Virus record (IMG/VR): IMGVR_UViG_2713896769_000015
Origin: a virus
Taxonomy: Duplodnaviria > Heunggongvirae > Uroviricota > Caudoviricetes
DNA: 17,127 bases
Strand: one strand, 5' to 3'
Part shown: positions 1 through 17,127 of the stretch, piece by piece
Position numbering within the stretch: the stretch's first letter is position 1
How the letters are laid out: the number at the start of each line of letters is the position of its first letter
Position numbers and translations under genes: made by a program
The notes under the pieces: model-generated
What the model saw: the letters and a program-made list of their open reading frames with translations, nothing else
Database searches by the model: none
What the model was told of the DNA's origin: nothing

Positions 1-932
1 GCATCCCACATGGATTTGAATGCCCGTGCAGTCCTGTCTGCCCAGGTCTCCAGCGTGCCCATGTTCTCTTTCAGGCAGCGGGTCTGCTCATCAAAGCCTT
101 TCGTGGCGATATCGTTCGCCGCCTGTAAGGCCCCGGCCTCATCACCGGAACGCTGCAGCTGCGCAACATACGCAATCTGCTCCGCCGTCACGTTATGGAA
201 CTGGCGTGCCATCGCCGTCAGCCCCGACGTCGGGTCTGTGGTCAGCTTCCCGAAGGCTTCAGCAACCTTGTCCACCTCCACACCGGATGCAGAAGCAAAA
301 CGCGCGACACTCTGGTTGATGGCATCAAACTGTTCACCACCACGCACACCGGCATTCACCAGGGCTGCCAGTGACTCACTCGCCTGGTTAAACGTCAGCC
401 CTGCGGCCTGTCCGGCTCTGGAGAGCGTCAACATGCGATCGGCAGTCAGTCCGGACTGATTACCGGAAAGAACCAGGGTTTTATTAAACGCTGAAAGCGT
501 GGAATCCCCCTGGTACCAGGCGTACGCCAGCGCACCTGTCGCCACCGCCAGCGAGGTGACCCCGACCATCGGCAGGGTGATCGCACCGGCAAGCCCCCTG
601 AGCATGGGGATCATCCCGCCGAAGGAGTCCTTCACCTGACCGCCCTGTTGCAGCAGGATCAGCCAGGGATTCTGACCACCGGCAAGCTGCGTGGCGATAT
701 CCGTAAACTGTGCGGGCAGGGTGCGCATGGCCGCTTTATACTGTCCGACGGAAATCCCGGCTTTTTGCGCAGCCAGCGCCTGACGGCTCAGGCCCTGTTC
801 AACAGCAGTGGCGGTTTTTCTGGCGTCAGTATCCAGTCCTGAAAAATGACGCCTTACCCGGCTCATCTGCTCATCGAAACGGACCGCATCCAGACTCAGG
901 TCAATAATAAGATCACCAACCGGCTGGGACAT
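1..932 (-). CDS. H: Tail tape measure protein (lambda gpH-like), N-terminal part only; gene runs past the window start
   Basis: Minus-strand translation from ATG at 930-932 gives MSQPVGDLIIDLSLD..., and codons at 603-659 give ILLQQGGQVKDSFGGMIPM, both matching my recollection of lambda gpH. Absent from the ORF track only because no stop codon lies inside the window. The plus-strand ORFs 10-459 and 20-319 are antisense artefacts. Confidence 0.85.
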   Translation of the reverse strand, partial: MSQPVGDLIIDLSLDAVRFDEQMSRVRRHFSGLDTDARKTATAVEQGLSRQALAAQKAGISVGQYKAAMRTLPAQFTDIATQLAGGQNPWLILLQQGGQVKDSFGGMIPMLRGLAGAITLPMVGVTSLAVATGALAYAWYQGDSTLSAFNKTLVLSGNQSGLTADRMLTLSRAGQAAGLTFNQASESLAALVNAGVRGGEQFDAINQSVARFASASGVEVDKVAEAFGKLTTDPTSGLTAMARQFHNVTAEQIAYVAQLQRSGDEAGALQAANDIATKGFDEQTRCLKENMGTLETWADRTARAFKSMWD

Positions 933-1784
933 ATCTCACACCTCCTGGAATCCCCGCTGAAGCCATCATTAATGCGGCATCATCCACCATGACATCCGCC
1001 ACATCCGCAGACGATAAAATATCGCCCCCTCCGTCCCCACCGAACCGGACGCCTCCGGCAAGTCCTGCCGCTTTCTGCATCAGCATTTTGTCCTCATCCA
1101 GCCTCTCCACCTGCTCTTCCTCATGCCGGGGGACAAGCAGACTGAAATCAGAGGGATGCATATCCGGATCGCAAAAAAACAGGCTGAGTACAGCGTACAT
1201 CAGCCCGGAAAAATGCATATCCAGTTGGGTATCCTGAAAATAATGCGTGCGGTAAAAATGTCGCCAGTCGGCATATTCGGTGGATGTCATCCCGGCAAGC
1301 ATGGCGCGCCAGTCAGGCCTCCCCATCTCTCGCGCCAGTCTGAGGGCAAAATTCAGCTCGCCGTCGAAGACTTTCCCGCAGAAAAATCATCATCAGTAAG
1401 CGCGTTATTTTTCGCCACTTCGGTGATATCCGTATCCACATGAACAGCCCCGCTCATCCCGGACAGACGCAACACCACGTCTTCCGCCCGGGCAATGGCA
1501 TCAGCAGGCCAGGTGGTGAGCACCTCCTGTTCGATCTGCATCACAGCCTCATTCATTGATGGTGACTCCGTTTTCTGTGGATGGTTATGCCACAGGGACA
1601 TCGCCACCAGAAACGCGCCGGTTCTGACAAGGTCTTCCACGCTCACCTGCAGGTTACCGCTGGCTTCAGCCTGTTCTGCCCGTCGTTTCAGCAGGGCAAG
1701 ATGCTCGATACGCTGCAGCGCAGACAATTCGGAAAGCGTGACGGACACACCGTTATATTCAAATTGTTCTGTTTTCAGAAACAT
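913..1784 (-). CDS. T: Tail assembly chaperone G-T fusion made by programmed -1 ribosomal frameshift; T-frame portion is 913-1371
   Basis: Slippery heptamer G GGA AAG (plus strand 1371-1377, ctttccc) sits in the zero frame at the 3' end of G. The -1 frame is open from 1371 down to the stop at 913-915 and reads VFDGELNFALRLAREMGRPDWRAMLAGM..., as in lambda gpT. Confidence 0.8.
1353..1784 (-). CDS. G: Tail assembly chaperone G (lambda gpG-like)
   Basis: 143 aa, MFLKTEQFEYNGVSVTLSELSALQRIEHLALLKRRAEQAE...GAFLVAMSLWHNHPQKT, closely matching lambda gpG as I recall it. Position between V and T is syntenic. Confidence 0.85.
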   Translation of the reverse strand: MFLKTEQFEYNGVSVTLSELSALQRIEHLALLKRRAEQAEASGNLQVSVEDLVRTGAFLVAMSLWHNHPQKTESPSMNEAVMQIEQEVLTTWPADAIARAEDVVLRLSGMSGAVHVDTDITEVAKNNALTDDDFSAGKSSTAS

Positions 1785-1797
1785 GTATTACCTCCGT

Positions 1798-2550
1798 TTA
1801 CCCTGCAGCGCCCGCTTCAGTAACGGTGACTTCAGCCACTGCGGCGAACTGACCATTTCCGCTCACCACAGGGATCTGCACCTTACCTGTCGCCACGCCG
1901 TTTACCGTAATTGTCATATCTTTCACACTAATGGTGGCTTTCGACGGATCGGCGGAAACCGCTCTGAACGTCTTGTCGGTTGCACTTTCCGGCTCAAAAG
2001 AAACCGTCAGGGTGGTTGTTTTCCCTTTTGCCACCGTACCGGATGTCGGCGTCACCTTAATCGCAGTGACCGGCGTAATTTCGCTGCGTTCTTCCGCCAC
2101 AGAAGGTTTGCCCACGTTGGTCACTTTCACCGTGCGGGTGATCACTTCTTTCGCCGTCACGGCCTTACCGATACTGCTGACCCAGCCACGGAACACATCC
2201 ACCGTGCCATTTGGGAAACGGATTTTATAGGCCCGCACATCCCCGCTTTCAAACCAGCCTATAAGCCCTTTCTGACCTTCTTCTCCCGGTTTCCAGGCCA
2301 GCGTAAAACTGGTATCTCCTGCAGACTTCTGCCCCTGCCCGGTCGCGGTCCAGTCCGCGTCTTCATCATCCAGGTAGTTATCATCGTAGGGTTCTGCCGT
2401 CATCTCGCCCGGCGTCAGATCCTTCACCTTAGCCAGTCGCTGCCAGTCATCGTCTGACAACGGGTTTGCATAAGCATCACCCTGACCGTTATAAACCCAC
2501 AGGGTGGTACCGGCACCTTTTACCGGTGCCAGAGGATTTGGTGTTGGCAT
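1798..2550 (-). CDS. V: Major tail protein (lambda gpV-like)
   Basis: 250 aa, [20 protein letters not shown]...[39 protein letters not shown], with a C-terminal Ig-like extension. Start ATG at 2548-2550 lies just downstream of the original U stop. Confidence 0.9.
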
Positions 2551-2557
2551 ATCGTCC

Positions 2558-5111
<2,554 letters not shown>

Positions 5112-5119
5112 CCACTACA

Positions 5120-5437
5120 GCCCTGCGTAACCATCGTGGTAATCAGGCCTGACAGTGCCGGGATCGCACTCATCGCCGGATAAATCCGGCTTTCCATCCA
5201 CGAATCCAGCTCTGAATCCGGCACCTGAGCAGGCAGGAAAACTTCAATATGCAGCTCCGCCTGCCAGGTATCGCTGTCCAGCGCTTCGCCCGTGTATTCA
5301 GCGCCGGTGAGATAAACAGCAATTGCCGGAAAATCCGCCTCATCAAAAACAGCGGGGCGACCATCAAACAGCGTCGCCCCGTGTTCATGCTGCTCGAGTG
5401 CATCCAGCACTGCAGCACGGATATCAGTATGTTTCAT
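5120..5437 (-). pseudogene. U: Tail terminator gene U (lambda gpU-like), 5' part truncated by the IS insertion
   Basis: MKHTDIRAAVLDALEQHEHGATLFDGRPAVFDEADFPAIAVYLTGAEYTGEALDSDTWQAELHIEVFLPAQVPDSELDSWMESRIYPAMSAIPALSGLITTMVTQG matches lambda gpU up to residue 106. The remaining 12 residues of track ORF 5081-5437 ([12 protein letters not shown]) are encoded by the IS right end. Confidence 0.85.
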
Positions 5438-6009
5438 CGCTTTATCACAATCCTTAGTTGTTGTTTCAACGCATAGCCCAGTTCTTTTGGCAGACGTTCT
5501 CGCCGGATACGGTTAACGTTCTCATCAAAAGCCTGCTTCAGTGGGGCCGCCATCGGAATTTTAACCACCTGAATGGGAAGACGATTACGCTTTTTCCTTC
5601 CTTTATCGTCATTGCCCTTCGCATACCGGGCTTCTGGCAAACGTTGCATAACATGCCAGCGCCCATTATTTAATCGCTGGATGAATGCCCGCTGATAACG
5701 ATGCTGACCGGCTTTAAGTATGCTGTTCGGACGATGACCAAGCATCCTGATCCCCAGCTTAATAGCAGGGAGATCACCGCGGTTAACGATAATTCTGGCA
5801 TTCGGATTTCTGACCGTCGCCCGTTTCAGTCTGGACCGTTCCTTTACCAGTTTCCGGCTCACCCTGGTCTCCCGGGCAACCTGTGATGAAGACTGATTAA
5901 TCGCCGTTGTAGCCACGCGGTTAATAGCCATTGCTGAAGCCGACGGAATGGCGTTTTTACGAACCCGGCTCAGATTTTCAATCGCCTGATCAAGCCCTTT
6001 TATCGCCAT
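5434..6009 (-). CDS. Z: Minor tail protein Z (lambda gpZ-like)
   Basis: 191 aa, MAIKGLDQAIENLSRVRKNAIPSASAMAINRVATTAINQSSSQVARETRVSRKLVKERSRLKRATV...RERLPKELGYALKQQLRIVIKR, near-collinear with lambda gpZ. Stop overlaps the U start (ATGA). Confidence 0.9.
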   Translation of the reverse strand: MAIKGLDQAIENLSRVRKNAIPSASAMAINRVATTAINQSSSQVARETRVSRKLVKERSRLKRATVRNPNARIIVNRGDLPAIKLGIRMLGHRPNSILKAGQHRYQRAFIQRLNNGRWHVMQRLPEARYAKGNDDKGRKKRNRLPIQVVKIPMAAPLKQAFDENVNRIRRERLPKELGYALKQQLRIVIKR

Positions 6010-6023
6010 AATTCACCCTGCGT

Positions 6024-6377
6024 TTATCGTCGCCGGTTAACTGCGGGTGGTTGCCCACGGTTCAGCCAGAGATAACAACTGCCCCCGTCATCCGGAGAAA
6101 CACGATCCACCCAGAACGTCTCACCATTAATGGTCAACGTGTCACCACGCCGCACGGCACGAACCGTATCCGTCCGCACAAATAATGACGGGCTGCTTCC
6201 TTCAATACGGATCCCACTACTGGCAAACCCCAGCGACTCCGGATCGTCAAAAACCCCCTGAACTTCGCCGCCACGCTGTGCACCGGAGGTGAACTGCGCA
6301 CTGATGCCCATCACTTCAACAATCGTACTGTCCACCCCGGCAAGGGCGGCATCAAAGGCATTCTGAAAATCACGCAT
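6024..6377 (-). CDS. FII: Head-tail connector protein FII (lambda gpFII-like)
   Basis: MRDFQNAFDAALAGVDSTI...GVFDDPESLGFASSGIRIEGSSPSLFVRTDTVRAVRRGDTLTINGETFWVDRVSPDDGGSCYLWLNRGQPPAVNRRR matches lambda gpFII. Start chosen at the internal Met (6375-6377) that aligns with the lambda N-terminus; the track ORF extends to 6413. Confidence 0.85.
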   Translation of the reverse strand: MRDFQNAFDAALAGVDSTIVEVMGISAQFTSGAQRGGEVQGVFDDPESLGFASSGIRIEGSSPSLFVRTDTVRAVRRGDTLTINGETFWVDRVSPDDGGSCYLWLNRGQPPAVNRRR

Positions 6378-6744
6378 AAACAGCCATTCCACCATCAACG
6401 TGTGTTTTTGCATCTGAGGACATAATCAGAATCACCCGACCAACATCCGCAAGCTCAACGGATTCCCCCGTTTCACCATCAACGCCACAGAGATGGAGGC
6501 AGGTCAGAACTCTGATGCGCGTTAACGCGCCGGATGTTTCCTCACGAACATCATGAGCCGCGTTTTCCCTCTCCCGGATATCCATATTCATAACCTGTAC
6601 ATCATCGCCGGATGACTGCATTTCCTCTTCCCATTCTGCCACCCGCTGCGCTATCTCTGCGGCACTCCCGGATATATCCGGCTCACGCCCCAGAATCAGG
6701 GCCAGTTCATCAAGCCGTTTCAGATTTTGCTCTTTCGTTGCCAT
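6370..6744 (-). CDS. FI: DNA packaging / head completion protein FI (lambda gpFI-like)
   Basis: Start ATG at 6742-6744 preceded by SD agggggat; MATKEQNLKRLDELALILGRE... is acidic and lambda-FI-like. The track ORF begins further upstream at 6792, which would leave only 3 nt between it and the E stop, so I prefer the start at 6744. Confidence 0.75.
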   Translation of the reverse strand: MATKEQNLKRLDELALILGREPDISGSAAEIAQRVAEWEEEMQSSGDDVQVMNMDIRERENAAHDVREETSGALTRIRVLTCLHLCGVDGETGESVELADVGRVILIMSSDAKTHVDGGMAVYA

Positions 6745-6755
6745 ATCATCCCCCT

Positions 6756-6789
6756 GTGAAAAAAGACACGGGGGCATTTCGCCCCCGCT
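6756..6789 (-). terminator. Hairpin plus U-tract (intrinsic-terminator-like) in the E-FI intergenic spacer
   Basis: Minus-strand RNA reads gcgggggc-gaaat-gcccccgt followed by gtctttttt, i.e. a GC stem of 6-8 bp with a 5-nt loop and a U-run, 10-20 nt before the FI SD. Confidence 0.4.
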
Positions 6790-6795
6790 CACGGA

Positions 6796-7824
6796 TTATT
6801 TCACCTGTACCACCACAAACTCATCCGGGTCCGGCAACACCATCAGCGGCGCGGACTGCGTCATGGTAAATTCACGGGCGGGATCCCCTACCGTCAGCCA
6901 GTGTTTCGGATAACGGGAAGAGGCCACCACACCTTCGGACAACGCCTGCGCATCCTGAATGGCACCATAGCAACGAATGCCCTCTGCTGCCGTATTCCCC
7001 AGGACCAGCGAGCCCTCAGGCAGATAACGTTTTTCGGTACCGTCCTCTGCCACATAAGACGTTTTTGCCACCACAATGGCCAGATCGCCGTAATACCCTT
7101 TGAAGGACACCACCGCGCCCAGGTCTTTCACCGCTGTTTCGAGTTGCGAATTAGAGCCGCGACGGGTATCCAGTTTTTCGCGGAACAATTTAAAGCCATT
7201 CAGCAGACGCCAGACGGTACCGTCCATAATGGCAATATTCACAAGACCGCTGGCCTGGTCGCAGTAGAGGTCAAGATCATGTGTAGGATCGAACGTGTCA
7301 CGATCCTGTTTTGACCACTCCTTACCACTACCCTGAGTGATGTTATTCTTCGTCGACCTGCCAAAATCGACCTCAATTTTCTCGAACTGGTCTCCTTCCA
7401 TCGTATATTTGCCATACAGCACAGCATTTACCGCCTGCATTTCTTCCACCTGGACAATGGCGTGCTCTTCCTGTTTGAGGTTATCAGTGATGATACGCAG
7501 ACGACGGTAGGCCGGGTCGTTCAGCTGAGCCGGATCTTCACCGGGAAGACGCTCAACCGCCTGCTGGTAATTAAATTCGTGTTTCGGCTTGACGTAGCCC
7601 GGACGTAACACGCGGGTTTCACCACCACGATGACGCAGCACTTTTCCTTCAACAACCGGGGAAACATAGGCCGCCACCGGCGTTTTTCCGGTAATTTTGT
7701 CCAGCATCACCTCTTCGGTATGGAAATTCACCGTACGGCGGAAAAACAGCTCCAGAAACAGCGCACGAAATTTCACTTTTTGTTCGGTATAACCGAGTAA
7801 CTGGCGGGTCGTAAACAATCCCAT
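6796..7824 (-). CDS. E: Major capsid protein (lambda gpE-like)
   Basis: 342 aa with blocks KPKHEF, NITQGSGKEWSK, DTRRGSNSQLETAVKDLG and YPKHWLTVGDPAREFTMTQSAPLM shared with lambda gpE. SD aaggaa precedes the ATG at 7822-7824. Confidence 0.95.
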   Translation of the reverse strand: MGLFTTRQLLGYTEQKVKFRALFLELFFRRTVNFHTEEVMLDKITGKTPVAAYVSPVVEGKVLRHRGGETRVLRPGYVKPKHEFNYQQAVERLPGEDPAQLNDPAYRRLRIITDNLKQEEHAIVQVEEMQAVNAVLYGKYTMEGDQFEKIEVDFGRSTKNNITQGSGKEWSKQDRDTFDPTHDLDLYCDQASGLVNIAIMDGTVWRLLNGFKLFREKLDTRRGSNSQLETAVKDLGAVVSFKGYYGDLAIVVAKTSYVAEDGTEKRYLPEGSLVLGNTAAEGIRCYGAIQDAQALSEGVVASSRYPKHWLTVGDPAREFTMTQSAPLMVLPDPDEFVVVQVK

Positions 7825-7852
7825 AAATCAGTTCCTTTCATTCAGAAATCAG

Positions 7853-7874
7853 TCAGGCCACCGCGGTGGCCTGA
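7853..7874. other. Perfect 22-bp palindrome in the D-E intergenic spacer
   Basis: tcaggccaccgcggtggcctga equals its own reverse complement. It lies between the D stop (7882-7884) and the E start (7824) and has no adjacent U-tract. Confidence 0.6.
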
Positions 7875-7881
7875 TAACGTG

Positions 7882-8229
7882 TTACGGCAGCGCCGCGTGA
7901 CTCAGGGCACTGCCGGCAAAGGCGTTGGCCTTTTTGTGTTCATCCACACTTTCAGGCCAGCGGATTGCCTCCGTCGCAAAGGTCCCCGACTTGTAATAGG
8001 TCAGCGCCGTCTCTGTGCCTTCAAGCGGCAGTACCAGTATGCCAACCGCACTACCGGCTTTTTGTCCGTCCCAGACCACCAGTTTCCCGGTTGCCTCATC
8101 CAGCATCAGGGGCGTCAGTGCCGGTGTTGCCGAGGAAATCCCGCTGCTGCCTGTGGCGGTATGAGCCGGATCATTACCGGCAAAAATACGTACTTCCGCA
8201 CGCTGTTCAGTGATAGTTTTCGTCACCAT
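7882..8229 (-). CDS. D: Head decoration protein (lambda gpD-like)
   Basis: 115 aa, ...DPAHTATGSSGISSATPALTPLMLDEATGKLVVWDGQKAGSAVGILV...YYKSGTF...AFAG..., matching lambda gpD blocks. Strong SD caGGAGGt before the ATG at 8227-8229. Confidence 0.9.
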   Translation of the reverse strand: MVTKTITEQRAEVRIFAGNDPAHTATGSSGISSATPALTPLMLDEATGKLVVWDGQKAGSAVGILVLPLEGTETALTYYKSGTFATEAIRWPESVDEHKKANAFAGSALSHAALP

Positions 8230-8265
8230 ATTGTAAAAACCTCCTGTTGATGGTCAGCACTGGCT

Positions 8266-9771
8266 TCATGGCATGGCCATGAGCATTTTCACGTCCGCAT
8301 CACCGTCTGCTGACGTCTGTGGCACGCCACCCTGTACCGCTGCCGGTGAATGGTTCGCCATGATGCGTTCAAACATGGCGGTTGTGGATGCAGAGACCGG
8401 TTCTGCCTTACCTGATCCCGCAGCCAGCACAGCCCGGGCGCTCTCCACAGTCATTCCCGGGCAGGCAGCCAGCTGTTCAGCCTGCGCCTCAGCCCCTTTT
8501 GCCTCATCCAGTGCCATGATCTGATCACGGAGTGAGGGTCCGGCATCCGCCTGCGGTGAAGCAGCCAGGATCGGGCGGGCTTTTTCCACCGTCATCTCCG
8601 GCATCGCCGCCAGCGTTGCCGCCAGTTGTTCACGACCTTTCGCTTCTTCACACGCCATAATGCGATCGGCTTCACTCTGCGCGGATGCCACCGGCTGCTG
8701 TGGTGCCGCCGCGGCCAGAATCGCCCGGGCCTGTTCAACGCTCATGCCCTGTTGTCCTGCCAGCATCGTGGCAAGCTGTTCACGTCCTTTCGCTTCCTGG
8801 CATGTCAGGATCCCCATCACTCGCTGGTTCTCCTGCGCGGCGGCTTCCGTTGCAGTTAATTGCGGCATAGTGCCTCCTCTGACATTACTGTTCAGCGCCG
8901 TGGCCATCACACTGATGGCATCCGACGCATTGATTAATTCATCCGCCAGCCCGGCCTCAATGCCGGACTGACCTTCAAAAACGGCGGCCTCTGTTCCCGT
9001 GACAGCATCAACAGACAGACCGGTATACATCGCTACTTTTTCAGCAAACATCCGGCGCGCCGCATCAATGCGCTGTTGCATGTCCTGGCGAACCTCTGCC
9101 GGCAACGCTTCAAACTGATTGCCATCCACCTTGTGCGCCCCTGAGTAAATCAGCGTGATATCAACACCGGCCTGCGCCAGATGACCGGCATAGCTGACAT
9201 GGCTCATCATCACGCCAATGGAGCCGATACGGGATGTCTGGGTAACCAGCCGTCGGGAGCAGGCCGACGCCAGCAGCATGGCTGCAGAGCAGGCCGTGTC
9301 ATTGCACAGTGCCCAGACCGGCTTCTGCTGACGGAGGCGGTAAATCATGTCAGCGCAGTCAAACGCGCCGGCGGCCTGCCCGCCCGGACTGTCAATGTCC
9401 AGCAGTACGCCCCGCACCTGGCTATCCGCCATTGCCTGCTGAAGACAGGCGACAATGCCGTCATAGCCTGTCATTCCGGAAAATGGCCGCATACCCCCCA
9501 GCCGGTGCACCAGCGTGCCGGTCACCGGCAGTACAGCAATACCGTTCACCACCCGGTAAACACGGGCCGGTCGTTTACCTCCGGCCATGTACTCGTCCGT
9601 TTCAGCCAGCATTCCGGGAGCATCAAACTGTACCTGCTGTTGTGGTACCGAAAGACTTGATGCCCCCATCTCGCGCCCGAGCGCGCAAAAGAAAACCCGC
9701 GCATAGGCGGGCTCCAGAAGCAGCGGTTCATTGAATGCTGCGGCAATAATGTGTGAAAGATTACGTCTCAC
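8266..9771 (-). CDS. C: Head maturation protease / minor capsid protein C with C-terminal scaffold (Nu3-like) region; S49 peptidase family
   Basis: 501 aa, GTG start overlapping the end of B. Blocks AFNEPLLLEPAYARVFFCAL, NGIAVLPVTGTLV, SGMTGYDGI, KPVWALCNDTACSAAMLLASACSRRLVTQTSRIGSIGVMM and TLIYSGAHKVDGN match lambda gpC. The C-terminal third is low-complexity scaffold-like sequence with tandem repeats. Confidence 0.9.
   Translation of the reverse strand: MRRNLSHIIAAAFNEPLLLEPAYARVFFCALGREMGASSLSVPQQQVQFDAPGMLAETDEYMAGGKRPARVYRVVNGIAVLPVTGTLVHRLGGMRPFSGMTGYDGIVACLQQAMADSQVRGVLLDIDSPGGQAAGAFDCADMIYRLRQQKPVWALCNDTACSAAMLLASACSRRLVTQTSRIGSIGVMMSHVSYAGHLAQAGVDITLIYSGAHKVDGNQFEALPAEVRQDMQQRIDAARRMFAEKVAMYTGLSVDAVTGTEAAVFEGQSGIEAGLADELINASDAISVMATALNSNVRGGTMPQLTATEAAAQENQRVMGILTCQEAKGREQLATMLAGQQGMSVEQARAILAAAAPQQPVASAQSEADRIMACEEAKGREQLAATLAAMPEMTVEKARPILAASPQADAGPSLRDQIMALDEAKGAEAQAEQLAACPGMTVESARAVLAAGSGKAEPVSASTTAMFERIMANHSPAAVQGGVPQTSADGDADVKMLMAMP
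8362..8817 (-). repeat. Three tandem, diverged repeats of about 47-52 codons inside the 3' scaffold-encoding part of C
   Basis: Protein repeats begin at residues 319, 372 and 419 of the 501-aa ORF: MGILTCQEAKGREQLATMLAGQQGMSVEQARAILAAA..., MACEEAKGREQLAATLAAMPEMTVEKARPILAAS..., MALDEAKGAEAQAEQLAACPGMTVESARAVLAAG.... At DNA level, gccagttgttcacgacctttcgcttc (about 8623-8648) and gcaagctgttcacgtcctttcgcttc (about 8771-8796) are visibly related. Confidence 0.7.
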
Positions 9772-11353
9772 GTGGTGTTGTCTCCTCTTCCGGCCTGCGA
9801 CTCTCCGCTATCTGCTGCTCATACGCCTGCGCTATCCACACCGGACGTGAGAGTCCGGCTTTTTGTCGCTCAGCAGATTCCCTGACCTGCTGGCGGAAAA
9901 TGTCCTGATAATCCTCGCCCATCAGCGCCAGCTCTTTCTCATACGTGCTCAGTCCGGCCTCAATGCGCATCACTGATTCCTGGACTTCCTTGAGCCCGTC
10001 AATGGCCATTCTTCCGGCTCCAATCCACTCAGCCCGTGACCAGGCTGATCGCGCCTGATAAAAATCAAAACGCGCCCGTGGCGGACGAATAATCCCCCGA
10101 AGAAGTGCCTCTTCCAGCCAGCAGGAAAACATCTGCGTGGCCAGCCGGGACGCAATAAATTTTCGTCGTCCCATAAAATAGCGCCACGACTCATTGGCGG
10201 AGGCGCGGGCACTTGAATAACTGACCTTCGAGTAATCCCGGGACAACTGTTCGTAGGAAACGCCAAGACCGGCGGCGATATACCGCAGCAGCGCCTGTTC
10301 AAGCGCCGAAAATCCATTGTCTGAATCCTGCGCAGTCTGCAGTTTCAGATCATCACCGGGGAAAAGGTGCGGAATTTTGACACCGCCCAGCGTCACGTTA
10401 TTCGTGTCATACCAGCTGGAGAACTTCTCCAGAATATTAATAAGCGGATTATCCTTCTGCCCCTGCGGCGCACCGGCGATATATTCAAAGGCCTTTTCGG
10501 TATCAAGTTCACTTTCAATCGTCGCTGCATACATGGCTTTCACAATGGCCGACTGAAGCTGTGTTGCCTGCAGGGAATCCAGCATCTTCAGCCGTTCCAT
10601 GACGCTGTAAAACTGATTAGCCCCACGGGTCTGCCCGTCCTCCACCGGCTCGAAAATATGCAGCATGGCCGGACGCCCGGTGGGTAGTTCACGCGGGATC
10701 CGTTCCCATCGTCCACTACCAGAGAACGGAAAATCATCCTCACAGATATGGTACGCAACGGCACGGCCATATCGATCGACCTCCACCCCGGCCCGCAGAA
10801 AACGGTTCCCCATACCGTGTCCTGGCGTGTCCACCCGTTTCGGACTCACGGCTTTAAAACGCGTACGAAACAGTTGCGTGCTCTCCGTATCCCAGACCGG
10901 CTGCACAAAGATTTCGCCGTTAAACGCATGAACGCCCACACCTTCACGGATAAATTCCGTAAACGTGCGTTTCCCTTCCACGTCGATCTCGCCAGACATC
11001 CCTTCGGCGTATTCCGACCAGGCCGCCTCCACCTCATCGACAAAACTTTTTGCTGCAGTCTCCCGCATCCCCAGCCAGCGCCAGTTCGGACGGTAGCTGA
11101 TCAGAAACATATGCCCGACAATATGATCCTTATGCAGTGCCACCGCATTGGCCGCTATCCCGTTATTGCGCACCAGATCATCTGCACGGGCATTGCCCAG
11201 ACGCAACGCGGGCAACAGGGCCGCATCGGCACTCTGCGCCGGTGGCAACCACTCCGCCATTTGCCCGCCAAATCCTGCACCGCCCCCGTTGTAGCTGAGG
11301 CTCTCCCGAAGCGGAACACCGTTCACATCAATCAGGACAGGCGTTCGTTTCAT
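9761..11353 (-). CDS. B: Portal protein (lambda gpB-like)
   Basis: 530 aa; blocks GANQFYSVMERLKMLDSLQATQLQSAIVKAMYAATIESELD and GVSYEQLSRDYSKVSYSSARASANESW plus N-terminal SLSYNGGGAGFGGQ match lambda gpB. Start overlaps the W stop. Confidence 0.95.
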   Translation of the reverse strand: MKRTPVLIDVNGVPLRESLSYNGGGAGFGGQMAEWLPPAQSADAALLPALRLGNARADDLVRNNGIAANAVALHKDHIVGHMFLISYRPNWRWLGMRETAAKSFVDEVEAAWSEYAEGMSGEIDVEGKRTFTEFIREGVGVHAFNGEIFVQPVWDTESTQLFRTRFKAVSPKRVDTPGHGMGNRFLRAGVEVDRYGRAVAYHICEDDFPFSGSGRWERIPRELPTGRPAMLHIFEPVEDGQTRGANQFYSVMERLKMLDSLQATQLQSAIVKAMYAATIESELDTEKAFEYIAGAPQGQKDNPLINILEKFSSWYDTNNVTLGGVKIPHLFPGDDLKLQTAQDSDNGFSALEQALLRYIAAGLGVSYEQLSRDYSKVSYSSARASANESWRYFMGRRKFIASRLATQMFSCWLEEALLRGIIRPPRARFDFYQARSAWSRAEWIGAGRMAIDGLKEVQESVMRIEAGLSTYEKELALMGEDYQDIFRQQVRESAERQKAGLSRPVWIAQAYEQQIAESRRPEEETTPRET

Positions 11354-11556
11354 AACCTCACTCCCAGCGGACGACGGCGGCGGCTTGTTGTCCCCAGCAC
11401 TGACTCCGCATCATTGATCGCCCGGTTAAGATCATCCAGAGAGGCCGCCGTATATTCAATTCTTCGTCCATCTTTCTGGACAGACACCACCCGTTTACCG
11501 GTTAATAAATCAAGGCGCGCCTGACGCAGCGCCTGCAGTTCAGCGACTGTAACCAT
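11350..11556 (-). CDS. W: Head-tail joining protein (lambda gpW-like)
   Basis: 68 aa, MVTVAELQALRQARLDLLTGKRVVSVQKDGRRIEYTAASLDDLNRAINDAE... parallels lambda gpW (…KRVATVQKDGRRVEFTA…). Overlaps the A stop and the B start. Confidence 0.9.
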   Translation of the reverse strand: MVTVAELQALRQARLDLLTGKRVVSVQKDGRRIEYTAASLDDLNRAINDAESVLGTTSRRRRPLGVRL

Positions 11557-13468
11557 TCACTCCTCCGGACAGCTTCGCTGCCAGTTCTTTCAGGGTTGGC
11601 CGGGTCGTCTCTTCTTCCCGGGATTTTGCCAGTACAGCCAGATCAAGCTGCCAGCGTTGCACGGACACACGTAATGCCGCGTAGGCATACACCAGGCAGT
11701 CCAGCGCTTCGTTACGCCGCTTTTTGTTATCCCACAGCAGACGCATCTTTCCTTTTTCCCACTTCTCCACCAGCTCTTCCGCCACCAGTTGCTGCGCCTC
11801 TGTCTGCGAAAAAATCTCCGGATCATCAGGAAAACGGATGGCATACGACGTGGCTTCATCCGCAGGCGAGGGATCGGCTTTCATACGGGCATAGAGAATT
11901 TCTTTTGCGGTGTCCGTTCCCACTTCACACAGATACACGCCCCGCTGATTGCGGGTTTTTGGCATGGTGATCACCGGCTTGCCATAGACAGATGCGCCTT
12001 TTACCGGCAGCACCCGGAAAACACCGTGTTTTTTTGATCTCTGATAAACAATTTCACCATCGATCCCCCCGGTGTCCCAGCAGACACGGGAAATAGTCAT
12101 TTCGGTGCCATCCGCATGGCGGTATTTTTTGTTGATCGCCGCATCCACACGTAACAGCGTCTCTTCCTCATCAGGACGCCCCATAATGATGATTTTATCC
12201 ACCAGAAAGGCTTCCTCTCCCGGAGCCCATCCCCAGACATACATCTCAAAACGGTTTCGCTGCGAGTCAATGCCCGCCGTCAGATAAACCACCCGGGCAG
12301 GCACCGCCGCCGTGTAACGCACCACCTTATCCATCAGTACCTGGTGATCGAGTTTTTCGCCCACGGCCTCTTCCCAGGTCTCGCCCAGCGTGGTGTTCAC
12401 AAAGGTTTTCAGGCCGTTGGGATCTTTCAGTGCATCCAGCCAGTCATAGACAATCTGTACCCAGGTGGTGAACGGACTGTACGCCGTCCAGATATGGAAC
12501 GTGATGGAGCGCGGCGGCGGAATTTCATCACCCCGGGCGCTGAAAAACGTCAGACCGTCACGGGTCCACATGCCCGTGTTTTCACAGATCCACCGCCCGT
12601 TGCTCTGGTCCAGTTCAGACTGATGGATCACGCAGCCATGATGTTCACAGAGGTAGAAAACACTTTCAGGGCTGTCCTTCTCCCATTTAAGCCCAAAAGG
12701 CGTGGACTCATCGCCAAATTTCAGATACTGCTCCTCCCCACAGTGCGGGCAGGGCACATAAAAACGCATAAAATGCGCCGACTCGTTAGCGGCTTTTTCG
12801 ATCTGGCAGGTGCCTTTGATTTTAGGCGTCGAGCCGCGAATGGATTTTGGCCACACCGACCCCTCAATACGCTTATCCCCCAGCAGGGTTGGCGAGCCCT
12901 CTTTTTCGACATCCGGCTCGAACGAGGAAAGTTCGTCATAGCAGACCACGTCCACGGATTTTTCACGGTAGTTTTTGGCGGCAGCGCCGCCCAGGCACCA
13001 GAAACCGACGCCCGATGAAAAGCGTTTCAGCGTGAGAGTATTGTCACGATGTTTACGACCCAGCCATGGGGAAAGGTCTTTCAGGCATGGCACGTTCCGA
13101 ATCGTCGCCTCCACGTGAGACTTCATAAAATCTTCAGCGGCAGAATCCGTGGGCTGAAAAAGCAGACTGTTTCGGGATTTATGCTCAATAAAATACCCGA
13201 CCACCCCCAGCAACATCTTTGTATAGCCAACACGGGCAGATTTAATCAGATTAACAGTGCGGATCTGATCATTCCCCATGCTGTTCATGATGGCGATCTG
13301 GAATGGCAGCGTTTTCCATTCGCCCTCACCATATGAAGATTCTTTAGGCAGATAATAATTTTGATCAGCCCATTCAACTGGCGTCACCGGCAATGCCCTT
13401 ATCAGGGGCTGTAATGCAGTTGTGACAGCGCTCATCATATTATTCAGTTGTTGCTCTGATATATTCAT
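11540..13468 (-). CDS. A: Terminase large subunit (lambda gpA-like)
   Basis: Preferred start MNISEQQLNN... at 13466-13468, which aligns with the lambda gpA N-terminus; the track ORF starts 19 codons upstream at 13525. Blocks KSARVGYTKMLLGV, GSVWPKSIRGSTPK, FMRFYVPCPHCGEEQYLKFGD, VCWDTGGID and KRRNEALDCLVYAYAALR match lambda gpA. 642 aa. Confidence 0.95.
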   Translation of the reverse strand: MNISEQQLNNMMSAVTTALQPLIRALPVTPVEWADQNYYLPKESSYGEGEWKTLPFQIAIMNSMGNDQIRTVNLIKSARVGYTKMLLGVVGYFIEHKSRNSLLFQPTDSAAEDFMKSHVEATIRNVPCLKDLSPWLGRKHRDNTLTLKRFSSGVGFWCLGGAAAKNYREKSVDVVCYDELSSFEPDVEKEGSPTLLGDKRIEGSVWPKSIRGSTPKIKGTCQIEKAANESAHFMRFYVPCPHCGEEQYLKFGDESTPFGLKWEKDSPESVFYLCEHHGCVIHQSELDQSNGRWICENTGMWTRDGLTFFSARGDEIPPPRSITFHIWTAYSPFTTWVQIVYDWLDALKDPNGLKTFVNTTLGETWEEAVGEKLDHQVLMDKVVRYTAAVPARVVYLTAGIDSQRNRFEMYVWGWAPGEEAFLVDKIIIMGRPDEEETLLRVDAAINKKYRHADGTEMTISRVCWDTGGIDGEIVYQRSKKHGVFRVLPVKGASVYGKPVITMPKTRNQRGVYLCEVGTDTAKEILYARMKADPSPADEATSYAIRFPDDPEIFSQTEAQQLVAEELVEKWEKGKMRLLWDNKKRRNEALDCLVYAYAALRVSVQRWQLDLAVLAKSREEETTRPTLKELAAKLSGGVNGYSR

Positions 13469-13949
13469 CAAGTAAATCCGGTAATTTATCCCCTGCCCGC
13501 GCACACTGATTTGCCCCCTTAGCAATAAGGGTTTTCAGATGGTCAAGATGGCGCGGTGTTAAATCAGGAAACTGTCGCTGCATGGATAAAGGGATGGAAT
13601 CAAGCGTACTGGATAACGCCATTGCCAGCTTACTGAGGGCAAAAATACAGAACCCGGTGTCAATCAGTTTTCCTTTTGACACCTCATTTTTTAACTGCTG
13701 TGTAACAGCCTGTTCTGCTGTCAGTTCCCATCTGGCAATAAGCAATTTTTCCTCATAGTCGTCTTCGCTATCGCCATCAGGCACATCGTTTTTACTTCTT
13801 CTCAGATACGATATGTAAAAATCGCGCCAGGCATCCAGATCCAGTTGCCCTCGCTTATTCGAGACCGGGGCACCCGGTAATTTCTGCAATCTGCGAAGCT
13901 GGCGATCGGTCAGACTTAAATGCCTGGCAACTTCAGTCTGCGTAGCCAC
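13440..13949 (-). CDS. Nu1: Terminase small subunit (Nu1 / phage 21 gp1-like, N-terminal HTH)
   Basis: 169 aa, GTG start at 13947-13949 preceded by gcGAGGtgagga. N-terminal HTH-like EVARHLSLTDRQLRRLQ and a C-terminal part overlapping the start of A by 29 nt. Location immediately downstream of cos, and same size and architecture as lambda Nu1, but the sequence is clearly diverged from lambda. Confidence 0.8.
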   Translation of the reverse strand: MATQTEVARHLSLTDRQLRRLQKLPGAPVSNKRGQLDLDAWRDFYISYLRRSKNDVPDGDSEDDYEEKLLIARWELTAEQAVTQQLKNEVSKGKLIDTGFCIFALSKLAMALSSTLDSIPLSMQRQFPDLTPRHLDHLKTLIAKGANQCARAGDKLPDLLDEYIRATTE

Positions 13950-13989
13950 TCCTCACCTCGCAAAAACTCTCACCTCACAATCACAACAA

Positions 13990-14100
13990 AACCGGTCATG
14001 TCCGGTTTACATGTCTGTTTTTTGTTCATGTCCGGTTCACAGAAGACCTGTTTTTATATTTTTCATATAGTTAACTTGAAGAGAAACCGGACATGGATCC
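13990..14100. promoter_or_regulatory. cosB-like region: three copies of an 11-bp CATGTCCGGTT element (two direct, one inverted), putative terminase small-subunit binding sites
   Basis: catgtccggtt at 13997-14007 and 14027-14037; inverted copy aaccggacatg at 14086-14096. Copy 1 is embedded in the palindrome aaccgg-tcatgt-ccggtt. An AT-rich stretch lies between copies 2 and 3 (14051-14075). Geometry mirrors the R3/R2/R1 arrangement of lambdoid cosB. Confidence 0.6.
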
Positions 14101-14132
14101 CGGAAAATTTTCATAAATAGCGAAAACCCGCG

Positions 14133-14144
14133 AGGTCGCCGCCC
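14133..14144 (-). other. cosN cohesive-end sequence (GGGCGGCGACCT on the minus strand)
   Basis: Plus strand aggtcgccgccc. Reverse complement of 14100-14144 is GGGCGGCGACCTCGCGGGTTTTCGCTATTTATGAAAATTTTCCGG, which I recognise as the first 45 nt of the lambda left end. Confidence 0.85.
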
Positions 14145-14176
14145 CGTAACCTGTCGGATCGCCGGAAAGGACCCGC
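14145..14176 (-). other. cosQ-containing segment (homologue of the last ~32 bp of the lambda right end)
   Basis: cgtaacctgtcggatcgccggaaaggacccgc is the reverse complement of lambda right-end sequence ...GGGTCCTTTCCGGTGATCCGACAGGTTACG with two mismatches, from memory. Confidence 0.6.
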
Positions 14177-14343
14177 AAAATGATAATAATTATCATCTAC
14201 ATGTCACAACGTGCATCTACGCCATCAAACCACGTCAAATAATCAATTATGACGCAGGTATCGTATTAATTGATCTGCGTCAACTTAACGTAAAAACAAC
14301 TTCAGACAATACAAATCAGCGACACTGAATACGGGGCAACCTC

Positions 14344-14538
14344 ATGTCAACGAAGAACAGAACCCGCAGAACAACAACCCGCAACATCCGCTTTCCTAAC
14401 CAAATGATTGAACAAATTAACATCGCTCTTGAGCAAAAAGGGTCTGGGAATTTCTCAGCCTGGGTCATTGAAGCCTGCCGTCGGAGACTAACGTCAGAAA
14501 AGAGAGCATATACATCAATCCAAAGTGATGATGGATGA
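14344..14538 (+). CDS. ylcI: Small DUF3950-type protein (YlcI / YnfO-like), adjacent to cos
   Basis: 64 aa, MSTKNRTRRTTTRNIRFPNQMIEQINIALEQKGSGNFSAWVIEACRRRLTSEKRAY...; basic N-terminus. Sequence and position (between the lysis module and the Nu1 homologue, opposite strand) match what I recall of ylcI in DLP12 and of the equivalent lambda right-end ORF. Confidence 0.7.
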   Translation: MSTKNRTRRTTTRNIRFPNQMIEQINIALEQKGSGNFSAWVIEACRRRLTSEKRAYTSIQSDDG

Positions 14539-14725
14539 ACATCCCGGTTTCTTCCACCATCGCACCGGAAAAGCGACTATGAGGGTAACCCTGCGTCTGT
14601 CAGCACAGTAAAACCCGGTGTGCATCGTTTTTGATTATTCCCGCACACTCACGCAGAAGGAATTCCCCGTCGGGCTACGGTCATGGTTAATGCGGGAATA
14701 CGGCGACGATACAGCGCATAATGTG

Positions 14726-15274
14726 TCAGGCTTGAATACCTTTATCGAATCCCGGTAATAAAAACTGTCCCTGTCTCTCCAGACGTTCCAGCTTTGCAAG
14801 CAATTGAGGTTTTTTCGTTCTCCCCCAGCGATTGAGCAGACGGCCTGACATGCTGGCGACATCCTTCTCTTTCATGTACTCCAGCATTACGGCGTTACGT
14901 TCTGCTTCATAACTTTCGCTGTACTTACGGAGTTCTGCTGACATCCAGTTAAACGCATTGATATAGGCTTCTTTAACAGCATCGGCTTTTGCCCCGTTAA
15001 ATCCCATAACCAGCATAACGAAGCCACTAAAGTCCATGCGGTAGTAAATCTGTTTCTTGTCAAAAATACCTAAGTCATTGATTTTCTCGACGGCCCCAAA
15101 ATGGGTTGTCGAGAATTCCTCAGAACATCTCAAACATTTAATAGCCCTAATCACATGCTGATGGCGTTTACCAAATGCCCTGGCAATCTGGAAGGTGTCA
15201 GTTACCGGTTGACCTTCTGCTGCGGTAACTAACTGGCGAAAGTCGAAGTCATGATTCGCAATTAATTCATTCAT
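14726..15274 (-). CDS. rha: Phage regulatory protein Rha family (pRha domain)
   Basis: MNELIANHDFDFRQLVTAAEGQPVTDTFQIARAFGKRHQHVIRAIKCL...YYRMDFSGFVMLVMGFNGAKADAVKEAYINAFNWM... fits the pRha pattern (GKRH-[DQ]-x-V-[LI]-R, LVMGFxGxKA, FKEAYI). Start taken at ATG 15272-15274; the track ORF extends to a GTG at 15343. Confidence 0.7.
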   Translation of the reverse strand: MNELIANHDFDFRQLVTAAEGQPVTDTFQIARAFGKRHQHVIRAIKCLRCSEEFSTTHFGAVEKINDLGIFDKKQIYYRMDFSGFVMLVMGFNGAKADAVKEAYINAFNWMSAELRKYSESYEAERNAVMLEYMKEKDVASMSGRLLNRWGRTKKPQLLAKLERLERQGQFLLPGFDKGIQA

Positions 15275-15424
15275 GGCGTTGCCTGCTTCTTTGAAATGAA
15301 CCTTTGCCGCACAGGAAACCAGCCCACCGAGGCTCGCCAGCACTAACTGGTATCCTCAAAGGCCCATTCCAAAGGGTCAGGTTCGGTGTTTATTGTGCGC
15401 TGCGGTGCGCGGTGAAATACCGGT

Positions 15425-15452
15425 ACAAAAATGCCCCGCATCTGCGAGGCAT
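15425..15452 (-). terminator. Intrinsic-terminator-like hairpin 40 nt downstream of Rz
   Basis: Minus-strand RNA AUGCCUCGCA-ga-UGCGGGGCAU (9-10 bp stem, one G-U pair) followed by UUUUG. Plus-strand sequence atgccccgcatctgcgaggcat at 15431-15452. Confidence 0.5.
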
Positions 15453-15492
15453 TTTCCTGAAAGTCACTTGTTAAATTTCAGTGAAATTAAAA

Positions 15493-15930
15493 TTATTTTA
15501 AGCACTGCGTCCTGATGTATTCCTGCAGGTAGTTAACCTGCGCGGTTATCTTGTCGATTCCACCTCGGAGACGGTAATAATTGAGTTCAGCATCTGCTGT
15601 AAGTCCTGGGCTTTCTCCATCGCCCATGCTGCTGGCTCCGGTCGTTGACTTTGCACAGGTGGCGGAGACTTGCAGGCGCTTACGCCCAGCAGAAACATCA
15701 GCACGGAGACTTTCGATAGTCGCATTAGCATCAGCAAGCTCCTTTGTGTATCTGGCGTCAAGTTCTGCTACATCACGTTGCCGCTTCTGCATATCAGCGA
15801 TGATGGATGTGGCTTTATCGCGCTGCTCTTTGTAGGCGATGGCGTTATCACGGTAATGATTAACAGCCCATGACAGGCAGGCGATAATGCAGATAACCAG
15901 AGCGGAGATAATAACGGTTACCCTGCTCAT
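15493..15930 (-). CDS. Rz: Spanin, inner-membrane subunit (lambda Rz-like)
   Basis: Start [39 protein letters not shown]... matches the lambda Rz N-terminus. ATG at 15928-15930 overlaps the R stop (ATGA). Coiled-coil-rich periplasmic domain. The track ORF begins at an upstream GTG (15942). Confidence 0.85.
15546..15731 (-). CDS. Rz1: Spanin, outer-membrane lipoprotein subunit (Rz1-like), embedded in the +1 frame of Rz
   Basis: [20 protein letters not shown]|[16 protein letters not shown]...: signal peptide with lipobox-like VSAC followed by a proline-rich mature region, the Rz1 hallmark. Entirely inside Rz in a different frame. Start codon choice is uncertain. Confidence 0.6.
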
Positions 15931-16424
15931 TGTTGCCCCCACAAACAGACTTCACGCTCAATCTCGCGGCGAGTCATCAGCCCTTTCCATTGCTTACCGC
16001 CAGCGTATGTCCAGCGCCGTAGCTGATCACATGCGCCTTTGATATCGCCCTGGTTTATTTTGCGAAGAAGCGTCGATGTTCTGAAATTGCCAGCGCCCAC
16101 GTTGTAAACGAACGAGTAAAGAGCGCCGCGCGTTGTTTCCGGTATATCGACGTTGATGTACGGGTTAATTTGTCTGGCGACCGTGGCAAGGTCTTTATTC
16201 AGGAGGGCTTTGCATTCTGCTTCGGTATACGTTTTACCGGGCATGATGTCTTTTCCGGTGTGTCCGTGACATACAGTCCATACGCCAACGATATCTTTGT
16301 ATGGTATGTAGCTGACACCTTCCAGACCATCGTTACCACCTGGACCAGTGATGAGCACAGACGCTATGGCAACAGCCCCACCACCAATAGCAGCTGCAAC
16401 AGCCTTGCGTAATGACGGCGACAT
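15927..16424 (-). CDS. R: SAR endolysin (phage 21 R21-like lysozyme, GH24)
   Basis: 165 aa, [59 protein letters not shown]...: Gly/Ala-rich N-terminal signal-anchor-release segment followed by the E-x8-D-x5-T catalytic motif of T4-type lysozymes. Closely matches phage 21 R as I recall it. Confidence 0.9.
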
Positions 16425-16630
16425 TATTCACCTCTCGCAGCCTTACGCTTATCTTCTTTAATCTTGAAATAAAGATTTGTCAGATACGTCAGCAGGCCAA
16501 ACAGCAGACTTCCCAGCACACCTATTGCCACCCACTGGGACGGAGAGACTTTGTCCAGCAGCTGCAGTAACCAGTATCCCGTCCCCACCGCTGACGTGGT
16601 GTATGACACACCTGTTGTGATTTTTTCCAT
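16424..16630 (-). CDS. S: Class II holin / pinholin (phage 21 S21-like)
   Basis: 68 aa, [68 protein letters not shown]: two transmembrane segments and a basic C-terminus, near-collinear with S21. SD ggaga about 9 nt upstream. Stop overlaps the R start. Confidence 0.85.
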
Positions 16631-16670
16631 CTGATGTATGTCTCCGTCACCGCCGACAGAAAATGAAAGT

Positions 16671-16711
16671 AAAGAAAAACAAAAAAGCCGCCAGTGTCAC
16701 CCACTGACGGC
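16671..16711 (-). terminator. Strong intrinsic terminator about 40 nt upstream of S (tR'-like)
   Basis: Minus-strand RNA GCCGUCAGUG-ggugA-CACUGGCGGC (10-bp stem, one G-U) followed by UUUUUUGUUUUUCUUU. Plus-strand hairpin at 16687-16711 with a-tract at 16671-16686. Confidence 0.6.
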
Positions 16712-16788
16712 CAACGCCGGGAGCCGTGATTATGGCATTCAGGCTCTGCTAAAAATGCCAGATAACATTCCGGCCTCCCCTGATTCAG

Positions 16789-16815
16789 GTTATAAATGAC
16801 ACAATATCTTGACAA
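16789..16815 (-). promoter_or_regulatory. Candidate sigma-70 promoter on the minus strand (possible late promoter pR' analogue)
   Basis: Minus strand TTGTCA - 15 nt - TATAAC. Spacer is at the short limit and the -10 lacks the final T. It would give a roughly 100-nt RNA ending at the 16671-16711 terminator. Confidence 0.3.
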
Positions 16816-16885
16816 CATCCGTCACTGTCTGTCAGAAAATGTACTGCCATATAGAAGCAACATGTGAAGTACATCTATCCTTTTG

Positions 16886-16928
16886 AGCCAGCACCTCTCC
16901 ACCGAAAGTCAGTGCTGGCTGTTTTTTT
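16886..16928 (+). terminator. Plus-strand hairpin plus T-tract (intrinsic-terminator-like), module 1
   Basis: agccagcac (16886-16894) pairs with gtgctggct (16912-16920) around a 17-nt loop, followed by gttttttt (16921-16928). The reverse complement has no T-run, so this is plus-strand specific. Confidence 0.55.
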
Positions 16929-17035
16929 CCTTAATAAGGCATCTGTAACTGAAACAATCCGCATATTGATAATATATTGACAGGCATCATTGCTGTCTGT
17001 GAAAAATAAGTCTCTACAAACATATAAGGCCTTTT

Positions 17036-17077
17036 AGCCAGCGTCTTCTTTTTCAGGTCAGTCGCTGGCTTTTTTTA
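17036..17077 (+). terminator. Plus-strand hairpin plus T-tract (intrinsic-terminator-like), module 2
   Basis: agccagcg (17036-17043) pairs with cgctggct (17063-17070) around a 19-nt loop, followed by ttttttt (17071-17077). Diverged paralogue of the 16886-16928 element. Confidence 0.55.
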
Positions 17078-17127
17078 TTATGCTGCCGGTGCATTTATCT
17101 CCAGCATCAGACTTTCTATCTCAACGC

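What the first reader, a model, noticed from the sequence alone, without database searches (positions are those of the whole stretch)
7853..7874. Perfect 22-bp palindrome between decoration protein D and major capsid protein E
tcaggccaccgcggtggcctga is a perfect inverted repeat filling much of the 57-bp D-E spacer. On the late mRNA it forms a stable GC-rich hairpin that lacks a following U-tract, so it is not a classical terminator. Possible roles are mRNA processing or stability, setting the D:E expression ratio, or binding a dimeric protein.
Basis: seen in the sequence. Interest (0 to 1): 0.35.

Follow-up and report, generated by a model that had tools for sequence, protein, structure and literature searches.

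The report
Capsid-gene RNA hairpin, terminator-derived
The 22-base palindrome is real and folds into an RNA hairpin on the phage's late messenger; it is the phage-21 version of a terminator-shaped hairpin that nearly all lambda-type phages keep just upstream of their major capsid gene, so it is an ordinary kind of element, though what it does has not been tested.

Summary
TCAGGCCACCGCGGTGGCCTGA at 7853-7874 is a perfect palindrome in the 57-nt spacer between the D-like gene (shp, 7882-8229) and the E-like gene (gene 7, 6796-7824). Both genes lie on the minus strand of a phage-21-type prophage.

The palindrome is not an isolated oddity. Of 75 distinct D-E spacers from lambda-type head clusters, 95% carry a GC-rich hairpin 19-36 nt upstream of the E start codon. 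These clusters range from E. coli to Alphaproteobacteria, with E identity down to 28%.

Covariation supports the helix. It shows 94% pairing, 6 of 9 pairs changed on both sides, and 0 of 500 shuffles reaching the observed score. Nineteen G·U pairs occur on the mRNA-sense strand and no A·C, so the structure is selected as RNA and not as a DNA site.

Outside the phage-21 clade, including lambda itself, the hairpin is followed by a T-run and scores as an intrinsic terminator. The phage-21 version has the identical outer stem CAGGCC/GGCCTG and one compensatory G-C to A-U pair. It has lost the T-run and scores as a non-terminator. A second conserved hairpin follows E.

Most likely role (inferred): an intercistronic hairpin that Q-modified polymerase reads through and that acts after transcription as a decay barrier. 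It is a known kind of element, of low to moderate interest.

The parts
7853..7874 (-). Perfect 22-nt palindrome. On the late mRNA it forms a hairpin with a 9-bp stem (UCAGGCCAC/GUGGCCUGA) and a CGCG loop, about -17 kcal/mol.
   Evidence: The helix is supported by covariation in homologous spacers and by sense-strand-only G·U pairs.
7875..7881 (-). 7-nt linker between the D stop codon (TAA, 7884-7882) and the hairpin. GUUA can weakly extend the stem by pairing with UGAU downstream.
   Evidence: MFE structure. In relatives the stop-to-hairpin distance varies from 3 to 42 nt.
7825..7852 (-). Leader of the E-like gene. It holds the degenerate U-rich tail CUGAUUUCUG, a Shine-Dalgarno AGGA at 7836-7833, and two GAUUU (RN|WUU-type, RNase E-like) motifs at 7850-7846 and 7829-7825. 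The hairpin ends 28 nt before the AUG.
   Evidence: (RBS annotated in M81255). The segment UUUCUGAAU-AAAGGAAC is homologous to the leader downstream of a canonical terminator in L371.
7882..8229 (-). Head decoration gene (phage 21 shp, a lambda D homologue), 115 aa.
   Evidence: PF02924, E = 4.6e-25.
6796..7824 (-). Major capsid protein gene (phage 21 gene 7, a lambda E homologue), 342 aa.
   Evidence: PF03864.
6758..6788 (-). Second intercistronic hairpin directly after the E stop codon (CGGGGGC-GAAAU-GCCCCCG), followed by UGUCUUUUUUC. It ends about 23 nt before the FI-like start codon at 6744.
   Evidence: It is conserved in position across all clades, and lambda has UGGCCC-UUCG-GGGCCA in the same place.

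Best explanation
The palindrome encodes a cis-acting RNA hairpin in the long Q-dependent late transcript. It is the phage-21-clade allele of an ancient intercistronic element that lies between the decoration gene and the major capsid gene of lambda-type head operons. In most lineages that element has the full shape of an intrinsic terminator.

Shown here:
- The helix is conserved through compensatory changes.
- It is selected on the mRNA-sense strand.
- It keeps a tight distance to the E start codon.
- A second hairpin follows E.
- The phage-21 allele keeps, and strengthens, the stem but has lost the U-tract.

Inferred:
- Late transcription is carried out by Q-modified RNA polymerase, which ignores terminators. 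The hairpin therefore does not end transcription during lytic growth. It forms behind the polymerase and acts after transcription.
- The most likely action is as a barrier to 3'-to-5' exonucleases after endonucleolytic cleavage in the A/U-rich leader just downstream (GA|UUU, 3 nt after the stem). This would prolong the life of the D-containing segment. The second hairpin would do the same for the E segment.
- D and E are the two proteins needed in about 400 copies per head.
- In the phage-21 clade only this hairpin-dependent role would remain, because the termination-competent tail has decayed.
For: - Observation and fold.
- Positional conservation: 352 loci gave 80 unique D-E spacers. Of the 75 scored, 95% hold a perfect-stem hairpin of -7 kcal/mol or better and 68% one of -10 or better. 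Equal-length E-coding windows give 14% and 2.4%.
- The hairpin is still present in Alphaproteobacterial relatives with 28-29% E identity (L159, L160).
- Covariation on 26 distinct homologous hairpins: 94.4% of cells are paired against 83.3% in shuffles (0/500). Six of 9 pairs change on both sides. The covariation score is 0.423 against 0.222 (0/500), and slid controls reach at most 0.12.
- Pair 13-22 is G-C in 21 sequences and A-U in the five phage-21-clade sequences. The outer stem CAGGCC/GGCCTG is identical to that of L319/L353.
- Strand test: 19 G·U cells on the sense strand and 0 A·C cells.
- Terminator shape in relatives, d = +5 to +36, against d = -25 here. The stem here, at -16.8 kcal/mol, is stronger than all but one of the others (-7 to -15; L283 -19.5).
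- A second hairpin follows E in every clade, often without a U-tract.
- The two hairpin-bearing spacers (57 and 51 nt) are the longest among the head genes from the terminase genes through the U-like gene. The C-D spacer is 36 nt.
- The RNase E-like motif lies next to the stem.
Against: - There are no transcript-end, half-life or expression data for this locus. The decay-barrier role is pure inference.
- From my own recollection of Sampson et al. 1988 (PNAS), which I could not retrieve here, lambda late mRNA levels and decay are fairly uniform along the operon, and translation initiation sets the protein ratios. That would limit any stability effect to a modest size.
- The T-run is conserved in most lineages even though its sequence differs. 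This argues that real termination, or a U-rich leader, is selected there, which a pure decay barrier does not require.
- The hairpin keeps a fixed distance to the downstream start codon, not to the upstream stop codon. That links it to E rather than to D.
- Within the phage-21 clade the sequences are too similar to prove purifying selection on the stem. Some variants weaken it (G14 to T or C in about 50 loci; G16 to A in L085).
Confidence: 0.45

Rival explanations
1. It is a working, though weak, intrinsic terminator that serves as a fail-safe. Polymerase that has not been modified by Q would stop before it reaches the very efficiently translated capsid gene. Such polymerase could come from leak-through at the late-promoter terminator or from spurious promoters in the prophage. 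Q-modified polymerase would pass through.
For: Nearly all relatives have a canonical stem plus T-run at this spot with positive terminator scores. T-richness is kept while the tail sequence changes, which implies selection on the tail. The lenient scan lists the window's hairpin as terminator-like. The same idea is offered for P22-like phages in 10.1101/2020.10.05.325894.
Against: The window's own tail, CUGAUUUCUG, gives nT = 0.99 and d = -25, far below every terminator-like relative. E. coli RNA polymerase generally needs the proximal U-tract. There is no hairpin upstream of D, which is translated as heavily as E. Several of the E-downstream hairpins also lack U-tracts.
Confidence: 0.22
2. 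It is a 5' element of the capsid-gene message. A hairpin held about 20-30 nt upstream of the AUG, next to a U/A-rich single-stranded stretch, would promote E translation (ribosome standby or S1 loading). Alternatively it would protect a processed E mRNA 5' end.
For: The hairpin-to-AUG distance is tight: 19-21 nt in some 25 lambda-type spacers, 28 nt in the 21-type and 22-36 nt in others. The stop-to-hairpin distance varies from 3 to 42 nt. The hairpin and leader also co-segregate with E across D/E mosaic joints. The E-downstream hairpin sits about 20-23 nt before the FI start in both lambda and this window.
Against: In silico, deleting the hairpin or scrambling either arm leaves the predicted accessibility of the E initiation region unchanged (0.43 against 0.43-0.48). 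A 5'-protective hairpin must lie at the very 5' end, which would require a cleavage upstream of the stem, and no motif was seen there. There are no experimental data.
Confidence: 0.18
3. It is a DNA-level palindrome, either the binding site of a dimeric protein or a cruciform or recombination signal at the D/E module boundary.
For: It is perfectly symmetric in this window, including the central CCGCGG. D and E modules do recombine within this spacer; for example, L371 has E at 95% but D at 75% identity.
Against: Homologues keep the pairing, not the sequence. Nineteen G·U and no A·C cells mean that the complementary strand, or duplex cruciform arms, would carry mismatches. The central bases vary freely among close relatives. 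The palindrome occurs only in this context, in all 120 retrieved exact matches.
Confidence: 0.03
4. It is a neutral relic in the phage-21 clade: a former terminator that has lost its tail and is simply decaying.
For: The U-tract is lost. The apical pair and some stem positions are polymorphic in the clade. The prophage in this window is itself interrupted by an IS30 element.
Against: The stem is stronger, not weaker, than in almost all terminator-bearing relatives, and it carries a compensatory G-C to A-U change. The lower 8 bp are intact in almost all of several hundred loci. The locus is present in 1865 of 5426 complete E. coli genomes.
Confidence: 0.1

Closest known systems
Intrinsic (Rho-independent) terminators inside antiterminated phage late operons, such as the lambda D-E and E-FI hairpins and the P22/L intra-operon terminators
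   Same: The position is between cistrons of a Q-dependent late operon. The stem-loop is GC-rich. It is directly homologous to terminator-shaped hairpins of relatives, sharing the outer stem CAGGCC/GGCCTG with L319/L353, and it occupies the same slot as lambda's GGCCGC-CUGU-GCGGC-U7.
   Different: The U-tract is reduced to CUGAUUUCUG, so the score is well below the terminator threshold. The stem is longer and stronger, and it is a perfect 22-nt palindrome.
Intercistronic mRNA-stabilising stem-loops, such as the REP hairpin between malE and malF and the hairpin in the puf operon of Rhodobacter (from established knowledge)
   Same: A stable hairpin sits 3' of a highly expressed cistron within a polycistronic mRNA, with no need to terminate transcription. 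A/U-rich single-stranded RNA lies next to it and would suit RNase E.
   Different: No transcript-end or half-life data exist here. It is not a dispersed repeat like REP. It tracks the downstream gene's start codon rather than the upstream stop codon.
T7 T-phi terminator and RNase III 3' hairpins downstream of capsid gene 10 (from established knowledge; the use of inefficient terminators in T7 is noted in PMC9163698)
   Same: Stem-loops flank the most abundantly needed structural gene and are thought to balance expression within a long late transcript.
   Different: T7 uses its own polymerase and true partial termination or RNase III cleavage. The stem here is only 9 bp, too short for RNase III, and transcription is antiterminated.

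Membership tests
Intrinsic (Rho-independent) terminator | GC-rich stem-loop of about 5-12 bp with a short loop | tested here: met
   9-bp stem with 6 G-C pairs and a 4-nt loop, -16.8 kcal/mol.
Intrinsic (Rho-independent) terminator | Run of U (about 7-9, especially the proximal 3-5) immediately 3' of the stem | tested here: not met
   The tail is CUGAUUUCUGAAUGA, giving nT = 0.99 and d = -25. Relatives score nT 2.3-4.6 and d = +5 to +36 (the scoring rule was recalled from d'Aubenton-Carafa et al. 1990). The tail passes only the lenient 5-of-8 T rule.
Intrinsic (Rho-independent) terminator | Releases transcripts in vitro or in vivo | not testable with these tools
   Needs single-round transcription or Term-seq.
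Conserved D-E intercistronic hairpin of lambda-type head operons (family defined in this work) | Lies between the decoration-protein gene and the major-capsid gene, 19-36 nt upstream of the capsid gene's AUG | tested here: met
   The hairpin ends 28 nt before the AUG. The same arrangement is seen in 75 scored unique spacers.
Conserved D-E intercistronic hairpin of lambda-type head operons (family defined in this work) | Helix maintained by compensatory and wobble changes on the mRNA-sense strand | tested here: met
   6 of 9 pairs change on both sides, 0 of 500 shuffles reach the score, and there are 19 G·U against 0 A·C cells.
mRNA-stabilising intercistronic hairpin (3'-exonuclease barrier) | Upstream mRNA segment accumulates with 3' ends at the hairpin, and removing the hairpin shortens its half-life | not testable with these tools
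   No transcriptome data are accessible. Only the position and the adjacent GA|UUU motif are shown.
REP/BIME-type dispersed palindromes | Many dispersed copies of one consensus in different genomic contexts | tested here: not met
   There is a single copy in the window. All 120 retrieved exact matches in IMG/VR lie in the same D-E context.
RNase III processing site | About 20 bp or more of largely continuous double-stranded RNA | tested here: not met
   The stem is 9 bp, or 13 bp with a weak bulged extension.
Palindromic DNA operator for a dimeric protein | Half-site sequence conserved as DNA, with symmetry equal on both strands | tested here: not met
   The sequence turns over while the pairing is kept. 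G·U pairs occur on one strand only, and the centre varies.
Any Rfam family | Covariance-model match | tested here: not met
   No match at the hairpin even at E <= 10.

The most novel reading that the evidence does not exclude
The two hairpins that bracket the major capsid gene would form a conserved post-transcriptional 'expression bracket' of lambda-type head operons, reaching from Gamma- to Alphaproteobacteria. Its essential function would be hairpin-dependent, through transcript processing, stability or ribosome loading, and independent of termination. The phage-21 allele has naturally lost the U-tract but kept a reinforced stem. It would then be the natural separation-of-function variant that shows what intra-operon 'terminators' in antiterminated phage operons are really for.
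Probability: 0.3. Interest if true: 0.45.

Novelty: new member of a known kind. Interest (0 to 1): 0.3.

Why it matters
Intrinsic-terminator-like hairpins inside antiterminated phage late operons have been noticed for decades, but their purpose is still described as unknown.

This locus shows that one such hairpin is kept at the same spot, just upstream of the major capsid gene, across very distant phages. It is kept by compensatory evolution on the mRNA strand.

One very common E. coli prophage lineage, present in about a third of complete genomes, carries a version that keeps the stem but not the U-tract. That gives a simple way to separate termination from hairpin-only functions. One could swap or mutate the lambda and phage-21 alleles and then measure D/E output, RNA ends and burst size.

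The practical value is modest. It would allow better annotation of lambdoid late operons and give a candidate insulating or stabilising part for engineered phage and display vectors based on D/E.

Tried and rejected
- Rfam scan of 6600-8400 at E <= 10 found nothing at the hairpin.
- The dispersed-repeat (REP-like) idea is rejected. All exact copies are in the same context.
- An RNase III site is rejected because the stem is too short.
- The RBS-insulation model is not supported. Predicted accessibility of the E initiation region is unchanged when the hairpin is deleted or scrambled.
- DNA-protein binding or a cruciform is disfavoured by the strand-asymmetric wobble pairs.
- An early note that the L085 variant was compensatory was wrong. 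C6 to U keeps a wobble pair, but G16 to A breaks a pair (corrected).
- My automatic D-stop finder mis-set four spacers (L005, L215, L187, L298). L215, L187 and L298 were left out of the spacer statistics; L005 was additionally scored.
- Nine of ten allowed literature searches found no description of a D-E or shp-gene 7 hairpin.
- The lambda ribosome-profiling paper (Liu et al. 2013) could not be retrieved, and a title-phrase search for Sampson et al. 1988 did not retrieve it. Statements about them rest on memory and are marked as such.
- GenBank and RefSeq records (M81255, OL657228, NC_001416) annotate no feature at the hairpin.
- Within-clade covariation could not be tested. Phage-21-clade sequences are 95-100% identical and show only single changes.

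Full report
**1. Observation**

Window 7853-7874 reads TCAGGCCACCGCGGTGGCCTGA, a perfect 22-bp palindrome. It is unique in the window even allowing three mismatches, and none appeared in 200 dinucleotide-preserving shuffles.

The flanking ORFs are on the minus strand.
- 7882-8229 is a 115-aa head-decoration protein (Pfam HDPD).
- 6796-7824 is a 342-aa major capsid protein (PF03864).

The region is 98% identical to phage 21 shp/gene 7 (M81255, OL657228). The window is therefore a phage-21-type (Jouyvirus-like) prophage late operon, not lambda itself. None of the database records annotates a feature at the palindrome.

As RNA the palindrome forms a 9-bp stem with a CGCG loop. Stem pair probabilities are 0.93-0.997 within a 351-nt context.

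**2. Close relatives**

In 82 close relatives from IMG/VR the palindrome is present in almost all.
- Variants are single changes, concentrated at the apex. The loop varies (CGCG to UGCG, CGUG, CAUG, CACG), and the closing pair G14 changes to U or C.
- A few changes fall in the lower stem. Two of them keep a wobble pair.
In the one exception (L384) an IS element is inserted 7 nt downstream.
- The junction occurs in 1865 of 5426 complete E. coli genomes.

The palindrome is therefore locus-specific and very common, not a dispersed repeat.

**3. Wider relatives**

Using capsid-protein homologues I collected 352 loci with an E start codon and 80 unique D-E spacers.
- Apart from a Providencia type with a 26-nt spacer (L087) and one Glaciecola locus with a very short D-E gap (L131, inspected separately), essentially every spacer contains a GC-rich hairpin.
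- Of the 75 scored spacers, 95% have a perfect-stem hairpin of -7 kcal/mol or better and 68% one of -10 or better. Among 1025 equal-length windows in E coding sequence the figures are 14% and 2.4%.
- The hairpin persists in Serratia, Buttiauxella, Aeromonadaceae, Amphritea, Halopseudomonas, Ectopseudomonas and Parashewanella. It is also found in Alphaproteobacteria (Methylorubrum and a Lichenihabitans MAG) whose capsid proteins are only 28-29% identical.
- In lambda the spacer reads ...CUAAAGGCCGC-CUGU-GCGGC-UUUUUUU-ACGGGAUUUUUUU-AUG.

**4. Terminator shape**

I scored stem energy and T-tail with the d'Aubenton-Carafa rule, which I recalled from memory.
- Nearly all hairpins outside the phage-21 clade are terminator-like, with d = +5 to +36 and nT = 2.3-4.6.
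- The window's hairpin has one of the strongest stems (-16.8 kcal/mol) but a degenerate tail (CUGAUUUCUG, nT = 0.99) and d = -25.
- A lenient consensus scan still lists it as terminator-like.

The phage-21 hairpin is clearly homologous to the terminator-type ones.
- It shares the 5' flank and the outer stem (AUCAGGCC...GGCCUG) with L319/L353/L339.
- It differs by one compensatory pair (G-C to A-U), the loop and the tail.
- The leader UUUCUGAAU-AAAGGAAC downstream is homologous to the leader that follows a canonical terminator in L371.

**5. Is the structure selected, and on which strand?**

I made a MAFFT alignment of 26 distinct homologous hairpins and tested it with the 9-bp helix.
- 94.4% of cells are paired, against 83.3% in shuffles (0 of 500 shuffles reach the observed value).
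- Six of 9 pairs show changes on both sides.
- The covariation score is 0.423 against 0.222 (0 of 500). Slid-partner controls reach at most 0.12.
- Caveat: the outermost pairs partly reflect A-tract/T-tract composition.

The mRNA-sense strand shows 19 G·U cells and no A·C cells. On the opposite strand, or in a DNA cruciform, those 19 cells would be mismatches. The helix is therefore selected as RNA on the late transcript. This, together with the free variation of the central bases, argues against a DNA site for a dimeric protein.

**6. Anatomy around it**

- The hairpin-to-AUG distance is tightly kept: 19-21 nt in about 25 lambda-type spacers, 28 nt here and 22-36 nt elsewhere.
- The stop-to-hairpin distance varies from 3 to 42 nt. 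D/E mosaic joints fall upstream of the hairpin. The element therefore travels with the E leader.
- A second hairpin lies 3-22 nt after the E stop codon in every clade. Here it is 6788-6768, CGGGGGC-GAAAU-GCCCCCG followed by UGUCUUUUUUC. In lambda it is UGGCCC-UUCG-GGGCCA. Many of these second hairpins lack a U-tract.
- The two hairpin-bearing spacers (57 and 51 nt) are the longest among the head genes from the terminase genes through the U-like gene. The C-D spacer is 36 nt, and the other junctions overlap or are at most 14 nt.
- Two GAUUU motifs of the RNase E type (RN|WUU, recalled from memory) lie 3 nt after the stem and 5 nt before the AUG.

**7. Mechanism**

Shown here: a conserved, covarying, sense-strand RNA hairpin that is homologous to terminator-shaped hairpins, has lost the U-tract in this clade, and has a partner hairpin after E.

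From established knowledge: lambdoid late operons are transcribed by Q-modified polymerase, which reads through terminators. D and E are the most abundant head proteins.

Inferred: during lytic growth the hairpin does not terminate. It forms in the transcript and acts after transcription, most plausibly as a 3'-exonuclease barrier after cleavage in the adjacent A/U-rich leader. I give this about 0.45.

Rivals:
- A fail-safe terminator against non-Q polymerase (0.22). The conserved T-runs of relatives support it. This copy's poor tail weakens it.
- A 5' element of the E message that aids translation or 5' protection (0.18). The fixed distance to the AUG supports it. The unchanged predicted accessibility of the initiation region in silico does not.
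- A neutral relic (0.10).
- A DNA-level site (0.03).

My recollection that lambda late mRNA levels are roughly uniform (Sampson et al. 1988, not retrievable here) cautions that any stability effect may be small.

**8. Comparison with what is known**

Intra-operon terminators in lambdoid late operons are recognised, and their roles are said to be unknown (10.1101/2020.10.05.325894). Inefficient terminators that balance phage gene expression are known from T7 (noted in PMC9163698). Intercistronic stabilising hairpins are textbook cases (malE-malF REP, the puf operon).

The palindrome fails the U-tract criterion of an intrinsic terminator. It also fails the defining features of REP elements, RNase III sites and DNA operators, and it matches no Rfam family.

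I file it as a new member of a known kind: a terminator-derived intercistronic hairpin. The deep positional conservation with covariation, and the natural U-tract-less allele, are the only mildly new points.

**9. Verdict**

The element is an ordinary class of feature with an untested function. Interest is 0.3.

Noticed in passing
window 6758-6788 (-): A second GC-rich hairpin (CGGGGGC-GAAAU-GCCCCCG followed by UGUCUUUUUUC) lies directly after the capsid-gene stop codon and about 23 nt before the FI-like start. It is conserved in position in all clades, including lambda, often without a U-tract. The capsid gene is therefore bracketed by hairpins.
   Followed up: partly
window 3045-4196 (+): A 383-aa IS30-family transposase (HTH_38 + rve) sits on the opposite strand inside the late operon, between the head-tail genes and the V-like tail tube gene (1798-2550, -). 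The prophage late operon is interrupted and the prophage is probably defective.
   Followed up: partly
L498 1490-2200 (E. coli EC190329, NZ_CP142949); also L384 and L033: An IS200C element (Y1 transposase) is inserted 7-8 nt downstream of the hairpin in the D-E spacer, in the same orientation as the late genes. Its right-end hairpin plus T-run (CCUCCGGC-UAU-GCCGGAGG-AUAUUUAUUUU) ends up about 25 nt before the capsid AUG, in effect replacing the native hairpin at that position. It is seen on three different contigs, which suggests a preferred target next to the hairpin.
   Followed up: partly
L092-L107, L126, L128, L132, L135-L158 (genome-contig hits): Sequences identical or nearly identical to lambda D-E occur on short, low-coverage contigs of unrelated organisms (Neobacillus, Kitasatospora, Bradyrhizobium, Akkermansia, Prevotella and others). 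This is almost certainly lambda DNA contamination or spike-in in those assemblies.
   Followed up: no
MT713136.1 250152-250377 (Aeromonas phage AP1, hit H21): A 254-kb Aeromonas phage record carries a 226-bp stretch 98% identical to the E. coli phage-21-type capsid gene near its end. This looks like an assembly chimera or contamination.
   Followed up: no
window 14726-15343 (-): A Rha/ORF11CD3-domain regulatory (antirepressor-like) gene lies between the lysis genes and the terminase genes (probable cos region), a moron-like insertion in the late operon.
   Followed up: no
window 16686-16712 (-): The best terminator-like site of the window (11-bp stem GGCCGUCAGUG/CACUGGCGGCU followed by UUUUUGUUUU) lies upstream of the lysis genes. 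It is possibly the late-promoter-proximal terminator (tR'-like) that Q overrides.
   Followed up: no
window 7825-7852 (-): The 8-nt string ACUGAUUU occurs twice in the 28-nt E leader, once right after the hairpin and once right before the AUG. Its significance is unknown and it may be chance.
   Followed up: no
L001 950-1344 (M81255 5542-5936): The depositors of phage 21 annotated three 'Tri box' repeats of about 105-115 nt, of unknown function, inside scaffold gene 6, upstream of shp. The homologous region in the window (about 8400-8800) was not examined.
   Followed up: no

Follow-up and report, generated by a model that had tools for sequence, protein, structure and literature searches.

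In phage lambda (NC_001416), gene C (4418-5737) encodes an S49 protease whose C-terminal scaffold domain is common to a nested in-frame product, Nu3. The RefSeq start of nu3 is codon 239. Yeast two-hybrid data point to interactions of Nu3 with E, with C and with itself, and an interaction between Nu3 and B is likewise reported (PMC3224144). The title of Medina et al. (2011) describes lambda Nu3 as intrinsically disordered. In phage P22, a C-terminal helix-turn-helix of the scaffold binds each coat subunit at the procapsid's inner surface (PMC9965877), and two scaffold domains mediate multimerization and contact the portal, according to a further account (PMC12005531).

Phage 21 has a comparable pair, genes 5 and 6, the latter nested within the former. 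The primary paper on its head genes is that of Smith & Feiss (Gene 126:1-7, 1993). GenBank record M81255 carries three repeat_region features inside gene 6, named 'Tri1 box', 'Tri box' and 'Tri3 box' ('function unknown; putative'), while record OL657228 has a 'scaffolding protein' nested in a 'capsid protease/scaffolding protein'. Here, we analyzed a 17,127-nt stretch of viral DNA (the window; IMG/VR record IMGVR_UViG_2713896769_000015), a preliminary description of which had drawn attention to repeats in a gene C homologue. Our main reading, to which we give a probability of about 0.9, is that this gene is a phage-21-type allele of the lambdoid head pair C/Nu3, with two same-frame products and an ancient array of three modules.

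The gene C homologue and its counterpart in phage 21

The gene and its neighbors form a head operon in the lambda order (portal B, C, D-like, E-like, terminase), all on the minus strand, with the C homologue flanked by the portal gene (B) on one side and the genes for the decoration (D) and major capsid (E) proteins on the other. Features of the window are as follows.

11540-13525, minus strand: gpA terminase (Pfam)
9761-11353, minus strand: Phage_portal_2 (Pfam)
8266-9771, minus strand: gene C homologue (phage 21 gene 5), 501 aa, GTG start (ORF call); product type, S49 prohead protease fused to a scaffold domain
8873-8879, minus strand: Shine-Dalgarno GAGGAGG of the nested scaffold gene, within conserved Gly-Gly codons
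8266-8868, minus strand: nested in-frame scaffold gene (phage 21 gene 6, Nu3 analogue), 200 aa from Met302; an annotated CDS in phage 21 records
8698-8823, minus strand: repeat unit 1, aa 317-358, RVMGILTCQEAKGREQLATMLAGQQGMSVEQARAILAAAAPQ; unit-HMM match; contains the GenBank 'Tri1 box' (window 8801-8698)
8551-8670, minus strand: repeat unit 2, aa 368-407, ADRIMACEEAKGREQLAATLAAMPEMTVEKARPILAASPQ; self-alignment and unit-HMM; contains the GenBank 'Tri box' (window 8661-8551)
8410-8529, minus strand: repeat unit 3, aa 415-454, RDQIMALDEAKGAEAQAEQLAACPGMTVESARAVLAAGSG; self-alignment and unit-HMM; contains the GenBank 'Tri3 box' (window 8520-8407)
8269-8409, minus strand: C-terminal tail, aa 455-501, ending in LMAMP
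7882-8229, minus strand: HDPD (D-like; Pfam)
6796-7824, minus strand: Phage_cap_E (E-like; Pfam)

A Peptidase_S49 domain (PF01343) occupies aa 146-293, within the N-terminal two thirds of the protein (E = 3.7e-35, 121.6 bits against a cut-off of 24.9). It was the only domain returned by the Pfam scan of the 501-aa protein, with none in the repeat-bearing tail. The whole protein also matches phrog_53, 'head maturation protease', with E = 2e-228. Judged by these matches, 8266-9771 is a lambda-C-type S49 prohead protease-scaffold fusion with a putative proteolytic role in scaffold removal and portal processing, and the repeats lie in its scaffold (Nu3-like) C-terminal part, where the preliminary description had put them. 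Between 7800 and 9900, a promoter scan gave a single promoter-like match, at chance level. A terminator scan of the same interval gave five matches versus a shuffle mean of 1.5, among them a hairpin after the D-like gene, and none inside the repeat region. Three plus-strand ORFs lie antisense to the repeat (8273-8524, 8626-8859 and 8660-8971); with no family or feature to support them, we dismissed these as a side effect of the frame being rich in GC and Ala. The prophage that carries the gene is chromosomal, and insertion sequences interrupt its tail module.

Phage 21 gene 5 is 98.7% identical to the window gene at the nucleotide level over 1506/1506 nt, with only 20 nt and 7 aa substitutions. 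The two genes have the same length, internal ribosome-binding site, Met302 start and positions of the three boxes, and their neighboring genes are in the same order. On the window protein, the Tri boxes of M81255 correspond to aa 324-358, 371-407 and 418-455. From this sequence correspondence we identify the repeats of the window with the Tri boxes of phage 21, a correct but ordinary finding: the triplication is already known, as the GenBank feature table for gene 6 attests. The UniProt name of phage 21 gene 5, VG05_BPP21, is quoted in the Gifsy-1 record.

Three units, their copy number and their age

When the 501-aa protein was compared with itself, three diagonals stood out, at offsets of 50, 47 and 97 aa. 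Their scores in 20-residue windows were 67, 57 and 54, against 31 for the runner-up. Pairwise local alignments of the three units showed 63% (24/38), 47% (21/45) and 64% (23/36) identity, none below the ∼40% at which the preliminary description would have given up the repeat. We compared the alignment scores (106, 87 and 102) with those from 2000 composition-preserving shuffles, which had means of ∼26 (sd ∼5) and maxima of 61, 56 and 51. This corresponds to z = 16, 11 and 15. The limits first given for the array, 8362-8817, were also exact, 8817 being the A of the Met319 ATG and 8362 the base before the Met471 ATG. Units delimited by their methionines (Met319, Met372 and Met419) measure 53, 47 and 52 aa, against an earlier figure of 47-52.

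Could composition rather than homology make the repeat? The repeat-bearing tail is Ala-rich, and the linkers and C-terminal tail are of low complexity, so an Ala/Gln/Glu-rich composition might produce apparent similarity. Yet even the highest shuffle scores (51-61) fall well short of those observed (87-106). Moreover, an ordered motif, R-I-M-x-x-x-E-A-K-G-R-E-x-L-A-x-x-L-A-x-x-P-G-M-T-V-E-x-A-R-x-I-L-A-A, recurs in register, and independent single-copy Nu3 profiles each match three distinct segments of the tail: phrog_8399 ('head scaffolding protein', E = 1.5e-35), phrog_8940 ('capsid assembly protein', E = 6e-31) and phrog_17040. The shuffle scores and triple profile matches led us to reject the compositional reading, whose chance of being right is close to nil. 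The tandem triplication of a ∼40-aa module in this C homologue is thus confirmed. Also conserved in the C-terminal tail is F-[DE]-x-[FIL]-M (MFERIMAN), a motif that resembles the first residues of a repeat unit.

The repeat is apparent at the protein level only. Tandem Repeats Finder reported no repeat in the DNA, and a DNA-level search found only imperfect families of 12-19 nt, one of which (D1, ERIMA-type codons) is found at 8357, 8513 and 8654. The cores of the units are 57-68% identical in nucleotide sequence, the longest exact direct repeat is 11 nt, and between units the third codon positions are close to random. Units group by position (unit 1 with unit 1, and so on) across E. coli, Salmonella, Trabulsiella and Providencia. 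The nucleotide divergence, the shortness of the exact repeats and this positional orthology across genera point to an ancient triplication. Among 17 homologues (45-93% identity), each unit retains invariant residues, and the linkers between units vary in both length and sequence, so that all three units are constrained.

We then considered how copy number varies. The first homologue search returned mostly proteins truncated at contig ends, so copy numbers were re-counted on complete genes. All 79 complete close relatives in IMG/VR have three units. The 603-nt tail is present in 1870/5426 complete E. coli genomes, roughly one in three, and full-length matches sampled across the identity range in these 1870 genomes were exactly 603 nt in 29/29 cases. 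A lambda-type form with one unit occurs in 3222/5426 of the E. coli genomes, and a four-unit allele (538 aa) in 106/5426. Counted as copies instead of genomes, the complete E. coli set holds ∼2900 of the phage 21 type, ∼4500 of the lambda type and ∼170 with four units. In the four-unit allele, units 2-4 are identical to one another at 30-34 of 36 aa, and the allele has a 21-nt exact repeat. Outside the phage 21 type, a single unit is the overwhelming norm. Among full-length representatives within the top 150 matches from a 1.84-billion-protein library, 52 of 53 have one unit, followed by a median of 51 residues, and the lambda-type clade in GTDB genomes likewise has one. Distant stand-alone scaffolds include independent two-unit forms.

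The preliminary description had suggested that the repeat could be a hotspot for slippage and recombination. On this reading, the array would be active, and copy number would vary between close prophages. The four-unit allele with its 21-nt exact repeat could be taken as a sign of such activity, as could a rare two-unit form that is an in-register fusion of units 1 and 2 (P0020) and several partial deletions of unit 2 (P0009, P0011, P0015 and P0021). However, the two-unit and deletion forms come from short contigs of draft assemblies. For the three-unit allele, the invariance of copy number in the 79 close relatives argues against a hotspot, as do the constant length of the 29 sampled matches, DNA copies too diverged to slip and with no exact repeat longer than 11 nt, the blank Tandem Repeats Finder result and the positional orthology of units across genera. 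We rejected an active hotspot on the constancy of copy number and the lack of longer exact repeats, and regard it as very unlikely.

The start of the nested scaffold gene

The repeat-bearing tail is homologous to lambda Nu3, as judged by the phrog_8399 and phrog_8940 matches and by alignment to lambda. The nested in-frame scaffold gene that had been proposed from the sequence does exist, as annotated gene 6 of phage 21. Its start is another matter. GAGGAGG lies 5 nt before Met302 (ATG 8868), with an anti-SD pairing energy of -12.0 kcal/mol, the best of 45 in-frame start candidates (gene-wide mean, -3.7). A ribosome-binding site is already annotated at this sequence in M81255 and OL657228. In lambda (codon 309), Gifsy-1 (302) and phi80 (311), the internal SD of the Met302 equivalent is the strongest, and in the four-unit allele (codon 303) it ties for first place. 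An alignment with lambda, phi80 and Gifsy-1 shows no variation at G299, G300 and M302.

The methionines that open the repeats had been offered as internal starts, which would generate a nested set of progressively shorter scaffolds. Each delimited unit does begin with an ATG (Met319, Met372 and Met419), and an AGGAG lies upstream of Met319. But this AGGAG is poorly spaced, 11-12 nt from the ATG (-7.4 kcal/mol), and essentially no anti-SD pairing is predicted for Met372 (-2.4), Met419 or Met471 (+0.4 each). In many homologues, moreover, units 2 and 3 have Leu (RIL, KIL, AIL, QLL) in place of the 'initial' Met, suggesting that this residue is a hydrophobic helix position rather than a start codon. 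The only strong site that is conserved is that of Met302. On the pairing energies and the Met-to-Leu replacements, we rejected starts at the repeat methionines, a highly improbable arrangement. The nested scaffold would instead start at a single conserved Met302, upstream of all repeats, as indicated by the sequence and by the annotations of others.

The preliminary description had further proposed that repeat number tunes scaffold length. This holds in a trivial sense, the nested product being 200 aa here versus 131 aa in lambda from the equivalent start, and what holds does not include an effect on capsid size.

Proposed role of the modules and comparison with known systems

In the AlphaFold model of the repeat-bearing tail, the units are helical (helix-loop-helix) at pLDDT 70-80, the linkers are of low confidence, and the C-terminal tail is of low confidence or disordered. 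As the units do not pack against one another, the whole-tail model has a pTM of 0.27. Unit 2 modeled singly, from an alignment of only 3 rows, gave a helix at 4-26, a loop and a helix at 32-40 (pLDDT 79.5). Both models come from shallow alignments and are of moderate confidence. Given the reported disorder of lambda Nu3, the predicted hairpins may form only on binding. Searching solved structures by sequence with the tail gave no match at E ≤ 1, and a Foldseek search of the whole-tail model against the PDB gave nothing below E = 2.8.

We propose the following scheme. One reading frame would yield two products with a common C-terminus: the full-length 501-aa S49 prohead protease and a 200-aa scaffolding protein, initiated internally at Met302 from its own strong Shine-Dalgarno. 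The common part would comprise three helix-loop-helix modules of ∼40 aa, separated by linkers of 7-10 residues that vary and are probably disordered, then a short conserved tail. An ancient triplication would have given rise to the phage 21/Gifsy-1 lineage, in which all three copies appear to have been kept under purifying selection. Each module may on its own contact either the major capsid protein, at its inner face, or other scaffold chains, acting much as the P22 C-terminal helix-turn-helix does, and a three-module chain would then be trivalent. Because the protease contains the same modules, it could be carried into the procapsid by them.

Module function is probably multivalent contact with the capsid protein or other scaffold chains, a view based on analogy. 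A competing possibility, which we hold to be rather doubtful, is that the modules are elements for scaffold self-association or portal recruitment rather than sites for the capsid protein, in which case triplication would alter oligomer geometry and not coat valency. The Nu3-Nu3, Nu3-C and Nu3-B interactions of lambda (PMC3224144) fit this idea, as do the P22 domains that mediate multimerization and contact the portal (PMC12005531); and as the best-conserved part of Nu3-type proteins, the module could serve any such contact. On the other hand, Nu3-E interaction was detected in the same lambda study (PMC3224144), and the conserved tail (F-D-x-F-M ... LLM-x-P) could equally be the piece that binds coat or portal.

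Returning to multivalent contact, we tentatively suggest that the module is a self-contained docking unit and that lambdoid phages have settled on differing valencies per scaffold chain (1, 3 or 4, with two in stand-alone scaffolds), all building a lambda-like head. We found no description of a natural one-, three- and four-unit series in the searchable literature. If the suggestion is true, this natural valency series offers a ready system for relating scaffold valency and tether length to procapsid nucleation and protease loading. The alleles with one, three and four copies could help to show how Nu3-type scaffolds and the fused protease engage the capsid protein. As a discovery the array carries little weight: the Tri boxes have been in GenBank since the early 1990s, and few prophage genes in E. 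coli are commoner than this allele. The label of the boxes there remains 'function unknown'. The practical value lies in this gap in annotation, in the natural copy-number series and in the correct nested start, Met302, which by extension would favor codon 309 over 239 for lambda Nu3.

Among the known systems, lambda has the same arrangement of protease and nested scaffold, with a protease part ∼65% identical to that of the window protein. Lambda gpC is 439 aa rather than 501 aa and has one homologous module (RIMGILNCEEAHGREEQARVLAETPGMTVKTARRILAAAPQ) versus three, as the preliminary description had stated; the unit triplicated here is single there. Its C-terminal tail is homologous (ALDRLMQ...LLNTPV aligns to the window tail), and a longer low-complexity segment separates the internal start from the module. 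Gifsy-1 of Salmonella (STM2605) and prophage homologues in Trabulsiella and Providencia share the order of the three modules, and every module is closest to its positional counterpart in the window. In these homologues, the internal SD and Met are conserved and the protease domain is 69-83% identical, whereas the linkers and C-terminal extension differ. The three-copy state sets the locus apart from lambda but not from many other relatives, since phage 21, Gifsy-1 and thousands of prophages share it. The refuting condition set in the preliminary description, the same three copies in lambda and its relatives, thus applies by half.

For P22, we detected no sequence or specific fold relationship between gp8 and the Tri module. 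In both, a short helix-loop-helix, predicted in our case, lies near the C-terminus of a largely flexible scaffold, and on the present models the resemblance is one of shape only. P22 gp8 has one motif per chain and is not fused to a protease, whereas here there are three motifs, fused to the protease.

The C gene and its three units

The 501-aa ORF at 8266–9771 (minus strand) encodes a Peptidase_S49 domain at aa 146–293 (Pfam, E = 3.7e-35). Its neighbours, all on the minus strand, follow lambda order, which identifies it as gene C of a lambdoid prophage, in line with the preliminary description.

Genes around C
11540–13525, minus, large terminase
11350–11556, minus, gpW
9761–11353, minus, lambda-type portal
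8266–9771, minus, C homologue, between the portal and gpD-type genes
7882–8229, minus, gpD-type decoration protein
6796–7824, minus, gpE-type major capsid protein
Beyond the gpE-type gene, minus, FI, FII, Z and U in lambda order

Three diagonals stood out when the C protein was compared with itself (BLOSUM62), offset by 50, 47 and 97 aa; over 20 residues they scored 67, 57 and 54, and the next best scored 31. The units, delimited with an HMM made from the units themselves, share the pattern R-[IV]-M-x-x-x-E-A-K-G-R-E-x-L-A-x-x-L-A-x-x-P-G-M-T-V-E-x-A-R-x-[IV]-L-A-A. In local alignments, each pair scored far above the maximum of 2000 shuffles. Three PHROG families of single-copy Nu3-type proteins each match the C-terminal 200 aa (the tail) in three stretches. 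These data confirm the three tandem, diverged copies described earlier and locate them precisely (z = 11–16, identity 47–64%). The limits first proposed run exactly from the Met319 ATG to the base preceding the Met471 ATG; cut at their Mets, the units are 53, 47 and 52 aa long.

Units and their pairwise comparison
8698–8823, minus, unit 1, aa 317–358
8551–8670, minus, unit 2, aa 368–407
8410–8529, minus, unit 3, aa 415–454
Unit 1 versus 2: 63% identity, score 106, shuffle maximum 61, z 16
Unit 1 versus 3: 47% identity, score 87, shuffle maximum 56, z 11
Unit 2 versus 3: 64% identity, score 102, shuffle maximum 51, z 15

Tandem Repeats Finder reported no repeat at the DNA level. The unit cores (32 codons) are 57–68% identical in nucleotides, third positions agree in 12–14 of 32 codons, and the longest exact direct repeat among the copies is 11 nt. 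Judged from sequence, the DNA copies of the units are old.

The triplication is already known and very common, and prior knowledge of it rests on GenBank features. Megablast against phage records showed 98.7% identity across the entire C gene with phage 21 (M81255, OL657228) and a set of phage-21-like phages. In its feature table, M81255 records gene 5 and, nested inside it, gene 6, for which a separate putative ribosome-binding site is marked; gene 6 holds three repeat_region features ('Tri1 box', 'Tri box', 'Tri3 box'), noted as 'function unknown; putative'. Mapped onto our protein, the boxes fall at aa 324–358, 371–407 and 418–455 and correspond to units 1, 2 and 3. OL657228 names the products 'capsid protease/scaffolding protein' and 'scaffolding protein', and the Gifsy-1 record cites the UniProt name 'Head-tail preconnector protein GP5 [Contains: Scaffold protein GP6 ...]'. 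We take Smith & Feiss, Gene 1993, to be the source of the Tri boxes. The OL657228 record also places two 'CII binding sites' antisense in gene 6 (L002, the phage 21 record, 2409–2422 and 2643–2656), equivalent to ~8850–8863 and ~8616–8629 (plus strand) here, one of them inside unit 2. Their basis is a match to ttgynnnnnnttgy and nothing else, and no promoter-like site was found at either.

Elsewhere in the window, a nested insertion-sequence cluster (~2600–5120) lies between U and V and disrupts the tail module. It comprises an IS3-family element (orfA HTH_Tnp_1, orfB rve) interrupted in turn by an IS30-type transposase (383 aa, HTH_38 + rve). The U product (5081–5437, minus; 118 aa) matches positions 1–109 of a 130-position Pfam profile, so U appears truncated at its 3' end. 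Tail assembly is probably defective in this prophage. An Rfam match to isrC, an Hfq-binding sRNA (2707–2829, plus; 150 bits, E = 3e-37), lies within the IS3-family orfA region and is presumably a piece of the insertion sequence, not an independent sRNA gene. Between Nu1 and the lysis cassette (holin S21 at 16424–16630, lysozyme, Rz) is a 205-aa Rha-family regulator with an ORF11CD3 domain (14726–15343, minus); in a prophage of strain E2865 that is otherwise similar, iss and ylcI-type genes occupy this interval instead.

ORFs of the insertion-sequence cluster
2675–3088, plus
3045–4196, plus
4365–5111, plus

The nested scaffold start

We scored all 45 in-frame ATG/GTG/TTG codons for pairing to the 16S anti-Shine–Dalgarno (SD) sequence; the gene-wide mean was -3.7 kcal/mol.

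Predicted pairing at candidate starts (kcal/mol)
Met302, ATG 8868: -12.0, the gene's best; GAGGAGG 5 nt upstream
C gene's own start: -9.1
Met319: -7.4; site ends 11 nt before the ATG
Met372: -2.4
Met419: +0.4
Met471: +0.4

In lambda (codon 309, -10.8), Gifsy-1 (302) and phi80 (311), internal pairing is again strongest at the Met302 equivalent, which in the four-unit allele (303) ties for first place. Residues G299, G300 and M302 do not vary in the alignment. The first Met of units 2 and 3, by comparison, is replaced by Leu in many homologues. The strong, conserved Met302 site and these replacements therefore point to one nested scaffold of 200 aa that spans units 1–3, in agreement with the annotation of phage 21 gene 6. 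The earlier proposal of a nested in-frame scaffold was correct. Its extension, that the Met opening each repeat serves as a start, found no support (Met372, -2.4, and Met419, +0.4, versus -12.0 for Met302); weak anti-SD pairing and the Leu replacements argue against a ladder of products.

For lambda, RefSeq starts nu3 at codon 239 of C (L003, the lambda record NC_001416, 833–1438; 201 aa; anti-SD -6.9), whereas the strongest internal SD, AGGAGG, precedes codon 309, the equivalent of the phage 21 gene 6 start. Initiation there would yield a Nu3 of 131 aa. PHROGs holds both versions, as profiles of 201 and 131 positions.

Copy number, age and constraint

Lambda C (439 aa) and its phi80 homologue have one unit, whereas C here (501 aa) and its Gifsy-1 homologue have three; the gene is, as first described, triplicated relative to lambda. 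In GTDB contigs sampled at one genome per species, three units are found in the phage-21-type clade, which includes E. coli, Shigella, E. albertii, Trabulsiella, Providencia and Salmonella (protease part 69–100% identical), and one in the lambda-type clade (58–66%). We also searched the unit profile against 1.84 billion representative proteins. Among the best 150 matches, 52 of the 53 full-length proteins (at least 380 aa) carry just one unit, followed by a median of 51 residues, which argues that one copy is the ancestral and usual state. Two distant stand-alone scaffold-like proteins of 194–198 aa from this library (P0140, P0228) have two diverged module copies, which suggests that the module was also duplicated independently in lineages other than that of phage 21. 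Lambda-like C genes also appeared on short, often low-coverage GTDB contigs (L095–L103, L121, L122, L127, L129–L132 and others; labelled Kitasatospora, Shewanella, Pseudomonas, Neobacillus, Oceanobacillus, Leeuwenhoekiella, Chromatium, Akkermansia MAG, Enterococcus and others), most with identical match scores to the query, and are most simply lambda DNA contamination.

Tails in 5426 complete E. coli genomes
One unit (lambda type): 3222 genomes
Three units (phage 21 type): 1870 genomes, 2922 places
Four units: 106 genomes; 538-aa gene in closed chromosomes

The suggestion that the repeat is a slippage hotspot is unsupported for the three-unit allele: 79/79 complete close relatives in IMG/VR (protease part at least 98% identical) have three units, and all 29 full-length E. 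coli tails sampled are exactly 603 nt. In the four-unit allele (E. coli STEC309 chromosome, L148 598–2214; also L146 and P0028), units 2–4 share 30–34 of 36 aa, 77–80% nucleotide identity and a 21-nt exact repeat, suggesting that a secondary duplication or homogenisation took place more recently. A copy of this allele with a frameshift is P0078. Rare variants of the three-unit allele include P0020 (L147), in which units 1 and 2 are fused in register to leave two units (junction SVEQAR|PILAAS), and partial unit 2 deletions (P0015, P0021, P0009, P0011); these forms come only from short draft-assembly contigs, in which real deletion and assembly artefact look alike.

Across genera, unit 1 groups with unit 1 and unit 2 with unit 2, unit 3 less cleanly so; the triplication thus arose before the prophages of E. 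coli, Salmonella, Trabulsiella and Providencia diverged. Among 17 homologues (45–93% identity), each unit has invariant residues, while linkers vary in sequence and length, which argues that selection maintains all three copies.

A possible role for the module

AlphaFold (17-row alignment) modeled the tail as three helical modules (pLDDT 70–80) with low-confidence linkers and C-terminus; the pTM of 0.27 is as expected for beads on a string. A single unit gave helix 4–26, a loop and helix 32–40 (pLDDT 79.5). We found no solved structure related to the tail by sequence, and fold searches with the models returned generic hairpins and nothing more. In GenBank, the Tri boxes are still labelled 'function unknown'.

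Our best inference, guided by results from P22 and lambda, is that each Tri module may make its own contact, either with capsid protein or with further scaffold chains. This would make the phage-21-type scaffold trivalent, and the protease, since it bears these Tri modules too, would be packaged along with it. Of modest remaining interest are the role of the module and the naturally occurring series of one, three and four copies. In P22, the C-terminal helix-turn-helix of the scaffold docks on each coat subunit within the procapsid (PMC9965877); for lambda Nu3, interactions with E, with C and with itself are recorded (PMC3224144). Elsewhere, the lambda homologue has been reported as intrinsically disordered in solution, and for this reason the Tri hairpins may form only upon binding.

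What the first reader, a model, noticed from the sequence alone, without database searches (positions are those of the whole stretch)
13950..14176. Internal cos site with lambda-identical cosN and a sharp mosaic junction into a different cosB
The minus strand from 14144 to 14100 reads exactly like the first 45 nt of the lambda left end (GGGCGGCGACCTCGCGGGTTTTCGCTATTTATGAAAATTTTCCGG), and 14145-14176 matches the lambda right end. Identity then stops abruptly at 14099/14100, giving way to three CATGTCCGGTT elements and a diverged small terminase subunit. This is the known modular pattern in which cosN and cosQ are shared among lambdoid phages while cosB and the small subunit co-vary as a specificity cassette. 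The contiguous lysis-cos-Nu1 arrangement confirms prophage (integrated, circularly permuted) order.
Basis: partly seen in the sequence, partly recalled or inferred. Interest (0 to 1): 0.45.

Follow-up and report, generated by a model that had tools for sequence, protein, structure and literature searches.

The report
Prophage cos site with non-lambda cosB
This is the DNA-packaging start site of a lambda-like E. coli prophage: the cutting site is identical to lambda's, but the adjacent recognition site and its matching small terminase subunit are of a different type that is common yet has not been characterised experimentally in the papers I could search.

Summary
Read on the minus strand, window 14144->14100 equals lambda nt 1-45 (45/45). 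Window 14145-14176 matches the lambda right end at 30/32, and identity drops to chance at 14099. Three exact CATGTCCGGTT copies exist, plus a fourth overlapping copy with one mismatch.

The region is a complete cos site: cosQ, cosN, a conserved spacer, R3, an IHF-like site, inverted R2 and a third site. It is followed by a 169-aa small terminase (TerS).

In TerS relatives from six enterobacterial genera, the R3 and R2 elements sit at fixed positions, 58 bp apart. Their sequence co-varies with TerS residue 20: Arg goes with G, and Asn/Asp with T.

Against a phage-21-like genome, the head genes are 95% identical. Only cosB, TerS and about the first 30-60 codons of TerL are replaced, so this is a true specificity cassette.

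The same cos and Nu1 pair was aligned to lambda for O157 Sakai prophages Sp4 and Sp14 in 2009, and it occurs in 1168 of 5426 complete E. coli genomes. The sequence is therefore known.

The R-site assignment is new as far as I could find. It suggests a fourth packaging specificity besides lambda, 21 and N15, which is untested.

The parts
14145..14555 (-). Lambda-like right-end block (YlcI/YnfO region through cosQ to the left nick)
   Evidence: 95.9% identity to lambda 48092-48502; 97-99.7% to many lambda-like phages.
14168..14174 (-). cosQ heptamer GGGTCCT, cos positions -30..-24
   Evidence: Read directly from the sequence. Near-invariant in 18 divergent cos regions. Labelled cosQ in Asadulghani 2009 Fig S8.
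14128..14149 (-). cosN. The predicted 12-nt cohesive end GGGCGGCGACCT is 14144->14133.
   Evidence: Identical to lambda. Nicking itself was not tested.
14100..14122 (-). Conserved spacer CGCTATTTATGAAAATTTTCCGG (cos 23-45; the I2-type 'IHF' box of the literature). This is the last stretch identical to lambda.
   Evidence: high information content. TATGAAAATTTTCCG is labelled IHF in Fig S8.
14085..14095 (-). R3-type element CATGTCCGGTT, cos 50-60 (core TGTCCGG at 52-58)
   Evidence: Same position in all enterobacterial relatives.
14061..14073 (+). I1-type IHF-like site TTTCATATAGTTA, cos 72-84 on the bottom strand of the phage orientation
   Evidence: Two mismatches to WATCAANNNNTTR here, which is not above chance in the window alone. 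At the same position, 13 of 17 divergent relatives have 0-2 mismatches, five of them perfect. The best consensus match in 21 starts at 74, and 21's annotated IHF site 2 is at 75-85.
14027..14037 (+). R2-type element, an inverted CATGTCCGGTT, cos 108-118
   Evidence: It lies exactly 58 bp from R3 in all enterobacterial relatives and always carries the same variant as R3.
13997..14007 (+). Third exact copy, inverted like R2, cos 138-148
   Evidence: Present in some relatives, absent in the Salmonella and Citrobacter members, and deleted in L096.
13990..14000 (-). Fourth copy CATGACCGGTT (one mismatch) in R3 orientation, cos 145-155. It overlaps the third copy and forms the palindrome AAACCGG-ACATGA-CCGGTTT. 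Orientation and position are like lambda and 21 R1.
13440..13949 (-). Small terminase subunit TerS, 169 aa, GTG start; coordinates include the stop codon
   Evidence: Pfam Phage_Nu1 matches aa 49-150 (67.9 bits). hhalign to lambda Nu1 gives 99.7% probability over aa 5-166. Annotated as terminase small subunit in RefSeq genomes.
13785..13949 (-). TerS N-terminal DNA-binding domain (aa 1-55), predicted winged helix-turn-helix. The recognition helix is aa 15-22 and includes Arg20.
   Evidence: AF2 model with pLDDT 85. Foldseek hits to MerR-type wHTH domains include 1J9I, the gpNu1 DBD (TMq 0.63), and 6HN7_B (TMq 0.70).
11540..13468 (-). Large terminase subunit TerL, 642 aa. The first ~30-60 residues belong to the cassette, and the rest is 21-like.
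   Evidence: Pfam GpA_ATPase and GpA_nuclease. Identity to 21-like TerL per 20 residues runs 30, 50, 70, then 90-100%. Nucleotide similarity resumes at 13386.

Best explanation
The region is the packaging site (cos) of a lambda-like prophage. Its termination and cutting parts (cosQ, cosN and the spacer up to cos bp 45) are the common lambda/21 type. Its initiation part (cosB) and the cognate small terminase belong to a separate recognition class.

Proposed mechanism, by analogy with lambda. A dimer of the TerS N-terminal winged helix-turn-helix domains binds R3 (cos 50-60) and the inverted R2 (108-118). IHF bending at the I1-type site (72-84) brings these two sites together. The third, palindromic site (138-155) is accessory. 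The TerS C-terminus holds the matching TerL N-terminus, which positions the TerL nuclease to nick cosN at 14144/14145 and 12 nt away on the other strand.

The recognition core is T-[G/T]-TCCGGTT. Arg20 of the recognition helix is inferred to read the G at cos bp 53.

cosB, TerS and about the first 30-60 TerL residues form an exchangeable cassette inside an otherwise 21-like head module. The conserved cos core is the recombination joint to a lambda-like right arm.

Shown here: sequence identities, element positions, conservation, co-variation, fold prediction and cassette boundaries. Inferred: binding, bending, nicking, and a specificity distinct from lambda, 21 and N15.
For: - Lambda identity and the break at 14099/14100.
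- Repeats exceed chance.
- Conservation islands: in 18 divergent cos regions from relatives in six enterobacterial genera (Escherichia, Klebsiella, Salmonella, Citrobacter and Enterobacter among them), conservation is confined to cosQ, the nick region, the spacer, R3, TAAC-N4-TTGA and R2.
- Fixed geometry: the R3-R2 offset is exactly 58 bp, and both sites carry the same variant in each genome (CATGTCC, CATTTCC or CACTTCC).
- Protein-DNA co-variation: TerS residue 20 = Arg goes with G at motif position 4, and Asn/Asp/Lys/Ser/Thr go with T. This holds without exception in about 30 unique protein/site types once two mis-picked sites are corrected. A second, distant Arg lineage (L106) has TGTCCGTGTCCGGTT where its neighbours have GTTCCGGTTCCGG.
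- Parallel in lambda and 21: hhalign places Arg20 opposite lambda Asn21 and 21 Arg21. Lambda R cores read TTTCCG and 21 cores read TGTCGG, the same Arg/G versus Asn/T pairing.
- Fold: the N-terminal domain is predicted as a wHTH with residue 20 in helix 2.
- Architecture: R3(+), R2(-) and a (+) site at 147-153 mirror lambda (55, 112-118, 157) and 21 (55, 112-117, 155).
- IHF-type site at the I1 position.
- Cassette boundaries.
- Evidence of function: PhiR12 phages carrying this cosB and TerS are deposited as phage genomes with K-12 or E. coli C as host. Sakai Sp4 DNA, with an identical cos and a disrupted nu1, is packaged, which the authors attribute to Sp14 terminase.
Against: - No binding, bending or cleavage data exist for this class, and the virion ends were not determined.
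- The IHF match in this window has two mismatches and is not significant by itself.
- Foldseek E-values for the small domain are weak (0.28 or worse), and Pfam's Nu1 model does not cover the N-terminal 48 residues.
- The Arg/G co-variation rests on perhaps two or three independent lineages. The enterobacterial Arg20 proteins may form one clade, with N-terminal-domain identities of 66-72% against 57-67% for the others.
- Published genetics for lambda and 21 emphasise residues 20 and 24 rather than 21.
- The whole cosB sits 3 bp closer to cosN than in lambda and 21, although that spacing is reported to tolerate only 1-2 bp in lambda. The docking geometry must therefore differ somewhat.
Confidence: 0.82

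Rival explanations
1. The cosB is not a separate specificity but a functional variant of the phage 21 specificity. The R sequence CATGTCCGGTT resembles 21's CATGTCGGnCC, so 21-type and this terminase would cross-package.
For: 21 R cores read TGTCGG and the window's read TGTCCGG. The R3/R2/R1 architecture is the same. TerL is 92% identical to a 21-like TerL. Both proteins have Arg at the aligned helix position.
Against: The cores differ by an inserted C and lie 3 bp nearer cosN (52-58 versus 55-60). The TerS proteins are about 30% identical overall and 10-30% identical per 20-residue block over the first 80 aligned residues. The TerS C-terminus and TerL N-terminus also differ, so heterologous subunits may not pair. 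Lambda and 21 discriminate more than 1000-fold on smaller differences.
Confidence: 0.1
2. The cos site is a relic. In this prophage the packaging module is inactive, and the repeats persist only through recent common descent.
For: Many EHEC lambdoid prophages are defective. The O26 11368 copy has an IS in the protease gene downstream. Most E. coli copies are 95-100% identical, so within-species conservation says little.
Against: In this window TerS, TerL, W, portal, C, D and E are uninterrupted ORFs of the expected lengths. R3 and R2 are conserved as islands across genera where the flanks have diverged completely. Phages with this module are deposited as phage isolates, and Sp4 DNA is packaged.
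Confidence: 0.1
3. The CATGTCCGGTT repeats bind some other factor, such as a regulator of late or terminase expression, or form a DNA or RNA structure, rather than binding TerS.
For: They lie in the 5' leader of the TerS gene. The third and fourth copies form a palindrome. In distant relatives the site sits only 20-30 nt before the start codon.
Against: Their position is fixed relative to cosN, not to the start codon, which lies 147-195 nt from cos bp 1 in different members. They co-vary with a residue in the TerS recognition helix. The architecture copies lambda and 21 cosB. No Rfam family matches here.
Confidence: 0.04
4. The cos belongs to a satellite-type (PICI-like) strategy. The lambda-type cosQ and cosN plus a foreign cosB would be read by a hijacker protein paired with a helper TerS.
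For: PICIs show exactly this pattern of conserved cosQ and cosN with a different cosB.
Against: A cognate TerS and a full set of head genes follow directly. The ORFs between lysis and cos that gave family matches are Rha-family and YlcI/YnfO-type, and no Rpp-type protein was identified among the ORFs scanned. PICI cosBs lack I1, R2 and R1, whereas this one has them.
Confidence: 0.01

Closest known systems
Phage lambda cos (cosQ-cosN-cosB with R3, I1, R2, R1) and gpNu1/gpA terminase
   Same: - The 12-nt cohesive end, the flanks to bp 45 and the cosQ heptamer are identical.
- The order is the same: R3(+), IHF site, R2(-), third site.
- The R3-R2 core spacing is about the same (64 versus 63 bp, outer edges).
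- TerS has the same three-part plan. Its C-terminal ~100 aa are 46% identical to Nu1, and hhalign gives 99.7% probability over the whole length.
- The R core TTTCCG of lambda recurs as T[G/T]TCCGG.
   Different: - The R consensus differs (CATGTCCGGTT versus CGTTTCCtTTCT).
- The whole cosB lies 3 bp nearer cosN.
- The TerS N-terminal domain is not detected by BLAST or by Pfam's Nu1 model, and its wing is shorter.
- The best third site is inverted.
- TerL is only 65% identical.
Phage 21 cos and gp1/gp2 (the classic alternative specificity)
   Same: - Head genes from TerL codon ~28 onward are 95% identical at nucleotide level to a 21-like phage.
- The replaced block is the same one that distinguishes lambda from 21: cosB, TerS and the TerL N-terminus.
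- The R core TGTC(C)GG is similar, and Arg occupies the aligned helix position.
   Different: - TerS is about 30% identical overall.
- The R sites have an extra C and a 3-bp shift.
- There is no nucleotide similarity across cosB, TerS and the first ~27 TerL codons.
N15 / Monarch specificity (third documented class; simple versus complex cosB)
   Same: It is another lambda-like cos whose recognition helix and R3 both diverged. This family likewise contains both 'complex' members (enterobacterial: R3-I1-R2, with or without a third site) and 'simple' members (Pseudomonas-, Aeromonas- and Azospirillum-type: one tandem site just upstream of TerS).
   Different: The R sequences are unrelated (N15 R3 is GAGGTTGTTGTT), and no rR2 inside the TerS gene was looked for or seen.
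O157:H7 Sakai prophages Sp4 and Sp14 (Asadulghani et al. 2009, Fig S8)
   Same: They have essentially the same cos and Nu1. The published alignment shows the identical cosQ, cosN and spacer and the MATQTEVARHLSLTDRQLRRLQKLPGAP... protein. Sp4 DNA is packaged.
   Different: The paper's alignment stops at GGGATCCATGT. It does not describe cosB, R sites or specificity.

Membership tests
Lambda-like cos site (sensu Feiss: 12-base 5' cohesive ends related to lambda's, with cosQ, cosN and cosB) | Cohesive-end sequence with strong identity to lambda's GGGCGGCGACCT, flanked by conserved CG at the nick positions | tested here: met
   12/12 identity, and 45/45 for bp 1-45. Actual nicking was not tested.
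Lambda-like cos site (sensu Feiss: 12-base 5' cohesive ends related to lambda's, with cosQ, cosN and cosB) | 7-bp cosQ (GGGTCCT) at the lambda distance upstream of cosN | tested here: met
   14174->14168, which is cos -30..-24, the same as in lambda.
Lambda-like cos site (sensu Feiss: 12-base 5' cohesive ends related to lambda's, with cosQ, cosN and cosB) | Terminase actually generates cohesive ends here | not testable with these tools
   This needs virion DNA end mapping. The indirect support is packaging of Sp4 DNA.
Complex cosB (R3, I1, inverted R2, R1) | R3 about 50-65 bp from the left end, and an inverted R2 about 60 bp further on | tested here: met
   R3 at 50-60 and R2 at 108-118. The offset is 58 bp in all enterobacterial relatives.
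Complex cosB (R3, I1, inverted R2, R1) | IHF site between R3 and R2 | tested here: inconclusive
   The site has two mismatches in the window, which is chance level by itself. The position is conserved, with 0-1 mismatch sites in most relatives, and it coincides with the 21 and lambda I1 region.
Complex cosB (R3, I1, inverted R2, R1) | R1 in the same orientation as R3 | tested here: inconclusive
   A one-mismatch forward copy lies at 145-155, but the exact third copy (138-148) is inverted. Several relatives have only the inverted copy, or none.
Lambda packaging specificity | R sites matching CGTTTCCtTTCT, and a Nu1 recognition helix like IRTIQNWQEQ | tested here: not met
   No similarity after bp 45. 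The helix is DRQLRRLQK.
Phage 21 packaging specificity | R sites CATGTCGGnCC at 53-64, 109-119 and 153-163, and a gp1 recognition helix PRTIERWQSQ | tested here: not met
   The core is similar but has one extra base and a 3-bp shift. The TerS N-terminus is 10-30% identical. Cross-packaging was not tested.
Pfam PF07471 Phage_Nu1 | Score above the gathering threshold (30 bits) | tested here: met
   67.9 bits, but only profile positions 62-163 (protein aa 49-150). The DNA-binding part of the model is not matched.
gpNu1-type winged HTH DNA-binding domain | beta-alpha1-turn-alpha2-wing-alpha3 fold superimposable on 1J9I | tested here: inconclusive
   AF2 model with pLDDT 85. TM is 0.56-0.63 to 1J9I and 0.59-0.70 to 6HN7_B, and MerR-type wHTHs top the list, but Foldseek E is 0.28 or worse. 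hhalign aligns the helices.
Terminase specificity cassette (TerS C-terminus pairs with TerL N-terminus) | The TerL N-terminal segment co-varies with TerS while the rest of TerL does not | tested here: met
   Identity to 21-like TerL is 30, 50 and 70% in the first three 20-residue blocks, then 90-100%. The nucleotide break is at 13386.

The most novel reading that the evidence does not exclude
This cosB/TerS pair is a fourth, experimentally uncharacterised packaging specificity among lambda-like cos phages. About one fifth of complete E. coli genomes carry it, often in several copies and in EHEC prophages. Its recognition uses a simple switch shared with lambda and 21: Arg at the helix position aligned with lambda residue 21 reads G, and Asn/Asp goes with T, at the base equivalent to lambda bp 56. 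If so, packaging compatibility between co-resident prophages could be predicted from sequence and re-engineered.
Probability: 0.45. Interest if true: 0.5.

Novelty: new member of a known kind. Interest (0 to 1): 0.35.

Why it matters
Packaging specificity decides which co-resident prophages, defective prophages and satellites can be mobilised by which terminase. Only three specificities (lambda, 21, N15) are documented among lambda-like cos phages, and the field's own review calls this diversity 'modest'.

A well-defined extra class would let one predict prophage-prophage packaging interactions in EHEC. It has identifiable R sites, a candidate one-residue/one-base switch and clear cassette borders, and it is present in O157, O26, O103, O145 and other lineages. 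The Sp4/Sp14 case is one such interaction.

It also gives a natural test set for how TerS reads DNA. The mechanism itself is the textbook one, so this refines known biology and reveals no new kind of system.

Tried and rejected
- The scan of one-genome-per-species contigs returned a single distant locus, an Azospirillum MAG.
- The first IMG/VR scan returned only 99%-identical loci. Diversity had to be reached through individual distant proteins.
- phmmer of TerS against PDB sequences found nothing meaningful.
- Foldseek with the full-length model (pLDDT 69) was uninformative. A domain-only model was needed.
- Pfam on the N-terminal 64 aa gave only a sub-threshold Sigma70_r3 hit.
- The IHF consensus scan of the window alone equals chance, 120 matches against 121 expected. 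The IHF assignment therefore rests on comparative position only.
- A literature search for the motif string found only unrelated papers.
- Rfam found nothing in the cos region.
- I considered a PICI-type cos, an assembly chimera and chance repeats, and rejected them. The exact 1041-bp configuration occurs at 100% identity in three genomes, and 711 genomes hold a place covering at least 80% of it.
- I considered reading TTTCCGG at cos 39-45 as a further R site and rejected it, because that stretch is not conserved as CCGGTT in relatives.

Full report
**1. The observation**

I read the region on the minus strand and aligned it to the joined ends of lambda NC_001416.
- Window 14144->14100 equals lambda nt 1-45 (45/45).
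- The 32 nt upstream (14176->14145) match the lambda right end at 30/32.
- Lambda-like sequence continues to 14555 (95.9% to the reference; up to 99.7% to other lambda-like phages).
- Beyond the junction, 14099->14055 matches lambda at 8/45, which is chance.
- CATGTCCGGTT occurs exactly three times. A fourth copy, CATGACCGGTT, overlaps the third. None of 200 shuffles reached four matches.

Relative to the packaging direction, the copies read one forward (R3 position), two inverted, and one imperfect forward.

**2. What surrounds it**

All genes lie on the minus strand in this order:
- class II holin, lysozyme and Rz;
- a Rha-family protein and a YlcI/YnfO-type ORF;
- cos;
- a 169-aa Nu1-type TerS (13949->13440);
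- a 642-aa gpA-type TerL (13468->11540);
- W, portal, protease/scaffold, D and E.

The ORFs in the head module are uninterrupted. Matches in complete E. coli genomes are almost all chromosomal, so an internal cos in prophage order is the right reading.

**3. The small subunit**

- Pfam's Nu1 model matches only aa 49-150.
- tblastn finds lambda, 21, N15 and phi80 only through the C-terminal ~100 residues, at 40-47% identity.
- A profile-profile comparison aligns the whole protein to lambda Nu1 at 99.7% probability. It puts DRQLRRLQK opposite lambda's IRTIQNWQE.
- An AlphaFold model of residues 1-59 (pLDDT 85) has beta, helix 4-10, helix 15-22, a wing, and helix 38-54.
- Its best structural neighbours are MerR-type winged HTH domains. 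These include the gpNu1 DNA-binding domain 1J9I and a chain of the RppC-TerS(lambda) complex 6HN7. TM scores are 0.6-0.7 but E-values are weak.

I take the N-terminal domain to be a strongly diverged gpNu1-type wHTH.

**4. Are the repeats the TerS sites?**

I collected TerS homologues at 35-99% identity. I then fetched their upstream DNA from assemblies and IMG/VR and obtained 75 unique cos regions that align in register.

Among 18 representatives less than 88% identical, conservation is confined to islands:
- cosQ GGGTCCTTTCC;
- the nick region;
- CGCTATTTATGAAAATTTTC;
- R3 (ATGTCCGGTT, cos 51-60);
- TAAC-N4-TTGA (72-82);
- R2 (AACCGGACAT, 108-117).

R3 and R2 are always 58 bp apart, and within each genome they carry the same variant: CATGTCC, CATTTCC or CACTTCC.

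The variant tracks TerS residue 20. Arg goes with G at motif position 4 (cos bp 53). Asn, Asp, Lys, Ser or Thr go with T. There is no exception among about 30 unique protein/site types, after correcting two cases where the script picked a non-R3 site.

A distant Arg-bearing protein (L106) has TGTCCGTGTCCGGTT where its Asn/Lys relatives have GTTCCGGTTCCGG, which is a second lineage.

The aligned residue is Asn21 in lambda and Arg21 in 21. Their R cores read TTTCCG and TGTCGG. The same pairing therefore recurs at the base corresponding to lambda/21 bp 56, which is known to be critical for discrimination.

This is the strongest evidence that the elements are the TerS recognition sites.

**5. Architecture compared with lambda and 21**

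| Element | Window | Lambda | Phage 21 |
|---|---|---|---|
| R3 core (+) | 52-58 | 55-61 | 55-60 |
| R2 core (-) | 110-116 | 112-118 | 112-117 |
| Third site, inverted (-) | 140-146 | none | none |
| Third site, forward (+) | 147-153 | 157-163 | 155-160 |

The plan is the same, but the whole cosB sits about 3 bp nearer cosN.

At the I1 position (72-84, bottom strand) the window has a two-mismatch IHF consensus. That is not significant alone. However, 13 of 17 divergent relatives have a 0-2-mismatch site at exactly this position, and five of these are perfect. Phage 21's annotated IHF site 2 is at 75-85.

The third site is variable. It is absent from the Salmonella and Citrobacter members and inverted in others. 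One IMG/VR locus has lost the 30 bp between the two inverted copies. This fits the accessory role reported for lambda R1.

**6. The mosaic structure**

Against lambda, everything left of the junction is divergent: TerL is 68% identical at nucleotide level and 65% at amino-acid level.

Against a 21-like phage (PhiR63_2) the picture is a clean cassette:
- 94.9% identity from 13386 through the head genes to 5753;
- 90.8% identity over cosQ-cosN;
- nothing in between, so cosB, TerS and the first ~27 TerL codons are replaced;
- TerL identity per 20 residues runs 30, 50, 70, then 90-100%.

This is the unit expected from the known pairing of the TerS C-terminus with TerL.

The right edge of the cassette, 14099/14100, is the edge of a cos core that many phages share. 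PhiR12 phages have the same cosB with two cosN-flank differences (bp 18 and 24) and unrelated DNA left of cosQ. In my sample the same cosB is joined to at least 11 different contexts left of cosQ, and the bp 18/24 variants are reassorted. The crossover that produced this window therefore probably lay somewhere within the conserved core, not precisely at 14099/14100.

**7. What is already known**

The N15 paper lists three documented specificities (lambda, 21, N15) and describes complex and simple cosBs.

Asadulghani et al. 2009 aligned the cos and Nu1 of O157 Sakai Sp4 and Sp14 with lambda. Their Fig S8 shows this very sequence and protein, ending at GGGATCCATGT. They also reported that Sp4 DNA is packaged, presumably by Sp14 terminase.

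They did not define cosB. I found no paper in the searchable library that mentions the R motif.

The cosB/TerS N-terminal class occurs in 1168 of 5426 complete E. coli genomes, with up to four copies per genome. The exact lambda-joined configuration occurs in 711 genomes.

**8. Verdict**

The finding is correct and its interpretation is supported. It is a further member of a well-understood system, not a new kind of system.

Three points appear not to have been described:
- the assignment of T[G/T]TCCGGTT as the R sites of a widespread, probably distinct packaging specificity;
- its conserved R3-I1-R2 geometry, shifted by 3 bp;
- the Arg/G versus Asn/T co-variation that parallels lambda and 21.

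Binding, bending, cleavage and specificity remain inferred.

Noticed in passing
window 2707-2829 (+): A full-length match to the Rfam isrC Hfq-binding sRNA (150 bits; gathering threshold 39). It lies on the strand opposite to the tail and head genes, inside the prophage's late region.
   Followed up: no
L158-L162 (IMG/VR), cos positions -8..+22: These loci have the same cosB class and an 88%-identical TerS, joined to a different nick region (ACACCGGGGGTCGTAGGACGCGCAAAAACGCG instead of GTTACGGGGCGGCGACCTCGCGGGTTTTCG). The cohesive-end sequence can therefore change independently of cosB.
   Followed up: no
L096 (IMG/VR), cos ~108-125: A natural 30-bp deletion between the two inverted AACCGGACATG copies. 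It leaves R3, one inverted copy and the forward half-palindrome. This looks like unequal crossing-over between R sites, as has been proposed for the origin of the simple N15 cosB.
   Followed up: partly
L005, L006, L008, L105-L113, L145-L153 (Pseudomonas, Aeromonas, Azospirillum and metagenome relatives): Distant TerS homologues (30-45% identity) keep cosQ GGGTCCT and a spacer-like box. They have only one tandem site (GTTCCGGTTCCGG), 20-30 nt before the TerS start, with no inverted partner. This is a 'simple' cosB within the same recognition family.
   Followed up: partly
window 14100-14106 (lambda nt 39-47): Lambda itself reads TTTCCGGTT at nt 39-47, a perfect match to the T-variant R core of this family. 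In the window the match is cut at the junction (TTTCCGG|GATCC). This may be coincidence, or a trace of how the two cosB types relate.
   Followed up: no
L004 (phage 21) 122-129: Phage 21 has an extra GTGTCCGA between R2 and R1. This is a fourth R-like core, and unlike 21's other R sites it contains the CC of the window's motif.
   Followed up: no
window 14316-15343 (-): A Rha-family/ORF11CD3 protein (205 aa) and small YlcI/YnfO-type ORFs sit between the lysis genes and cos. This is where lambda has bor and lambdap78/79. This segment is itself a mosaic: parts are 82-99% similar to lambda, PhiR12 or 21-like phages.
   Followed up: no

Follow-up and report, generated by a model that had tools for sequence, protein, structure and literature searches.

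Lambdoid phages commonly place an intrinsic terminator upstream of their lysis genes as part of a pR'-qut-tR' unit, examples being the units of lambda (6S RNA), phage 82, phage 21 and the Stx phages (StxS). In lambda pR' directly follows Q, and the expert annotation of phages 21 and phi80 likewise puts pR', the Q-binding element and tR' directly after Q. Downstream of the phage 82 pR' an extended -10-like pause element precedes a discriminator at +15-17, and the pause is at +25 (PMC5001585), and the antitermination properties of the lambda, 82 and 21 Q proteins are established (PMC5001585, PMC7547250). An intrinsic terminator inside a Q-antiterminated operon is thus a textbook kind of element. 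Closer to the holin gene, the phage 434 record (OL657226.1) labels positions 45673-45709 'terminator', 44 nt before a class II holin gene and with neither function nor experiment attached, and that of phi80 (NC_021190) has a 'putative rightward transcription terminator' at 42362-42385, second to tR' and ~40 nt before a P21-family holin gene. From the opposite strand of the same intergenic region comes PasA (EcOnc51/52 in EHEC), an Hfq-dependent sRNA validated by northern blotting in EPEC E2348/69 (PMC8550237).

The 434 label, the annotated phi80 counterpart and PasA were therefore all known beforehand. A full-text literature search for a pre-holin terminator yielded no specific account, and as far as we have found the pre-holin terminator is annotated in single genomes but undiscussed as a feature of the cassette. 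An earlier note on the DNA analysed here had read the element just upstream of the holin gene as a late promoter with a tR'-like terminator. We correct that label, and find that the pre-holin terminator is conserved and covarying in P21-type lysis cassettes.

The whole stretch of DNA analysed (the window) is 17,127 nucleotides of a tailed-phage record, IMG/VR IMGVR_UViG_2713896769_000015. Its late operon is on the minus strand and, read from the window end, runs from the 3' end of an esterase gene through a 447-nt spacer to the holin gene S, a SAR endolysin gene (R), Rz/Rz1, a Rha-family gene and the terminase genes (Table 1). The esterase is a late-region moron; the window ends inside its gene, and the full-length gene in the E. 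coli DEC9B locus (L002), which we used for coordinates beyond the window end, matches Pfam PF03629. Positions 45257-45984 of phage 434 (OL657226.1) are 100% identical to 16400-17127 of the window, three E. coli chromosomes are 100% identical to 13900-17127, and prophage PP2 of EPEC E2348/69 (NC_011601) is identical to 15098-17127 and diverges from 15097 downwards. Over 16400-17127 or more the DEC9B locus, too, is 100% identical to the window. The prophage differs from 434 downstream of Rz, where it has the Rha gene, and it appears to be cut by IS elements.

Two observations concern the left part of the window. The late operon halts after the gpZ minor tail gene (PF06763) and is followed by two transposase ORFs of opposite orientation; the region concerned spans 3045-5111 (plus strand), with 5437-6009 (minus strand). 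It therefore appears that IS elements have truncated the prophage in this source, and that it has probably lost tail production. Outside the phage late-gene DNA, at 2707-2829 (plus strand), is a full-length Rfam match to the Hfq-binding sRNA isrC (150.4 bits, E = 3e-37). Across 16400-17127 Rfam gave no match at gathering thresholds, and up to E = 10 returned only chance-level hits to eukaryotic snoRNA and snRNA families.

Table 1 Features of the late region and its surroundings. Positions are those of the window unless marked L002 (E. coli DEC9B locus) or NC_011601 (EPEC E2348/69)
Feature	Position	Strand	Remarks
Transposase ORF, HTH_38 and rve domains	3045-4196	+	
Transposase ORF, rve/rve_3	4365-5111	+	
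S, P21-type class II holin (pinholin), 68 aa	16424-16630	-	Pfam PF04971, 112.1 bits
S start codon ATG; Shine-Dalgarno GGAG	16630; 16645-16642	-	
Intrinsic terminator directly 5' of S	16675-16712	-	stem-loop and T tract; 'terminator' in the phage 434 record; hairpin -20.0 kcal/mol
Weak second hairpin, GCCGGAATGTTATCTGGC then ATTTTT	16757-16774	-	~45 nt upstream of the main terminator
Candidate promoter: TTGTCA 16815-16810, 15-nt spacer, TATAAC 16794-16789	16789-16815	-	hexamers present, promoter function unsupported
PasA promoter: TTGACA 16809-16814, 17-nt spacer, -10-like TCAGAA 16832-16837	16809-16837	+	probable
PasA sRNA, 85-nt major form, antisense to the late operon	16844-16928	+	PMC8550237 Table S6, exact identity to E2348/69
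Module 2, second PasA/PasC-like promoter-plus-terminator unit	16977-17079	+	TTGACA 16977-16982
SASA-family sialate O-acetylesterase gene, 3' end (last 16 codons)	17078-17127	-	stop codon 17080-17078
PasD2 terminator, GGCTGCGCATTGCGCAGCC then T8	L002 7087-7105 = NC_011601 ~741310-741328		outside the window; PasD terminator hairpin -14.7 kcal/mol
tR'-position hairpin, AAACCCGCTGCCGAGTGGGTTT then T8	L002 5775-5796		after the TGGTATGTT element; tR' hairpin -12.0 kcal/mol
Q antiterminator gene, 82-type	L002 5040-5729		Pfam PF06323, 306.8 bits

As judged from its sequence, the hairpin before S is a strong sense-strand Rho-independent (intrinsic) terminator. On the minus strand GGCCGTCAGTG-GGTGA-CACTGGCGGCT at 16712-16686 forms 11 pairs, 7 of them G-C, closed by a 5-nt loop; the stem is followed by T6-G-T5 down to 16675, and 44 nt separate the last T from the S start codon. 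The 71-nt segment folds with -23.3 kcal/mol (z = -2.96, 2 of 200 shuffles as good), the hairpin alone accounting for about -20 kcal/mol. It thus has both hallmarks of a Rho-independent terminator, a G+C-rich stem-loop and an adjacent U tract, and the structure is kept in evolution. The minus-strand terminator that had been placed at 16671-16711 is therefore real and its coordinates were right to within a few bases.

The weak second hairpin further upstream has ~ -7.5 kcal/mol and is also present in H-19B and E. albertii. An attenuator or antiterminator fold upstream of the main hairpin was considered and rejected, the rival helix being weak (3 bp) and the upstream sequence unconserved between cassette types. 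On the other side, by inspection, a small hairpin CTGTC-GGCGGT-GACGG at 16667-16642 (minus strand) overlaps the Shine-Dalgarno region of S; other cassette types have CTTCCG-GATAA-CGGGAG at the corresponding position. Judged by eye, the arrangement recalls the structures that control translation of lambda S.

Close relatives of the window's holin are encoded at 80 IMG/VR loci, 78 of which have enough upstream sequence, giving 39 distinct upstream sequences. The hairpin is in the same place in all 39; strict terminator criteria recognise it in 34, with the stem ending 47-57 nt before the ATG. Upstream of the hairpin the 78 loci show unrelated classes of sequence, often the tail of some other ORF; from the hairpin through the leader to S they can be aligned. 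RNAalifold of 22 distinct sequences gives an 11-bp consensus hairpin in which 94.2% of cells are paired, compared with 28-65% when the 3' partners are slid. Five of the 11 pairs show changes on both sides, and the covariation score is 0.406 against 0.300 in shuffles, with none of 500 shuffles reaching 0.406. The remaining five of the 39 variants (L015, L049, L069, L076, L078) keep the stem, here GGGGCTGTCGG-TGTGAG-CTGATGCCCC at ~50 nt before S, but their run of T is broken (CCTCCTGTTGTTGT or CCACTTGTTGTTGT). These may be leaky terminators, or the stem may have a second role beyond termination.

A wider survey took one genome per species and covered 70 distinct loci with P21-type holin genes (L087-L166). 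A strict terminator is found 49-127 nt upstream of the holin gene in 36 of the 70, against a background of 0.086 strict terminators per 125 nt on either strand (binomial 8e-21); strict criteria were used throughout, a looser scan giving 0.48 hits per 120 nt of background. Across species the terminators favour two spacings from the start codon, 49-63 nt and 115-127 nt. Loci of the second class have a common TTTTTATTTCAGG tail and often a second hairpin at ~80 nt, and so may have a conserved leader of another kind. By the strict criteria about half of the loci in this survey have no terminator, and the element is therefore common but not obligatory. Since the hairpin tracks S under changing upstream genes, we regard it as a conserved left-edge part of the P21-type lysis cassette and not as tR'.

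The hairpin before S in H-19B is identical to that of the window, and the Stx1 phages that carry the same esterase-spacer-S module are 94.6-98.8% identical to it. The phi80 holin is 52% identical to the window's S and the phi80 hairpin, AAGGCTGCCG-TTCG-CGGCGGCCTT, is of unrelated sequence; its tR' lies only ~260 bp from S, without the moron region or antisense sRNA found in the window's prophage. The cdtI phage has at the same position a terminator of unrelated sequence, GGTGGCCAC-GTAG-GTGGCC then T5, and phage 21 has an unannotated long hairpin between its tRNA genes and S21 (-25.5 kcal/mol, z = -5.3) followed by CTTCTTTTTTT. No comparable terminator was found before S of lambda, but the same scans also missed lambda tR' and this negative is therefore weak and allows no conclusion. 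The text of the StxS/Term-seq paper reports no 3' ends near S (PMC7547250).

We then have to ask where the late control unit of this prophage lies. In all of the records examined (434, DEC9B and E2348/69) the layout beyond the window end is lpxR, ylcG, Q, a 744-bp membrane-protein gene, a DUF3927 gene, the PasD sRNA, the 1851-bp esterase gene, the spacer and S; three membrane-protein genes, the PasD sRNA and the 1.85-kb esterase gene separate the Q-adjacent unit from S. The Q gene shares 92% identity with phage 82 Q at the 3' end, and the distance from the end of Q to the start of S is 3768 bp in DEC9B (L002 5729 and 9498) and ~3.8 kb in 434 and E2348/69. A promoter-like sequence, TTGCAA-17-TATACT, overlaps the Q stop codon, and TGGTATGTT at about +6 to +14 from its predicted start is an extended -10-like, pause-like element with a hairpin in the tR' position behind it (Table 1). 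These features agree with the published description of the phage 82 pR' (PMC5001585); the agreement is one of features and not of alignment, the 82 record (X92588) ending at the Q stop codon.

Given that the Q stop codon is 3768 bp 5' of S, the true pR' and tR' are to be placed ~3.7 kb from S on that side, or ~3.2 kb past the end of the window. The unit that had been placed just upstream of the holin gene is thus found beside the 82-type Q, upstream of position 17127, as judged from annotation and sequence features rather than experiment, and what had looked like a tR' unusually close to S is a separate terminator, that of the holin cassette, in its normal place. The expectation of a Q gene beyond the window end was correct, an 82-type Q being present in the identical records, and it follows as the most reasonable inference that S, R and Rz depend on Q-modified polymerase. 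Compared with the lambdoid pR'-qut-tR' units, the element before S is not adjacent to Q, and has no credible (let alone strong) sigma-70 promoter and no credible Q-binding or sigma-dependent pause element.

The same region encodes PasD2, an abundant sense-strand sRNA of 172 nt (baseMean 11017) that ends just 5' of the esterase gene, within the late operon. From its position and level it is thus a strongly expressed sRNA gene of the lysogen phase, in the sense direction and inside the late operon.

The promoter proposed to serve the terminator before S, a weak TTGTCA-15-TATAAC, is present as hexamers but does not stand out as a promoter above chance. Sites matching 5/6 and 5/6 positions with a 15-19 nt spacer number 6 in the window against 2.4 +/- 1.6 in dinucleotide shuffles, and a consensus promoter scan did not call this one. 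Its -10 hexamer lacks the final T, and 15 nt is the least favourable spacer length. By inspection, 16788-16757 contains no -10-like pause hexamer, that is, none with A at position 2 and T at position 6 that matches TATAAT at at least 4 positions. Most likely this is not a promoter. Sense-strand reads in published RIL-seq data begin at 16849-16831, further upstream than the predicted start of the candidate.

It was also pointed out that the candidate -35 shares its base pairs with a plus-strand TTGACA, and this is so, the two hexamers overlapping by 5 bp. The plus-strand hexamer is the better supported of the two. Together with its -10-like partner it predicts a start at 16844, 7 nt after the -10-like hexamer, and this is the published 5' end of PasA: 743499 and 743415, the ends published for PasA, correspond to 16844 and 16928 of the window. 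[quoted passage not shown] The PasA northern probe, GCCAGCACTGACTTTCGGTGGAGAG, matches the window minus strand; PasA has its own terminator hairpin and U7 at 16886-16928, and a minor form of 236 nt ends at 17079. In the Sp12 prophage of EHEC Sakai EcOnc51 occupies the same place in an almost identical spacer.

The spacer in fact carries two plus-strand promoter-and-terminator units. The terminator of the second (module 2), AGCCAGCG...CGCTGGCT followed by T7, abuts the esterase stop codon, and it is there that the minor form of PasA ends; the PasC northern probe has only its first 12 nt in common with module 2. A block AATATnTTGACA...CTGTCTGT of the PasA promoter region is repeated in module 2, and TATAAC lies outside this block; the common -35 base pairs are therefore better explained by the PasA promoter. 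HnrS, a 66-nt EHEC prophage sRNA, was considered as a product of the terminator before S and discarded, its Sakai locus having no match in the window.

The sRNA PasB is encoded by another prophage (PP6), and its seed has two complementary sites on the sense strand of the spacer: GACAGACAG at 16833-16825 and a shorter one, ACAGACAG, at ~16998-16991. The PasB seed, UUGUCUGUC, is single-stranded and lies just before the PasB terminator. RIL-seq chimeras between PasB and the spacer map to the first site, whose bases are those of the conserved CTGTCTGT of both plus-strand promoter regions. In the comparison of PasB with the spacer, the 9-bp seed match at the chimera site is the only noteworthy feature.

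Three compact terminators are found on the sense strand between Q and S, and the one before S is the strongest (Table 1). In RNA-seq of uninduced E2348/69 the baseMean values are 226 for the membrane-protein gene E2348C_0686, 11017 for pasD2, 102 for the esterase gene and 3879 for pasA, and fall to 3.5 for S, 3.2 for R and 1.0 for Rz (PMC8550237 Table S2). Adjusted for length, and at very low counts, the drop relative to the esterase is ~3-fold for S, 8-fold for R and 24-fold for Rz; the modest size of the drop and the low counts make these data supportive and not decisive. When the data of PMC8550237 are mapped to the window, RIL-seq sense-strand fragments from the lysogen begin at 16849-16831, and Q-independent sense transcription therefore enters the esterase-holin spacer.

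Taken as a whole, the evidence makes it probable that the pre-S hairpin is a strong Rho-independent terminator, that it belongs to the lysis cassette's left edge, and that it is a second barrier, distinct from tR', which insulates S, R and Rz. In this reading the control unit ~3.7 kb upstream is made up of the 82-type Q gene, tR' and, between them, a constitutive pR' that has a sigma-dependent pause element. The moron region between tR' and S (membrane-protein genes, PasD and esterase) is transcribed in lysogens. Polymerase that leaks through tR', or that starts within the moron region, would not be Q-modified and so would stop before S, leaving the lethal holin and endolysin genes silent in the lysogen. 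After induction Q would load at pR' and make polymerase resistant to termination, and such polymerase would pass tR', the PasD terminator and the terminator before S to reach the lysis and head genes. The terminator before S is on the sense strand between pR' and the late genes of a Q-encoding phage; by analogy with the lambda, 82 and 21 Q proteins (PMC5001585, PMC7547250) we infer that Q overrides it.

Another possibility is that the terminator simply forms the 3' end of a functional sense RNA, either the ~400-nt 3' UTR of the esterase mRNA or a processed form of it, that acts as a target or sponge in the Hfq network. Such an RNA would be fully complementary to PasA and would contain both sites for the PasB seed; its U-rich 3' end would suit Hfq binding. 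RIL-seq joins the sense fragments at 16849-16831 to PasB (19 chimeras in the interaction table; 19 and 798 chimeric fragments in two conditions in the per-RNA table), by inspection UUGUCUGUC of PasB can pair with GACAGACAG at 16833-16825, and PasA also forms chimeras with the esterase 3' end. However, the sense RNA is RNA1 in nearly all of its chimeras, with RNA2 fractions of 0 and 0.03, so that it behaves like a target rather than like a terminator-bound Hfq sRNA, and the whole-sequence RNAduplex energy with PasB is equalled by 61% of shuffles. It would also leave unexplained the terminator at the same place in unrelated cassettes that have no PasA. A sense RNA of this kind is compatible with insulation and does not compete with it exclusively, and as the explanation of the terminator we consider it unlikely. 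An extension of the idea, which we regard as rather improbable, would make the esterase-holin spacer an RNA control hub, whose sense RNA pairs with PasA and PasB via Hfq and tunes esterase mRNA, the availability of PasA or the polymerase reaching the holin gene; if true, it would link the leakiness of prophage lysis to the host sRNA network and to other resident prophages.

The hairpin could also be the plain terminator of the esterase moron unit, with no special relation to the holin. Morons typically consist of a gene with its own terminator, the esterase gene does lie between the PasD terminator and the hairpin before S, and in many Stx2-type and cdtI cassettes the hairpin comes 3-20 nt after the stop codon of the upstream ORF. 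Here, though, it comes ~370 nt after the esterase stop codon, beyond two antisense sRNA units, and the hairpin and leader to S stay homologous while the upstream gene changes. Its distance to S is clustered, both among the IMG/VR loci (47-57 nt) and in the two modes seen across species (49-63 and 115-127 nt), and in phage 21 a terminator of this kind follows tRNA genes, which have no need of one. We therefore think a plain moron terminator distinctly unlikely.

That the hairpin acts instead at the RNA level on the late mRNA, in processing, stability or the timing of S translation, with the T tract incidental, is very improbable. The 5 of 39 variants with a stem and a degraded T tract would suit such a role, as would the second small conserved hairpin over the Shine-Dalgarno region, in which one pair changes from G-C to A-U. 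Against this, T tracts are present in the other 34 viral variants and in the unrelated hairpins of phi80, cdtI and phage 21, and no alternative pairing between the terminator and the Shine-Dalgarno region of S was found.

Finally, the reading of TTGTCA-15-TATAAC as pR' and of the hairpin as tR', with a constitutive ~100-nt RNA and Q acting here, has in its favour a good terminator upstream of the first lysis gene and a 10/12 hexamer match ~100 nt upstream of the hairpin, but it can practically be dismissed, given a Q gene 3.8 kb off that is immediately followed by a promoter, pause element and terminator of its own (the arrangement of lambda, 21, 82 and phi80), four same-direction genes and an sRNA between that unit and S, a candidate of chance frequency with a 15-nt spacer and no T at -7 that the scan did not call, the lack on inspection of a -10-like pause hexamer in the first 25 nt after its predicted start, and the same hairpin in cassettes whose different upstream sequence has no such hexamers.

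With the hairpin taken as an insulating terminator of the lysis cassette, late control in this prophage family sits beside Q and far from S. The silence of the holin gene in lysogens would then rest on Q repression and, in addition, on three successive terminators (tR', that of PasD and that before S). These would stand between the lethal lysis genes and the active moron genes and, in related phages, also the iron-regulated stx1 promoter. In Stx1 phages with this module the Fur-regulated stx1 promoter upstream reportedly gives toxin without lysis (PMC7547250), which is the situation that such a barrier would serve. A small point of wider scope is that, across Enterobacterales, P21-type holin genes have a conserved terminator a short, fixed distance upstream, with compensatory changes in it.

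What the first reader, a model, noticed from the sequence alone, without database searches (positions are those of the whole stretch)
16800..17080. Tandem pair of diverged plus-strand modules (TTGACA box, CTGTCTGT box, hairpin, T-tract) upstream of the lysis cassette
Two related units sit about 150-170 bp apart on the strand opposite all phage late genes. Each has a perfect TTGACA hexamer (16809-16814; 16977-16982), a conserved CTGTCTGT box 10 nt downstream (16825-16832; 16993-17000), then a GC stem (AGCCAGCAC/GTGCTGGCT; AGCCAGCG/CGCTGGCT) followed by a run of seven T. Neither unit contains a convincing ORF; the only ATG-initiated reading is a 15-codon MYCHIEATCEVHLSF with no SD. No canonical -10 hexamer follows the TTGACA boxes, so promoter function is unproven. 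They could be prophage-encoded small RNA genes, as reported for some lambdoid prophages near the Q-S region, or attenuators or protein-binding modules. This is the least explained structured sequence in the window.
Basis: seen in the sequence. Interest (0 to 1): 0.6.

Follow-up and report, generated by a model that had tools for sequence, protein, structure and literature searches.

The report
Known prophage sRNA PasA plus neighbour
The two modules are a tandem pair of small-RNA genes in a lambdoid prophage: the first is the validated Hfq-dependent sRNA PasA, and the second is a diverged copy matching the Hfq-bound RNA catalogued in EHEC as EcOnc51/52, so the finding is real but largely already described.

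Summary
There are two plus-strand units, each with TTGACA, then N10, then CTGTCTGT, an AGCCAGC.../...GCTGGCT hairpin and a T7 run. They lie between the stop codon of the sialate esterase gene nanS-p and the holin gene, antisense to both.

Unit 1 is pasA. The window is 100% identical over 494 bp to EPEC E2348/69 prophage PP2. The published PasA coordinates map to 16844-16928 (85 nt, major form) and to 17079 (236 nt, minor form). The published northern probe matches 16898-16922 exactly.

Unit 2 shares its promoter and terminator with unit 1 (0 of 2000 shuffles score as well), but the body between them does not match. After I corrected a shift between genome versions, both EHEC Sakai Hfq-CRAC peaks EcOnc51 and EcOnc52 fall on unit 2 (17011-17088), not on PasA. 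Sakai prophage Sp4 carries unit 2 alone. In RIL-seq, RNA ending at the unit 2 terminator is always the sRNA-side partner, and its abundance relative to PasA changes about 20-fold between conditions.

The most likely mechanism is two Hfq-dependent, trans-acting base-pairing sRNAs. Whether unit 2 has its own promoter is inferred, at about 0.6. PasC and other variants are recombinants of the same promoter, body and terminator modules.

Novelty is low. The tandem paralogy appears to be unrecognised in the literature I could read.

The parts
16809..16814 (+). pasA -35 hexamer, TTGACA (perfect match)
   Evidence: It is invariant in all PasA, PasA-2 and PasC loci examined.
16825..16838 (+). CTGTCTGT box (16825-16832), which supplies a TGT extended -10-like element (16830-16832), followed by the -10-like hexamer CAGAAA (16833-16838). 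The spacer from the -35 is 18 bp.
   Evidence: Read directly from the sequence. This register predicts +1 at 16844-16846, matching the published PasA 5' end. The simple consensus scan does not call it.
16844..16928 (+). PasA sRNA, major 85-nt form. It has a roughly 42-nt mostly single-stranded 5' body, containing AGAAGCAAC (three A-R-N triplets) and UUUU just before the terminator. The published seed is GCCAGCACCU (16888-16897).
   Evidence: The window is 100% identical to E2348/69 PP2. Table S6 coordinates 743499-743415 convert to the window by window = 760343 - record. The northern probe is the reverse complement of 16898-16922.
16886..16928 (+). PasA Rho-independent terminator: a 9-bp stem AGCCAGCAC/GTGCTGGCT (16886-16920), then G, then U7 (16922-16928).
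   Evidence: The phage 434 record annotates a terminator here. Stem covariation across the family is shown.
16929..16976 (+). Spacer between the units. Several rearrangement junctions fall within it: an IS629 junction near 16954, the L326 junction near 16957, and the pO26 plasmid junction near 16930.
16977..17006 (+). Unit 2 promoter-like module: TTGACA (16977-16982), CTGTCTGT (16993-17000, with TGT at 16998-17000) and GAAAAA (17001-17006).
   Evidence: It is essentially invariant across 13 unit 2 sequence variants; the only change is one single-base insertion in one variant. That includes the 90%-identical plasmid copy.
17011..17079 (+). Unit 2 RNA, about 66-69 nt, equal to EcOnc51/EcOnc52. 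It has a 25-nt single-stranded 5' part (UCUCUACAAACAUAUAAGGCCUUUU) followed by the terminator. The same region is the 3' end of the 236-nt minor PasA form.
   Evidence: Hfq-CRAC peaks remapped. RIL-seq RNA2 reads 743267-743294 convert to 17049-17076. The minor PasA end 743264 converts to 17079.
17036..17076 (+). Unit 2 Rho-independent terminator: an 8-bp stem AGCCAGCG/CGCTGGCT (17036-17070) and a T7 run (17070-17076).
   Evidence: The phage 434 record annotates a terminator here.
17078..17127 (-). 3' end of the SASA-family sialate O-acetylesterase gene (nanS-p). The stop codon TAA is at 17080-17078 and overlaps the end of the unit 2 transcript by 2 nt.
16675..16712 (-). Late-strand intrinsic terminator between the pasA promoter and the holin start. 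It is where nanS-p transcripts made without Q antitermination should stop.
   Evidence: and the phage 434 annotation.
16424..16630 (-). Class II holin S, the first gene of the lysis cassette.

Best explanation
The region holds two tandem, paralogous small-RNA genes. They are transcribed convergently with the prophage esterase gene nanS-p and antisense to the late operon.

Unit 1 is pasA. A sigma-70-type promoter (perfect -35, TGT extended -10-like element, weak A-rich -10) gives an 85-nt RNA (16844-16928). It ends at a strong intrinsic terminator, binds Hfq, and base-pairs in trans with chromosomal and virulence mRNAs.

Unit 2 keeps the same promoter and terminator framework but has a different, shorter body. 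It yields the roughly 68-nt Hfq-bound RNA catalogued in EHEC as EcOnc51/52 (17011-17079). Its terminator also catches PasA read-through, producing the 236-nt minor form, and it stops plus-strand transcription just before it would run antisense into nanS-p.

What is shown:
- Unit 1 is identical to pasA.
- Both 3' ends exist in vivo.
- Hfq binds both RNAs.
- The promoter and terminator modules of the two units are homologous.

What is inferred:
- Unit 2 starts from its own promoter (about 0.6).
- The unit 2 body acts as a separate seed.
- The -10 register.
For: - Identity to pasA: 494 of 494 bp are identical to E2348/69 PP2. The PasA start, major end and minor end map to 16844, 16928 and 17079, and the probe matches exactly.
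- Synteny: the order esterase, sRNA, holin is the published pasA context.
- Published properties of PasA: Hfq-dependent stability, 41 RIL-seq partners and 94-100% of fragments in the RNA2 position.
- RIL-seq on unit 2: RNA2 reads lie at 17049-17076. There are 5 partners, all in the RNA2 position. Chimeric fragment counts are 119 and 54, against 4983 and 116 for PasA. The ratio is therefore 2.4% under activating conditions and 47% under non-activating conditions, which is not a fixed read-through fraction.
- Hfq-CRAC on unit 2: Table S2 uses older Sakai coordinates. The shift relative to NC_002695.2 is 0 at 1.18 Mb and +137 to +139 beyond 1.27 Mb. After correction, EcOnc52 and EcOnc51 are the same sequence, TCTCTACAAACATATAAGG...TTTTTTTATTATGCTGCC, which is window 17011-17088.
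- Their nearly equal lengths (77 and 78 nt) and peak areas (1.09M and 1.03M) fit reads shared between two identical copies.
- Sakai Sp4 carries unit 2 with no PasA upstream; IS629 sits there instead. No separate peak is listed on PasA-2 in Sp12.
- The 5' edge of the peak, 17011, is the position homologous to the PasA 5' end relative to the shared CTGTCTGT box.
- Unit 2 survives intact, promoter included, in at least four contexts that lack unit 1.
- Terminator stem: 94.9% of cells are paired and 3 of 9 pairs show changes on both sides. Shifted registers give only 22-49% pairing.
Against: - No 5'-end mapping (TEX or RACE) is available for unit 2. CRAC peak edges come from trimmed fragments and are uncertain by about 10 nt; the same peaks run about 10 nt past the U tract.
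- The Sp4 and Sp12 copies of unit 2 are identical, so reads cannot be assigned to the copy that lacks PasA.
- The authors of the RIL-seq study interpret the unit 2 end as a minor read-through form of PasA.
- The -10 elements lack the conserved T at position -7 in the register that fits the 5' ends, and the consensus scan does not call either promoter.
- The Zhu et al. 2026 preprint states that the PasA 5' end may arise by processing.
- The related loci are 90-100% identical, so promoter conservation is only weak evidence of selection.
- The biological function of PasA itself has not been established.
Confidence: 0.8

Rival explanations
1. Unit 2 is not a gene. It is a decayed duplicate whose only working part is the terminator. 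All RNA ending at 17079 starts at the pasA promoter (the 236-nt read-through form) or is a stable, Hfq-protected 3' fragment of that form.
For: - Table S6 of PMC8550237 lists 743264 as a minor end of PasA, sharing its start at 743499.
- RIL-seq and CRAC reads are trimmed fragments and do not define 5' ends.
- Neither unit has a canonical -10.
- Under activating conditions, unit 2 chimeras are only 2.4% of PasA chimeras.
Against: - The PasA terminator is strong: -16.3 kcal/mol with a U7 tract.
- The ratio of unit 2 to PasA chimeras rises to 47% under non-activating conditions.
- In Sakai the listed Hfq peak lies on unit 2, and none is listed on the upstream PasA-2.
- The 5' edge of the peak coincides with the position homologous to the PasA start.
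- The promoter module is intact in every copy examined that lacks unit 1, in several different upstream contexts.
Confidence: 0.3
2. The main role is in cis. PasA and the unit 2 RNA are fully complementary to the nanS-p 3' UTR and to the late transcript that continues into the holin gene. They would act as antisense RNAs, or by convergent-transcription interference, to control esterase mRNA stability or to keep the lysis cassette silent in lysogens.
For: - Both RNAs lie inside the 447-bp interval crossed by any nanS-p or late transcript. The hairpins do not terminate the minus strand, and the first minus-strand terminator is at 16712-16686.
- The 3' ends of both esterase paralogues are among the PasA RIL-seq targets, and late-strand RNA from 743494-743512 appears in a chimera.
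- The sRNA units are always tied to the esterase stop codon.
Against: - Most of PasA's 41 partners are unlinked chromosomal, LEE or bfp mRNAs.
- The motif reported in the esterase target is a short seed match inside the coding sequence, not the fully complementary region.
- Some esterase-holin junctions have no sRNA unit at all (L302, L303 and L311), so the lysis cassette does not need one.
- This reading can be true alongside trans-action; the two do not exclude each other.
Confidence: 0.15
3. The modules are attenuators, protein-binding sites or a small-protein gene rather than sRNA genes.
For: - The CTGTCTGT box is conserved and has no assigned factor.
- A 15-codon ORF overlaps unit 1.
Against: - There is no downstream plus-strand gene to attenuate; nanS-p converges on the units.
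- The ORF's ATG lies upstream of the mapped 5' end and is ATA in PasA-2.
- The box sits where an extended -10 element would be.
- The RNA products are documented.
Confidence: 0.03

Closest known systems
PasA (pathogenicity-associated sRNA A) of EPEC E2348/69 prophage PP2 (Pearl Mizrahi et al. 2021, PMC8550237; Zhu, Shabalina and Storz 2026 preprint)
   Same: Unit 1 is the same gene. The sequence is 100% identical, including flanks, and the northern probe site matches. It has the same position between the SASA esterase and the class II holin, on the opposite strand, and the same 85-nt and 236-nt ends.
   Different: Nothing differs for unit 1. The literature treats the sequence downstream of the PasA terminator only as the tail of a minor isoform.
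EcOnc51 / EcOnc52, orphan Hfq-binding sites of EHEC O157:H7 Sakai prophages Sp12 and Sp4 (Tree et al. 2014, PMC4104026 Table S2)
   Same: After correcting for the genome version, both peaks are the unit 2 sequence (window 17011-17088). They differ from the window only by a 2-nt loop deletion and a CT insertion before the T run.
   Different: They were never tested by northern blot. The later paper cites them as homologues of PasA. By my mapping they fall on the downstream paralogue, not on PasA proper.
PasC (E2348/69 prophage PP5)
   Same: PasC has the same promoter as pasA, identical through +6, and a related 5' body. Its terminator stem is the unit 2 type (AGCCAGCG/CGCTGGCT). Like unit 2, it abuts the esterase stop codon.
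   Different: It is a single-unit locus with its own loop and an 11-bp stem. It looks like a recombinant of the unit 1 front and a unit 2-type back.
AgvB / AsxR anti-sRNAs (Rfam RF02702, RF02703)
   Same: They follow the same genomic logic: short Hfq-binding sRNAs encoded convergently at moron sites downstream of PR' in lambdoid prophages. They form families with a conserved terminator part and a variable 5' part.
   Different: There is no sequence or covariance-model similarity. They are 51-60 nt long, against 85 nt and about 68 nt here. No sponge target is known for PasA or unit 2.
Tandemly duplicated sRNA genes such as OmrA/OmrB and PrrF1/PrrF2
   Same: Two adjacent paralogous sRNA genes, each with its own promoter and terminator and with partly diverged bodies.
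   Different: Here the body has diverged beyond recognition. Independent transcription of the second copy is not yet shown. The array sits on a mobile element, where its modules recombine.

Membership tests
PasA sRNA | Sequence identity to pasA of E2348/69, including the northern probe site | tested here: met
   494 of 494 bp are identical. The reverse complement of the probe equals window 16898-16922.
PasA sRNA | Located between the sialate esterase and the holin-lysozyme operon, on the opposite strand | tested here: met
.
PasA sRNA | 3' stem-loop plus poly-U intrinsic terminator | tested here: met
   The hairpin folds at -16.3 kcal/mol and is followed by U7.
PasA sRNA | Expression and Hfq-dependent stability | not testable with these tools
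   Shown by northern blot and RIL-seq for the identical sequence in E2348/69. Not shown for the organism the window comes from.
PasA/PasC family (for unit 2) | Alignable to PasA/PasC along the whole RNA | tested here: not met
   The promoter and terminator segments are significantly similar (0 of 2000 shuffles each). The body is not (325 of 2000).
PasA/PasC family (for unit 2) | Shared terminator stem maintained by compensatory changes | tested here: met
   94.9% of cells are paired, and 3 of 9 pairs change on both sides. A-U in PasA corresponds to G-C in PasC and unit 2; C-G becomes U-A in the L079 type.
PasA/PasC family (for unit 2) | An independent transcript bound by Hfq | tested here: inconclusive
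   The Hfq-CRAC peaks EcOnc51/52 remap onto unit 2, and RIL-seq places it in the RNA2 position. No primary 5' end has been mapped.
AgvB/AsxR anti-sRNA class | Match to Rfam RF02702 or RF02703, i.e. the conserved roughly 42-nt 3' region | tested here: not met
   No hit even at E <= 10. The same models find AgvB and AsxR in Sakai, and those sequences are unrelated to the units here.
AgvB/AsxR anti-sRNA class | Convergent sRNA gene at a moron site downstream of PR' in a lambdoid prophage | tested here: met
   Both units converge on nanS-p, between Q/PR' and the lysis genes. The concept is described.
Sigma-70 promoter | -35 and -10 hexamers with a 16-18 bp spacer | tested here: inconclusive
   Both units have a perfect TTGACA. 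The consensus scan finds no acceptable -10. Read directly, TGT plus CAGAAA or GAAAAA follows an 18-bp spacer, and that register predicts the observed 5' ends.
Rho-independent terminator | GC-rich hairpin followed directly by a U tract on the transcribed strand | tested here: met
   Both units meet this on the plus strand only. The 3' ends at 16928 and 17079 are observed in vivo.

The most novel reading that the evidence does not exclude
Unit 2 is an independently promoted third member of the PasA/PasC family, identical to EcOnc51/52, with its own seed. The esterase-holin interval would then be a tandem sRNA array built from interchangeable promoter, body and terminator modules. Recombination between the repeated modules produces PasC, the L079 type and the PasA-body/PasC-terminator chimeras, giving prophages a cheap way to shuffle sRNA seeds. 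This contradicts the statement in the 2026 preprint that pasA copies are never tandem duplicates. It also reassigns EcOnc51/52 from 'PasA homologues' to a separate gene.
Probability: 0.55. Interest if true: 0.4.

Novelty: already known. Interest (0 to 1): 0.28.

Why it matters
PasA is among the most highly connected accessory-genome sRNAs in EPEC, and it contacts type III secretion and bundle-forming pilus mRNAs. Correct gene models at this locus therefore matter for virulence regulation studies.

If unit 2 is a separate gene, three things follow:
- Deletion and overexpression experiments on 'pasA' need to separate the two RNAs.
- The EHEC peaks EcOnc51/52 should be assigned to the second gene.
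- Counts of Pas copy number and claims that tandem duplication is absent need revising.

The modular, recombining design is also a small, clear example of how prophages diversify regulatory RNAs. For a genome scan the practical message is that this region is explained and does not need to be treated as unknown.

Tried and rejected
- Rfam: nothing matches the region at gathering thresholds or at E <= 10. No Pas family exists in Rfam 15. The weak U12 and snoRNA hits are noise.
- Genome-wide motif scan: scanning genome contigs for TTGACA-N10-CTGTCTGT returned almost only chance matches in unrelated phyla. The pattern is too weak for 596 Gb, so that scan was wasted. The viral-contig scan was useful.
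- PasA 5' hairpin: the MFE fold of 16835-16930 includes a 5' hairpin. Its outer helix lies upstream of the mapped 5' end and is not conserved in PasA-2 or PasC, so I rejected it.
- escD target pairing: RNAduplex of the unit 2 RNA or PasA against the RIL-seq partner escD was no better than shuffled sequences. This says nothing about the seed.
- First mapping of EcOnc51: I initially placed it on the PasA 3' half, using the wrong genome-version coordinates. This was corrected.
- Regulator boxes: reading the CTGTCTGT region as a LexA or Pho box by eye gives no acceptable match.
- Small-protein reading: rejected because the ATG lies upstream of the 5' end and is lost in PasA-2.
- Promoter conservation in the 90%-identical plasmid copy: none of about 12 differences falls in the 30-bp promoter, which by my estimate has about a 0.09 probability by chance. 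That is too weak to count as evidence of selection.
- Literature: a full-text search for EcOnc51 or EcOnc52 found no follow-up papers.

Full report
**What is in the sequence**

- TTGACA-N10-CTGTCTGT occurs exactly twice in the 17-kb window, at 16809-16832 and 16977-17000. About 0.13 matches are expected by chance even with two mismatches allowed.
- AGCCAG-N12-30-CTGGCT also occurs exactly twice, at 16886-16920 and 17036-17070, against 0.01 expected.
- Each hairpin is followed by seven T on the plus strand. The terminator segments fold at -16.3 and -16.5 kcal/mol, with z-scores of -3.4 and -6.6.
- On the minus strand the hairpins are followed by A-rich sequence. They therefore stop plus-strand transcription only.
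- A shuffle test shows the two units are homologous in the promoter segment and in the terminator segment (0 of 2000 shuffles each). The body between them is not detectably related.

**Context**

The window is a lambdoid prophage read in reverse orientation.
- Over 16640-17127 it is 100% identical to phage 434 and 99.4% identical to Stx1a-converting phages and phage YYZ-2008. It matches about 700 of 5426 complete E. coli genomes, usually in several copies.
- The annotated phage 434 record places the region between the SASA-family sialate esterase gene nanS-p and the class II holin gene S, both on the minus strand. The nanS-p stop codon is at window 17080-17078. The holin gene spans 16630-16424.
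- That record already marks two terminators that face against the late genes, at 16910-16928 and 17057-17079. It also marks a late-strand terminator at 16675-16711, just upstream of S.

**Unit 1 is pasA**

A 2021 RIL-seq study of EPEC E2348/69 named five prophage sRNAs (PMC8550237).
- Its Table S6 gives PasA on NC_011601.1, minus strand, starting at 743499. The major end is 743415 (85 nt) and the minor end is 743264 (236 nt). The northern probe is GCCAGCACTGACTTTCGGTGGAGAG.
- The window is identical to that locus over 494 of 494 bp. The coordinates therefore convert exactly: window = 760343 - record.
- PasA is 16844-16928 and the minor form ends at 17079. The probe is the reverse complement of 16898-16922.
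- PasA was confirmed by northern blot and is less stable without Hfq. It has 41 RIL-seq partners, including type III secretion and bfp mRNAs.
- A 2026 preprint from the Storz laboratory describes the esterase-pasA-holin synteny. It names phage YYZ-2008 (NC_011356), one of my 99.4% hits, as a PasA phage.
- The 5' end at 16844 fits a promoter made of TTGACA, an 18-bp spacer ending in TGT, and CAGAAA. The preprint mentions possible 5' processing, and I cannot settle that point.

**Unit 2**

The literature treats the sequence after the PasA terminator as the tail of the minor isoform. Several results suggest it is a gene in its own right.

1. RIL-seq evidence.
   - The region appears under its own entry, pasA.E2348C_0688.IGR. 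Its reads lie at 743267-743294, which is window 17049-17076.
   - It gives 119 chimeric fragments under activating conditions and 54 under non-activating conditions. PasA gives 4983 and 116.
   - The ratio is therefore 2.4% in one condition and 47% in the other. A fixed read-through fraction would not behave this way.

2. Hfq-CRAC evidence from EHEC Sakai (Tree et al. 2014).
   - Table S2 lists EcOnc51 (Sp12, 2237479-2237555, plus strand) and EcOnc52 (Sp4, 1181998-1182075, minus strand). The later paper cites both as PasA homologues.
   - Those coordinates belong to an older genome version. I calibrated the shift relative to NC_002695.2 with independent landmarks.
   - At 1.18 Mb the shift is 0. 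The Rfam STnc100 hit at 1179745-1179935 contains the EcOnc05 peak, the EcOnc08 peak abuts its 3' end, and the EcOnc08/21/42 probe lies at 1180007-1180044.
   - At 1.27 Mb the shift is +135 to +139, from the AsxR and STnc100 ends. At 1.94 Mb it is +137 to +146, from AgvB. At 2.17 Mb it is about +140, from the EcOnc22/23/24 probe.
   - With these shifts EcOnc52 and EcOnc51 are the same sequence, TCTCTACAAACATATAAGG...TTTTTTTATTATGCTGCC. This is window 17011-17088, which is unit 2 and not PasA.
   - Their equal lengths (77 and 78 nt) and nearly equal peak areas (1.09M and 1.03M) fit reads shared between two identical copies.

3. Unit 2 without unit 1.
   - In Sp4 the pasA unit is absent. IS629 replaces everything to the left of window position ~16954, while unit 2 and its promoter module are intact.
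   - No separate peak is listed on the PasA-2 gene in Sp12.

4. Position of the 5' edge. The peak starts at 17011, which is the position homologous to the PasA 5' end relative to the shared CTGTCTGT box.

These points are suggestive, not proof. CRAC fragments are trimmed, the peaks run about 10 nt past the U tract, and the two Sakai copies cannot be told apart.

**Comparative picture**

I examined 122 esterase-proximal loci from viral contigs and genomes.
- About 70 have both units, with either the PasA body or the PasA-2 body.
- 22 have a single PasC-type unit.
- A few have a single unit with a PasA-like stem that carries a compensatory C-G to U-A change (the L079 type).
- Seven have unit 2 without unit 1, in several different upstream contexts: IS629, another IS inserted in the PasA terminator, an unrelated small ORF, and an EHEC O26 plasmid next to the uilS lactonase gene.
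- Some have no sRNA unit at all between the esterase and the holin.
- PasC has the pasA promoter and a related 5' body, joined to the unit 2-type stem that abuts the esterase stop codon.
- Body type and terminator type occur in all four combinations (PasA, PasA-2, PasC and L069), which requires recombination between paralogues.
- In the two-unit locus, the 151-bp segment containing unit 2 is flanked by direct repeats GCTGGCT(G)TTTTTTT. Unequal crossing-over between them would interconvert one-unit and two-unit loci.
- Across 11 distinct terminator sequences, the 9-bp stem is paired in 94.9% of cells and 3 pairs change on both sides. Shifted registers give 22-49% pairing.
- The preprint states that pasA copies are never tandem duplicates and that the closest pair is 22 kb apart. 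Its BLAST criteria would not detect unit 2.

**Mechanism**

I commit to the following model. Both RNAs have the standard layout of Hfq-dependent sRNAs.
- Each has a mostly unstructured 5' part containing A-R-N triplets: AGAAGCAAC in PasA, and AAAAAUAAG just before the unit 2 start.
- Each has UUUU directly before the terminator stem.
- Each has a stable hairpin and a U7 tail.
- They most likely act in trans by base pairing. The published PasA seed is GCCAGCACCU, in the 5' arm of the terminator.
- Unit 2 most likely presents its 25-nt 5' segment as a different seed. I could not test this; a duplex prediction against escD was uninformative.
- The unit 2 terminator also ends PasA read-through, 2 nt into the nanS-p stop codon.

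A role in cis is possible as well. Any nanS-p or late transcript must cross both genes in antisense before it reaches the minus-strand terminator at 16712-16686. The 3' ends of both esterase paralogues are among the PasA RIL-seq targets. However, loci that lack the units show the lysis cassette does not depend on them.

**Comparison with known systems, and verdict**

- Unit 1 is PasA itself.
- Unit 2 is the RNA already catalogued as EcOnc51/52 and as the PasA minor 3' end.
- The AgvB/AsxR anti-sRNAs share the genomic logic: convergent sRNA genes at moron sites, with conserved terminators and variable 5' parts. They are unrelated in sequence and do not match by covariance model.
- The finding is real and correctly interpreted, but it is already known in substance.
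- What appears to be new is modest. The locus is a tandem pair of paralogous modules. EcOnc51/52 map to the second unit rather than to PasA. The family evolves by module exchange.

Noticed in passing
window 2707-2829 (+); 2675-3088 (+); 3045-4196 (+): The only Rfam hit at gathering threshold in the window is isrC (150 bits). It lies inside the 5' end of an IS3-family transposase orfA fragment (HTH_Tnp_1), which is itself interrupted by an IS30 transposase gene. These insertions sit between lambda-like tail genes. The 'isrC' match here probably reflects IS sequence rather than a free-standing sRNA gene.
   Followed up: partly
window 16686-16712 (-), T run to about 16676: A strong minus-strand intrinsic terminator (11-bp stem, 7 GC pairs) lies between the pasA promoter and the holin start codon. 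It would stop nanS-p transcripts made without Q antitermination before the lysis genes.
   Followed up: partly
Tree et al. 2014 Table S2 against NC_002695.2 (L244, L245, L329-L332): The published EcOnc coordinates belong to an older Sakai sequence version. Relative to the current RefSeq record they are unshifted at 1.18 Mb but shifted by about +137 to +139 bp from 1.27 Mb onwards. Anyone mapping EcOnc RNAs onto NC_002695.2 without this correction will place them on the wrong feature. With it, EcOnc51 moves from the PasA-2 3' half to unit 2.
   Followed up: yes
L246 (NZ_CP031923.1, plasmid of E. coli O26:H11 FWSEC0001) 2440-2710: A 90%-identical copy of unit 2, together with an 87-bp remnant of the esterase 3' end, sits on an EHEC plasmid beside a UilS-family N-acyl-homoserine lactonase gene and IS elements, with no pasA upstream. 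In complete E. coli genomes, unit 2 has 100 plasmid locations and unit 1 only 7.
   Followed up: partly
L069; L079, L251 and L291; L021: These loci carry mosaic sRNA variants. L069 has a PasA body with a PasC terminator. L079, L251 and L291 have a PasA-2-like body with a terminator carrying a compensatory C-G to U-A pair, abutting the esterase directly. L021 has a further body variant. Body and terminator modules reassort among paralogues.
   Followed up: partly
L302, L303, L311: Some esterase-holin junctions contain no Pas-type unit at all. Their intergenic region is about 170 bp and holds only a late-strand terminator. The sRNA modules are therefore optional cargo.
   Followed up: no
window 14726-15343 (-): A gene encoding a Rha-family regulatory protein with an ORF11CD3 domain lies between the lysis cassette and the small terminase gene (Nu1). 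This is a typical moron position.
   Followed up: no
window 16949-16978 (+) and 16999-16971 (-): The consensus scan calls two weak promoter-like sites (9 of 12 matches each), both using the AT-rich TATATT just upstream of the unit 2 -35. One would give a longer unit 2 transcript. The other points toward the holin on the late strand. The number found equals chance expectation.
   Followed up: no
L326, upstream of unit 2: In one viral contig, unit 2 is preceded by an unrelated short minus-strand ORF (MKNILNLYPTKTNTT...) that has its own terminator. The junction is at almost the same position (window ~16957) as the IS629 junction in Sakai Sp4, which hints at a module boundary there.
   Followed up: no
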